A DNA stretch of 63,960 nucleotides, the filler included, from Octopus bimaculoides (taxonomy: Eukaryota): the NCBI RefSeq assembly GCF_001194135.2. It is 7 parts of 6 records of this genome, joined end to end, with 100 filler letters (N's around TTAATTAATTAA, not from the genome) between each part and the next. Parts side by side here need not be neighbours in the genome. Positions count along the whole stretch, not along the records: positions 4,566 to 31,892 come from NC_068987.1; 6 more parts are not named here. One strand, written 5' to 3'. This document shows positions 1 through 63,960 of this stretch, piece after piece. Positions within the stretch are counted from its first letter, which is position 1. The number at the start of each line of letters is the position of its first letter. The position numbers and the translations under genes are program-made. The notes beneath the pieces were generated by a model. That model was not told where the DNA came from. It saw only the letters and a list, made by a program, of their open reading frames with translations, and did not search any database.

Positions 1-246
1 CGTCGTCGTCATCATCATCATCATCATTTTCATCATTATCGCTTAAGTAGATATTAGTTTTTACCGATACATTATCAACCTTATCAGGCTATAATAATGT
101 CTTTCAGATGATATCTGCTAAGGAAGAAGATATTAAAATAACAATATGATACTTTGGTTTGCTTCTTTTTTTAAAACAAAATCGTATACGTATAGGTTTA
201 TGTCACTCTGTATGTGTATATGCGTATCTACGTGTGTGCGTCTGCG

Positions 247-299
<53 letters not shown>

Positions 300-1603
300 A
301 TAAAAATGTGTGTATATATCTGTGTGAATATATATACATATAGTAGATAGATAGATAGATAGATAGATAGATATAAATATGTGTGTATGTGTGTGTGTGA
401 GTATGTATATATATGTATATGCATGTATGTATGTATGTATGTGTATGCATGATCTGTGTGTGTGAGAGAGTATGTATATATATATGTNNNNNNNNNNNNN
501 NNNNNNNNNNNNNNNNNNNNNNNNNNNNNNNNNNNNNNNNNNNNNNNNNNNNNNNNNNNNNNNNNNNNNNNNNNNNNNNNNNNNNNNNNNNNNNNNNNNN
601 NNNNNNNNNNNNNNNNNNNNNNNNNNNNNNNNNNNNNNNNNNNNNNNNNNNNNNNNNNNNNNNNNNNNNNNNNNNNNNNNNNNNNNNNNNNNNNNNNNNN
701 NNNNNNNNNNNNNNNNNNNNNNNNNNNNNNNNNNNNNNNNNNNNNNNNNNNNNNNNNNNNNNNNNNNNNNNNNNNNNNNNNNNNNNNNNNNNNNNNNNNN
801 NNNNNNNNNNNNNNNNNNNNNNNNNNNNNNNNNNNNNNNNNNNNNNNNNNNNNNNNNNNNNNNNNNNNNNNNNNNNNNNNNNNNNNNNNNNNNNNNNNNN
901 NNNNNNNNNNNNNNNNNNNNNNNNNNNNNNNNNNNNNNNNNNNNNNNNNNNNNNNNNNNNNNNNNNNNNNNNNNNNNNNNNNNNNNNNNNNNNNNNNNNN
1001 NNNNNNNNNNNNNNNNNNNNNNNNNNNNNNNNNNNNNNNNNNNNNNNNNNNNNNNNNNNNNNNNNNNNNNNNNNNNNNNNNNNNNNNNNNNNNNNNNNNN
1101 NNNNNNNNNNNNNNNNNNNNNNNNNNNNNNNNNNNNNNNNNNNNNNNNNNNNNNNNNNNNNNNNNNNNNNNNNNNNNNNNNNNNNNNNNNNNNNNNNNNN
1201 NNNNNNNNNNNNNNNNNNNNNNNNNNNNNNNNNNNNNNNNNNNNNNNNNNNNNNNNNNNNNNNNNNNNNNNNNNNNNNNNNNNNNNNNNNNNNNNNNNNN
1301 NNNNNNNNNNNNNNNNNNNNNNNNNNNNNNNNNNNNNNNNNNNNNNNNNNNNNNNNNNNNNNNNNNNNNNNNNNNNNNNNNNNNNNNNNNNNNNNNNNNN
1401 NNNNNNNNNNNNNNNNNNNNNNNNNNNNNNNNNNNNTGTGTGTGTGTGTGTGTGTGAGTGTGTGTGTGTGCGTGCAAACACACCCACATATAATTCTACA
1501 TACATGCACATACATACGGGCGTATTTATATGCGAGAGCATTGTTAATTTATATACGTGCTTTGTGGTGTATACAGGCCTGGTTAAGTGTGTATATGCAT
1601 CAT

Positions 1604-1674
<71 letters not shown>

Positions 1675-2025
1675 TACATATAAACATTCTCTATCTCGCT
1701 TTATTACCCAATGCATATTTGTAGCAAGAATATACAAACATGCCTATGTATAGATGCATATATATATACATTTATATATGTAAACGTGTATGTTCGAGTA
1801 CGTGTTTGCGTATTTGTATGCACATGTGTGAGTATGTGTGTTTATTTGTATGTGCATGTATCTGTGTATGTGTTTGTATGTGTATCTGTGTCTGTGTGTG
1901 TGTGCACCCACGCGCATGCAATATAAATAGTCTTTCCTTTATTAAATATCTTGTCGAGTCGTATTTGTTGAAAAGACAGTTGAGAGACTAGAAAGATCAG
2001 AAATGCAGAAAATGAGAGAGGAAAT

Positions 2026-2094
<69 letters not shown>

Positions 2095-2427
2095 TACACA
2101 CGATCACCATATGACCAAAACATACTCAAATGTAGTCACTTCGGGGACCATTTTAGCATTAAGAAGTGTACTCTTTTGAATTACCATCCATATTCATACA
2201 TACATACATATACGACGGGCTTCTTTCGACACGATTACCATCAATCACATATCTTTCACAAAGCATTGATGATGTTCTCGTAGAATACCCATGCCAGAAG
2301 TGCAGCGCAGGTCGCATCGAAACCGGAACGACGAGCTTACGAATCGAACTTCCTTCTTACTATACATCTATACGCACAACTTCGCTTTATATTCTTACTT
2401 TCTGTTTCTAAATCCAAATGCAGCTCT

Positions 2428-2828
2428 TTACTCTTTTATTTGTTTTAGTCATTTGACTGTGGCCATGCTGGAGCACTGCCTTTAGTCGAGCAAATTGACC
2501 CCAGGACTAACTCTTTGTAAGCCTAGTACTTATTCTATCGGTCTCTTTTGCCGAACCGCTAAGTTATGGGGACGAAAACACACCAGCATTGGTTGTCAAG
2601 CGACGTTGGGGGGACAAACACAGACACACAAACATAAACACACACATACATATGTTTATGTACATACGACGGGCTTCTTTCAGTTTCCGTCTACCAAATC
2701 CACTCACAAGGCTTTGGTTGGCCCGAGGCTATAGTAGAAGACACTTGCCCAAGGTGCCACGCAGTGGGACTGAACCCGAAACCATGCGATTCGTAAGCAA
2801 GCTACTTACCACACAGCCACTCCTACGC
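2428..2828 (-). mobile_element. tRNA-headed octopus-type SINE, family A, near full length
   Basis: Head agtggctgtgtggtaag..gggttcagtcccactgcgtggcaccttgggcaagtgtcttctactatagcc, internal (CA)n. Related copies at 2205-2375(-), 16285-16480(+), 33420-33785(+), 39685-39785(-), 41865-42050(+), 43560-43740(-), 44180-44420(-). Confidence 0.9.
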
Positions 2829-3654
2829 TGTTCATTTTGTTTAACTAAAATGTACCAGTAATAACTCATCGCTTTGAGAAATGTCTGTTGCGCCTAATGC
2901 ACAGAAGCCAAAATCAACTGAACAAACAATTCCAATTACACGAGGCAATGAAAGAGCCTCGATCGACATCACAAAAATAACAGTTGAATATCCTCGAATC
3001 ACACACTATCAAAGTAAAAAAAACAGAAGAGTACAAAAGAAGACAAAGATATACAGCACGGTTTTGCGTGTGAAGCCCGGTTATTAAAGGACTTGAGGAT
3101 CCAATCAATGATGACCAGGGGCTGGATGATAACAACAACAACAAACAACAGCAATAAAAAGAATATTTTATATAGTTTTTGCCTTCTTGACAGTAAGTAA
3201 ATATAGCACTTTAATCGTCTCAATCATTTAGTTTGACATCTGCTGTACCATTATTCTGACAGTATTATTAATTATTAANNNNNNNNNNNNNNNNNNNNNN
3301 NNNNNNNNNNNNNNNNNNNNNNNNNNNNNNNNNNNNNNNNNNNNNNNNNNNNNNNNNNNNNNNNNNNNNNNNNNNNNNNNNNNNNNNNNNNNNNNNNNNN
3401 NNNNNNNNNNNNNNNNNNNNNNNNNNNNNNNNNNNNNNNNNNNNNNNNNNNNNNNNNNNNNNNNNNNNNNNNNNNNNNNNNNNNNNNNNNNNNNNNNNNN
3501 NNNNNNNNNNNNNNNNNNNNNNNNNNNNNNNNNNNNNNNNATATACATATATATACATATATATACGTATATATATATATATATATATGTGTGTGTATTT
3601 ATATATGTACATATATGTTTATAAATATATATAAATTTCTATGTATATATGCTG

Positions 3655-3685
<31 letters not shown>

Positions 3686-4225
3686 TATATAAGTACATAT
3701 GTATATATATGCATATATGTATGTATGTATGTATGTTTGTATGTATGCATGTATGTACGTATGCATGTATGTCTGTATAATTTTATCGATATTTGTTTAA
3801 CCATATGTATACATGTTTGGGTGTGCGTGTATCTGTGTGTGTGTCTGTGTGTGCATGTGTAATATATGCATGCATGTGTTCCTCAGCGTGTGTGAGGACA
3901 CTAAAACTCAGGGAAACTCCACAGAGATCTTATCCTGTCCATATGAAGTATTCATGTGTGCCTGTGAAAGTGTGAGCGCACGCGTCTGAAGATGTATGTA
4001 TAAGTACGCACACACACCAAACACACCACACATACACACACACACGCACACACCAAACACAGACACACCACACACATGCACTCACATACACACACACATA
4101 CACACGTGTAAAATAAGTAAGATATATGTCCTTCGTTTATTATTTTTTTTCTTCTGTCCTGTCCAATCACATTCGAACAGAGAGGTAAATACAAGATATT
4201 TCTCTATCAACCTCATCATGTAGAT

Positions 4226-4465
4226 GCGAAAACACCAAAAAGCTCCACGAGGCTCCGGCAGGGGATGGTGGCGAACCCTGCTGTGAAATTAACGTGCAAG
4301 TGGCTGAGCACTCCACAGACACGTGTACCCTTAACGTAGTTCTCAGGGATATTCAGCGTGACACAGTGTGACAAGGCTGACCCTTTCGAATTACAGGCAC
4401 AACAGAAACAGGAAGTAAGAGTGAGAGAAAGTTGTGGTGAAAGAGTACAGCAGGGTTCACCACCA
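4226..4465. mobile_element. SINE family B copy with internal inversion
   Basis: 4226-4284 is sense, 4285-4465 antisense relative to 20993-21373; tggtggcgaaccctgctgt is present in both orientations. Confidence 0.85.
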
Positions 4466-4509
4466 NNNNNNNNNNNNNNNNNNNNNNNNNNNNNNNNNNN
4501 NNNNNNNNN

Positions 4510-4521
4510 TTAATTAATTAA
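4510..4521. other. Assembly gap linker TTAATTAATTAA (artefact)
   Basis: Identical 12-mer centred in N runs at 4510, 31937, 46489, 52572, 57277 and 60055; palindromic, with stop codons in all six frames. Confidence 0.97.
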
Positions 4522-4565
4522 NNNNNNNNNNNNNNNNNNNNNNNNNNNNNNNNNNNNNNNNNNNN

Positions 4566-4604
<39 letters not shown>

Positions 4605-4879
4605 GTATATATATATATGTATGTATATATTCATACATATAGAGAGATAGATAAATACTCATGTGTCCGCCTAAAATATACATAAACGCACACACACGCA
4701 CACATATACACATACACACGCATACATACATACACACATACATACATACACACATACATACATACATATATATACATATGAATGCGTATGTAACGTGATT
4801 ATAGTTTTTCGAATTGGTAACTATACTTTGATCTTAGCTAAAATAATGAGAAGCATCCTTTTTGCCTAACAAGAAAGTG

Positions 4880-5672
4880 ATTTTAAATTGTTAAATTTAT
4901 TTGAGTTTCCGTGAGGCTGAAATAACAGACAGCATCCTGAAATTAGTGGACATCTTTACAATGTACGTAATGTTGTGTAAGGTCCGGTGAACACGGAAAG
5001 TATTTTGGTGAACTTTTTTGTCCAATTCATCTGTTCGGCAACATCTTTTCAATGTACGACATGGCAACGCTTCATCAAGGCCCTCATATTACTCTGCTAA
5101 TATGGAGCTGCCGATCTTTCTGACAATAAGACTCTACATCTTCACAGGCCCTTTGAATGCTTAGCATAACAGATTACTGAAGCATGTTCAACTATATAGG
5201 ATCAACCACAGCGCCGTCTGAAACGGTGATATGTCGCAGTATTATGTTAATCCTGATAAATTAACGTCATGTTTCTCCGTAATATGCGGATTCTCTGATC
5301 CCCCACTAGGTGGAATTTCGGAAGTTAATCAACCCATTTAATGTAAATATTGTCTCATCACACTCCAAACTTTTTTGTTTGATAGTGTATATCTTCAACA
5401 CATCTTCATCACCATGTACCAGTCCACTTTTCGGTTGGGATCACCTTCATTGAGAGCTTGGATTATTCGTGATATGGATGTTTATGAATGTCAATGTCAG
5501 TTGATGTTTGGTTTTGGATGTCTTTACAATACCTCTTTACTTGAACTCTGCTAATACCTTTCCAATGGCCATTCATGTTCTGTGAGGCTATCTGATGTCT
5601 ATGCTCTTATGGAATGTTTCTTGTAACATACCATTTCCATCCGCTTCAAAGTTACCTCTCATTCGAGAGATT
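4880..5672 (-). mobile_element. Tc1/mariner remnant, rosa (DD41D)-like
   Basis: IIQALNEGDPNRKVDW..WS.DETIFTLNGLINFRNST*WG.ENPH..SPDLT with multiple frameshifts. Subgroup assignment is by motif similarity only. Confidence 0.7.
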
Positions 5673-6541
5673 NNNNNNNNNNNNNNNNNNNNNNNNNNNN
5701 NNNNNNNNNNNNNNNNNNNNNNNNNNNNNNNNNNNNNNNNNNNNNNNNNNNNNNNNNNNNNNNNNNNNNNNNTTTAGATAAAATCCAAGACATATACATA
5801 TGTACGCACTTCAACCACACATATCTCCCATTAATACACCCATATTTTTGTTTTGTTACTTATTTTGCTAATATATATCAACATACATACACACGCACAC
5901 ATATATAGAAATATATGTGTATGTTGTATATGTGTCCATATGCTTGAGTCATATCTATGTATGAGTTTATGTATGTATCTATGTATACGCATATATTTAT
6001 ATATAGAGAGAGACAAAGAGGTGGGTGGAGAGAGAGATTGCTGAAAGACATCCTAAGCGACAAAGATTGAGAACTCACATTATAATTATTCTTCTACTCA
6101 GGTTACTATTTATAACTGTTTTATATTTCATTTAAATTAGCCGCTGGTGATCGTAAAATAGAGTGTCTTATGCCGTGATTATTTCGACGATAGTGTTTAA
6201 GTAAAACAGCCGTCTAACAACATTTATCTTTCGTTTCTGGTAAACTGATTGTTAAATAAAGGTATAGATTCAATTATGCTACTGTCAATGTCTTTACGAG
6301 TAAATCTCGTGTTGATTGTGTCTTAAAATAATTTGTTATCTAGCTAAGTATAAGTACACATGTATGTAAGTATGTATGTATGTATCTATGTATGTATGTA
6401 TGTATGTATGTACGTAGGTAGGTAGGTATATATGTATGTGTATGTACATATATGTGCCTGTATCAGTGTATGCAAATGATTATATACGTATGAATATATG
6501 TGAATATATACGTATATATATGTATATATACATACACACAC

Positions 6542-6581
<40 letters not shown>

Positions 6582-7099
6582 GTATATATATATATATATA
6601 TAATTCATATATATGTATATATATGTTTGTATGTGTGTATGTGTGTACATGTATATATGCGTGTGCGTGTGTATTTATATGTATGATACGTTGATTGAAA
6701 GATATTGAAATACGCATATATGTACATATATAAATATATATATATATATATACACACATAAATACATACATATATATATGCACCTATATTTATATTCATC
6801 TATACATACTGGCACATGTCTGTCTGTCTGTCTGTATGTATGTATGTATGTGTGTATGTATGTATGTATATATGTATGTATGCATTATCTATGTATAAAC
6901 GTATTTCTACGACACTTAATGCCACTGGATTTTTTATATTAATGTTTTACCACTTAGACAACCAATTGACTCTTTTGATGAATTACCTATCCACACAACA
7001 AACCCAGAATAGATTTTATCTTAAATTCATAGATATTTGAATATATTGTTTTAGAAAAAAATACACGGCTACATACATACGCTTATATAACTTTGGCAT

Positions 7100-7397
7100 C
7101 AAGTACTACAGGAATGTCCGCACGGGTCGCCACTGCATGGTGCCAAAGGTGCGGTCCACTGCATCTCACATAAGAACAAGATACTGCAGCAGCCTCGGTT
7201 TCAGAGGACCTCAGCTCTTCAATGCCCTGCCAAAACATATGAGAGACCTGCAAGACACGGATGTGGAGGTCTTCAAGACAAAACTCGACGCTTTCCTCTC
7301 CACGATACCAGACGAACTAATGGCTCGAAATGAGACACAGTTTAGGGCAGCGATGTCAAATTCTCTTATACACCAGATGTGCCATCAAAACTCTTGA
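7100..7397 (+). mobile_element. CR1/L2-group LINE ORF2 3' end
   Basis: SLGFRGPQLFNALPKHMRDL..FKTKLDAFLSTIPDE..AAMSNSL matches the C-terminal signature of this group. Confidence 0.8.
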
Positions 7398-7599
7398 TTG
7401 GTCGAGTTTGCTTTTACCCTTTCGTGGTCGATAAATTAAATACCAGTCTCGTACTTATATCGATCTAATCGACTGGTCCCCACTCTCCCAAAATCTAGGC
7501 TCTTGTACCTAGAATAGAAAAGAATATTTTTATTTTGTTATTTTCGTGCATGCGCATCGATAGATTTTTGATTTTGTCGATTACACATAATTGTAGGAT

Positions 7600-8286
7600 A
7601 AGTTGAATACCGTATGTGAGAAACAACAGCACCATAACGCAATTTACGCTGCCAGAAATGTGGAAAAGACATGCTGAACTTCTTGGCATTCGCAGACATT
7701 TCAGAGTGTTTAGCTATCAATTAGAACTTTTCAGAGTGTCTGTGAATTAGAGAAGACTGATATGTACTGAGAGTGATAACGATTTGGAGTGATCACTAGT
7801 GATGGCGACATCATGCCTCCATTCATCTTACCATGCGGCTTCAAATTCAACACGGAGGCCTACATCAAGGGCCTAGAGGCATGAAGAGGGTGGCTGCTGG
7901 ATGGCCCTATGTCTAGCAACAGGACTCTGCTACACAAGCAGGAGAACCCATTCATGTCTGTCAGACAATATCTGCGACCACATCACCTCTAAAATCTAGC
8001 CACTATTCTCCCCAGACTGCAACCCACTTGATTATTATGTGTGCGGTGCAGTTGAGCGACAGAACAACAAAACAACTTCGAACACCAACTTAAACAATGA
8101 GACCAACCAGAAGAGTTGCAGGAAATTCCGAAGTCGTCTGGAGGCCTGGCGATTTTATTGAATACATTTACTCATTAGAATTGCGAGATATTTTTATGTA
8201 CTTCTGGAAAATATATCTGTTAAATGTGTCAATGCTATTTACATTTTTGCGTAATTTAGACGACAATATTTTCACAGCATCTTGTA
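7600..8286 (+). mobile_element. maT/DD37D-like Tc1/mariner remnant
   Basis: SDGDIMPPFI..FNTEAYIK..RPYV*QQDSA..SPDCNPLDYYVCGAVER; ends in a TIR-like gacgacaatattttcacagcatcttgta. Confidence 0.8.
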
Positions 8287-8326
8287 CATCTATCTATCTA
8301 TCTATCTCTCTCTCTACATATATATG

Positions 8327-8387
<61 letters not shown>

Positions 8388-8400
8388 ATATGTATGTATG

Positions 8401-8491
<91 letters not shown>

Positions 8492-8709
8492 ATACATGTA
8501 TATATCTATATAGGTAGATAGATCGATAGATCGCTAAATGTGATTCTAACAGCTTAAATATAATCTCTAACAGTATACTAAACTTCCATATTTTATATAA
8601 CGTGATACCGACTAATTTCACGCTTGGACACACACGCGGAAGTCCTGATACACTGATATATTGCTATAAGTGTAATATATATATCTGATATATGTATATA
8701 TGTGTGTGC

Positions 8710-8769
<60 letters not shown>

Positions 8770-9334
8770 GTGTACCTATGTATACATGTCCGCAACTATA
8801 TATGTATACATATACAGGTGCACGTGTATATATGCGTAATTATTCATGTATCTACACGTGTGTGCCTCTTTATATACATAGACGATAGAAAACCAATTAT
8901 CAGTTATTCCGTTTCATTTAATCATATTCCGGTCAATAACTTCTGCGAAGGAATTTAGGAATTATTTTTTCTTTGACCACAGTGAAAATGTATATACTTC
9001 TATTCTTTTATTTTAACTGATTTACAACTTCTATTTTTTCTTCTTTCATGATTCACAACTAACGCCATGCTGAAAACTAGCCTTCCTTCTGCATTAAAAG
9101 AAACAAATACATGTATATATATAATACACTCGTTCTACTTTCTCACTCGGTTGTCCTTCTGATTCTCTTATGCCGATTCCACTTTTACGAATCAAAGAAT
9201 TTAGTATAAGATTAGTTTTCATTTTTTTCTTATATTTGCAACATTTTGTGTATTTCTGCTGATACATATATGTCTGTGTGTATGTGTGTATGTGTGTGTA
9301 TGCATTTATTTATATATATATGCGTGTGTGTGTG

Positions 9335-9381
<47 letters not shown>

Positions 9382-12066
9382 ATTTTTCTGATGTATCCCA
9401 ATTTTTTTTTGCTTAGTCACTTAAGCATTTCAAAAAGGACATATATATATCAATAGGCCTTGAAATTCCTAAAGATTGCAGAATAACTTTCTATCGCGAA
9501 CCTTTGTCGAAATGAGTGTTAGAGAATAACAGTCCAACCTGTCTTTCTTGTTTGCCTTTTCAAGTTTTCAAACGAATCTCTCGCATGACATTATGTTATC
9601 ATAGATTTCCTGACGCTGTTTCAAAGTGTGAAATATTAGTTATTCTTGTTTCATCATTGTGTAACTCCTAAGTTAAAAGAGGTTCGGTCAATGAAGTTCA
9701 ACTGATACATACATACAGAAATAAAGACATCCGTCCATACATAGGCACACATATATGTACCTGTTTCCGTAACAGCCGTTATTACTTGCTATAAATAGAT
9801 GCTAAATTAAGTGTTGTAGAATACGAACGTTTAACGTTAGACTTATTCAATATTCAATCGTACTTTGGGGTAGAACATTGTCTAAAGTGTGAAACTGTCG
9901 TGGTGAATGATCTTGCAAATAAAACTTTATATTAGAAAGGTTATATTCAGTTTTCTATTTGGTCCATAATAATACAATGAAGTCTCATTATTACGAATGA
10001 TAGAAGTGTGATCACTTACCGTAGTAGATGAATTACACAAAGGCATATATCTAGCACGTGTAGATTGGGAATTGCTTTACGTACAACGATCAATATTTGA
10101 AATTCTACGGCTATTTTTATTATTTCTAAACTAAATATCATTTTAGATTCAGATGTGCAGTACGTAGACATATCCATTATTAGGTTTTACATACCACTTG
10201 GTATACCAATCATAATTTGCGAAACTAATATGGTTTGTCAAGGAGAGTTTTTTTTGCGTTTTTTTTTGTTTTTATTTTTATATTTGGAGGAATTCATTGT
10301 ATTGTTTATTGGAAAAGTACGAAGAGCGATAACATTTATCTATGTTATTAGGAACGTTCAATGTTTGTCCAGAAGGAAACTTTTTTCATATACTTATAAT
10401 ATTTAACCACATGCTTACAAGAGGGATTGGTATTACTAATTTAATAATTTGAACGACTCATAGTTTAGGTTTACTATTATTCATATATTATATTTCCTTG
10501 CCATAACCTCATCATATTAAAACATCATCACATTAAGCTGAAATATTATGAAATATTTTTCGTTAACTTATTAATAAGAAATTACAATTGATATATTTTT
10601 AACTAAATGTTTTCTAATGGATCTAGAATTATTCAAATTATTATTTATCTTGTGAAGATTATCATTAGGTTAATGATTTGGATGATATAGGTGTGAATAT
10701 ACATTAACAGCTGTATGAGGAAAATCAACAATTTTGGTACACCTTTCAAAGTTAATGGTTACATTATAAGTTCTAAAATTGAAATAACTATTAACGATAT
10801 TTAACAGAAAATCATCAAGGTGTAGACCATCGCCCTAAGGTATGGAACATGTCTATGAAATACAAAAACGATAGCAGCCTGACTCTGTCAGTTGCATAAT
10901 AAATTTTAAAATAATGACATCTAGATTTTCTAGTACAAAAATTATCACTGACAAATATAATTGTGTCACTGGCTACTAAAATATTATCTATTTTTATAGC
11001 AGTTAAATGATATCATTCTAGCGAAGATGGGGAGGAGTAGGGAAATGGAAGAATGATAATAGTAATTATCAAGTTGAAAGAACTATTATTTTTCCGTTTT
11101 CTAGATTACATCAACAATGTTATTACAAACAGATGTTTAAACATATTTCTTGAAGGTAGGTATTACAGTATTTATTATATCTTCCAATTTTACCCATGTC
11201 AGACTTCGATGATCTCATTAATCTAATAGAAGCATTTTCAAGAGAGTCTCTCTTATGGACAATCATAAACAAAGTGAGGAGTTCTTGGTGTTAAATGTTT
11301 CATTCACATCTTGCAAACGACTCAGCGCACTGAAACTCAAATTATGACTGACTGAAATTACTTCTTAAACCAATTTCAGTCTAAAATGCACCTCATATTT
11401 GATCAACCTATCGCAGATAAGGTCTCATTTGGTTCATAATGCTTGCAGGGTACATGCTAGTAATGCCACACAGATTTCAAATCAGCTCTCCAGCAGCATC
11501 CCACCCACATTGGACACAAGAAAGAGACTATTTCGTTCACTTCATACATACAAACACACACATATACACATGAGCAAACACCCAAACACAAGCACATATG
11601 TATGTTTTGTGTGTACACACACACTCACACACACATACACACACACGCAAATATATATAATTGTTCAAGAGTATAACAAACGTTAAGGCAAAATAAACAG
11701 CTCAAGTCATATGCATTATTATTAGGAAAATATTCAAAGTCTTACAATTTTTTTCGGGAATATCCCAGAGTATGGGATATTCCGTAGTTGGAGACAAATA
11801 GGAAAAAAGAATAGGGTATAGTTTAATGAAATGATGACATAGAGGATAGGAGTAAAGGAATAAGGAGATGCAGAAAGTGAAGAAAAAAGGCATAAAAGTT
11901 TATAGTTCAACTTCAACGTTTGTTGTCCTCTTTAACGGTTATATATGCGCGATGTTTGAAATCTGCAATGGCCCCATAACTAGAGTCTCGGCTATAACCT
12001 TGGCCGTTACATCACTTACCTAGCGTATTTAGTCGTTTAGATCACCTGTCAACTAAAACCCATTAT

Positions 12067-12097
<31 letters not shown>

Positions 12098-12703
12098 NNN
12101 NNNNNNNNNNNNNNNNNNNNNNNNNNNNNNNNNNNNNNNNNNNNNNNNNNNNNNNNNNNNNNNNNNNNNNNNNNNNNNNNNNNNNNNNNNNNNNNNNNNN
12201 NNNNNNNNNNNNNNNNNNNNNNNNNNNNNNNNNNNNNNNNNNNNNNNNNNNNNNNNNNNNNNNNNNNNNNNNNNNNNNNNNNNNNNNNNNNNNNNNNNNN
12301 NNNNNNNNNNNNNNNNNNNNNNNNNNNNNNNNNNNNNNNNNNNNNNNNNNNNNNNNNNNNNNNNNNNNNNNNNNNNNNNNNNNNNNNNNNNNNNNNNNNN
12401 NNNNNNNNNNNNNNNNNNNNNNNNNNNNNNNNNNNNNNNNNNNNNNNNNNNNNNNNNNNNNNNNNNNNNNNNNNNNNNNNNNNNNNNNNNNNNNNNNNNN
12501 NNNNNNNNNNNNNNNNNNNNNNNNNNNNNNNNNNNNNNNNNNNNNNNNNNNNNNNNNNNNNNNNNNNNNNNNNNNNNNNNNNNNNNNNNNNNNNNNNNNN
12601 NNNNNNNNNNNNNNNNNNNNNNNNNNNNNNNNNNNNNNNNNNNNNNNNNNNNNNNNNNNNNNNNNNNNNNNNNNNNNNNNNNNNNNNNNNNNNNNNNNNN
12701 NNN

Positions 12704-13260
12704 AAGTATATTTGCCATTTAAATGTGGCTGACCCCTAAGGGTGGATGATACTGTTGCTTTTAGCCCCAGGAGAACATCTCCTCCAGCTGGCTTATCGAC
12801 ACACATCTGTGTCCTGTCTATTTTTGCCAAGGGAAGTTATCCCTCCCCATCTTGATCTGCGATACGTTCGGACCCGTGTTTCAGGGTTATTTCCCTTCTT
12901 CAGCGTACGATAATCGCCGACCTTCGATGAGAAAGACAATCTCTTGGCAAAATATAAGTCTTTTTTCCAGTGAGGTTCTTCACTGATATCGAAAAAGTGA
13001 AAACAAGCAATGATAAATCTCTGAACGAGGTATTAACAGTAACTGCACGATGAAGTGAAGTATATTTGCCATTTGGGAGGGATAACCTCCCTTGGCAAAA
13101 ATAGACAGGACACAGATGTGTGTCGATAAGCCACCTGGAGGAGATGTTCTCCTGGGGCTAAAAGGAACAGTAACATCCACCCTTAGGGGTCAGCCACATT
13201 TAAATGGCAAATATACTTCACTTTATCGTGCAGTTACTGTTAATACCTCGTTCAGAGATT

Positions 13261-13261
<1 letters not shown>
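12704..13261 (-). mobile_element. Ribozyme-bearing fold-back element (Penelope pLTR / retrozyme-like, non-autonomous)
   Basis: 12704-12847 is the reverse complement of 13075-13218 (4 mismatches/144). 13015-13074 is the reverse complement of 13202-13261 (1 mismatch/60). HHR1 lies between them. Both flanks abut microsatellite/gap. Confidence 0.75.
12859..12917 (-). ncRNA. Type-I hammerhead ribozyme motif (HHR1)
   Basis: Minus strand reads GCGAU-UAU-CGUACG-CUGAAGA-AGGG-AAAUAA-CCCU-GAAA-C-ACGG-GUC/CGAACG-U-AUCGC. Intact core CUGAAGA/GAAA, 4-bp stem II, 2-bp stem III, GUC triplet, stem I 5/6 bp plus a 5-bp extension. Confidence 0.88.
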
Positions 13262-13299
<38 letters not shown>

Positions 13300-13815
13300 N
13301 NNNNNNNNNNNNNNNNNNNNNNNNNNNNNNNNNNNNNNNNNNNNNNNNNNNNNNNNNNNNNNNNNNNNNNNNNNNNNNNNNNNNNNNNNNNNNNNNNNNN
13401 NNNNNNNNNNNNNNNNNNNNNNNNNNNNNNNNNNNNNNNNNNNNNNNNNNNNNNNNNNNNNNNNNNNNNNNNNNNNNNNNNNNNNNNNNNNNNNNNNNNN
13501 NNNNNNNNNNNNNNNNNNNNNNNNNNNNNNNNNNNNNNNNNNNNNNNNNNNNNNNNNNNNNNNNNNNNNNNNNNNNNNNNNNNNNNNNNNNNNNNNNNNN
13601 NNNNNNNNNNNNNNNNNNNNNNNNNNNNNNNNNNNNNNNNNNNNNNNNNNNNNNNNNNNNNNNNNNNNNNNNNNNNNNNNNNNNNNNNNNNNNNNNNNNN
13701 NNNNNNNNNNNNNNNNNNNNNNNNNNNNNNNNNNNNNNNNNNNNNNNNNNNNNNNNNNNNNNNNNNNNNNNNNNNNNNNNNNNNNNNNNNNNNNNNNNNN
13801 NNNNNNNNNNNNNNN

Positions 13816-13881
<66 letters not shown>

Positions 13882-14850
13882 CATACTCTTACATTATATA
13901 CTTTATACTCATTTACTACAATAGCAATTTTGATATATCATGTTTGTGAGTAATATTTAAAATATCTAATATAATAGGAACATAAATAAACCGATATTTT
14001 GTAGGCAATTAGTAATTTGGCAAATGATATAGATCTTTTACTGAAAACATGAACAATAAAATACGAAATTATCAATGCCATATAATACAACGAAGCAGAT
14101 AATATCAAAGTTCAGCTGAATGCTGATAATAACAACGCTAATACTAATCAGTAGTTGACGATATAAGATCAGTCAGTTAAATTAGAATAATTGATTAAGT
14201 TTGAACAATTGATTAAATATATATAAGTATGATGGCCTGGGCGAATGTAGCAATACCGAGTTATAATAATGATGCGATATCGATGTAAAAAAAAAAAAAT
14301 TAATGATGCTATGTATAACATAATCATTTGTAAATAGACTTTCGATAAAGTCATAATATACTTGAGGAAACATGTATATGTATATAAGGTTACGATAGAA
14401 ATATGATCATACTTAGATGAATATAATACAAAGGAGTAAGATCAGCTGCAAGAAATAATCCAATTGTTAATGAATAAAGTTAAATTAAAGTAACAATGGG
14501 AATTTATTACTTGTAAACCCTATTTTAATTTTATTATATAAAATCATTATGATTCTTAATATTTCTAAGTAGATATTACCAAGTATTTGCATTTACCTGT
14601 ATTAATATCAATATTTGTAACACTCAAACAAGCTACTGTTCATATTGACACTATCCTGCATCATCTTAATCACAACTATAGCTATGAATTCTTTCTGTTG
14701 TATATTAATTAAAACCACAAAATGTTATGCTTGCACTGAAAGGCGTTTTATATCTATATTACTTAATACATTTTGATTTGCCCTTAAAATCTCAAGGGTT
14801 TCACGAGTACATAATTAACAATCTTACTTATGGACATATTTTGTTTAACT

Positions 14851-15116
14851 CAGTGGTTTCCAATGTGGGTGGCATTGTTCCTCTGGGGGTGGTAGAAAGA
14901 ATCAAGGGGACGCTGTAGAAACATGGAGACGTTAACGAGGTGTCTCGAAATAACAAAATAATACGATAATTAGGTGAAGTTTTATTTATGAAATACAGTT
15001 GTTTCGAATTTGATGCAGAAAGTGGTCTATATTTGTGGTGGTAAGGAGGTGGGGTGAAAGGGATGTGGGCTGGGTTTGAAAGGGGTGGCAGCTCTTAAAA
15101 AATGTGGGTATCATTG
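14851..15116. mobile_element. hAT-Charlie-like MITE
   Basis: cagtggtttccaa .. tgggtatcattg termini; TSD only partly preserved. Confidence 0.6.
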
Positions 15117-15202
15117 GTTTTGTGTATATATAATGTTCCGTTTCTTGATTCAGTGTATGCCTAAGGTATTTTTCGATTTTGTTATTATTATTATTATTAT
15201 TA

Positions 15203-15262
<60 letters not shown>

Positions 15263-15329
15263 TCACTGCCTCGAATCGAACTCAGACTCTTGGAGTTAGT
15301 AGCCCACGCTTTTAACCACTACGCCATAT

Positions 15330-15800
15330 ACCCAACTGCATCCCACGCATAATAATCAAGGCGGGTGCAGTCTGGATAGCTAGGTGGCCAGATCTTAGGG
15401 GTGATGTGGTAGCAGAAATTGTCTGACAACCATGACTCGACTCTCCTGTTTGTGTGGCATTTCGCAGAGTCCTGTTCCTAGATATAGTGTCTTCAAGTAC
15501 CCACCGTCTTGATCCAGGGTAACACTACCTCTTCCAGGATCTTGTGGGTAAATGAATGCAGGCGTAACGTCACCATCACTATTGATCACTCCAGACACCA
15601 CGGTGTTGCTGGATGTTAAATTTTTATCACCCTCGTCACATGTCTTCAGATTGCACTGTCCTCAGATTGACAACCAATCAGTCTGAGATGTTCGTATTGG
15701 AGGTTCTGGCGCAAATGCCAAGGAGTACAGTACTTCGTTTCCGAATTTCTGGCTGAGAGAATTGAATTATGGTAATGTTTTTTCTTACACATACTGCTGT
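15330..15800 (-). mobile_element. maT/DD37D-like remnant (same family as 7.6-8.3 kb)
   Basis: VVSGVINSDGDVTPAFIYP..YPDCTRLDYYAWDAV. Confidence 0.75.
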
Positions 15801-17948
15801 ACTGGCCCTACTACGCTGTGTAGTCGACGTGTCTGATCGAAATCCGTCAAAGAGATATAGTTTAGCAATTACCAAATTACGATGAAATAATGTAATAAAA
15901 CAGTCTCATCCACCGGTACTGGCGAAATTTCATCTGCTGGCATAATCTATGTTTTTTAGCATTTAGCGTCTACACAAAATAATTTCTGAAGATTATCATA
16001 GCGGCCTAAATTGCTTTAAAAAATATGCCGAAGTTAAGTTCTGTGTGCAAATTTATATATATATAGACATTATTTCACTTAAGCGTTGCGAAACGAGCAA
16101 CCAGCTGTTAGAACTCAATATAAATACGATTTCGAATAAAGCGTTCGTCCCATATAGGCAATCATACGAAATTAAATAAACGACTAGGAAAGAGGACATT
16201 ATGCATTGGAACTTATTACTTGGCAGCTGTTTCTGCTATAAGATGTCGTGCAAAAAGCAAATGCTTATTTGTAAAATGTGTACAGCGTGGCTTCCCAACC
16301 ACATGGTTCTGAGTTCAGTGCCACGCAAGTGTCTTCTACTATAGCCTTGGGCCTGACCAAAGCCTTCTGAATGGATTTGGTACACGTCGGCAAAAGGACC
16401 GATAAAATGAGTATAAGTACTGGGGTTAATTTGTTCGACTAAAGGCGGTGCTCCAGCATGCTCAGAGTCAAATAATTGAAAAAAGTAAAGGAGTATAGAA
16501 GTCTGTGTGTCTAAAAGACAGTATGTATCTGAACTTGAATTTAACGTACATGACCCAAAATATGTATGCGTTGTATTTTCCATATATATATATATATATA
16601 TATATANNNNNNNNNNNNNNNNNNNNNNNNNNNNNNNNNNNNNNNNNNNNNNNNNNNNNNNNNNNNNNNNNNNNNNNNNNNNNNNNNNNNNNNNNNNNNN
16701 NNNNNNNNNNNNNNNNNNNNNNNNNNNNNNNNNNNNNNNNNNNNNNNNNNNNNNNNNNNNNNNNNNNNNNNNNNNNNNNNNNNNNNNNNNNNNNNNNNNN
16801 NNNNNNNNNNNNNNNNNNNNNNNNNNNNNNNNNNNNNNNNNNNNNNNNNNNNNNNNNNNNNNNNNNNNNNNNNNNNNNNNNNNNNNNNNNNNNNNNNNNN
16901 NNNNNNNNNNNNNNNNNNNNNNNNNNNNNNNNNNNNNAATCTCCTATCAAATTACAATGGAATTTGTTTTTACTAATACGTAGAAAATTTGTCGTTTCAC
17001 GTCTAGATTTGTAAAGTTCTTAATAAATTATTCACGAATATTTCTGAAGATATTTACATGAATGAGCAACATTTGTGAAGAGAAATGTTGCGTGTAATAG
17101 TAAAGTTGTAGGTAGAGATTCCCAGATTAAAGCACTGAGAAATAGATACGGTGCAAGTGAAGAGATAGGTCAGAAAATCTCCAATCATGTTTGATGACAG
17201 CTGAAGATAAGCATTGACAAAGAAGACAAAATTACAGGTAAGGTAAAACGAGAAAGGTTGAGTGGTGACAGGCAAGAAGTAGAAGATAAATAGAAAGGAA
17301 AAAAAAAACGATAAAGGAGGCGAAAATAAATTCGTGTGCAAATGTCTAAAAATGTAAATGTTAGATAATCGTGTGTAGATATATATATGTGTCTGTATTT
17401 GTGTGTATATGAGAGTAATATCGTGCGCTTATATAGAGATGTGTGTATATGTATGTACATAGATATTCACATGCATTGCCACAGATAGATAGATGGATAC
17501 AGATTCGGTCACTTTATTTATTGATCGATCAGTCAAACTATTCCCGCTCTCATTCTCTCTCTCTCTCACTCTCCCACTCTCGCTCTCTCCATCTATATAA
17601 ATAGGTTCACAAAATTGTGTCTATGAATCTGAATGTGAGTAAATGTCTGCATATTGTCCAAGAGAAACCCTGGATGATTGACAAATTTGGGGACAGAATA
17701 TTGAATTTCTGAACAGATGACTGGATCAAAAAGGTAATAAGAGAATACCATCAACTATGAATCTTTAAGAGCTGGATTGAAAGTAATTAATACCAATAGA
17801 TAAAGACAAAAGGCAAGTTTTCACAAGGATCATTTTATTTCCTGTAATATAAAGTATAATTCTCTTGGTAGTTTAAGAATGTCGAATTGATCAACATCTC
17901 TAAATCAGACATAAATAATAAATAGACACCGAGATACACACATATAAG

Positions 17949-17979
<31 letters not shown>

Positions 17980-19035
17980 CACACAGACACACAGACGCAC
18001 ATATATACCTGCATATATACGTAGATACAAACATACATACTCTACCCAGATAAGTACATGTTTATACCTGTAATTATTGGAGTATTGGTATATGTAACAC
18101 ACTGCCTAAATACCAATCTTGAGAAATTATATTTCTCAAAAGCAGAAAGGAGAAAGCTAATTCGAAGACTTTAGATCCAACCCATCATTGTAACTGTAAA
18201 AATCTGTAAAACATTCCGGAAGTTTATAATTTATGTATAAATGACCATGTCTAGACATGCATAAGAATACATACATGGAAGAAAACATACAACTCTGCAC
18301 ATATACATACTTTTCAAAAATACCCTATTGATGTTGAAATTCCAGAGTAAAATGGTATCATTTCTAAGCGGTAGTAAGGTGAACTTCAGGCCAGTTAAAT
18401 TATTTTTGTGACATATTTCAACATCGAATTTGTAAAAGGATCTCTGCTATTTCCATGGAGAAAGAATTCTCGCTTTTGTTTTTCTGAATCTTTAAACTAC
18501 CTCGTTAGGAGATACCGAGGAGAGGTATCTCAAGTAGATTCTAAAGTCATAGCCTTGCCTTAAAACGGGAAAGATCACTGAATGTGTTGCGCTGTTAGAC
18601 CACCTATTTGGATTAAAAACAATAGTATAAGCGTTAAGTTATAATGAGTAAGAAATGAATTTTAGATAAGTTAAAATACGTTTTTGATTTATTTAAACTT
18701 CTAAATACAAATTCACTACAGTTAAGAATGAGAAAAGGAGTAAAACCTAAAACTATTGTAAAGCGTGAAAAAAACGCCATATCTGATCAATATCTGTCCC
18801 TGTCTGACACCCAGACACGTTTATGACTCCTTAACCCTCCTCATTCGACGATACCAAAGAGAGATAACACGAACCGATTCTAAAGATAATATCCCAAAGT
18901 ATCCAACGATTAATGTTATCTTAGACGTGGTTTAAAATCAGTTAAACGTTAGATGAATAGAATAGTTTATTTGCTGCTATTACAATTGTTTCGTTATGAA
19001 TCTTAAGAATTTTTGTTGTGACGTAGACACACGCA

Positions 19036-19171
<136 letters not shown>

Positions 19172-19179
19172 GATATCAA

Positions 19180-19505
19180 AGAAAATGAGAATATCTGTGG
19201 ACAACTACATAGAAAGCGCCAGCTTCTATATCCGGACTATGAATTCATATTCGTACCAATAATAATTAGAGCACTTGGTTTTGTTGAAGGAGAATCTGGA
19301 TAAACTGGAATTTTCAGAAAGAGAAATCGACCGGCTACTTCGTATATTACAAGCGCAATCTATGAGTGGAACAGTAAAAATATGCAATACTTTTCTCAAG
19401 TTCTAATTATTATGAAATTGTCTGTGTTAACTACATCCCTGTGATTGAGTCTTGTATCTTTGTTGGAAACCGGCTCCTCTGTGGAATATTTATATAATTA
19501 AAAAA
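19180..19505 (+). mobile_element. RLE-type non-LTR retrotransposon 3' end (second family)
   Basis: KENENICGQLHRKRQLLYPDYEFIFVPIIIRALGFV..LQAQSMSGTVKICNTFLKF*, then a short 3' UTR and A-rich end. Confidence 0.75.
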
Positions 19506-19634
19506 TACAAGAGAGATACATACACACATATATACACACATACATACATACATACACACATACTTATATATATGTACAAATACGAACGTATAGATCTTGA
19601 TCCATAACTGTTTCCCTAATTTTAATTTGATTAC

Positions 19635-19706
19635 TCTCATTAATGGACGCTGGCTGGTAGCTTGTTCGATCCGTTGTCCCTTCTCTTCCTATTGACTTCC
19701 ATTGAC
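19635..19706 (-). CDS. Isolated candidate exon (GQWKSIGREGTTDRTSYQPASINE)
   Basis: catttgcag/ .. /gtaatc, 72 nt, symmetric phase 1 to 1, GC-richer than flanks. Confidence 0.35.
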
Positions 19707-19973
19707 CTGCAAATGTTAGTCTGAGAGTCTGCCTGATGTATTACTACATTTACATCTCCACTTCTCTGTTGCTTTTAATAAATTGTTAAACTCAAGTGGA
19801 CATTACTGTTTTATGTAAGTTGAAAACGATAAAAACAAAAATCATAACAAATCATAAAAATTAAAGATGGAGTCTATAACAGCAGTTCATGTAAAATACA
19901 CAATCGCTTCAAATACAGACTGTATAAAATATATTGACATATTTTTAGATTCTCCACTTCTCTTGTTTTAATG

Positions 19974-20028
<55 letters not shown>

Positions 20029-20394
20029 TGTGTGTGTGTGTGTATGTATGCATACATACATATATATGTGTGTTGTGTGTGTTGGTCTGTTGGTGTGTGT
20101 AGGTGTGCGCGCGATATGGTTGTATGTTTCATTGGATATGTTTATATATCTCGTAGTTGTACATTTATATAAGAGAGCATCTGTATATATATATATATAT
20201 ACATATTTATATGTGTATGTATCTCTGTTTATGCGTACGTACAAATGTAAATGTGCACCAATGTATGAGTATGTACGTATAAGCATATAAACACTTACAC
20301 ACACTTCCATATTGATATATTGGACTATATATATACACACAAACACATATACACACGCACATACATAGATGTATAGACAGACAGACAGACAGAC

Positions 20395-20477
<83 letters not shown>

Positions 20478-20944
20478 AATGACATATATACTGAAATATA
20501 TGCACATTTGCGTTGCCTGCTTCAACGAATCTCTCTTAGTAGGTTTGCTTTTTAAAAATCACTTTAATATACCATGGAATAATTTTAAAAACCTTGGCTC
20601 AATCATCATTGAAAACTTGATAATTACTACAATTTTCAGAAACAAACCTAACACCGGCAAACACATATATACATATATTTTAGATTCTCATAGAATATTC
20701 ATTGTGGTAAGTGTTTTATATAACGGATATCAGTTGACGCATTGTGAATTTCATTCCAAATTCAGCTTTACTAAGATACATTAACTATGAATATGTCTTC
20801 TATGGTCTACAAACTATGACTTTCTGTTCAATATATCATGTCCTACCTTGTTTGGTTTTGGTCTTTCTGTAGATGTTAATATTTTTATAATAATAGCTAG
20901 AAGTATATGCATGTGTGTGTGTGTGTGTGTGTGTGTTTGTTTGT

Positions 20945-20992
<48 letters not shown>

Positions 20993-20994
<2 letters not shown>

Positions 20995-21373
20995 AGACGC
21001 AATGGCCCAATGGTTCGGGCAGCGGACTCGCAGTAATAGGAACGCGGTTTCGATTCCCAGACCGGGCTTTGTGAGTGTTTATTGAGCGAAAACACCTAAA
21101 GCTCCACGAGGCCCCGGCAGGGTGGTGGTGGCGAACCCTGCTGTACTCTTCCACCACAGCTTTCTCTCAATCTTACTTCCTAGTTCTGTTGTACCTGTAA
21201 TTCAAAGGGTCAGGCTTGTTGCACTGTGTCACGCTGAATATCCCCGAGAACTACGTTAAGGGTAAACGTGTCTGTGGTGTGCTCAGCCACTTGCACATTA
21301 ATTTCACGAGCAGGCTGTTCAGTTGATCGGATCAACTAGAACCCTCGACGTTGTAAGCGACGGAGTGCCAACA
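20993..21373 (+). mobile_element. tRNA-headed SINE, family B, full length, inserted in (GT)n
   Basis: ggagacgcaatggcccaatggtt..gtttcgattcc (A/B-box-like) head. 3' body shared with 43130-43398(-) and 4285-4465. Confidence 0.9.
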
Positions 21374-21779
21374 TGTGTGTGTGTGTGTGTGTGTGTGGAC
21401 GAATCTATTTAAATGTAGGGGTAATGCACAGATCCCATTTCAGTTTCATTGTGTTGTACCTTGGGGAAGTGTCTCCTACTGAAGCACTAGGCCGACAAAA
21501 TATGTGTGAGTAAATTTTGTTAACGGAAACTGAAACACGTACGACGTATAAATATGTGTTTGTGTGCGTGTGTGTGTGTGTATATATATGTGTGTACCTT
21601 TATGTATGTGTTTTCCACCACCCATACACCATCGCTAGCGTTGCTAATTCAAGTGTCCGTTATCGAGCGGTTCACGAATCAGGCGGATGCGAAAACACGG
21701 GAGGAAACGAGATGTTTAATGCAAAATGTGAAACAAGACAAACGTTGAATAAAAACCGGAGACAACAGCAAGAGTTGCT

Positions 21780-23220
21780 TCCCTTAGTCCGTAGAATGCA
21801 AAATTAACCTAGCTGGTGTAGTGCAATTCAATGGTGTTAATGTGAAAGTCTGTCACAGCTGTTCAATCCAGAGAGTATGGTGTACTCCAGTTCTACAGTA
21901 TTAATTTGCCCATGAGCTTGCATTGCCTTAACATTTTGAATCTGGAGTTAGATATGACGGTGGATCTAAATAATGTGCGATCTCTCATCTACACACAGCT
22001 TTCATCTATTTCAGCCATTTACATAAGGCGTAGATTTCACTACTGGATAGTAAATGTTCTGCAGTTTGATCTTTAGAGCTCATACGTCTTGTCCAACTTA
22101 GTGACTTTATTTTTATTTGTGTCTATGGGCCGGAGGGAAGACTGTCGGTTTGTATAACACATTCTAGTATTTCCTCTTCATAAACCGACATAATTTTTCC
22201 TTTCGTTTACGTTAATTTGGAACGCTTTTGTAACTTCACCATCATACTCGAAATTATACACGAGCGAGCAAGCTTCAGTTACATCTGGAAGTGGGCTCTT
22301 GGTGTGGATTGCGAGTGAAATGTCCTTCATAGTGAGGCAGCAGCTGTTTGATATTTCTATCGAAAGTCTATTAACTATCTTCCTGTAATTTTGGCCTAAT
22401 GCGAAATTTTCATCTAATAATACATGAACATTCTTGTCTACATTAGTTTTAACACTCAAGTAGAATGGGAGAGGTGCAAACCATATTAGTTTCCTTTGTC
22501 TATTTTTAAGATTCATATTTTAAAGAGTTGTAAGATATCTTATCTTTGAAGTCGCTGTCACCTAGAGCATAATTATTGAAGGAGACTGATTTATCAAATA
22601 TTTCTTTTAAGGAGCATATATCATGTAACTGATTTTACCAACACATTTTAAAACACTTTGGGAGGTGTCATAAGTGTCTTTATGTATATATGTAAGTTTC
22701 TCATTCGTTTCGTGATAGGCTTTACAAGACAGCAAGTTTTAGAGTAGAGAAATATTTTCCAAGAGTTCAATTTTGGACAAGCTAGAGCTTGCAATAATGG
22801 AAGGTCTAACTGACAACAGCTTTGTATGATTTTTCCCTAACATTTTCGTGTGTATCTTCGTTACAGTCACGGTATAGGTCAATATCGTGGAAGGGAAACT
22901 TGGATATCAATGCGTATAATATATACACACATACAAGATCACAAACGACCGTACTGTAATACGATCCCGTTGATACATTGATCAATTCACTTTCATAGAA
23001 TTTTTAAACACTTTGAGCCCTTACTGAATAGAAGTGTATTTTCTTTATACATGATAATGTTCGTGTCTATGTGGTCAATATAGCCATATTTTTGGCAAAT
23101 TCAGTCGCCTTTTCGAGCAACGATCTCGATAACGTGGGATAAAAATCTACAATATCAGACTGTAAGTTTAGCACTACCTATGACAGTGCTACTATCTGCC
23201 TATTCTTCTTGTGTAGTCGT
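21780..23220 (-). mobile_element. Decayed Penelope-like retroelement (RT + GIY-YIG endonuclease)
   Basis: Frameshifted minus-strand peptides in the expected order: QSDIVDFYPTLSRSLLEKATEFAK; NVSTGSYYSTVVCDLVCVYIL..DIDLYRD (YRDD region); ALGDSDFKDKISY; NRQRKLIWFAPLPFYLSVKTNV..KIVNRLSIEISNSC; SLVY..NYVGL (GIY-YIG). Confidence 0.85.
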
Positions 23221-23699
23221 CTCTGTGATCTGTTTTTTTTTTTTTTTTCTGTTAGTAAAACTACTTCAATCCCCGCTGAATTTATGTCTACAAGTGGGCT
23301 TATTACCGATATCTTAGATTAGTGTAATCTATCATTTTAACTAAGCATTTTAATCTCCCATCAATTTTACTTCATTTGGAGAGAAATTTAGCTTCATCGT
23401 TAATATTATCGCATATATCTATATATTAGCTTTGTTATATTTATTTAGTGGACGTGGTGTCATGCAGTAACTTACCACATAAAATCATTAGTGACTTCAT
23501 GCAGGTTATTGATCTTACCAGAAAATACAAACTTATATTTAGAACATTTAAAATTTCTAATACCAGATTGTAGTTCAACTTGAAAAGGGCTAGAGTACTT
23601 TCGGTATCTTATATTTGCTACTAAATCCAGAAGGTCTGCCTGAAAAGGGACTAAATGTTTTATATTGTGCAGGTATTTATGGGTTTTTAATTCATAGCT

Positions 23700-24324
23700 T
23701 TCTGTGGCAAGGGTGTTAGCGTAGCATCAACAAATAAGCCCGTGTCTGTAGTGTGACCTTGCGTGCCCGGATGCTGCATGCATGATTACCTTTGTTTGAG
23801 AGTTGAGTAGTTGTCACAATGGTTGCATGCAGTTTATGCGAAGTAGTGCGTGGTTTAGCAACGACTAATGATTCCATACCGAATTATCTCTTTACAGTGT
23901 TGTTTTTAAGCGCTTTCTTACCAATCCTCCAACCCATACCACGTCATTTCTTTCATGTAAATTTCTCTCATGTGGTGCTGTTGAACGCGTCCACAGGCTT
24001 AATGTATCACATGGATGTAGTTCCTATGTCTGCTGATTGTTCAGCGTTGTAGCGGCAGCGCCAAAAAGATAGTATATCCACTGAGACCTTTTTGGTGCGT
24101 TCAAAATTCACATACCCACCACCCATATTTCCATGACAAGGTCATGAGCTGCAATATTCCAAACAGGCTCATGACATGTCACTTAGTCAAATTAGCCCTT
24201 CATTTAACCACAAATGTTTTGTCATCAATGCTGCATTCCCCCGTATCACATGTTTCAACTTAAATGTACCATATATATAAACGATGCCATTTAAATCTGG
24301 AGCAACACCGGGTGTGACTGCTAG
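23700..24324 (+). mobile_element. Putative non-autonomous Helitron (3' end confident, 5' end uncertain)
   Basis: Terminates in gagcaacaccgggtgtgactgCTAG-T, the GC-rich subterminal motif plus CTRR end typical of Helitrons. Confidence 0.55.
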
Positions 24325-24356
<32 letters not shown>

Positions 24357-24360
24357 TATA

Positions 24361-24443
<83 letters not shown>

Positions 24444-24459
24444 GTATGTATCTATTATA

Positions 24460-25442
24460 CGACGTGGTTTCAAGAAGTTCCCGGACTAGTTATTTTTAAT
24501 AAAAAATAAGTTATCTACCTAAGAGTAGCATCAACAAATATGCCCGTGTCTGTAATGTGACCTTGCGTGCGCGGATGTTGTATACAGGATTGCTTTCGTT
24601 TGGGAGCTGAGGGTTTGAGATACGTCACATCCTTCGAAATAGCCACCTTGCGCTGCGATACATCGGTCCCAGCGTTCGTGCCACGTTTGGAATCCGGTCT
24701 GGAAATCTATTTCCGAAGCGAGTCGAGGACCTTTTGCAGTTCGCTCTAGAATTCAACAACGACTTTAAAAACGGCAACCTTTGAGCTATCTTTTCCTTTT
24801 GGGGAAGAAATGGAAGTCCGCAAATTATAAATCTGGCGAATAGGATGTGTGTGGAAGCAAAATTTTGTTGCATTTGGCGAGAAATTCGCGAGTGACGAGA
24901 ACTCTATGAGAGGGTGTATTGTCTTTGCGAAGAATCCAATACTTTGCGCTCCACAGGTCCGGTCGCTTTCGCCAAATGTCCTCCCTCAAACGCTTCAAAA
25001 TATCGCAGCAGAACTCTTGATTGACGGTCTGGCCCTGGGGGATGATTTCTCGATGTACAATACCGCAGATGTCGACAAAAACGAAGAGCATGGTCTTGAT
25101 GAGCTACGGCTCTGTGGTATTTTCTTCGGTAGTAAAGGTGAAGGGCTCTCACATTGTGATGACAACTTTCGTCTCAGCGTTGTAACCAAAGCATGCTCAA
25201 TGTCTCTGTAAAAGAAATACCCAGTTTAACGCAAAAGTTCCAAATTCCTGTCAATGACAAAATCTCAGAGTATAGCATACACGTGATCACAAAAGCACTA
25301 ATTCCACAACTTTAGAAGTAAATACAGCGATGTCACTCAGCACACTGCTTCTTGAATGTCACTACTAACCTTCAGTGCGCACGCCACCGTACGCTGTTGC
25401 CGCGCTACAGAACTGCTCCCGAAGCATTTTGATACCACCTCG
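24460..25442 (-). mobile_element. Internally deleted mariner (DD34D-type) element
   Basis: TIRs cgacgtggtttcaagaagttc / gaagcattttgataccacctcg with TA flanks. N-terminal FCVKLGISFTETLSML jumps (about 25190) into the catalytic domain GIVHREIIPQGQTVNQEF..WILRKDNTPSH..YSPDL. Confidence 0.9.
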
Positions 25443-27052
25443 TATATATANNNNNNNNNNNNNNNNNNNNNNNNNNNNNNNNNNNNNNNNNNNNNNNNNN
25501 NNNNNNNNNNNNNNNNNNNNNNNNNNNNNNNNNNNNNNNNNNNNNNNNNNNNNNNNNNNNNNNNNNNNNNNNNNNNNNNNNNNNNNNNNNNNNNNNNNNN
25601 NNNNNNNNNNNNNNNNNNNNNNNNNNNNNNNNNNNNNNNNNNNNNNNNNNNNNNNNNNNNNNNNNNNNNNNNNNNNNNNNNNNNNNNNNNNNNNNNNNNN
25701 NNNNNNNNNNNNNNNNNNNNNNNNNNNNNNNNNNNNNNNNNNNNNNNNNNNNNNNNNNNNNNNNNNNNNNNNNNNNNNNNNNNNNNNNNNNNNNNNNNNN
25801 NNNNNNNNNNNNNNNNNNNNNNNNNNNNNNNNNNNNNNNNNNNNNNNNNNNNNNNNNNNNNNNNNNNNNNNNNNNNNNNNNNNNNNNNNNNNNNNNNNNN
25901 NNNNNNNNNNNNNNNNNNNNNNNNNNNNNTATATATATACAAGATGAATTATATTTACAGGTCAGAAATGCATGATGGATTATTTTCAGTATAAATTCAC
26001 ACATCATCCACTTAGCGCATTCGAGCCATGCATGTAAATATCTTATTTTAGAAGATGTATAAAGAGGGAAAAGGGACTTTAATTTTAGGCCTTTGCATGT
26101 AAGTCCTCTCGAAACTATATTTCTTATCTCTCTCCTTTGTCAATGTTAATTTCAACCGTTCGTATTTTGTTTGCTATCTCAGAAATATTAGTAATAATGG
26201 AATATTATTCAGCATAGTTGACTTAACTTCATTGTCTTAATTTATGCTAATGAATTACAATAATTCTTACAAATCCTTACAATGAACCATTTTACCAGGT
26301 TTACTTTTAATTATACAAGTTGCCAAAAGATTTTGTACATACATGAGGTTCTAATCTTCGGCACGGCAGTTTCTTATTATGCCAATGAGTTTCAAAATAC
26401 ACCAAAACATGTGTCCACATTTCCTTCCACCCTACACGCAAGAAGCAGACTTTCACTTTTTTAACATAAAAAATCTACGAAGTTGTTCTATATTAGTTTA
26501 AAATATCTTCCATTTTAGATATAATTGGAACGCATTTATAAATTTATTGCGAATCCAATGCAATGCCCAAAATTCCATAAATACTTCTGTGAGTATGTGT
26601 GTAAGAGAGAGGGAGAGGTCTCAAAGTAGGTTTACAGTTATTCAACTATCTCCTTCGTATTCATATATTAACAGTTTAGATTTTAATTATAAAATATATG
26701 AAACCATTTAATTAGTTGTAAAATAGAAATTTAAATGTAATAAAATGTTCTAAAAGAAATTGAACGTGTTTAATTGATAACTCTAAGCCTAATTTTGGGA
26801 CAGCCTGTATAGTTTCTTCATAAAATTTGTATAAATGTTAACCTGATGACGTGAGTTTCCCACTTCAGCAAATGTCTCATTAATATTCTTAAAATTTAAG
26901 CATTAATAACACAAATTTAATATTTCTGTAAACATTTATACATACACAAACCGAAACAGACGCACACATACACGCACGCACGCACACACACGCACATACA
27001 TACATATACATGCATATACATACATGCATACATGCGTACCCGTATATGTATG

Positions 27053-27095
<43 letters not shown>

Positions 27096-27721
27096 ATATA
27101 TATACATACATATTTACATTCATTCATAGACACAAATAGATCTATCTACACGTGCGCGCACATATATATATATATATATATACACAACAGACTTATACAT
27201 GAAGGATTATTAATAATCCGGGCAAAATGCTTTATAATGTCTCTATTGGTACACCAGTCTAACAGTATTGTTTAGATTAATAAAGGTGTCCGTGTATACT
27301 TGTGATAGCGTCTGCGGTTATAATTCTTCACCATTTAATATTGTAAATCCATGGTTCTGTTCCATGTTTAGCGGTTCTTACATATAATGTTATACAAGAC
27401 AAGGCATAAATAAACGGTGATTTTATATTTTTCTTTGTTGCTATAAATTGCAAAGTTACGGAGACATGAACACACCAACAGCTTTGCAGAGGTAAGATGC
27501 TATTCTCATTCACTATTTTTTTTCCTATCATACCTTTATTAATTTAGTGATTCTTCTGTGGATTAGGATTATTTTGTCTTTTATTTTTAACGAAACAGGT
27601 GCTTATATGGTACACTAGTATATATAAACATATTTATATATCTCATATATACAATTATTAATTTTGCATGTATGGCTTTTACCCTCGCGGCCACAACGGT
27701 ATTAGTTTTAGGAATAATAAT

Positions 27722-27825
27722 GTAAATACACTAAAAAGACCTAAAAAAGTACAAAGTAATAAATATTAAAATATTAATATAGTAAAATAGTATATATTTA
27801 TTAAAGGTCTTTTTAGTGTATTTAC
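27722..27825. repeat. 21-bp perfect inverted repeat around a 62-nt AT-rich spacer
   Basis: gtaaatacactaaaaagacct (27722-27742) / aggtctttttagtgtatttac (27805-27825). Confidence 0.85.
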
Positions 27826-27893
27826 TTATTAAATGTTTCTATATGTGATAGTGGATTTTCATGGATGAATTAAATAATTGTATTTTTTTCTCT

Positions 27894-27929
<36 letters not shown>

Positions 27930-28293
27930 TAATAATAATAAAGGAGTTACGACGCAAACATGTATAAATTCAAATGAACATATTTATCTTCTTCAATATA
28001 TATTTCAGTATAAAGAATTCATTAAGAGGCTTAAATCAAAATTTCTTTTCACATCATTCAAGAATAAATATAACATCAGAAAAAATACATTCACTGTCGT
28101 TTTTTTCTGCTATTTTGGTGATGATTTTTTGAGTTAGCTTACCAATTATTTTTCTTGGTAGTTAATTCATAATATATATNNNNNNNNNNNNNNNNNNNNN
28201 NNNNNNNNNNNNNNNNNNNNNNNNNNNNNNNNNNNNNNNNNNNNNNNNNNNNNNNNNNNNNNNNNNNNNNNNNNNNNNNNNNNNNNNNNNNNN

Positions 28294-28324
<31 letters not shown>

Positions 28325-28376
28325 CGTGTCTGAGGAGAGTCATTCTCTTTTAGTGACTTCCTATTTAACACATTCA

Positions 28377-28590
28377 CCGGTAAAGTATCCGCTCATGTAC
28401 TTATTGTTTTCCTAAAATTTTCGTTGCGTCTTGCAATCTTTTCAATAGTCGTTGACTTGGATATAACGTGTGTAGCGTTTGATCGTCGAATTGACCATGA
28501 CAGAGAATGCTGAGCAGAGAATCTACATCAAATTTTGTCAAACGCTTGACAATACCTGCTCAAATGTCTGCGCAAAGTATTCAAAAAGTA
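28377..28590 (+). mobile_element. Mariner 5' end fragment, same family, opposite orientation
   Basis: MTENAEQRIYIKFCQTL. Shares gtgtgtagcgt..cgtcg.attgaccatgacagagaa.gctg with the minus-strand copy at about 28980-29030. Confidence 0.75.
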
Positions 28591-29175
28591 TTCATCGTTC
28601 TCGACACAATTAAGGGGTTTTTGTGAAACTGAAATCCAAGTGTCCTCTTGGTCAGCTGGTTGTAGTTTTGGCACAAACTTAGCAGACACGCATCTCACAC
28701 CCAAATCTCCAATGATAATGGGCACACCTGAACCGTAACGGATCTTCACAGATTTGCACAGATGGTTATTGGACGATTTCCTCACTGACAGCTGCACGAA
28801 CATCTGCAATATTTTTCTCAGTTTTGCTCGTTGCGGATCTCCCAGAACATTCGTTAATGTCGACATTTTCCCGGCAATCTCGCAAACGTCTGAAACCCTC
28901 TTACACTTGTGTGTGGCTCATACACTCTTCTCCATAACCTTTCTGCAACTTTGTGTTGGACTCTAAGCAGATATGGCTTTGACAGCTTTCTCTGTCATGG
29001 TCAATGCGACGTTCACACGCTACACACCTCCCTTCCAAGCACGGCAGTAAAGAGCAGAATTGAGGTAGAACGTTGAAATTTGGTGAGCATGGATAACAGA
29101 AGTCATGGTCAATCTTTGCCAAGCGATTTTACTCCACGTACCTTAGCTTCGTTACTATGCCAACAGCCCGGATAC
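28590..29175 (-). mobile_element. Mariner 5' half (HTH + WVPK-like linker)
   Basis: Peptides MTEKAVK.., IIIGDLGVRCVSAKFVPKL..ENDEYFLNT. Confidence 0.8.
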
Positions 29176-29283
29176 TAATTGATCAGATCCCGTATATATG
29201 GGTGTGTATGTGTGTGTATATGTGTGTGTATATATGTGTGTGTGTATGTATGTGTGTGCATGTGTGTGCGTGGGTGTGTGTGT

Positions 29284-29480
29284 GGTGAGCTGGCAGAATC
29301 GTTAGCACGCCGGGCGAAATACTTTGCGGTATTTCGTCTGCCGTTACGTTCTGAGTTCAAATTCCGCCGAGGTCGACTTTGCCTTTTATCATTTCGGGGT
29401 CGATGTAATCGACTTAATCCCTTTGTCTGTCCTTGTTTGTCCCCTCTATGTTTAGCCCCCTGAGGGCAATAAAGAAATAA
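29284..29480 (+). mobile_element. tRNA-headed SINE, family C
   Basis: ggtgagctggcagaatcgttagc..gagttcaaattccgccgaggtcgactttgcc. Other copies at 7405-7527(+), 47095-47285(-), 47290-47500(-), 49790-49880(-), 49970-50130(-), 50165-50320(-), 61270-61460(-). Confidence 0.9.
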
Positions 29481-29889
29481 ATATTTTGTGTCAAAATTTC
29501 TGCTGATCTCATAATGTTTTGTACTCTCGCCAGAGAGCGTAAATTTGTTGAGAATTAGAGAGAAGTGTCAAATCTTGATCTGTCACATCTGCTGTTCTGC
29601 ACAACACATTACTTAGAAAGAAAGAAACATTTTGAACATTGTTAATTCCAGATCTATATATAATTCTATTCAGATGTTTGTTTATGAGGTCATATCGTTT
29701 TGTTTCTATCCGGTTTTATACGTGATTGCATTCTGTTTATGTAAATGTACGTGTTTATCTTTGCGAATATCCCAACGCACTCATCTGCAATTAAATGCAC
29801 ACATTATACATGTATGTAGATATAGTTATGTATGTATGTATGTATGTATGTATGTATGTATGCAGATAACCACTTCTCATTTCTTATGT

Positions 29890-30330
29890 TAGACAACTGG
29901 GATCATTTGATGTTGTTCTCATGTGAGAAGAAACTATACACGCCATGCTCGTGAGGTCTTCGATCTTATTACGTAATCGCTTTGCACGTATCAAACTATT
30001 CACATCAATAGGACTCTCCTTAGAACATACGACTTGTATCGAAAGTTTTTGAGCACCAGTTTTGATAGTTCTTTGGCAATGGTCCTTATTGATTTTCCAT
30101 GACCAATATCCAAAATGGTTTGAACCTATTGGGTGTACTATAGTATTTTCTTCTAGTGTCCGAATATTTATAACGATGCATTTTTGTTTCTCCTGTTATA
30201 GTTGAAATATTATCACCAAAGGCCTCTTTTCGAACCCGACTTTGTGAACCAAAAATTTCGCAATATCTAAATTACAATGTTCTGCAGATATGGCAATACC
30301 GTTAGCATGTTGGTGTTAAACTTTTATTTG
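29890..30330 (-). mobile_element. maT/DD37D-like N-terminal remnant
   Basis: GKSIRTIAKELSKLVLKNFRYKSYVLRR..LIRAKRLRNKIE. Confidence 0.7.
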
Positions 30331-30560
30331 CCATGGGGAATCCGAAAGCAATAAAGACATTGTAATTGATTTGAAGACAGTAATGTACTGGTTATTAAGC
30401 ATCTACACATACCTATCGCAAACTAATGTGTATATACTTGGTGAGTCTAGTGGAAGGGACACAGTCAACTGTCAATGGGAGACGCCCTTATCATTAACGC
30501 ATACATACGCAAACACATACACACACGCACACACACACACACACGCACACACACACACAC

Positions 30561-30615
<55 letters not shown>

Positions 30616-30617
<2 letters not shown>

Positions 30618-30802
30618 AAGAATAAAAAGTTTAGGAAGGTATAACAATGCAATATAGAACAAAAAATCTACTGTATACCTGTTGTAACTTGGTAAACTGT
30701 AGTCCGATGATATTTCGGAATTAGAATTCCTTCTTCAGATCTTAATTTGCTGGAGTTGTTCTATATTGCATTGTTATACCTTCCTAAACTTTTTATTCTT
30801 TA
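30616..30802 (-). mobile_element. Short Penelope-type pLTR remnant with perfect 47-bp terminal inverted repeats
   Basis: 30616-30662 and 30756-30802 are exact reverse complements; the 93-nt spacer carries HHR2. Confidence 0.7.
30706..30741 (-). ncRNA. Minimal hammerhead ribozyme-like motif (HHR2)
   Basis: Minus strand GAU-CUGAAGA-A-GGAAU-UCUA-AUUCC-GAAA-UA-UC/AUC. 5-bp stem II with an extra A after A9, palindromic AUAU in place of stem III (dimer type), 3-bp stem I. Confidence 0.6.
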
Positions 30803-30837
30803 CAAACAATACACAATGCTTCAAGCGAACTACAATA

Positions 30838-30910
<73 letters not shown>

Positions 30911-31825
30911 CATATTATGATCTATGGGTCGATATTTGTACGCAAATACACATCTTACTTGTATACCGAAACATTGGCAAATGTTTAGCTACCTCGCTGT
31001 GTGTGTGTGTGTGTGCGTGTGTGTGTGTATGTGTGTGTGCGCGCGTGTGTGTGTGGCTGTGTGTGTGTATGTACCTTTGTGTCTGCCAGTATCTGCATAA
31101 AAATTCAAAACTATCTACTATATATGTATATGCGTATTATTCAAGTTATTGTACAAACATTTCTGCCGAAAGCGTTCTGTTATATCCTCAGGTTAAAAGC
31201 TTAACCTTGTTCAGACCCAGCAGCTAACTGTTCAGTTTGACAATTCTGGTGTTTTATATGTTGCATTAAATATTTAGTAAAGAAACTTTTTACGACAAGC
31301 ATGATCGTGTGCTGCGTAAAGTTCAATTAGAATGCATTTTTCTATGTTCATAAGTGTATGGCTTTGCTCCTGCTGTGTATGGGAATGTGTTTATATCAAT
31401 ATTGACATGTGTACATATTTTTATGCTTCTGTTTATATTTTTCTGATTAGATAAGAGACTTTAAAATATTTTTCCACACATACATGCGTTTCAGTACATT
31501 TTTATAACAATACGAGTGTACGTAAATACACACATAAATACGTACATACTACATAGGTTATGTTAGACGTTTGCACGAAAACCCAAATATATAAGGTTTT
31601 ACGGAGAAAGAAGAAAAGAAAATGACGCAGGTTCTCTAAATCCAGAGATTTTCGTGTGAACAGATGCACACACATGGGTACATGCATCGACAGTTCAATC
31701 AACACACCAATCGAACCACGTATTTATAGACATAGTGAACTCTCTTAGCTCAAAAGACGTTGTCGCTTTGTTAGTCTCCGACTTGAACTCGCTCGAGAAC
31801 CTGAGTTAAACTCAAAGCAACTTCA

Positions 31826-31861
<36 letters not shown>

Positions 31862-32104
31862 TGTATATATATAAATATATATATATATATATNNNNNNNN
31901 NNNNNNNNNNNNNNNNNNNNNNNNNNNNNNNNNNNNTTAATTAATTAANNNNNNNNNNNNNNNNNNNNNNNNNNNNNNNNNNNNNNNNNNNNTATATATA
32001 TATATATATAAAGAGAGAGAGAGAGAGAGGGGGGACCAGTCAAGCAGCACATCACGCTGTAATTCTTGGGCTATATATATATATATATAAAATGGTCACT
32101 AGTG

Positions 32105-32480
32105 CTTATTTTGTTTTTTAAGCCTGGTACTTCTTTTATTGGGGTCTTTTAGTGAACTGCTAAGTTATGGGAACATAAACACACCAGCAGTGGTTGTCAA
32201 GCAGTGGAGGGGGACAACAAGAGACACAAAAACAGACAAACAAACAAACACAATTTAAAAACAAACAGACATACAGTCAGACAGACAAACAGACAGACAC
32301 ACACATGTACACACATACGATGGGCTTCTTTCAGTTTTCATCTATCTTATCAACTCACAAGGTTTTTAATCAGCCCAAGTCTGTAGTAGAAGACACTTGC
32401 CCAAAGTGCCATGCAGTGGGACTGAAACTGGAACAATGTAGTTTGGAAGCAAACTTCTTACCGCACAGCCACACCTGCAC
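32105..32480 (-). mobile_element. SINE family A, CpG-decayed copy
   Basis: Colinear with 2428-2828 but with CpG to TpG/CpA changes (gccacgcag to gccatgcag; cgacgggc to cgatgggc). Confidence 0.9.
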
Positions 32481-33808
32481 CTGTATGTAATACACACCCT
32501 ATATATAATACACATTATATGTATATAATAAACACACAAAACATATATTACAGAACCAAAAAAAGAGTATGCTTGCTGCTGTAGAATTGATTTATTTATT
32601 CCTATATTTATTTTTGGTTTTGTTTTCATCTTTTATAGACAGTTTACTCTCCCTTGGTCATTCTTCATAGCTTCAATAATTTTTATTTAAATATTCCCAT
32701 TTCCAATCTGTATGCACATGGGAGTAAGAATATTGAGGCCATTATTATCAACATTCAGAGTTAAGATTCACCTGTCTATGGGAATAAAACATTCTTTTTC
32801 CATATCTGAATGCTGGAGAATAGCTTGAGATTTGACAGTTTTCATTATTTCTTTGTACAATCTGTTTTCTTCTCTGGGCTAATTTGTCCAAAATTATTGA
32901 ATAAATTTACATCTTGTGAGTGAGCATCAATTGTGCTTCAGTCAATTATGCAGAGGTCAGCTTTTGAGAGCAGAAACATGTGCTTTGTGTTATTTGGTTT
33001 GAATAATTCTTTGCAGTATTATCTGTTAATATCTCAACAGTTTTATGATCTGAGAATTACTAATTTCTCTCTTATGTAACAAACTTCAAGTTGGCGCATG
33101 AAATAGATCTTAAGCAGTATTAACTCTTTTGTTAACATATTTCAATTGAGATAAACTGCCTTTGTTTTAATTAATTTTGAAAGTAATGAAGAATTTACTA
33201 AAATTACTTTTCCATTATCAAGTTGGTGTTGGAAGCATAAATTAGCATGAAGTTTTCATGGAATGTTTTCATTTAGAACACTTTAAAACCCCAAGCTTGT
33301 AGCATAGAACCAAAGACAATCTCAGGTGCCATTTTTATTCATATATGTGGGTGTGTGTGTGCACGAGCATGTGTGTGTGTGTACAGGCATGTGTGTGTGT
33401 GTGTACAGGCATGTGTGTAGTTAGGTTGTTCCCTTCACAGCCATGTAGTTCCAGGTTTAGTCCTAATGCATGGCACCTTCTACAATGGCATTGGGTCAAC
33501 CAAAGCTTTATAAGTGAATTGGTACTCAGGAATTGTCAAATACCAATATGTATGCATGTGCATGTATGTGTGTATCATTATGCTTTGTGTTTGTCTGTCA
33601 CAGCAGGACAACCAGTGGTGGTTTGTTTATGTCTCTCTAAACTAACAGCTTGACAAAAACAGCTATATTAAGCACCAGACTTTAAAACATGGGCAGGTGT
33701 CAATTTGATTGGCTAATCACCTCAAGGCAGTTATTCCAGTATGGCCACAATCCATTGACTGAAACCAGTCAATGAGTAAAAGAATATAAAAATACACACA
33801 CACACATA

Positions 33809-35074
33809 CACAGACATACAGGAAGTAAATAGACACCTTTAATTTTCAAAATTTCTGATCTAAGCATCTTAATATGTTTTCAGGGGTGTAGAATTTACAA
33901 TGTAATTATTCTTTTTCATTCCAGGTGCCATTATATTAAACATTTATGAAAAGTAACCATGCCACACACAAAAAATTCAGTAGAACTGTCAGATTTTCAA
34001 AGAGGTCATGTTGTTGGGCAATCTAAGGCTGGTCTTAGCAGGCGAAAAATTGCTGAAAATCTTCAAATTCCTCTTGCTACTGTTAACAGAATTATAGGGC
34101 AATTCAAAAGCCAAGGAAAAGAATCAACAGATTCTCGTCCCAGCTGACCTAGGCCCTTGGAAAGGAAGCCTCACTATTTGAAGAGAATTGTGGAAGACGA
34201 ACCCTGTTTGAAGGCTTCTGACATTGCAAAACAACTAGAAGTTAGACCAAGAATGTGTGTTACATATCTGCATAAGCTTGGGTATTATGGATGAGCAGCT
34301 AAAAGAAATTAATTCAACCAATTAATATCATGAAATGGGTTAAGGAGATGTCAGAAAAATCCAGTTCATTTTGGGATAGAGTGATTTTTTTCAGATGAAT
34401 CCAGATTTGCATTATTTTCAGACAGTGGACATGTTTGGGTCTGGAGGCTTCACGATCAAGAAATTGATTTAAAACGACTCCAACCAACTGTGAAATATGA
34501 CGGTATCTCTGTAATGGTATGGACTGCTGTCACCAGCAATGGTCGTTCTGAGCTGATCGAATGTGTTGGAACCATAAACTCTGAAAAAATACATCGAAAT
34601 ACTTAAACAAGGACTACTTCCAATGTATTCACATGATAACATACCAAAAAATGAGTTTTTATTCATGGAAGATGGGGCTCCATGGTACACAGTGAAAAGA
34701 AATCAACAATGGCTAACTGAAAATGGGATGAAAAAGCTTCCTTGGCCGAGCCAATCTCCTGACATGAACCCAATTGAAAATCTATGGAGCATATTAGATA
34801 GAGCTATACAAAAAACTTGACAGAAACTTTAATCTAAAGATGAATTGTTTCGATTGTTGCGTGAAAAGTGGGCAGAAATTCCACAAGAGACAATCCCAAA
34901 GCTTATCAGTTCAATGCCAAAAAGAGTTTCTGAATTAAAAACTGTGAAGGGAATGTCACCTAAATACTAAAGTATGTAGTCCTACCTATCGATTACATTT
35001 CAATTGTTCGCTTTGCGTATTAAATAAAAGATTTTGAAAATTAGAGGTGTCTATTTACTTCCTGCATGTCTGTG
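33809..35074 (+). mobile_element. Full-length Tc1-like DNA transposon (DD34E), transposase pseudogene
   Basis: 44-bp TIRs (cacagacatRcaggaagtaaatagacacctYtaattttcaaaat, 2 mismatches), TA on both sides. ORF from 33959 (MPHTKNSVELSDFQRGHVVG) to about 34968 with FSDESRF, EDGAPW and SPDMNPIENLW; 34 residues between second D and E. Interrupted by stops/frameshifts. Confidence 0.95.
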
Positions 35075-35086
35075 TATATATTGAAG

Positions 35087-35395
35087 GCACATAGCTCAGT
35101 GGTTAGAGCATCAGGCTCACAATCATGAGGTTGTGAGTTGGACTGGGCTGTGTGTTGTGTTCTTGAACAAGGCACTTTATTTCACATAGTTCACTCAGCT
35201 GTAGAAATGAGTTGCGACATTACTGGTGCCTAGCTGTATTGGCCCTTGGATAACATTGGTGGCATGGAGAGGGGAACCTGGTATGTATATGTGACTACTA
35301 GTCTTCGATAAACAACTATGCCTGGACTTGTGCCTCAGAGGGTAACTTTCTAGGTGCAATACCATGGTCATTCATGACTGAAGGGGGTCTTTACT
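35087..35395 (+). mobile_element. tRNA-headed SINE, family D
   Basis: ggcacatagctcagtggttagagc head, tgtgttcttgaacaaggcactttatttcac core. Related heads at 42600-42780(-), 43130-43398(-), 44760-44970(-), 45345-45590(-). Confidence 0.85.
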
Positions 35396-35396
35396 C

Positions 35397-35443
<47 letters not shown>

Positions 35444-35532
35444 ATACGAGTTGTATAAACACAATGCACTATGCAGGCCTGTCCAATTGCTGCACTGTTC
35501 AAGCCAGAAATTGATAGTAGTTCACTCATAAT

Positions 35533-35699
35533 GAAGGCCAGCTCAAAGTACCAGCAACTTGGGCAGTTGCCCAGGACACCATATGCTTTTTAGTCTACAT
35601 TTTCAGTTTTTCTCCTTGTGAAAGTTTTAAAATATTATACTTGTAAGGGCGCTGAAGTTCAGCTTGCCTGGGGCACCAGCAACTCAAGGGCTGGCCCTG
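35533..35699. mobile_element. hAT-type MITE
   Basis: Ends gaaggccagc / gctggccctg; 8-bp TSD ctcataat / ctcataac. Confidence 0.8.
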
Positions 35700-35933
35700 C
35701 TCATAACTCCTATATTCATTAAATGGTATTTGCTTCTCACTAGACTGAGAGCTTTTTTGTGGCACCATCATTTGTGTAGTAGCCTTGTAACTCACGTGAC
35801 TAAAGTGCTTCATCACTCATGAGGGAGAATACAAAACAGAGTGGTTGTTTTGTGCAAGGTTTTGAGAGATTAATGCAGGAAGGGAGGATAGCTTTTTTGT
35901 GGGGGAGTTTCATCACTCTTTTGCATTTTATAG

Positions 35934-35972
35934 GAGTGGGTGGAGATGGCTAGATTGATGTCACAAGCAAAG
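35934..35972 (+). CDS. Candidate exon (EWVEMARLMSQAK)
   Basis: ctcttttgcattttatag/ .. AAG/gtaaat, 39 nt, phase 0 to 0. Confidence 0.6.
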
Positions 35973-36159
35973 GTAAATATTCTGGTACAAAGAGGCCAGT
36001 TATACCTTCAAGGTAACATATCTATGAAGGTGAACAGAAGACTGTATGGAAAGAGTAGAATTAACAGGGGTGAGTAATACTGTAATACTGCAAGAGTGTG
36101 AGGAGAGTGAGAGATGAATATAACTATAGAGTGGAAGAAGTCAGATGTATGTTGGAGTA

Positions 36160-36197
<38 letters not shown>

Positions 36198-36216
36198 GAT
36201 GTATACTGCAGTATGC

Positions 36217-36256
<40 letters not shown>

Positions 36257-36918
36257 CAGAACAAAAGAGAGTATACTTCTTTCAGTAAAAATATGTTTAT
36301 TCATTTACTTTGAAGTTATTTTGCTTTTCCTTCCCATTTCATGTGTTCCATATCTTATCATTATTTTACTTCTACTTTTCCAATTATTTTAAAATTTCCT
36401 CCTTTCACTTTCACCATTTCGCCCTCTCACTATCGTGTGGATTTCTATTTTAAACAATCATTTTCATTTCTTTTTGGTTTTCTCCATTTCCATTTCTCAG
36501 TTTTTGTTGTCCAATAAAATTTTGAACTTAAAACCAATATCAAATCCAGTGACAACTATTGAGCTTCAGAGAATAATAGATTAGTGCTACAACTATCTAA
36601 AATCAATTGAAATCGCTCCTAGAGAACTTTTTTCAACAACTGATTGAAAACAAAAGATTTTCACACTAATATTTTACTTGTGTTTTTGAAGTTAATCATA
36701 TTACTTTTTTTTTATAATTGTATAATTTAATTAGTTTAACCTAAGTAGAAAAAGTGAAAATTTCAAAAGTCTTCATGTATTCTTTGGTTTTATACATTTA
36801 TGTAGAAAAAAAAAAAGTTTTTGCATACTTGCATTAACTCTTTGAAAAATTTTAGAATATCAAGAATAAAACAAATATGATAATTGCTAACAATTTTGGA
36901 AAATGTTCTTTGATACAG

Positions 36919-36977
36919 AGCATCCTTGAGGATGAGGATGTTTCTATAGAGGAAGTTGAAGAAAATATTAGCAGGAA
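36919..36977 (+). CDS. Candidate exon (SILEDEDVSIEEVEENISR)
   Basis: ttctttgatacag/ acceptor, in frame with 35934-35972. Ends at the GAA/gtaatg donor or reads on to TAA at 36979-36981; the link to 39832 is unresolved. Confidence 0.55.
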
Positions 36978-38462
36978 GTAATGGAACTTCTAATAATATA
37001 TACATATATGTCTCTGGCACTCTGAAGATTTTAATTAGAACACTCATTTGTTGAAAGAATCTAGTTCCAAGATTAATAATTTCTTTCCTAGTGAGAAAGA
37101 ACTGAAATAAAACAAACTCTATATCAATTGAATCATTACCTGTAGCTCTAAGAAATGCCTGTGACAATAGCTTCCATTCTCTTATTTCAACAAGACAATT
37201 TATTAAGCCTTGAGAGATAGCTAATCATATAAAAATGCACTGGCAAGAAATAGATTTCTATGAAAACCTTTTCATTGTATGCTTCATACAGTTGTGATCC
37301 TTGTTTGGCCTTGAGAAAATGAATGAAGAAGACAGTAATTTATGCAATTTACTGTTTAATTGTTGTATAAAATCCTACTGGGAGTTTAAGTTTCTAAAAC
37401 TCATTTTCAAGTTAAATTTATAAAACTTACATTGTTGGTGGTGATGTTTAACCCTGGCAGACCTATTTAATTAAATGAGAGCAGAATTATATTTCATCAT
37501 CCTTTTCTGTGCTACTAGTTATCTTTCCCATACCCAGAACCACTTGCATGGACATCCATCTTTCATTCTTAACACTGTCCCTCTCCTCTCGCATTTTACA
37601 GAGATCCCTCTCCATGTTACCAGTTCTCTATCTATCTCTCTATTGCCTGTTGATCTGCCCTCTCACAATATGGCTCTTGCTCTCCCTACACACTCTTGCA
37701 GCCTACCACCTATCATATCCCCCTCACTGTATAATTACTATTTGGCTGTTCTTCGCCCTTTCTGCACTGCCAATCATCACCTACTCTCTCTCACTTTCAT
37801 TCCAATTCATATTTATCACTGACTACATTACTACCTTTGTTCACAATTCACTACATTTACCGCCACCCACCATTCTAACCATAGCTCACTCTTTCCATAC
37901 ATTCTTGCAGCCCCTATCAGCCTTCTGGCTCTTCTAGATCCAATCTCTCTTTTATTCTTCTTGCAACTTGAGTGTTCACCCAGACAATTTGCCACCACCA
38001 TTCTCATCTTTCTTTCTAGTACCCCACTACTTACTATCAACTATTCTTATATATACCAAGGAAGCCATGTATCTCCTCCAAGCAAGAAACTGGTTCCTGC
38101 CCATTCTCTCATATGTTAACCTCTTAACACCTAGCATAAATCCACCTCCATCTCTAGTACAGTCCCACTTAATCAAAGAGGATTTTAGTCTAGTGAATTA
38201 TGTGGCAACCACACTAGTTCTTGTACCAGGAAAGGCCCCAGAATTCTCTGTAAAGTAATTGGCATTAGCAAGGGGTATGGTGCTATTGATACCATGCCAA
38301 AGCAGACACAAGAGCACTGATGCAGTCCTTCAACTCATTGGATCCTGTCACGCTTTCCGACCCATACCATGGAGGATGAATGTTAAATGATGAGGATGAT
38401 CATAATGATAATGATGTGTGTGTGTGCATGCATGCGTGCATGTGTAAGTCTTTCTTTCTTTC

Positions 38463-38531
<69 letters not shown>

Positions 38532-38595
38532 TTAATTTCTCTGTCTGAAGAATTTCAATTAGGAAATTCTTTACATGTCTATCTAACATGTATAA

Positions 38596-38605
<10 letters not shown>

Positions 38606-38631
<26 letters not shown>

Positions 38632-38870
38632 TTAACGTCCGCTTTCCATGCTGGCATGGGTTGGACGATTTGACTGAGGACTGGTGAAACTGGATGGCAA
38701 CACCAGGCTCCAATCTAATTTGGCAGAGTTTCTACAGCTGGATGCCCTTCCTAACGCCAACCACTCCGAGAGTGTAGTGGGTGCTTTTACGTGTCACCTG
38801 CACGAGGGCCAGTCAGGTGGTACTGGCAATGGCCACACTCAAAATGGTAATTCCTATTAACAAATGAAAC
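38606..38870 (-). mobile_element. Abundant retroposon 3' end with (GAT)n tail, family E
   Basis: cgtccaacccatgccagcatggaaagcggacgttaaa(tga)n. Other copies at 38190-38415(+), 39318-39406(+), 40415-40780(+), 42815-43060(-), 57200-57232(-). Confidence 0.85.
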
Positions 38871-39450
38871 ATGTGTAATGGAGAATGAATAATACCAAGC
38901 AATTTCTATTTCCCTGTTTTGTTATACAATAACTCTGCGAATAATATTTCCATAATTCTCAATTTTGATGTGTATTTTGACTAACATACAGTAGCTACTG
39001 AGACTACTTATTAGATTATAATAATCAAATAAGCAGATGTGCTTCAAGAGAAAACATCTTGGATTTACCCTAACTACCTACTCTATATATAATGTATATA
39101 CATATACAAATATGTCTGTGTGACTTCATTATTACTATGTTTTCCCATTTTATATAGTCACCTGCAATAAAATTTGGCTTAATTATTATGAACATAGACA
39201 CATGGTGTAGCACATATGTGCACACTTCTCATTTTCTAATAACAGTGTGAATAGTTATTTTGAAATCTCACATTAAATAGATGATATATTTCAGAGACTG
39301 AATTTTGTTTTAATAGCCTGGTGTAGCCATCCGGTTGCACCAGTCCTCAGTCAAATCGTCCAACCCATGCTAGCATGGAAAGCGGACATTAAACGATGAT
39401 GATGATAGTTTGTAAACATATATATACATACACACACATATTTGTATATA

Positions 39451-39664
39451 CAGAGTTCGTCCCAAAAATGTATACACACTTCAGGGAAGGAAATATCTGT
39501 ATAAATGTTTAACCTGAGTAAGTACTCCTATACATATAGATACCGCTTTCAATGTTTTATCAAATTGTGATAACATTGAATAAATTGCAATAACACTGAA
39601 TAAAAATATTTATACAGATTTTTCCTCTCCTGAAGTGTGTGTACATTTTTTTTAGTGGACTCTG
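39451..39664. mobile_element. Tc1/mariner-type MITE
   Basis: Imperfect TIRs of about 55 bp (cagagt..aaaaatgtaYacacacttcagg..aaaatctgtataaat), TA flanks, 214 bp. Confidence 0.85.
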
Positions 39665-39831
39665 TATGTATATTGTATATTTTACTTGTTTCAGTCATTA
39701 GACTGCAGCTATGATAGGACACCACCTTGAAGGATTTTATTCAGTATGTATTTTATTTTTAAATCCTGGTACCTTTTTATCAGTCAAAGCATACACCAAA
39801 GTATGAGCATCTATTCACATAAGAATTTCAG

Positions 39832-39900
39832 ATCAAGAATTATTGGAATATCTTACAAATCTTCACTGTGCTCCGAGTAGATTGGGTTTGGAGAATCCAT
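39832..39900 (+). CDS. Internal exon of unidentified host gene (DQELLEYLTNLHCAPSRLGLENP)
   Basis: aatttcag/ .. /gtcagt, 69 nt, phase 1 to 1; joins in frame to 41122. Confidence 0.7.
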
Positions 39901-40268
39901 GTCAGTTTCTTTTACTCTTTCTCCATGAAACCAAGTATTTCTAGGTTTTTGTGCAATGTGTATATTAGGTATATAGAAATGTATACACACAAACTTACAG
40001 ATGCATGAATACATATGTACTTGTTTATGTACATCTATGTAGCTCTCTCTCTCTCTCTCTCTCTTTCTCTTTCTCTTTATATGTACACAATAGAAATAGA
40101 AATGGAAGAATCCTTAGTATTTATATTTAAACAGTGAAGAATGACTTTTCTAATAATTATTTTCCACTTTAATGAATAAATGTTCACAAATTTATAAACA
40201 TCTATGCATTCAAGTGGAAAATAATTATCAGAAATGTCATTCTTCTTCACTCTTTCAAACACTTGGAT

Positions 40269-40309
<41 letters not shown>

Positions 40310-40818
40310 TGCAACAGTATTTTTGACAGTGAGTTCAAAGTTCTGGCCTGCTAGCCTTGTGAAGTTTAGAAAGACATTCTTGTTAAAACTTAATAAACGT
40401 GTTCTTTAGAAAGCCATGCTAGTGCTGTATGTCTGGCACGGATGTTGGTGGCACATAAAAAGCATTGTTTGAGCATTGAGCATGGAGGCAGTGACAGGTG
40501 ACCGAGACTGTTGGTGATATAGCGTGCTTGAGAAGACCTGTAAAGTCAAGTGAGATCGTAGTCATGGCTGATGCTGGTGTCACATAACTGGCACCGGTGT
40601 TGGGAGCACATAAAAAGCACCTGCTACATTGAAGGAGTAGTTGGAGTTAGGAAAAGCATCCAGCTGTAGAAACCATGCCAAATCAGAATGGAACTTGGTG
40701 CAGCTCCCCAGCTTACCAGTTCTCAAGTCAAACCGTCCAACCCATACCAGCATGAAAAACGGTTGTTAAATGATGATGATGATGGTGGTGGTGCTGGTGG
40801 TGGTGGTTTTGGTGGTGG

Positions 40819-40849
<31 letters not shown>

Positions 40850-41121
40850 TTCTTCAGCTTAATGTAAAATTCTTTTTATTCTGACTTGAAATAAAAATAA
40901 ACATTAATACACTGACATTAAAATAAACCAACACTGATTAACAAGTGGTAGTGGGGAACAAACACACACACATACTATATACATATATAAATTATATTTG
41001 TATGTTTAACAAGCAAAAGGTTGACCATGGCCTTAAGGTCTTATTGGTGACAGTCATCATCAGACAAAACAATCTAACATATAAATATACACATTAGATT
41101 TGTTGTTTTATTTGATGATAG

Positions 41122-41207
41122 GTATTCTAGTTGTTGATACAATGAAACTGTCTACACATTCTATACAAGCTAAGCAGTGGAGTATTCTAGATATTTGTAA
41201 TGTTAAA
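41122..41207 (+). CDS. Internal exon of unidentified host gene (C-ILVVDTMKLSTHSIQAKQWSILDICNVK)
   Basis: ttttatttgatgatag/ .. AAA/gtaagt, 86 nt, phase 1 to 0, open frame. Confidence 0.78.
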
Positions 41208-41461
41208 GTAAGTCTCAAGAAGAATCAGCTCAATTCTATGTGAAACAAAGCTGAGTGAATCCTAAAGACCTTCACACATTTTCCATTTAACTAACTTTCA
41301 CTCATAAGTCATGGATCAACTCAGCGGCACGGAAGAATACATTTACCCAAGGTGTCACACAAGGCAATTTCTTGAATGCAATGCAAACTTCTTGATGATA
41401 TTCAGGCAAAAGACATAACAAAGACAGGCATTGTTACATGGTTGAGAATCTTCCTTTGCAG

Positions 41462-41533
41462 CCATGTGATTTTGGATTTGGTCTCACTTCACAGCTGACC
41501 AATGCCTTGGGAGAGAGTTTAGTTGATGGATAG
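41462..41533 (+). CDS. Probable terminal coding exon (PCDFGFGLTSQLTNALGESLVDG*)
   Basis: cttcctttgcag/ acceptor, phase 0, TAG at 41531-41533. Confidence 0.68.
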   Translation, partial: PCDFGFGLTSQLTNALGESLVDG

Positions 41534-41830
41534 GCTGTATGGTGGCCTGTTGTGTGTGTGTGTGTATATATATGTATTTACACACACACACATACATACA
41601 CTAACACACACACATATACATACATATTTATATGTGCATATACATATATACATATATATGTATATGTACATATACATATATATGAATGGACAAACAAAAG
41701 AAAGAGGCACTCAGCACATTTAAGAGTTACAATATTAAAAAAAGTTTGGTTTGGCTCCATGGAACTTGAAATTTTGTAGGCTTCTTACAGAAAATTAGAT
41801 CATTGGGCTCAGGCAGCCAAGCATGTGTGT

Positions 41831-41862
<32 letters not shown>

Positions 41863-42154
41863 TTCACACCACTACTTGACGATCAGTGCTGAGTTGTTTG
41901 TGATCCTCATAGCTTTGTGGTTCAGCAAAAGGAGATGATAGAATAAATGCCATATTTAAAGAAAGGAGGTATTGGGGTCAATGAATTTAACTAAACCCTT
42001 CAATGTGGTGCTTCAGCATGTGACTGCCCAGTGACTGAATAAAGTTAAAGGTAAAACATACACACACAGTTATAAGTATAAAACACACCAGAAATATGAA
42101 GGATTTGTAAAGGTTATTAATCACTCAAAGCTATCTTTAAACAAAAACAAACTT

Positions 42155-42534
42155 TAACAAGAGCACTCAGAGAGTGCAAACCTCCACCAAGGCAACACCA
42201 ACGTCCTCTCAACGATTAGCTGGAGATGATTGTTAAAATGAGAATATGTGAAATAAATTCGACTACTCTCTCAAATAAGAAAACTAAAAATGAACCCAAC
42301 TGCTCTTAAAAATTAAGTGAAAAAAAACGGAAAAATAATTTAGAATCCTTGTCCGGTACCACCATATTGATCCCCAAATCTACTCAGTTTGTGCCAGTTA
42401 CGAGGCAAAATATCTCTGAAAGTTTCATCCGAATCCATCCAGTGGTTCTTGAGATATCTTGTCCACAGACAAACAAAGAAACAAACAAATGTGACTGAAA
42501 AACAATACCGCCACCTTTGCTAAGATGGAGGTAA
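42155..42534 (+). mobile_element. Helentron-type non-autonomous element (HINE/DINE-1-like)
   Basis: 5' subterminal acctccaccaaggc, internal (caaa)n tract, 3' end with gctaagatggaggt (inverted partner of the 5' motif) and a short hairpin; T/A-rich flanks. Confidence 0.65.
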
Positions 42535-43499
42535 AAATGAACAACATAACTTCTTTTAATTACGCACTAGACTATTGAAGTTGCTGTGTACTTCCAAGAT
42601 GCCAGATGTGATGGGGTTAGTTCCAGCTGTTGTCTACTCATTTTCAGGTGAGTGGACAAGCATGGCATGAAATGAAGTGTCTGTGCTAAAAAAAACAGCA
42701 TGCTGCCCATTCTGTGGATCAAATTCAGAACCTTACAATTTTGAGCTCAACTCCCTAATTATTAAACCATGTGGCTCACTTCCATCACATACATTACTTG
42801 ATTTAAAATCTCCATCAGCATCATCATTTTAATGTTCACATTCTTCTATACTTACATGGGTCAGAGAGAGTTTATTGAGGCAAATTTTCTACAGCCAGAT
42901 GCCCTTCCTGTCACCAACCCTCACCTGTTTCTGAGCAAAGTAATATTTTCCCATGGCCAGACACGTTCTCACAGGATACTGGAAATGAATGACACCACTT
43001 TTCTGACAGTGACAATCATTTTACACATATCACATGATGTCAGGACAAGATGACACAAACACATGCACACAAACACATATGCACAAACATGCATACATAC
43101 ATAACTGGCACTCAGTCAGTAATGACATTAAAGGTTCTAGTTGATCTGATCAACAGAACAGGCTGCTCTGAGCGTTCTATAGACATGTGTAGCCTTAATG
43201 CAGTTCTCAGGCAGATTCAGCGGGACACAGTGTGACAAGGCAGCCCCTTTGAAATACAGATACTACTCATTTTTGCCCACTGAGTGGACTGAAGCAATGT
43301 GAAATAAAGTGCCTTGCTTAAGGACACAATACATCACCAGGAATTGAGCTCATGATCTTATGATTGTGAGCCAAATACCTTAACCACTAAGCCACAAACT
43401 TTTACACATACATACATACACAGTAAAAATATGCAAGGCTTTTCTCAAGTTCCAAATGTGAATTTGTCCGTGTTAACTACATCCCAAAGATGGAACCTT

Positions 43500-43541
43500 C
43501 TATCTTTGTTGGAAATTGGCTCCTTCCTCAGTGGAGGATTT
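43500..43541 (-). CDS. Candidate terminal exon (KSSTEEGANFQQR*)
   Basis: Strong acceptor ctcttctcttttttaatag/; phase 0 gives TAG at 43500-43502. Confidence 0.45.
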   Translation of the reverse strand, partial: KSSTEEGANFQQR

Positions 43542-43981
43542 CTATTAAAAAAGAGAAGAGACATACATACATACATACATGCATGCAATGGGCTTCTTCC
43601 AATTTCTAGTTTCCAAATCCACTTGCAGGGCAGAGCTTTAGTTGGCCTAAGTCTATAACAAAAGACACTTGCCCAAGATGCCATGCACTGTGACTGAACC
43701 CAGAACCATGTGGCTAGGAAGTAAACATCTTAGCACAAAACTTCTATACCAAATTACAATGAATAAAACTATGTAGCCGAGTTCTGCTGATAAAAGCAAT
43801 TGACATTAAGGAGTGGATTCCATAATTTCCTGCTGGTGCATGCAGATATTTGAGATATTATCATTGTGTTTACGAAAAGGTTTGTCAAGTTAACTGAGAG
43901 ACTAATGCACTTGACTTAGTATTACATAATTTTACTGTTTATTCTCATTCTAAATGGAAATTTCACCAGGGTTGACCTTAC

Positions 43982-44029
43982 CTTTCCCTTGTCTGTAGTA
44001 AACAAGTGTTTGTAATATATAGCAGAATG
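43982..44029 (-). CDS. Candidate exon (HSAIYYKHLFTTDKGK)
   Basis: gctgatttag/ .. AAG/gtaagg, 48 nt. Confidence 0.5.
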
Positions 44030-45157
44030 CTAAATCAGCAATATACTTTACTCCTTGTTAACAATAGTCTTTAAGCCTATTCAGAACAACATCATACTTA
44101 AGCTAATTTTAAATGTTTAATTATTCTGCAATCATAAAATGTTTTGGAAGAATTTTTATTGAATTATTTAGCTTTTATTTTTTTTACTTGTTTCAGTTAT
44201 TAGACTCTGGCCATGTTGGGGCACTGCCTAGAAGAATTTTTAGTCAAATGTATCGACCCCAGTACTTATTTTTTTAAAACCTAGTACTTATTCTATCAAT
44301 TTCTTTCCCAAACTGCTAATTTATGGAGACATAAATACAATACATAAATACACTAACACCAGTTGTCAAGTGGTGTTGGTGGTGGACAAACACAGACACA
44401 AAGATACACATGTAGGTATGTATATATNNNNNNNNNNNNNNNNNNNNNNNNNNNNNNNNNNNNNNNNNNNNNNNNNNNNNNNNNNNNNNNNNNNNNNNNN
44501 NNNNNNNNNNNNNNNNNNNNNNNNNNNNNNNNNNNNNNNNNNNNATATATATATATATATATATATATATAATGTAGGTGGCTTATTAGCAATTTAAAAC
44601 CTAAAGGCAAATTTATAAACGTCATTAAAGTGACAAAGGTAAAAAGTGGTACCGGTATTGCTAGAAATAAGAGTAAAAATGACTCCTTAGCCACAAAAAC
44701 CACTATCTTAGTGTGTGTGTGTGTGTATGTGTGTGTGTGAATGTATGTATGTATGTATGGACGGGGACAGCTGTGTTAAGAAGAGTTGATCTTTAACTGT
44801 GGAGGAACCTGTGGAAGAGGTAGACCCAGGAAGATATAGGACAAAGGGGACTGGAACAATGGGAAATAAAGTGTTTTGTTCAAGAACACAACACACTTCC
44901 TGGTCTGGGAATAGAACCCACAAACTAGTGATTGTGAGTGAAACAGCCTAACCACTAGGCCAGGTGCCCTCACAGTCTTGCAATACCAAAATGAAATATA
45001 TGCATATAGATTAAAATAATTTTATTTTTACAAAAATATTGTTTAGGTCAGTTCAACATATTTGGAACATATTTGGCCTCTACAAAAGCCATATTTACAG
45101 CTATTTGCCTTTCAAAATGTTTCTTGCTTTAGGCAATAGGTGTGGAAAAACACTAAC

Positions 45158-45259
45158 AATCATTTCAAGACAACCTCTAGCAGAAGCAGTGAATGCACTT
45201 CTATCTTCTTGGCTGTCATCAGCACTATGCATCGCAAGAGAGACAACTCTGGAATGACA
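45158..45259 (-). CDS. Candidate exon of a convergent gene (CHSRVVSLAMHSADDSQEDRSAFTASARGCLEMI)
   Basis: catttccag/ .. ATT/gttagt, 102 nt, phase 0 to 0. The plus strand also has an open frame here, so the strand is not certain. Confidence 0.5.
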
Positions 45260-46389
45260 CTGGAAATGTTTGTTTCTTTATAGTACATCAATACGAAAAC
45301 AGGAATTAGCCACATGATGCTGGCACTAGTAAAATGTAAGTAAAGTTCCTTCCCGAGTCATATAAACTCATAGGGCCAGTTTCCCAATTTTCATGGCTTA
45401 TATATTCCCCATCTGAACAGGGTGATGGTCTGTTACAAGGTTTCTCATTTTTGCCAGCTGAGCAAACTTAAGCAATGTGAAATGAAGTGTTTAGCTCAAG
45501 AACACAACACATCACCCAGTCCAGGAATTGAAACCCCAATATTACGATCATGAATCCAGCACACTAACCACTAAGCCATGCACCTCCACATGCTGGCTGG
45601 CACTGGATAAACCAAATACTGTAGTAGGTGCATTTAAATAGTGTTGCAAGTAAGCAAATATTTTTATCCGTTCAAATATGTTCTAAACACATTTAAACTG
45701 ATTTAAATGCTTGTTTAACAAAAATACTTTTGCTATTTTAAATCATAATCAGTTTATCCTCAAATTATTTTCCCAATAAATATCTAAAGGGGAGCAATTT
45801 TTTTAGTCGCACCTTAGAAGTTAACTTTGATAAATATAAACATAATAGTGTTCTTTTGAGGTGATAATGCATATGATACGACATAAGGTGATTTTTTTTT
45901 TTAATTAACAGGAAGTAAAGAAACTGTACTATGGTATTTGCCTTGATAAAAGATTAAAATATTGAGGAGATATTTTTGATAACATTTCATATAGATTTGC
46001 AGTTATACAAAGAATTAAATTTCTGTAGGAAACTGCAGCTGTAGTTTTGTAATAACATTTAAGTCACAAGACTAGAATTTATATGTCAGCTCTTTGATAA
46101 TTAATTACAAGATTTCAGAAACATGTGACTCTGTTCTTGCATCCATATAGAAATAACAGACACTTACATCAATATGCAGTTACATACTCATATTAAAGAA
46201 AAGAAAAGAAAAAAAAACGAATAAATACAATTATAGTAATGTGACAGCTAAACAGCTTATATGAAACTATATCAACAAAACTGAAAGGAATTACCAAAGG
46301 ACTAACAACAATAATGAGAAAACATCAGAAATAGATATGAAGCTCTAATGAAGTCTGACTAAAGTATACGAGATCTAAGTGTGTGTGTG

Positions 46390-46444
<55 letters not shown>

Positions 46445-48289
46445 NNNNNNNNNNNNNNNNNNNNNNNNNNNNNNNNNNNNNNNNNNNNTTAATTAATTAA
46501 NNNNNNNNNNNNNNNNNNNNNNNNNNNNNNNNNNNNNNNNNNNNATATATATATATATATATATATATATACAAACGTATATATGTATTATATAGAGAAT
46601 AAGCGAAATAGGAATGGGAGAGGAATACTAACAAATAAATGGAGAGAGAAAAAGTGTACGTTCGGGTGTCAAAAATGTAATATTATTATCATACCTGCAA
46701 TTATTAAACAGAATCCCTCTAAGCGGTATTTAAAAACCTACAACTTAAAACATGTTTGAGAAAATTTAGCTTCTACTTTCACCTGGTTGAAAACCGAAAA
46801 CAGGCACCCTCTTTCGCTCTCTGATGTAGTTTCAATACCGTTTTACGCATCTAGTACTCTCTAGAAAGTCATGAATATCATGAAATCACAATTTGTCCAG
46901 CCTCTAAGCAGCTTAGGGAGTCAAAGAGCAAAAGATAAATACAAGATGAATCGACTCATCACACTTGTCATTCATGATTAAAATCATTTTAATTATCTTA
47001 TATTGCTTATTGCCTTTGAAATAAGTATGAATGTCACAACATCATGTATGTCACTTCATTGTTCTTAAATCCTTTCAACTACACTACAAGGTTTGACATT
47101 TTACAAGAGAGAAGCTAGTCAATGACATCGATCCCAGTATATAACTGGTACTTATTTTATGGATGTCGAAAGGATGAAAGGTAAAGAAAACATCGACGGA
47201 ATTTGAACTCAGATCATAAAGAAGGACAAAATGTCGCTAAGCATTTTGCCTGGGGTACTAACGATTATGCTAGCACACTGCCTTCGGCTTCAAATTTTGG
47301 CACAAGGCCAGCAAATATGGCGAAGCGCTAAGTCTATTACATTGACCCCTCAGTGTTCAACTGGTAAATATTTTATTAATCCCGAAAGGATGAGGGGTAA
47401 ATAAGACTTCGGCGGAATTTGAACTCAGTTCGTAAAGCCGGAAGAAGCGCTACTAAGCATTTTGCCCGGCTCGCAAACAATTCTGTCACTTTGCGCCTTA
47501 AATATAAAGTTTGTGTCTAATAGACAATAAACCTTTATTCTCATTAATCTCTGTAAAACTGTGACCACCAGCAAAAGTAACAAACAGTATCTTTTGACAG
47601 TTAAACGAATGACAGAAACGACAATTTCGTTAGGAATAATATCCGTCGAATGTAAATAATGTAAATAATTCCTCATCTCTTAAATATCGAACTGAATTCT
47701 GCCAATAATGACATAAATTGATGTTTGTCTTGTTACTTTTATTGATAAACAGCAACTAATAATTGAAATAATTAACAACAGTAAAAACAATAACAACAGC
47801 AACAATAACAAAAAATTAGCATACAGCATGTTAATTCTATGATCGTTCTGTTTCACGTTGCTATGGTAGTTAGGTTTGACAATAAGAGAGTCACGTGACA
47901 TTTAATTAGTCCATCTTACGCAGAAAGTTGGCTTCTGACAATAATCCAAAAATCCATCACTGGGATCATCAAACATGGCTTTCCATAAGTCATCAAAATA
48001 TATGTCTTTATGTGTAAGTGTATATGTGTGCACATGTGTGTGCGCATGTTGCATATGCGTAAATACGTGTGTGTGTGTGTGGATGTGTGTGTATAAATTT
48101 GTCAGTGTGTAAATATACGTATCGATGAAAAATGTCTGTGAGTTCGTTTGCATATGTAAGCGCATACGTAATCAATAGCACATAGGAATATCGTTGTGCT
48201 TAACGGTGTATTGAGTCTAATTCATGCTGATACGCAGGCTTTAATCCAGAATACACACTCATGTGCGCTATTAGTTTATTCAGCGTAAA

Positions 48290-49080
48290 TGGATGGATGC
48301 GTGGCGTTCAATTAAATAATAATAATGAAAAATAATATATATACGTTTGTATGTATATATGTGTACAGGACGTCACCAACTGTGTAAATACGTAGAAAAA
48401 CGAGTCAAATAAGCAAACAACGAGAGAGAAAAATAGAAAACAGGACAGGTAAACACAGAGAAACGATCTTTCATCAGTTGTCGGCTGTCTATCTACTCCT
48501 CATTTCGAGCATTCAGCAATATGAGTCTTCAAAGACATTTGCTCCCATCAATTCTAAAATAAAATATAGGATTCATGGAGGGTCAAAGTTGGGAACAAAA
48601 ACAGGAGAGTGGAGTCATACAAGGAAGCCGACGAAAACATGGAAGGTCGTTAGACCAGAGCGAAAGGAAAATAGTGAATGCTGGGAGAAATATTTTCTTT
48701 GAAAAGAGAAAAGATAGAAGAGAGAGCAAAAACCTCCAGTCTTTTGAACATCCGTGCAGGAAAAGGAAGATGGTCATGGGCAAAAAGGAAAGGTGGACGA
48801 TGGTCACGTGTGAGCAACGAGAGAAAGAGAAACAGAGAAAGAGGGAGAGATAAAAGACGGATAGAAAACGGTGAAAGATGGAGGAGAGTAAAATGGAATT
48901 AGAGAAGGATGGAGGAAGAAAACAGTACAGAGTAGAGTCACATAAAATAGGTGGAGATAAACTTACTTTGAAATGGGTGTGTGGCGTTCAATTAAATAAT
49001 AATAATAATAAATAATATAGATATATGTACCCCTCTTTCTCTCTCTCTCTCTCTCTCTCTTTTTTTCTCTCTCTCTCTCT

Positions 49081-49156
<76 letters not shown>

Positions 49157-49208
49157 GCTCACACGTGACCATCATTCTTTTCCTGAACGGATGTTCAAAG
49201 GACTGGAC

Positions 49209-49259
<51 letters not shown>

Positions 49260-49320
49260 ATATTTTCTCTTTTCAAAGAAAATATTTCTCCCGCCTACCA
49301 AATTCACTTACAGAGCAATG
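48290..49320. repeat. Purine/pyrimidine-skewed repeat with internal inverted and direct duplications (PLE pLTR-like)
   Basis: 48675-48830 recurs inverted at about 49140-49305; gtggcgttcaattaaataataataat recurs directly at 48301 and 48980. Confidence 0.6.
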
Positions 49321-50363
49321 GTCGATCCGAGAATATAGTAAAAGAAGCTTGCCCTAGGTGGAGCACAATTGGGCCGACTCCCAAAACTCGTAGCTGTTAA
49401 GCGAGCTTCTTAATGATTTTGGAAAGTCACAACCCCACATATTTCGGTCTAGGTACACCATTTTTTGGTTGTACTTATTCTTATAAACTTCAGTATTAGA
49501 ATAATAGGCACGTGGTCTAATGATTCCGATTATTATGGTAAGTTCGTGAATTCAATTCCTGGACTGGGCAATGCTAAGTACTGCATTTCACTTTGCTCCG
49601 TGGTAACGAATATCATCAGAGTGCTACCTAGTGCAAACCTTCACCGCGGCCACATCCTCAGTGTTCTGCTGGGATCATGGGTTAAGATCTCAAAAGTGTG
49701 TGTATGTCCGCTTGCGACCACACAAACACATAAAGCCCTTAAATAGTAGGGTCCACGTCACGAAGCCAAATATGTTCGCGACTAACGGCTGCCCGTACTT
49801 GGCAGAATTTGAACTCAGACCAAACAGGAACGCAAATATATATAAATATTGTAAAATATTGCCACCGATGATCTACCGATTCTACTGCGATAGTTAATAT
49901 AGATAATGGTTTCTGATTTAAGAAGAGCGCCAACAGTTTTTATAGGAGAGTACTAGAATCCACCTCAATATCAGTTTCAAATTTTGGTTCCAGGCCAGTA
50001 ATTTCAGGGAAAAAAGCAAGTCGATTACATCGACCCCAGTGATCAACTGGTCCTTATTTTATCGACGTAAAGATGGACGAAATGCCACTCTGCATTGTGC
50101 CCGGCGTGCTAACGATTCTGCCAGCTCGCCACCTTAAGTCCACCTCACCGCTTTAAGCCCACCTCACTAATGCTCGACTGGTACTTTGTTTTACCGTCCT
50201 CGGAAAGTTAAAAGAAACGGTTATCTTCGGTGGGATTTGAACTTAAAGAGTAAAGAACCGGAACAAATCCCGAAAATTACTTTACCGGCGTTCTAAAGAC
50301 TGTGAGGTGGCTGCCTTAATTGATATAAATGCAAATTTAAATTTGAACCGTAATATATATTAA

Positions 50364-52150
50364 CCCTTGGTCTACCAGAGAAAATGTATGTCATTAATTA
50401 CCAACTGGGTCTAATGGCCCCAATATTTTTCTATTAATTAGATTTTATTCAAACTACCACTATTTCTTAACTACATAATATATGCTATCAGGCGAATGAA
50501 GAATTACTGTTTCTCACAAATTTTGATAAAAAGAATACAGAATATATTATGAATTTTAAAAATTGCAAAAATACAGAATTACAGCTCTTCATGGCAGTGA
50601 ATGCCGACAACATTGGAATGTTCTTGACAAACATGGATATTACAATTCTTACATGTAGTACGATTTTTCTTGTCTTTTTGGGGGCCACACAAAGAACATC
50701 TTCCTTTTTTCTTTGATTGAGGACTCTCAAATGAGGTTGAAGATCGTCTCCTTTTCTTCTTTGGTTGAGAAATGTTAGCGGAACTAGAAGATTGTTTGTC
50801 ATGTTCTTGTTTAGCATTAACTCCAGCAAGTTCCTTTCCGAACTGAATCGGGCACTGTCTTCCTATGTCCTTGAAACTCTGCAAGTGAAGCTGTTTAGCA
50901 ACAATGAAAGCAATCACTGCACTTATATAACAATCATGTTATAGAATATAACCATAGGCCATCTTCGAGTCATTCTTTTGCAAGTGTATGTCCTTACCTG
51001 CTCATCTTGGCTATCTACTCCTCTTTGTGTTTTGTTGTAACATGTAATAACTTCAGATTTCTTTTCAGCCCTTTTTGAATTAATTAAAGGCTGAGAGTGC
51101 ATTGTACTCATAAGTGTGACTACATAATTTTTCTTGGGACAATACGATAGGATCATAGAATCCTTTTGAAATCCAAATATTCTGCTGTTAATTTCTCTTT
51201 CTTTTCCATTTGTGAAAGCACTTGGAAGTTCAACTCTCTTCTTTCTAATTGTTCCAACTAAAGTAGTTTTCTTGCTCAGCAGCTTTCGAACCAATCCTAG
51301 AATTGTAAACAAATTATCACAAGTTATATTGCGACCAGTATGTTCAAGTTATTTTACTAGGTCTTCAGCAACTCTTGAACCTTTATTTGTCTCTCTCCTT
51401 TTACTGGTTCTTTTCCAGTATAGATTTGCATTTTCCAGGCATAAGGTGTTTCACTGTCGCATATCGCCCAAATTTTAATTCCATATTTCCCTGGTTTGGA
51501 AGGAATACATACCCAGAATGGGCAGTGCCCTCTGAATGAAACTAATTGTTCATCAACTTTCATGCATGAACTTGGAACATATCCATCTTGCAAATTCTGA
51601 TTCCACACTTCAAATACTCATCTTATGGGCTCCAATTTATCACCACTTCTCTTTTTCTTCTTGCACCAGCATCATCAAAACGTAATACTTGCAAAATCTG
51701 TTGAAATCTTCCACGGATCATAATTTCGTTGAATATTGGGCGGCCATCTTCTTGTCTCCACAACTGTGTGACATTTTCATGTTTAGATTTATAAACACTT
51801 GTAAGAATAATCAATCCAATAATTTTTTTCAGTTCAGAGGGGTCAATTTCCTTTTATCTATCTGTGTAAACAACCTGACCTTAACATTTGTCCATTTACA
51901 AATTGCTTCAAGAAGATTCTGGCGCATAAAGATAGTAAAACTTCGATGGGATTTCAATCGGGGGGGGGGGGGTGAACTGGCCTTCCATTACAGTCGACTT
52001 ATTTTCATCTATTTTCTTCTGTAAATAGCTTTAGTATAGCTTAGAAGTATGTTTAGAATCATTATCTTGCATCAGCATGAAATAGTCATTTCTGATGTAG
52101 TTTCAGTTACAAGAGCAGTTCCCCTTTATAATGACACCAGGTAGCCTATA
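50364..52150 (-). mobile_element. Decayed piggyBac transposon (PGBD4-like transposase)
   Basis: TTAA-CCC end at 50360-50366. Minus-strand peptides VDEQLVSFRG..SKPGKYGIKIW, CDNLFT, YNKTQRGVDSQDEQ..RRWP and a C-terminal Cys-rich domain RCSLCGPQKDKKNRTTCKNCNIHVCQEH. Several frameshifts; other TIR degenerate. Confidence 0.92.
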
Positions 52151-53119
52151 AATGTGGATGAACTTTGCATAGCATGCTACCAAGTTTTTACCCGAAACTT
52201 ATTTAACTTTGTGTGTGCGCGCGCGTGTGTGTGTGTGTGTGTGTTTGTGTGTGTGCGTGTGTATGAATAATATATATTATAGTATATTATATTTACTAAT
52301 ACCATTACGAACGAAGTAAAGTGCACTCGGTACATTAAGTAGAATAAATATTTAATATCATAGCCAAAGTTAGCTACTTTTCCATTACAGAAAAAAAGGA
52401 AAAGGCAGAAACTTCCAGGTCATAAAGAACCACCAATCGTCAGATGTTACACGAACAATAAACAAAACTATGGCTAGAATATAATCAGCTTTAACTATAA
52501 TACAATGTATACACTTTTTGTGTGTAANNNNNNNNNNNNNNNNNNNNNNNNNNNNNNNNNNNNNNNNNNNNTTAATTAATTAANNNNNNNNNNNNNNNNN
52601 NNNNNNNNNNNNNNNNNNNNNNNNNNNGCGCTTTTTTCTTTATTGTAATCTCGTTTTTAGAATCAGTTAAATTTAAGAAAGACATCGATTCTTCGCCAAT
52701 GATCAGTGGCTCTTCGTTTCCGGTTCATGTGTAAAAGGAATGGTTGATGACGGTGTAGAGGGAAGTAATTATTAAAGAAGTCATGGCCCTTCCATCGAGA
52801 AGGACTCCCTAACCCTGACCTTTAAACGTCCCTGTCCCTACAGAATGTAAAGGACGGATTAAGAAAGAAAAAAAAAAAGGTGGAGCTCAATAAACATGAA
52901 ATTGTCAAGGGGGATAACTTTGAACATTTTCCCAAAAGAGTTAGTTCCCTCTAACTGAAATATTCCAATGTTGATTTTTTTTTCCTTTCTTTTTGTGTTG
53001 TAACTATGGTAACAAAAGGATTATCATCGCACTGAGAAACCGCCGAACGGAAAATAATTGAAGTCACGGCTAACACACCTATAAGATGTTTTTTTTTTTA
53101 ATCCTCATAGAGAGTTCTT

Positions 53120-53930
53120 AAACCAATACTTTATCCAGGAATTCTCTTACTTTTCTCCTTAAATCTCCGAAAACTCTAAATGTCCGCTTCTCATCTAACA
53201 ATTTCCCATCAACTCGAGATGTTCGAAAACTTGATATCAACCCAAAAACTGGGCTGTTATGGGAGACAATGGAGGGTGAAATGGTTGAGCGAATGTCAAA
53301 GAAGGTCTCTGAAGTACAAAATGGTTGAACTAGGGTTATATAGAACAGTTCTTCAAATGCCAAATACTGCATTTGGCAAACAACACTTACATGTATTAAG
53401 GAACAAAGATTTGACAAACATGAGCTGGGCCTGTTTGGCGGCATGTGGCATGGTACGAAGGCCTCAGTGTTGCCTCAGCTACTGATAGTGTGTACCAGTA
53501 AAATTTTCTCCTGACAAATTATGTTATTTATAATAAAATCGGTTATGAGTGTTCCCTCGGTTGAGATATTTGCAGCTTTAGGGTAAATTACTCAGTGGCA
53601 CTGTCAGCATAAAATATTGACAGTTAAGTCATCAGTAACATATTCCGTTTGCACCATCCACTCCAGGATTCTTCTCAAATCACCCACACTATCTTCGACT
53701 CCCACCTAAATCACTTTTGTCAGCATTTCTGAATGATTTCCTGCAGGTTCGGTTTATTGATGGAGCAGCGATAGAACAGCTGAGGGAACAGTAAAGATAG
53801 CAAGAGTGGTGGTGGTGGTGAAGAGGGGGTATCTGCGACCATGTCATAGCTATAATGGACTATACCAGACAATACTGGACGATACAGCAATCAATGATTT
53901 GGACAATCTGGAGGAAATAAAATAGTAGAT
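53120..53930 (-). mobile_element. Old LINE-like remnant (possibly endonuclease region)
   Basis: Coding-like composition with broken frames; no complete diagnostic motif. Confidence 0.3.
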
Positions 53931-53970
53931 TGCCCCTCCTCACTAGAATCATTGATGGGATGGTTGATAA

Positions 53971-54108
53971 CAGTCATAAGAAAACTGTGGCCCACGGGAC
54001 TAGCTTGCCATCAAAGAATTACCTAAGACGTTTTAGTAGTACAGCCTCTCTGATGAGAATCCAAGTCTCATGTGGCCCACTTTTTGGGAAAAGGGTTGCC
54101 AATGCCTG
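53971..54108. mobile_element. hAT-type MITE
   Basis: Ends cagtcat / atgcctg; 8-bp TSD gttgataa / gtttataa. Confidence 0.7.

Positions 54109-63960: not shown

What the first reader, a model, noticed from the sequence alone, without database searches (positions are those of the whole stretch)
12704..13261. 354-nt ribozyme-bearing unit copied past unit length plus a 5' fold-back: footprint of a circular or tandem RNA template
Seen: on the minus strand the order is inverted(B+D), D, M, HHR1, B, D (running into the gap). D starts at plus 13074 and again at 12720, a 354-nt period. The arms differ by 4/144 and 1/60 bases, arguing against a simple collapsed-read artefact. Known: PLE insertions commonly carry inverted or tandem pLTRs, and metazoan retrozymes are a few hundred nt, hammerhead-processed and circularise. 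Inference: reverse transcription of a 354-nt circular or multimeric RNA followed by a template switch, i.e. an octopus retrozyme-like family.
Basis: partly seen in the sequence, partly recalled or inferred. Interest (0 to 1): 0.9.

Follow-up and report, generated by a model that had tools for sequence, protein, structure and literature searches.

The report
Hammerhead-ribozyme retrozyme-type repeat, head-to-head copy
A 596-base island between two assembly gaps holds just over one copy of a 354-base non-coding repeat with a genuine type I hammerhead ribozyme, joined head-to-head to a partial inverted copy; this matches the already described animal "non-LTR retrozymes" and the way Penelope-like retroelements insert, so it is at most a new family of a known kind.

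Summary
12704-13074 is 371 nt of one polarity, which is a 354-nt unit plus 17 nt. 13075-13265 is an inverted partial copy with 6 mismatches in 191, and it ends in a (CA)n run. The minus strand carries a canonical type I hammerhead (12917-12855, cut between 12871 and 12870).

- **Ribozyme evidence against:** Rfam's hammerhead models do not report it.
- **Ribozyme evidence for:** an explicit descriptor finds 1 hit against 0.007 expected by chance. A covariance model built only from four experimentally validated retrozyme hammerheads finds it as the single significant hit (18.1 bits, E about 6.5e-4).
- **Fit to retrozymes:** unit length, 43% GC, no coding capacity and a well-folded circular form all match metazoan non-LTR retrozymes.
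- **Fit to Penelope-like insertions:** the head-to-head inverted 5'-truncated copy next to a microsatellite is their known signature. It suits priming on both target strands better than a snap-back.

Limits:
- Only 17 nt run past unit length, and only one ribozyme is visible.
- No related sequence could be retrieved, so copy number, permuted copies and RNA circles are untested. The host organism was not verified either.

Verdict: real, probably a new family of a known kind, modest interest.

The parts
12704..13074 (-). Sense-polarity segment, 371 nt = one 354-nt unit plus 17 nt. In unit coordinates (1 = first base after the ribozyme cut, 12870) it runs 151..354, 1..167 and continues into the left gap.
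   Evidence: Direct repeat 12704-12720 = 13058-13074 (17/17), spacing 354.
12855..12917 (-). Type I hammerhead ribozyme. Helix I is 6 bp (one A.A mismatch), then an internal loop and further pairs. Core CUGAAGA (12903-12897). Helix II is 4 bp with loop AAAUAA (12896-12883). GAAA (12882-12879). Helix III is 2 bp with tetraloop ACGG. GUC (12873-12871). Predicted cut between 12871 and 12870.
   Evidence: MFE fold gives the three-way junction. Descriptor: 1 hit vs 0.007 expected. CM from 4 validated retrozyme hammerheads: 18.1 bits, E 6.5e-4, full length. Rfam models: no hit.
13075..13265 (+). Inverted, 5'-truncated partial copy; its own sense strand is the window's plus strand. It covers unit positions 24-214, lacks the ribozyme and differs from the other copy at 6 of 191 positions. 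Its 5' end sits at the head-to-head junction and its 3' end at the microsatellite.
13065..13099 (.). Head-to-head junction (13074|13075) embedded in a hairpin-forming stretch: TTTGCCA-TTT-GGGAGG-GATAA-CCTCCC-T-TGGCAAA. The unit's own GGGAGG/CCTCCC hairpin is extended by a 7-nt complementarity between the end of X and the inverted Y.
   Evidence: (DNA fold -11.3 kcal/mol) and direct reading.
13263..13299 (.). (CA)n microsatellite directly abutting the 3' end of the inverted copy and running into the right gap. It may be the target site.
   Evidence: Only 6.7% of positions in the piece lie in or within 5 nt of a perfect microsatellite of 20 nt or more.
12098..12703 (.). Assembly gap (606 N) into which the sense copy runs. 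It would hold any further units and any second ribozyme. Its right edge is the only gap edge here that breaks inside the repeat rather than in a microsatellite.
13300..13815 (.). Assembly gap (516 N) to the right of the (CA)n run.

Best explanation
The island is a genomic copy of a short, non-coding, hammerhead-bearing retroelement of the metazoan non-LTR retrozyme type.

Shown:
- There is a 354-nt closing unit with one canonical type I hammerhead on the minus strand.
- A sense segment of 1.05 units reads through the ribozyme cut site.
- A 191-nt inverted, 5'-truncated second copy is joined to it 5'-end to 5'-end and ends in a (CA)n run.

Inferred:
- The unit is transcribed from tandem copies, cut by the ribozyme to unit length and possibly ligated into a circle.
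- A longer-than-unit RNA (multimer or circle) was reverse-transcribed at a nicked target by the RT/GIY-YIG enzyme of an autonomous Penelope-like element.
- The inverted copy arose because that enzyme primes on both target strands. One cDNA would cover unit positions 24-214 and the other would start at position 151, leaving a 64-nt inverted overlap. The two cDNAs were then joined head-to-head.
- The 3% difference between the arms is later divergence, or difference between neighbouring source units.
For: - **Ribozyme:** the core is CUGAAGA / GAAAC / GUC. The three-way junction is recovered by unconstrained folding. The descriptor gives 1 hit vs 0.007 expected. The CM built only from coral, mussel and axolotl retrozyme hammerheads gives a single full-length hit of 18.1 bits, E 6.5e-4. 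Helix III (2 bp plus a tetraloop) is the same as in mussel Mg353 and axolotl Ax353.
- **Retrozyme traits:** the unit is 354 nt, against 150-450 bp in general and 350-390 bp in mussel (PMC7229834). GC is 43%. There is no ORF over 96 aa, no Pfam hit and no tRNA part. The circular sense monomer folds at z = -3.2, the antisense at z = -1.8.
- **Template longer than a unit:** the sense copy is uninterrupted across 12871|12870 and closes on itself, and the inverted copy bridges Z-X-Y.
- **PLE-type integration:** an inverted 5'-truncated copy at the 5' end, partial tandems and a microsatellite bias are described for PLEs (PMC8557442). A purified PLE protein cleaves and extends both target strands and initiates internally on the RNA (PMC11167929). 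Retrozymes are argued to be non-autonomous PLE derivatives (bioRxiv 10.64898/2026.07.22.740005). Penelope elements are abundant in octopus genomes.
- **Multi-copy hint:** the contig's left end is the only gap edge here that breaks inside the repeat rather than in a microsatellite.
Against: - Rfam's curated hammerhead models give no hit even on 86 bases at E<=10.
- This ribozyme copy departs from the validated ones. It has A-U instead of G-C at 10.1-11.1, an A.A mismatch in helix I, and a non-palindromic tetraloop (ACGG), whereas all four validated examples have palindromic loops. It may be a decayed copy.
- Only one ribozyme and only 17 nt past unit length are visible.
- No second copy exists in the piece and no relative was found in any collection. 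Family status, copy number and tandem arrays are therefore unproven.
- There is no similarity to published retrozymes outside the ribozyme core.
- Neither end of either segment coincides with the ribozyme cut site.
- Adjacency to a microsatellite has about a 7% chance expectation in this microsatellite-rich piece.
- The island is tied to its scaffold only across gaps.
- The host organism was not verified.
Confidence: 0.55

Rival explanations
1. One reading: a single reverse-transcription run on a 354-nt circular or multimeric RNA went past unit length, then switched template onto its own nascent cDNA (fold-back) to make the inverted part.
For: The sense copy crosses the cut site and closes on itself. 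The inverted copy could have been copied from the Z-X-Y stretch of the same nascent strand. The junction lies in a hairpin-prone stretch with 7-nt complementarity. The published retrozyme model predicts cDNAs longer than a unit from circles.
Against: A snap-back gives arms that abut at the junction, but here they are 127 or 227 nt apart. The 3' end of the would-be primer (..CCATTT) does not pair with the template next to 12847 (direct reading). The arms differ at 6 of 191 positions. Priming on both strands is experimentally documented for a PLE enzyme, whereas this kind of switch is not.
Confidence: 0.15
2. A DNA-level tandem (satellite-like) array of a ribozyme-bearing repeat that suffered a local inversion or recombination. 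The arrangement would say nothing about reverse transcription.
For: Hammerhead repeats were first seen as 'satellite' DNA, and large arrays exist. The period closes at 354. The sense copy runs into a 606-N gap that could hold more units. The arms differ by 3%, as neighbouring array units might.
Against: The inverted segment ends cleanly in a (CA)n run after 191 nt instead of continuing as an inverted array. The head-to-head, 5'-truncated geometry is the specific PLE insertion signature. Only 1.05 units are actually seen.
Confidence: 0.12
3. Short-read assembly artefact: a chimeric or mis-joined small repeat contig placed in a scaffold gap, so the genome contains no such junction.
For: The island is only 596 nt, is flanked by gaps on both sides, and is made almost entirely of repeat. 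PLE-type tandem and inverted structures are known to break short-read assemblies. The longest perfect inverted match between the arms is 50 nt, enough to tangle a low-k graph.
Against: The arms carry 6 differences, so they are separate copies. The two sides of 13074|13075 share no overlap that could cause a k-mer mis-join, and the junction is not at the centre of either small palindrome in the unit. Even if the junction were false, the ribozyme-bearing unit would still be real sequence.
Confidence: 0.1
4. A fragment of the pseudo-LTR or UTR of an autonomous Penelope-like element whose ORF lies in the gaps or has been deleted.
For: PLE pLTRs carry hammerheads and form partial tandems with inverted copies. 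Retrozymes and pLTRs are homologous in Xenopus.
Against: The sequence closes on itself after 354 nt, not after an element of 3 kb or more. No RT or GIY-YIG remnant was found in 143 open stretches of at least 53 aa across the piece. The gaps are estimated at 606 and 516 nt. The ribozyme is the canonical kind with helix III and loops, not the minimal kind reported for PLEs.
Confidence: 0.08

Closest known systems
Metazoan non-LTR retrozymes (Cervera & de la Pena 2020, NAR, PMC7229834), e.g. the mussel Mytilus galloprovincialis 350-390 bp repeats and axolotl Rtz_353
   Same: Type I hammerhead with CUGANGA / GAAAC / RUH and a 2-bp helix III closed by a tetraloop. Unit of about 350 nt, GC below 45-50%, no coding capacity, no LTR/PBS/PPT. 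The predicted circular RNA is strongly self-paired. The sequence reads through the cut site as in tandem copies.
   Different: Only 1.05 units and a single ribozyme are visible, so tandem organisation is inferred rather than seen. There is no similarity outside the ribozyme. The tetraloop is not palindromic and 10.1-11.1 is A-U. Copy number, expression and circularity are untested. An inverted partner copy is not part of the published retrozyme description.
Penelope-like element insertions (Penelope/Poseidon/Neptune; Evgen'ev & Arkhipova; Craig et al. 2021, PMC8557442; Frangieh et al. 2024, PMC11167929)
   Same: A partial tandem plus an adjacent inverted 5'-truncated copy, a microsatellite at the insertion edge, a hammerhead in the repeated non-coding part, and difficulty for short-read assemblers.
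   Different: No RT/GIY-YIG ORF or remnant was found in the piece. The period is 354 nt. The ribozyme is canonical rather than minimal. The 30-40 bp 'tail' cannot be assessed.
Newt satellite 2 / Schistosoma Sm-alpha / cave-cricket pDo500 hammerhead repeats (established knowledge; newt repeats summarised in PMC7229834)
   Same: Repeats of about 330 nt transcribed and cut by a type I hammerhead with a weak helix III.
   Different: Those are large arrays with demonstrated transcripts. Here there is one interrupted copy and no expression data.
L1 twin-priming inversions (Ostertag & Kazazian 2001; recalled from knowledge, not tested here)
   Same: A 5' inverted segment and a 3' direct segment meeting by their 5' ends, with a short overlap of template positions (64 nt here).
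   Different: A different enzyme class and no poly(A). The template here must exceed unit length.

Membership tests
Hammerhead ribozyme, type I | Conserved catalytic core CUGANGA / GAAA(Y) / RUH in the right order | tested here: met
   CUGAAGA 12903-12897, GAAAC 12882-12878, GUC 12873-12871 on the minus strand. These are the same criteria used by Cervera & de la Pena (suppl. legend S1).
Hammerhead ribozyme, type I | Three helices around the core with helix I open (type I topology) | tested here: met
   Unconstrained MFE fold gives the three-way junction. Descriptor requiring helices I, II and III: 1 hit vs 0.007 expected.
Hammerhead ribozyme, type I | Match to Rfam's curated hammerhead covariance models | tested here: not met
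   No hammerhead family reported at E<=1 on the piece, or at E<=10 on 596 nt or on 86 nt.
Hammerhead ribozyme, type I | Match to a model of experimentally validated retrozyme hammerheads | tested here: met
   CM R1 from coral Amil224, mussel Mg353, axolotl Ax353 and Ax330 (one loop-2 A removed from Ax330 to keep register). Single full-length hit 12855-12917(-), 18.1 bits, E 6.5e-4 (rough calibration); next hit 9.4 bits.
Hammerhead ribozyme, type I | Compensatory changes in the helices across family members | not testable with these tools
   No second copy of the ribozyme in the window and no relatives retrievable.
Hammerhead ribozyme, type I | Self-cleavage at the predicted site | not testable with these tools
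   Needs in vitro transcription of monomer and dimer constructs.
Metazoan non-LTR retrozyme | Unit of about 150-450 bp, low GC (<50%), no LTR/PBS/PPT, no coding capacity | tested here: met
   354 nt, 43% GC. Longest open frame through a tandem unit is 96 aa with no Pfam hit. No tRNA-like part.
Metazoan non-LTR retrozyme | Tandem copies, so that two ribozymes flank a unit (dimer to multimer) | tested here: inconclusive
   The sense copy is 371 nt (1.05 units) with one ribozyme, then a 606-N gap. Closure of the period rests on 17 nt plus the bridging inverted copy.
Metazoan non-LTR retrozyme | Multi-copy, dispersed family in the genome | not testable with these tools
   No animal genome collection is on hand. 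DNA pattern scans of metagenome, prokaryote and viral collections gave 0 hits. Protein-route look-ups are uninformative because the window's own ORFs are not indexed.
Metazoan non-LTR retrozyme | Stable, highly self-paired predicted circular RNA | tested here: met
   Circular sense monomer -101.7 kcal/mol, 63% paired, z = -3.2 (1 of 200 shuffles as low); antisense z = -1.8.
Metazoan non-LTR retrozyme | Expressed as unit-length linear and circular RNAs | not testable with these tools
   Needs northern blots / RNase R / divergent-primer RT-PCR.
Metazoan non-LTR retrozyme | Co-occurrence with autonomous PLEs in the same genome | not tested
   Literature only: Penelope families are abundant in Octopus genomes and Naiads occur in Octopus spp.. 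The host of this window was not verified.
Penelope-like element (autonomous copy or its pLTR) | RT plus GIY-YIG endonuclease ORF | tested here: not met
   No RVT or GIY-YIG hit in 143 stop-free stretches of at least 53 aa from all six frames of the piece. The only real hit is a mariner-type Transposase_1 fragment.
Penelope-like element (autonomous copy or its pLTR) | Partial tandem with an adjacent inverted 5'-truncated copy; microsatellite target | tested here: met
   Head-to-head junction at 13074|13075. The inverted copy covers unit positions 24-214 and ends in (CA)n. Microsatellite adjacency has a chance expectation of about 0.07.
Penelope-like element (autonomous copy or its pLTR) | Minimal hammerhead variant (no helix III / no loop-loop contacts) | tested here: not met
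   This ribozyme has a 2-bp helix III with a tetraloop, a 6-nt loop 2 and an internal loop in helix I. That is the retrozyme kind.

The most novel reading that the evidence does not exclude
This locus may preserve the integration scar of a retrozyme RNA longer than one unit being inserted by Penelope-like machinery with priming on both target strands. The scar would consist of an inverted 5'-truncated twin, a 64-nt overlap of template positions and a microsatellite target. So far this is argued only from co-occurrence and sequence relatedness. It would also add cephalopods to the animals likely to make ribozyme-derived circular RNAs.
Probability: 0.3. Interest if true: 0.5.

Novelty: new member of a known kind. 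Interest (0 to 1): 0.3.

Why it matters
Animal non-LTR retrozymes are abundant sources of small circular RNAs, and their mobilising enzyme is still inferred rather than shown. A family whose insertions carry Penelope-specific scars (tandem overshoot, inverted 5'-truncated partner, microsatellite target) would give that inference a direct structural test.

In the searchable literature I found no paper that links hammerheads or retrozymes with cephalopods. A detailed Octopus vulgaris repeat annotation does not mention them, so the family may be sitting among unclassified repeats.

As a single interrupted copy in a gapped short-read scaffold, this locus alone adds little. The kind of element, its ribozyme and the proposed mechanism are all already described.

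Tried and rejected
- **Rfam scans** at three scales (27 kb, 596 nt, 86 nt) gave no hammerhead. All strong hits in the piece are microsatellite false positives for miRNA families.
- **Route to related DNA through proteins.** The 96-aa open frame through the tandem unit had no homologues. Exact look-ups of two unit ORFs found nothing. Exact look-ups of the two longest ORFs of the piece also found nothing, which shows this assembly is not in that index, so these negatives say nothing about copy number.
- **DNA pattern scans** with a 26-mer of the ribozyme and a 28-mer of the arm in the metagenome, prokaryotic-genome and viral collections gave 0 hits. These collections are not expected to hold animal repeats.
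- **Host identification** through the mariner transposase remnant found no homologues.
- **Alignments A1 and A2** of the published ribozymes were out of register and were not used. A3 was used after removing one loop-2 A from Ax330.
- **tRNA-derived SINE** rejected: no tRNA-like sequence.
- **Simple snap-back hairpin** rejected: the arms do not abut.
- **Strand switch of a de Bruijn path at a palindrome** rejected: the junction is not at the centre of either small palindrome (GCCA(C)ATTTAAATGGC or GGGAGG..CCTCCC).
- **Second ribozyme of either polarity** rejected: one descriptor hit and one CM hit only.
- **The search of protein representatives** was not run, because its hits cannot be traced to DNA here.

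Full report
**1. What is there**

The finding lies in a 596-nt contig (12704-13299) bounded by N gaps of 606 and 516. On the plus strand it reads as follows.

| Segment | Coordinates | Length |
|---|---|---|
| X | 12704-12720 | 17 |
| Y | 12721-12847 | 127 |
| M | 12848-13010 | 163 |
| Z | 13011-13057 | 47 |
| X again | 13058-13074 | 17 (17/17 identical, spacing 354) |
| reverse complement of Z+X+Y | 13075-13265 | 191 (6 mismatches) |
| (CA)n, running into the gap | 13263-13299 | 37 |

The part that runs 'past unit length' is only the 17-nt X next to the gap. The period is otherwise supported because the inverted copy has Z-X-Y contiguous while the direct copy has X-Y-M-Z-X. BLASTN at word size 7 finds the unit nowhere else in the 27-kb piece.

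**2. The ribozyme**

The minus strand reads ...AUCGUACG CUGAAGA AGGG-AAAUAA-CCCU GAAAC-ACGG-GUC | CGAACGUAUCG....

- **Rfam.** No hammerhead family is reported on the whole piece, on the island, or on 86 bases at E<=10. I therefore did not rely on Rfam.
- **Folding.** Unconstrained folding of 12925-12850(-) returns the three-way junction.
- **Descriptor.** It demands CUGANGA, a helix II of at least 4 bp, GAAA, A15.1-U16.1 plus at least one more pair, UH, and at least 5 of 6 pairs in helix I. It finds exactly this site in the piece, against 0.007 hits per Markov-1 random piece.
- **Comparison with real family members.** I took the four experimentally validated retrozyme constructs printed in Supplementary Table 2 of Cervera & de la Pena 2020 and aligned their ribozymes (A3). 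One loop-2 A of Ax330 was removed to keep the core in register. I built a covariance model without the candidate and scanned the piece with filters off. The candidate is the only significant hit: full length, 18.1 bits, E about 6.5e-4 with rough calibration. The next hit scores 9.4 bits and lacks the core.
- **Helix III.** It has 2 bp plus a tetraloop, as in mussel Mg353 (GCGC) and axolotl Ax353 (ACGU).
- **Departures from the validated ribozymes.** The tetraloop ACGG is not palindromic, while all four validated loops are. Position 10.1-11.1 is A-U. Helix I has one A.A mismatch. This copy may be slightly decayed, and its activity needs a bench test.

**3. The unit**

- GC is 43% against 34.5% for the piece.
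- The longest open frame through a tandem unit is 96 aa and has no Pfam match.
- There is no tRNA-like part.
- As a circle delimited by the ribozyme cut, the sense RNA folds to -101.7 kcal/mol, z = -3.2. The antisense gives z = -1.8.
- Outside the ribozyme there is no similarity to the published coral, mussel or axolotl retrozymes.
- These traits match the published description of metazoan non-LTR retrozymes: type I hammerhead, 150-450 bp units, low GC, no LTR/PBS/PPT, self-paired circles, and 350-390 bp in mussel.

**4. Geometry of the two copies**

Unit coordinates start at 1 = 12870, the first base after the cut.

- The sense segment starts at position 151 at the junction (13074), runs through 354/1 without interruption, and reaches 167 at the gap.
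- The inverted segment covers 24-214. Its 5' end is at the junction (13075) and its 3' end at the (CA)n run.
- The two segments therefore meet 5' end to 5' end and share template positions 151-214 (64 nt) in inverted orientation.
- A snap-back of a nascent strand would give abutting arms. Here the arms are 127 or 227 nt apart, and the 3' end of X does not pair next to 12847.
- The geometry is what two primings on opposite target strands of one longer-than-unit RNA would give.
- It also matches what is described for Penelope-like elements: a partial tandem with an adjacent inverted 5'-truncated copy, a microsatellite bias and trouble for short-read assemblers.
- A purified PLE protein cleaves and extends both target strands, initiates internally on the RNA and does not need ribozyme cleavage for insertion in vitro.
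- Neither segment end coincides with the ribozyme cut. The inverted copy's 5' end is 23 nt downstream of it, which is not compelling.
- The junction lies in a hairpin-prone stretch, 13065-13099, at -11.3 kcal/mol as DNA.
- Microsatellite adjacency is weak evidence, because 6.7% of positions in this piece qualify.

**5. Surroundings**

- There is no RT or GIY-YIG remnant in 143 stop-free stretches of at least 53 aa from all six frames. The only real domain hit is a mariner-type transposase fragment at 24828-25103(-).
- Most gap edges in this scaffold are microsatellites. The island's left edge is not. It breaks inside the repeat, which is what a multi-copy repeat does to a short-read assembler. 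This is a hint, not proof.

**6. What could not be done**

- No animal genome collection is available.
- DNA pattern scans of the metagenome, prokaryote and viral collections found nothing.
- The protein routes found nothing.
- The window's own long ORFs are not indexed, so those negatives do not bear on copy number.
- The host could not be verified.
- Copy number, permuted or tandem copies elsewhere, covariation in the ribozyme, expression and circularity are all untested.

**7. Comparison with what is known, and novelty**

- The kind of element, its ribozyme and the idea that an RT on a circular or multimeric template yields cDNAs longer than one unit are all published.
- The link to PLEs has been argued from co-occurrence and from pLTR homology.
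- Penelope elements are abundant in octopus genomes.
- I found no paper tying hammerheads or retrozymes to cephalopods.
- The most this can be is a new family of a known kind.
- The one feature worth following up is the PLE-type scar on a retrozyme-type insertion. If it is general, it would bear on who mobilises these elements.

**8. Verdict**

The family assignment is plausible (about 0.55-0.65). The 'fold-back by template switch' is less likely than two-strand priming or a second insertion. Circular and multimeric templates cannot be told apart here.
- An assembly artefact is unlikely to explain the junction, but it cannot be excluded without reads.
- Interest is modest (0.3).

Noticed in passing
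window 24828-25103 (-): Fragment of a mariner-type transposase (Pfam Transposase_1, E 1.3e-6, 28.6 bits vs cutoff 24) in a short open stretch: a decayed DNA transposon unrelated to the finding. A protein search with it found no homologues.
   Followed up: partly
window 23718-23807 and 24522-24611: Two direct copies of a 90-nt sequence, 86% identical, 804 nt apart (family D14), lying just left of the mariner remnant. Nature unknown.
   Followed up: no
window 4566-31892, e.g. 6493-6674, 8289-8460, 24324-24394, 26984-27110: Dozens of sub-threshold Rfam 'miRNA' hits (mir-297, mir-5014, mir-3149, mir-466 and others) all fall on (TG)n/(TA)n/(TATG)n microsatellites and are false positives. Perfect microsatellites of 12 nt or more make up 7.5% of the non-N bases.
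   Followed up: yes
gap edges at 12097, 13299/13816, 16606, 25450/25930, 28179/28294: Almost every assembly gap in this scaffold is bordered by a (TA)n, (CA)n or (GA)n run, so the gaps are microsatellite failures of a short-read assembler. The left edge of the island (12704) is an exception: it falls inside the repeat unit.
   Followed up: yes
window 12874-12877 (-), helix III tetraloop: The tetraloop ACGG is one U-to-G change away from the palindromic ACGU of the axolotl Ax353 ribozyme. All four experimentally validated retrozyme hammerheads have palindromic tetraloops, which allow dimeric helix III. Restoring U lowers the predicted energy of both forms, from -17.8 to -19.5 kcal/mol for the monomer and from -37.4 to -40.8 kcal/mol for the dimer.
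   Followed up: partly
window 12714-12729 and 13193-13208; 12831-12847 and 13075-13091: The unit contains two small palindromes. GCCA(C)ATTTAAATGGC is centred exactly on the X/Y boundary. GGGAGG-loop-CCTCCC lies at the Y/M boundary, and the 5' end of the inverted copy sits exactly at the base of this second hairpin. Whether either marks a preferred stop or start of reverse transcription is unknown.
   Followed up: no
window 13032-13064 (-) and 13207-13244 (+): Weak hits (9.4 and 7.4 bits) of the retrozyme-hammerhead model to the Z/X part of both copies. They match only the helix I flanks of the axolotl sequences and have no catalytic core, so they are taken as chance.
   Followed up: yes

What the first reader, a model, noticed from the sequence alone, without database searches (positions are those of the whole stretch)
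12859..12917. Complete type-I hammerhead ribozyme hidden between two assembly gaps
Seen: the minus strand folds into a canonical hammerhead (CUGAAGA, AGGG/CCCU stem II, GAAA, AC/GU stem III, GUC cleavage triplet, stem I CGUACG/CGAACG plus GCGAU/AUCGC extension). Predicted cleavage is between plus-strand 12871 and 12870. Known: short-stem-III type-I hammerheads occur in Penelope-like element pLTRs and in metazoan non-LTR retrozymes, and often cleave as dimers. Inference: a recently functional self-cleaving RNA in a cephalopod repeat. Whether this family is described cannot be checked here.
Basis: partly seen in the sequence, partly recalled or inferred. Interest (0 to 1): 0.88.

Follow-up and report, generated by a model that had tools for sequence, protein, structure and literature searches.

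The report
Hammerhead ribozyme in a retrozyme-like repeat
The reported self-cleaving hammerhead RNA motif is really there and sits in a short non-coding mobile repeat of an already known kind (animal "retrozymes", thought to be moved by Penelope-like elements), so it is a sound but fairly ordinary find.

Summary
On the minus strand, 12917..12859 encodes a complete type-I hammerhead with predicted cleavage between 12871 and 12870. A strict canonical descriptor hits only this site and gives 0 hits in 30 Mb of null sequence. A covariance model built only from four experimentally validated coral, mussel and axolotl retrozyme ribozymes finds it as the single clear hit (24.8 bits, E~3e-5). Rfam misses it, but a control shows Rfam also misses 6 of 8 contigs with clear hammerheads of this architecture.

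The motif lies in a 354-nt, ORF-free, 43% GC unit that closes on itself and folds into a stable rod. The island shows a partial upstream copy, an adjacent inverted 5'-truncated copy and a (CA)n boundary. That is the published insertion signature of Penelope-like-element machinery.

The best reading is a new sequence family of the known metazoan non-LTR retrozyme class.

Limits:
- Only one ribozyme copy is visible.
- No other genomic copies or expression data could be reached.
- The organism could not be identified.
- This copy deviates from the norm: A10.1-U11.1, one A.A mismatch in helix I, and a broken helix III palindrome.
- Activity of this copy is unproven.

Interest is modest.

The parts
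12859..12917 (-). Complete type-I hammerhead ribozyme motif: closing stem, loop 1, helix I, core, helix II, helix III and the cleavage triplet GUC
   Evidence: Sequence reading; descriptor scans; model R1 hit at 12865-12909(-), 24.8 bits, E=3.4e-5
12870..12871 (-). Predicted self-cleavage site: 3' of C17 (12871), 5' of C1.1 (12870)
   Evidence: Position of GUC relative to helices III and I. Inferred, not assayed
12897..12903 (-). Core strand CUGAAGA (C3-A9, N7=A)
12883..12896 (-). Helix II AGGG/CCCU (A10.1-U11.1 at its base) with 6-nt loop 2 AAAUAA
   Evidence: pair probabilities 0.98-1.0; loop 2 resembles the Rfam RF00163 consensus CAAAUA
12872..12882 (-). GAA, then helix III (A15.1-U16.1, C15.2-G16.2) capped by tetraloop ACGG. 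One change away from the palindrome ACACGUGU of axolotl Ax353
12704..13010 (-). Main copy of the 354-nt unit in ribozyme-sense orientation: Z' (13010..12848, holding the ribozyme) followed by X' (12847..12704). It runs into the assembly gap
13011..13074 (-). Partial upstream copy (last 17 nt of X' plus the 47-nt Y') joined head-to-tail to the main copy. It shows that the unit closes at 354 nt (pLTR-like partial tandem)
   Evidence: Direct repeat 12704-12720 = 13058-13074, spacing 354; junction alignment 62/64 identical to the inverted copy
13075..13265 (+). Inverted, 5'-truncated copy (X'Y' only, no ribozyme), 97% identical to the main copy. Its 3' end abuts the microsatellite
   Evidence: Inverted repeats I1 and I2; alignments
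13263..13299 (.). (AC)n microsatellite at the element boundary, the probable insertion target; followed by the assembly gap
   Evidence: PLE microsatellite bias in PMC8557442

Best explanation
The island is an insertion of a short (354 nt), non-coding, non-autonomous retroelement of the metazoan 'non-LTR retrozyme' class. It carries a canonical type-I hammerhead ribozyme on the minus strand.

Proposed mechanism (inferred from published work on this class, not shown here):
1. Transcripts running through head-to-tail copies fold the hammerhead and cut themselves after GUC (12871|12870).
2. [quoted passage not shown]
3. A host RtcB-type tRNA ligase circularises that RNA into a stable, rod-like circRNA.
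4. The reverse transcriptase/endonuclease of an autonomous Penelope-like element copies the RNA and integrates it.
5. Integration leaves the anatomy seen here: a partial upstream copy, an adjacent inverted 5'-truncated copy and a microsatellite target.

What is shown here is the motif, its fit to validated ribozymes, the unit architecture and the fold. Cleavage, circularisation, mobilisation by a PLE and activity of this particular copy are inferred.
For: - Motif: all core positions and the three helices are present, with the canonical sizes given in PMC4209133: helix I 6 bp, helix II 4 bp, helix III 1-2 bp plus a 2-4 nt loop.
- Chance: 0 hits of the strict descriptor in 30 Mb of null sequence.
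- Independent model: R1, built only from the validated coral Amil224, mussel Mg353 and axolotl Ax353/Ax330 ribozymes (supplement of PMC7229834), finds the site as the single clear hit. It scores 24.8 bits, E=3.4e-5; the next best is 12.1 bits.
- Template support: nine distinct environmental ribozymes fetched with a pattern that left the helices free share the loop 1 (UAY/U) and loop 2 layout. Together with the window they give 80% paired cells against 25-41% in slid controls, and 15 of 17 pairs show double changes.
- Unit: 354 nt, no ORF, 43% GC. It closes on itself (spacing 354) and folds at -101.7 kcal/mol as a circle (z=-3.2), with helix I extended into a rod. These traits match those described for retrozymes (PMC7229834, PMC7761336).
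- Insertion anatomy: partial tandem, inverted 5'-truncated copy, (CA)n boundary and assembly breaks, as described for PLE insertions (PMC8557442).
- Helix III (2 bp plus tetraloop) is the form described as typical of invertebrate retrozyme hammerheads.
Against: - Only one ribozyme copy is visible. The tandem claim rests on a 64-nt overlap, and both flanks are assembly gaps.
- No other genomic copies could be retrieved, so there is no within-family conservation or covariation and no copy-number estimate.
- Rfam hammerhead models do not report the site even at E<=10 on 91 nt. The control shows RF00163 also misses 6 of 8 contigs with clear hammerheads of this type.
- This copy has A10.1-U11.1, where G-C is 'highly conserved' (PMC4209133).
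- It also has an A.A mismatch in helix I and a weak dimer helix III.
- The nearest-neighbour MFE prefers an inactive pairing (-17.5 vs -10.8 kcal/mol). The validated mussel ribozyme shows a similar gap, so this point is weak.
- There are no expression or cleavage data, and no PLE was seen in the piece.
Confidence: 0.75

Rival explanations
1. The ribozyme belongs to the pseudo-LTR of an autonomous Penelope-like element, and the reverse-transcriptase/GIY-YIG ORF is hidden in the adjacent assembly gap.
For: PLEs carry hammerheads in their pLTRs and insert as partial tandems with inverted 5'-truncated copies at microsatellites (PMC4209133, PMC8557442), which matches the island's anatomy. Retrozymes and pLTRs are reported to be related in sequence in Xenopus (bioRxiv 10.64898/2026.07.22.740005).
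Against: - All three junctions of the unit are seen and close it at 354 nt, leaving no room for an ORF.
- The flanking gaps are scaffolded at about 600 and 500 N, which is too short for a 3-4 kb PLE if those sizes are roughly right.
- Metazoan PLE ribozymes are usually 'minimal': no helix III, helix II of 6-8 bp, short helix I and an extra nucleotide before 10.1. This one is canonical.
- No convincing RT or endonuclease ORF appears in the piece.
Confidence: 0.1
2. It is a dead relic. The repeat once carried an active hammerhead, but this copy no longer cleaves, and the locus is inert repetitive DNA.
For: The copy has A10.1-U11.1 instead of G-C, an A.A mismatch at the third pair of helix I, and a helix III palindrome broken by one base. 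That break leaves the dimer helix at -4.8 kcal/mol against -11.7 when repaired. The R1 score of 24.8 bits is at the low end of the 27-47 bits of the environmental ribozymes. Only one ribozyme is visible at the locus.
Against: All 15 core positions are intact. A10.1-U11.1 is still a Watson-Crick pair and helix II keeps 4 of 4 pairs. The two copies in the island are about 97% identical, which suggests a young insertion. The validated mussel ribozyme has a comparable MFE handicap.
Confidence: 0.35
3. It is a chance hammerhead-like motif in an unrelated repeat, or an assembly artefact.
For: The genome is large, and loose descriptors give about 0.018 hits per 25 kb. The island is a 596-bp contig between gaps, and its fold-back could be a short-read chimera.
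Against: The strict geometry gives 0 hits in 30 Mb of null sequence. The loop 1/loop 2 layout and all helix sizes equal those of real ribozymes. An independent model gives E~3e-5. The unit size, GC content, lack of an ORF, rod-like fold and PLE-type insertion anatomy all point the same way. A mis-assembly would not create the motif itself.
Confidence: 0.05

Closest known systems
Metazoan non-LTR retrozymes (Cervera & de la Pena 2020, NAR, PMC7229834), e.g. mussel Mytilus galloprovincialis Rtz Mg353 and axolotl Rtz Ax353
   Same: - Unit length about 350 nt (here 354), with no ORF and GC below 50% (43%).
- Head-to-tail organisation.
- Canonical type-I hammerhead: helix I 6 bp, helix II 4 bp, helix III 2 bp plus a tetraloop. 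The mussel reads GAAAC-GCGC-GUC, axolotl Ax353 GAAAC-ACGU-GUA, and this locus GAAAC-ACGG-GUC.
- The monomer is highly self-paired.
   Different: - No sequence homology outside the ribozyme.
- Only about 1.2 units are visible, not a long array.
- A10.1-U11.1 replaces G-C, and the helix III loop is not palindromic.
- Expression as circRNA is not shown, and the organism is unknown.
Penelope-like element pLTR hammerheads ('min-HHRs', Cervera & de la Pena 2014, PMC4209133) and PLE insertion structure (Craig et al. 2021, PMC8557442)
   Same: Type-I topology. The insertion anatomy also matches: a partial tandem copy, an adjacent inverted 5'-truncated copy, a microsatellite boundary, and broken short-read assembly.
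   Different: There is no RT/GIY-YIG ORF. The ribozyme is canonical rather than minimal: helix III is present, helix II is 4 bp rather than 6-8 bp, there is no extra nucleotide before 10.1, and helix I is 6 bp with a defined loop 1.
Rfam RF00163 Hammerhead_1 (Schistosoma Sm-alpha type) and classic satellite-DNA hammerheads (newt satellite 2, schistosome Sm-alpha)
   Same: Same 45-nt layout as the RF00163 consensus aUccagCUGAcGAGUCCCAAAUAGGACGAAACGcgCGUCcuggAu: 6-bp helix I, 4-bp helix II, A-rich 6-nt loop 2 and a very short helix III. It also resides in repetitive DNA.
   Different: It does not reach any reportable RF00163 score. Helix II has a different sequence (AGGG/CCCU against GUCC/GGAC) and N7 is A.

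Membership tests
Hammerhead ribozyme, type I | Conserved catalytic core: CUGANGA, GAAA with the A15.1-U16.1 pair, and cleavage triplet NUH | tested here: met
   CUGAAGA 12903-12897; GAAA 12882-12879; GUC 12873-12871
Hammerhead ribozyme, type I | Three helices around the core, with helix I open-ended (type I). Canonical metazoan sizes: helix I 6 bp, helix II 4 bp, helix III 1-2 bp plus a 2-4 nt loop (PMC4209133) | tested here: met
   Helix I has 5 of 6 pairs plus a 5-bp closing stem; helix II 4 of 4; helix III 2 bp plus a 4-nt loop. The strict descriptor gives 0 hits in 30 Mb of null sequence
Hammerhead ribozyme, type I | Score at or above the Rfam RF00163 gathering threshold (34 bits) | tested here: not met
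   No hammerhead family is reported at gathering or at E<=10, even on 91 nt. In the control, RF00163 detects only 2 of 8 contigs with clear hammerheads of this architecture, so this test has low sensitivity
Hammerhead ribozyme, type I | Match to a covariance model of experimentally validated type-I ribozymes | tested here: met
   R1 (coral, mussel and two axolotl ribozymes): 24.8 bits, E=3.4e-5, the top hit in 27 kb with filters off. E-values are rough because calibration is shortened
Hammerhead ribozyme, type I | G10.1-C11.1 base pair, highly conserved in canonical hammerheads (PMC4209133) | tested here: not met
   Here the pair is A10.1-U11.1 (12896/12883). All 9 environmental relatives have G-C
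Hammerhead ribozyme, type I | Loop 1 / loop 2 nucleotides for the tertiary contact | tested here: inconclusive
   Loop 1 is UAU opposite U and loop 2 is AAAUAA. This is the same layout as several environmental ribozymes (UAY/U) and close to the RF00163 loop CAAAUA. The three-dimensional contact itself cannot be tested here
Hammerhead ribozyme, type I | Site-specific self-cleavage | not testable with these tools
   Needs in vitro transcription or RNA end mapping
Hammerhead ribozyme, type I | Conservation or covariation of helices among genomic copies of the same element family | not testable with these tools
   There is no second ribozyme copy in the piece. Protein-handle and collection searches gave no copies of the unit. 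Covariation is shown only at class level
Metazoan non-LTR retrozyme | Short (about 170-400 nt) non-coding unit with GC below 50% | tested here: met
   354 nt, stops in all six frames, GC 43%
Metazoan non-LTR retrozyme | Head-to-tail (tandem) repetition, so that two ribozymes flank a unit | tested here: inconclusive
   The unit closes on itself (spacing 354; 64-nt partial upstream copy), but only one ribozyme is visible and the continuation lies in the gap
Metazoan non-LTR retrozyme | Stable, highly self-paired monomer RNA | tested here: met
   Circular MFE -101.7 kcal/mol, z=-3.2, 63% paired, helix I extended into a rod
Metazoan non-LTR retrozyme | Expression as unit-length linear and circular RNA | not testable with these tools
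   No transcriptome data are available here
Autonomous Penelope-like element (pLTR hammerhead) | RT plus GIY-YIG ORF between the repeats | tested here: not met
   The unit closes at 354 nt without an ORF. No such ORF or Pfam hit was seen among the ORFs of the piece. The gaps are not visible
Autonomous Penelope-like element (pLTR hammerhead) | Minimal hammerhead architecture (no helix III, long helix II, short helix I, bulge before 10.1) | tested here: not met
   Canonical architecture instead
Autonomous Penelope-like element (pLTR hammerhead) | Insertion anatomy: partial tandem, adjacent inverted 5'-truncated copy, microsatellite target | tested here: met
   compared with PMC8557442. This supports integration by PLE machinery, not autonomy

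The most novel reading that the evidence does not exclude
This may be a live member of an undescribed retrozyme family in this (reportedly cephalopod) genome. It would make 354-nt circular RNAs, work with an unusual A10.1-U11.1 base of helix II, and show in its insertion anatomy (partial tandem, inverted 5'-truncated copy, microsatellite target) locus-level evidence that retrozymes are integrated by Penelope-like-element machinery.
Probability: 0.3. Interest if true: 0.45.

Novelty: new member of a known kind. Interest (0 to 1): 0.3.

Why it matters
If this copy is active, it adds a further lineage and a distinct sequence family to the catalogue of genome-encoded circRNA-forming retrozymes. 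[quoted passage not shown] The locus also shows two practical points. Rfam's type-I hammerhead model misses many genuine ribozymes of this architecture, and such elements sit at short-read assembly breaks. Both mean they are under-annotated. None of this changes the current picture of the class.

Tried and rejected
1. Rfam at gathering on the whole piece, at E<=10 on 601 nt and at E<=10 on 91 nt gave no hammerhead family. The sub-threshold MIR2670 and SCARNA7 hits are artefacts of the long inverted repeat and the (AC)n run.
2. I fished for other copies with a concatenate of the unit's open frames against the 5.8-billion-protein collection and found nothing.
3. I tried two decayed transposon-like ORFs of the piece as handles to reach the same genome: no homologues and no Pfam support. 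An exact look-up of a window ORF also found nothing on record. The organism therefore stays unidentified.
4. An exact-stem pattern of the ribozyme in metagenome contigs gave 0 hits.
5. The relaxed pattern found real type-I hammerheads, but none is homologous to the unit outside the ribozyme. The three MAG hits and L012 are not hammerheads (helix II 0-2 of 4 pairs).
6. I tested a tRNA-derived SINE origin and found no tRNA-like sequence.
7. I tested homology to the published mussel, axolotl and coral retrozymes and found none beyond the core.
8. I considered the MFE argument against the hammerhead fold and dropped it, because the validated mussel ribozyme shows the same handicap.

Full report
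**Observation.** The minus strand of 12917..12859 reads GCGAU-UAU-CGUACG-CUGAAGA-AGGG-AAAUAA-CCCU-GAAA-C-ACGG-GUC-CGAACG-U-AUCGC. This is a complete type-I hammerhead.
- Helix I is 6 bp with one A.A mismatch (12906/12868). It is followed by an internal loop (UAU opposite U) and a 5-bp closing stem.
- The core is CUGANGA...GAAA.
- Helix II is 4 bp with a 6-nt loop.
- Helix III consists only of A15.1-U16.1 and C15.2-G16.2, capped by ACGG.
- The island 12704-13299 lies between N runs.

**Is it more than chance?**
- A loose descriptor of my own finds exactly one hit in the 27-kb piece, at this site. Over 1500 dinucleotide-preserving shuffles it gives 0.018 hits per 25 kb.
- That alone would not be convincing for a gigabase genome, so I also used a strict descriptor encoding the published 'canonical metazoan type-I' geometry: helix I 6 bp, helix II 4 bp, helix III 1-2 bp with a 2-4 nt loop (PMC4209133), plus an internal loop and closing stem.
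- The strict descriptor hits the site and gives 0 hits in 30 Mb of first-order Markov null sequence on both strands.

**Rfam.**
- No hammerhead family is reported at gathering thresholds on the piece, at E<=10 on 601 nt, or at E<=10 on 91 nt. I report this as a failed membership test.
- A control shows how little it weighs. On eight metagenome contigs that carry clear type-I hammerheads of this architecture, RF00163 reaches its threshold only for the two whose helix II is exactly the Schistosoma-like GUCC/GGAC.
- The other six score 27-47 bits with my independent model.

**Independent model.**
- The supplement of Cervera & de la Pena 2020 (PMC7229834) prints four retrozyme clones whose hammerheads were assayed in vitro: coral Amil224, mussel Mg353, and axolotl Ax353 and Ax330.
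- I aligned only their ribozyme cores (A1), supplied the hammerhead structure, and built model R1.
- Searched over the piece with filters off, R1 gives one clear hit, 12865-12909(-), at 24.8 bits and E=3.4e-5. The next best hit is 12.1 bits at E=0.19. E-values from this shortened calibration are rough.

**Class-level structure.**
- I scanned for a pattern that fixes the core, loop 2 (AAAUAA) and the size of helix III but leaves helices I and II free. It returned 13 metagenome contigs and 3 MAG contigs.
- Twelve of the 13 metagenome hits, nine of them distinct sequences, are recognised by R1. Their helix II pairs at 3-4 of 4 positions and helix I mostly at 4-6 of 6, with different sequences.
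- Several have the same loop 1 layout as the window: UAY on the 5' side opposite a single U, then a closing stem.
- L012 and the three MAG hits pair at 0-2 of 4 positions in helix II and are not hammerheads.
- On the alignment of the window plus the nine distinct ribozymes (A2), 80% of cells form standard pairs against 25-41% when partners are slid. Fifteen of 17 pairs show changes on both sides, and no shuffle out of 500 reaches the observed covariation score.
- This supports the structural template the window sequence fits. It is not covariation within the window's own repeat family.

**Deviations of this copy.**
- The base of helix II is A10.1-U11.1. G-C is described as highly conserved and is present in all nine relatives.
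- Helix I has one A.A mismatch. A single A-to-U change at 12868 would make it a perfect CGUACG/CGUACG helix.
- Helix III plus its loop reads ACACGGGU, one change away from the perfect palindrome ACACGUGU of axolotl Ax353.
- As a result the inter-molecular 'dimer' helix III is weak: -4.8 kcal/mol, against -11.7 when repaired, -12.3 for Ax353 and -14.7 for the mussel.
- The nearest-neighbour MFE of the 62-nt motif prefers a shifted, inactive pairing (-17.5 vs -10.8 kcal/mol). The validated mussel ribozyme shows the same kind of gap (-13.1 vs -5.7), so I give this little weight.

**Context.** The island has a clear architecture. Read in ribozyme-sense orientation, on the minus strand from 13299 downwards, it contains in order:
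- (TG)n.
- An inverted, 5'-truncated copy (13075-13265 on the plus strand) that holds only the last 191 nt of the unit. Its 3' end, ...CAGAGATTTAACA, runs into the microsatellite.
- A 64-nt partial upstream copy (13074..13011).
- A copy that starts at the unit's 5' end (13010), contains the ribozyme (cleavage after unit position 140) and runs into the gap at 12703.

Further points on the unit:
- Each of the three junctions is seen at least once, so the unit closes at 354 nt. The direct repeat 12704-12720 = 13058-13074 has a spacing of 354.
- The two copies are about 97% identical.
- The unit has stops in all six frames, 43% GC against 25-35% in the flanks, and no tRNA-like part.
- As a circle it folds at -101.7 kcal/mol (z=-3.2), with helix I continuing into a long rod.

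**Comparison with what is known.**
- Unit size, low GC, absence of an ORF, a canonical type-I hammerhead with a 2-bp/tetraloop helix III, and a highly self-paired monomer are the traits given for metazoan non-LTR retrozymes. Published examples are mussel repeats of 350-390 bp and axolotl repeats of 330 and 350 bp (PMC7229834, PMC7761336).
- Those RNAs are cut by the ribozyme, circularised mainly by RtcB-type ligase and accumulate as circRNAs. Mobilisation by Penelope-like elements has been proposed and is supported by co-occurrence and pLTR similarity.
- Craig et al. 2021 (PMC8557442) describe PLE insertions as partial tandems, often with an inverted 5'-truncated copy adjacent upstream. They are biased to microsatellites and troublesome for short-read assemblies. 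This island shows exactly that.
- The ribozyme is not of the 'minimal' PLE-pLTR type, and the unit leaves no room for an RT ORF. I therefore file it as a non-autonomous retrozyme-type element, probably integrated by PLE machinery, and not as a PLE.
- It has no homology to the published mussel, axolotl or coral retrozymes outside the core.
- I found no paper in the held library that links retrozymes or hammerheads to cephalopods beyond incidental mentions.

**Limits.**
- I could not reach other genomic copies, because the three protein-based handles, the exact look-up and the collection scans all failed.
- So within-family conservation, copy number, the organism and expression remain untested.
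- Whether this particular copy cleaves is open. I put it at roughly even odds, while the identification of the motif and its class is firm.

**Verdict.** This is a new sequence family of a known class, and the interest is modest.

Noticed in passing
window 21228-21278 (+), inside a GC-richer block at about 21100-21375 that ends at a (TG)n run, 21375-21397: Second-best hit of the hammerhead model (12.1 bits, E=0.19). It has a hammerhead-like layout, but two core positions are broken (CUGAAUA instead of CUGANGA; UAAAC instead of GAAAC). It may be a decayed ribozyme in another short element that also abuts a microsatellite. The block is single-copy in the piece and unrelated to the 354-nt unit.
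   Followed up: partly
window about 21800-23300 (-), including ORF 22178-22516: Frame-shifted remnants of a repeat-encoded protein (motifs ...DIVDFYPTLS......RKLIWFAPLP......ISNSC......KNYVGL). From memory they resemble a widespread invertebrate family with a GIY-YIG-like end. There was no Pfam hit and no homologue in the protein collection.
   Followed up: partly
window 12069-12097, 13263-13299, 13816-13878 and other gap edges: The assembly gaps around the island are bounded by microsatellites: (TA)n before the left gap, (AC)n before the right gap and (AG)n after it. The whole piece is dense in di- and tetranucleotide repeats and is about 35% GC.
   Followed up: no
window 13042-13234 (+): Sub-threshold Rfam hit to the plant miRNA family MIR2670 (28 bits against a gathering score of 117). 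It is explained by the near-perfect hairpin formed by the partial upstream copy and the inverted copy, not by a miRNA.
   Followed up: yes
L002-L008, L010, L013 (metagenome contigs, e.g. L004 73-117, L008 1646-1690): Clear canonical type-I hammerheads in low-GC, probably eukaryotic, metagenome contigs. Of the eight contigs put through Rfam, RF00163 missed six at its gathering score and detected only those with helix II GUCC/GGAC. L005 carries a second hammerhead-model match (1125-1173, 20.9 bits) about 770 nt from the first.
   Followed up: partly
window 28528-28866 (-): A 112-aa ORF that by eye resembles the N-terminal region of a mariner-type transposase (...VSAKFVPKL...). It has no Pfam hit and no homologue in the collection.
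   Followed up: partly
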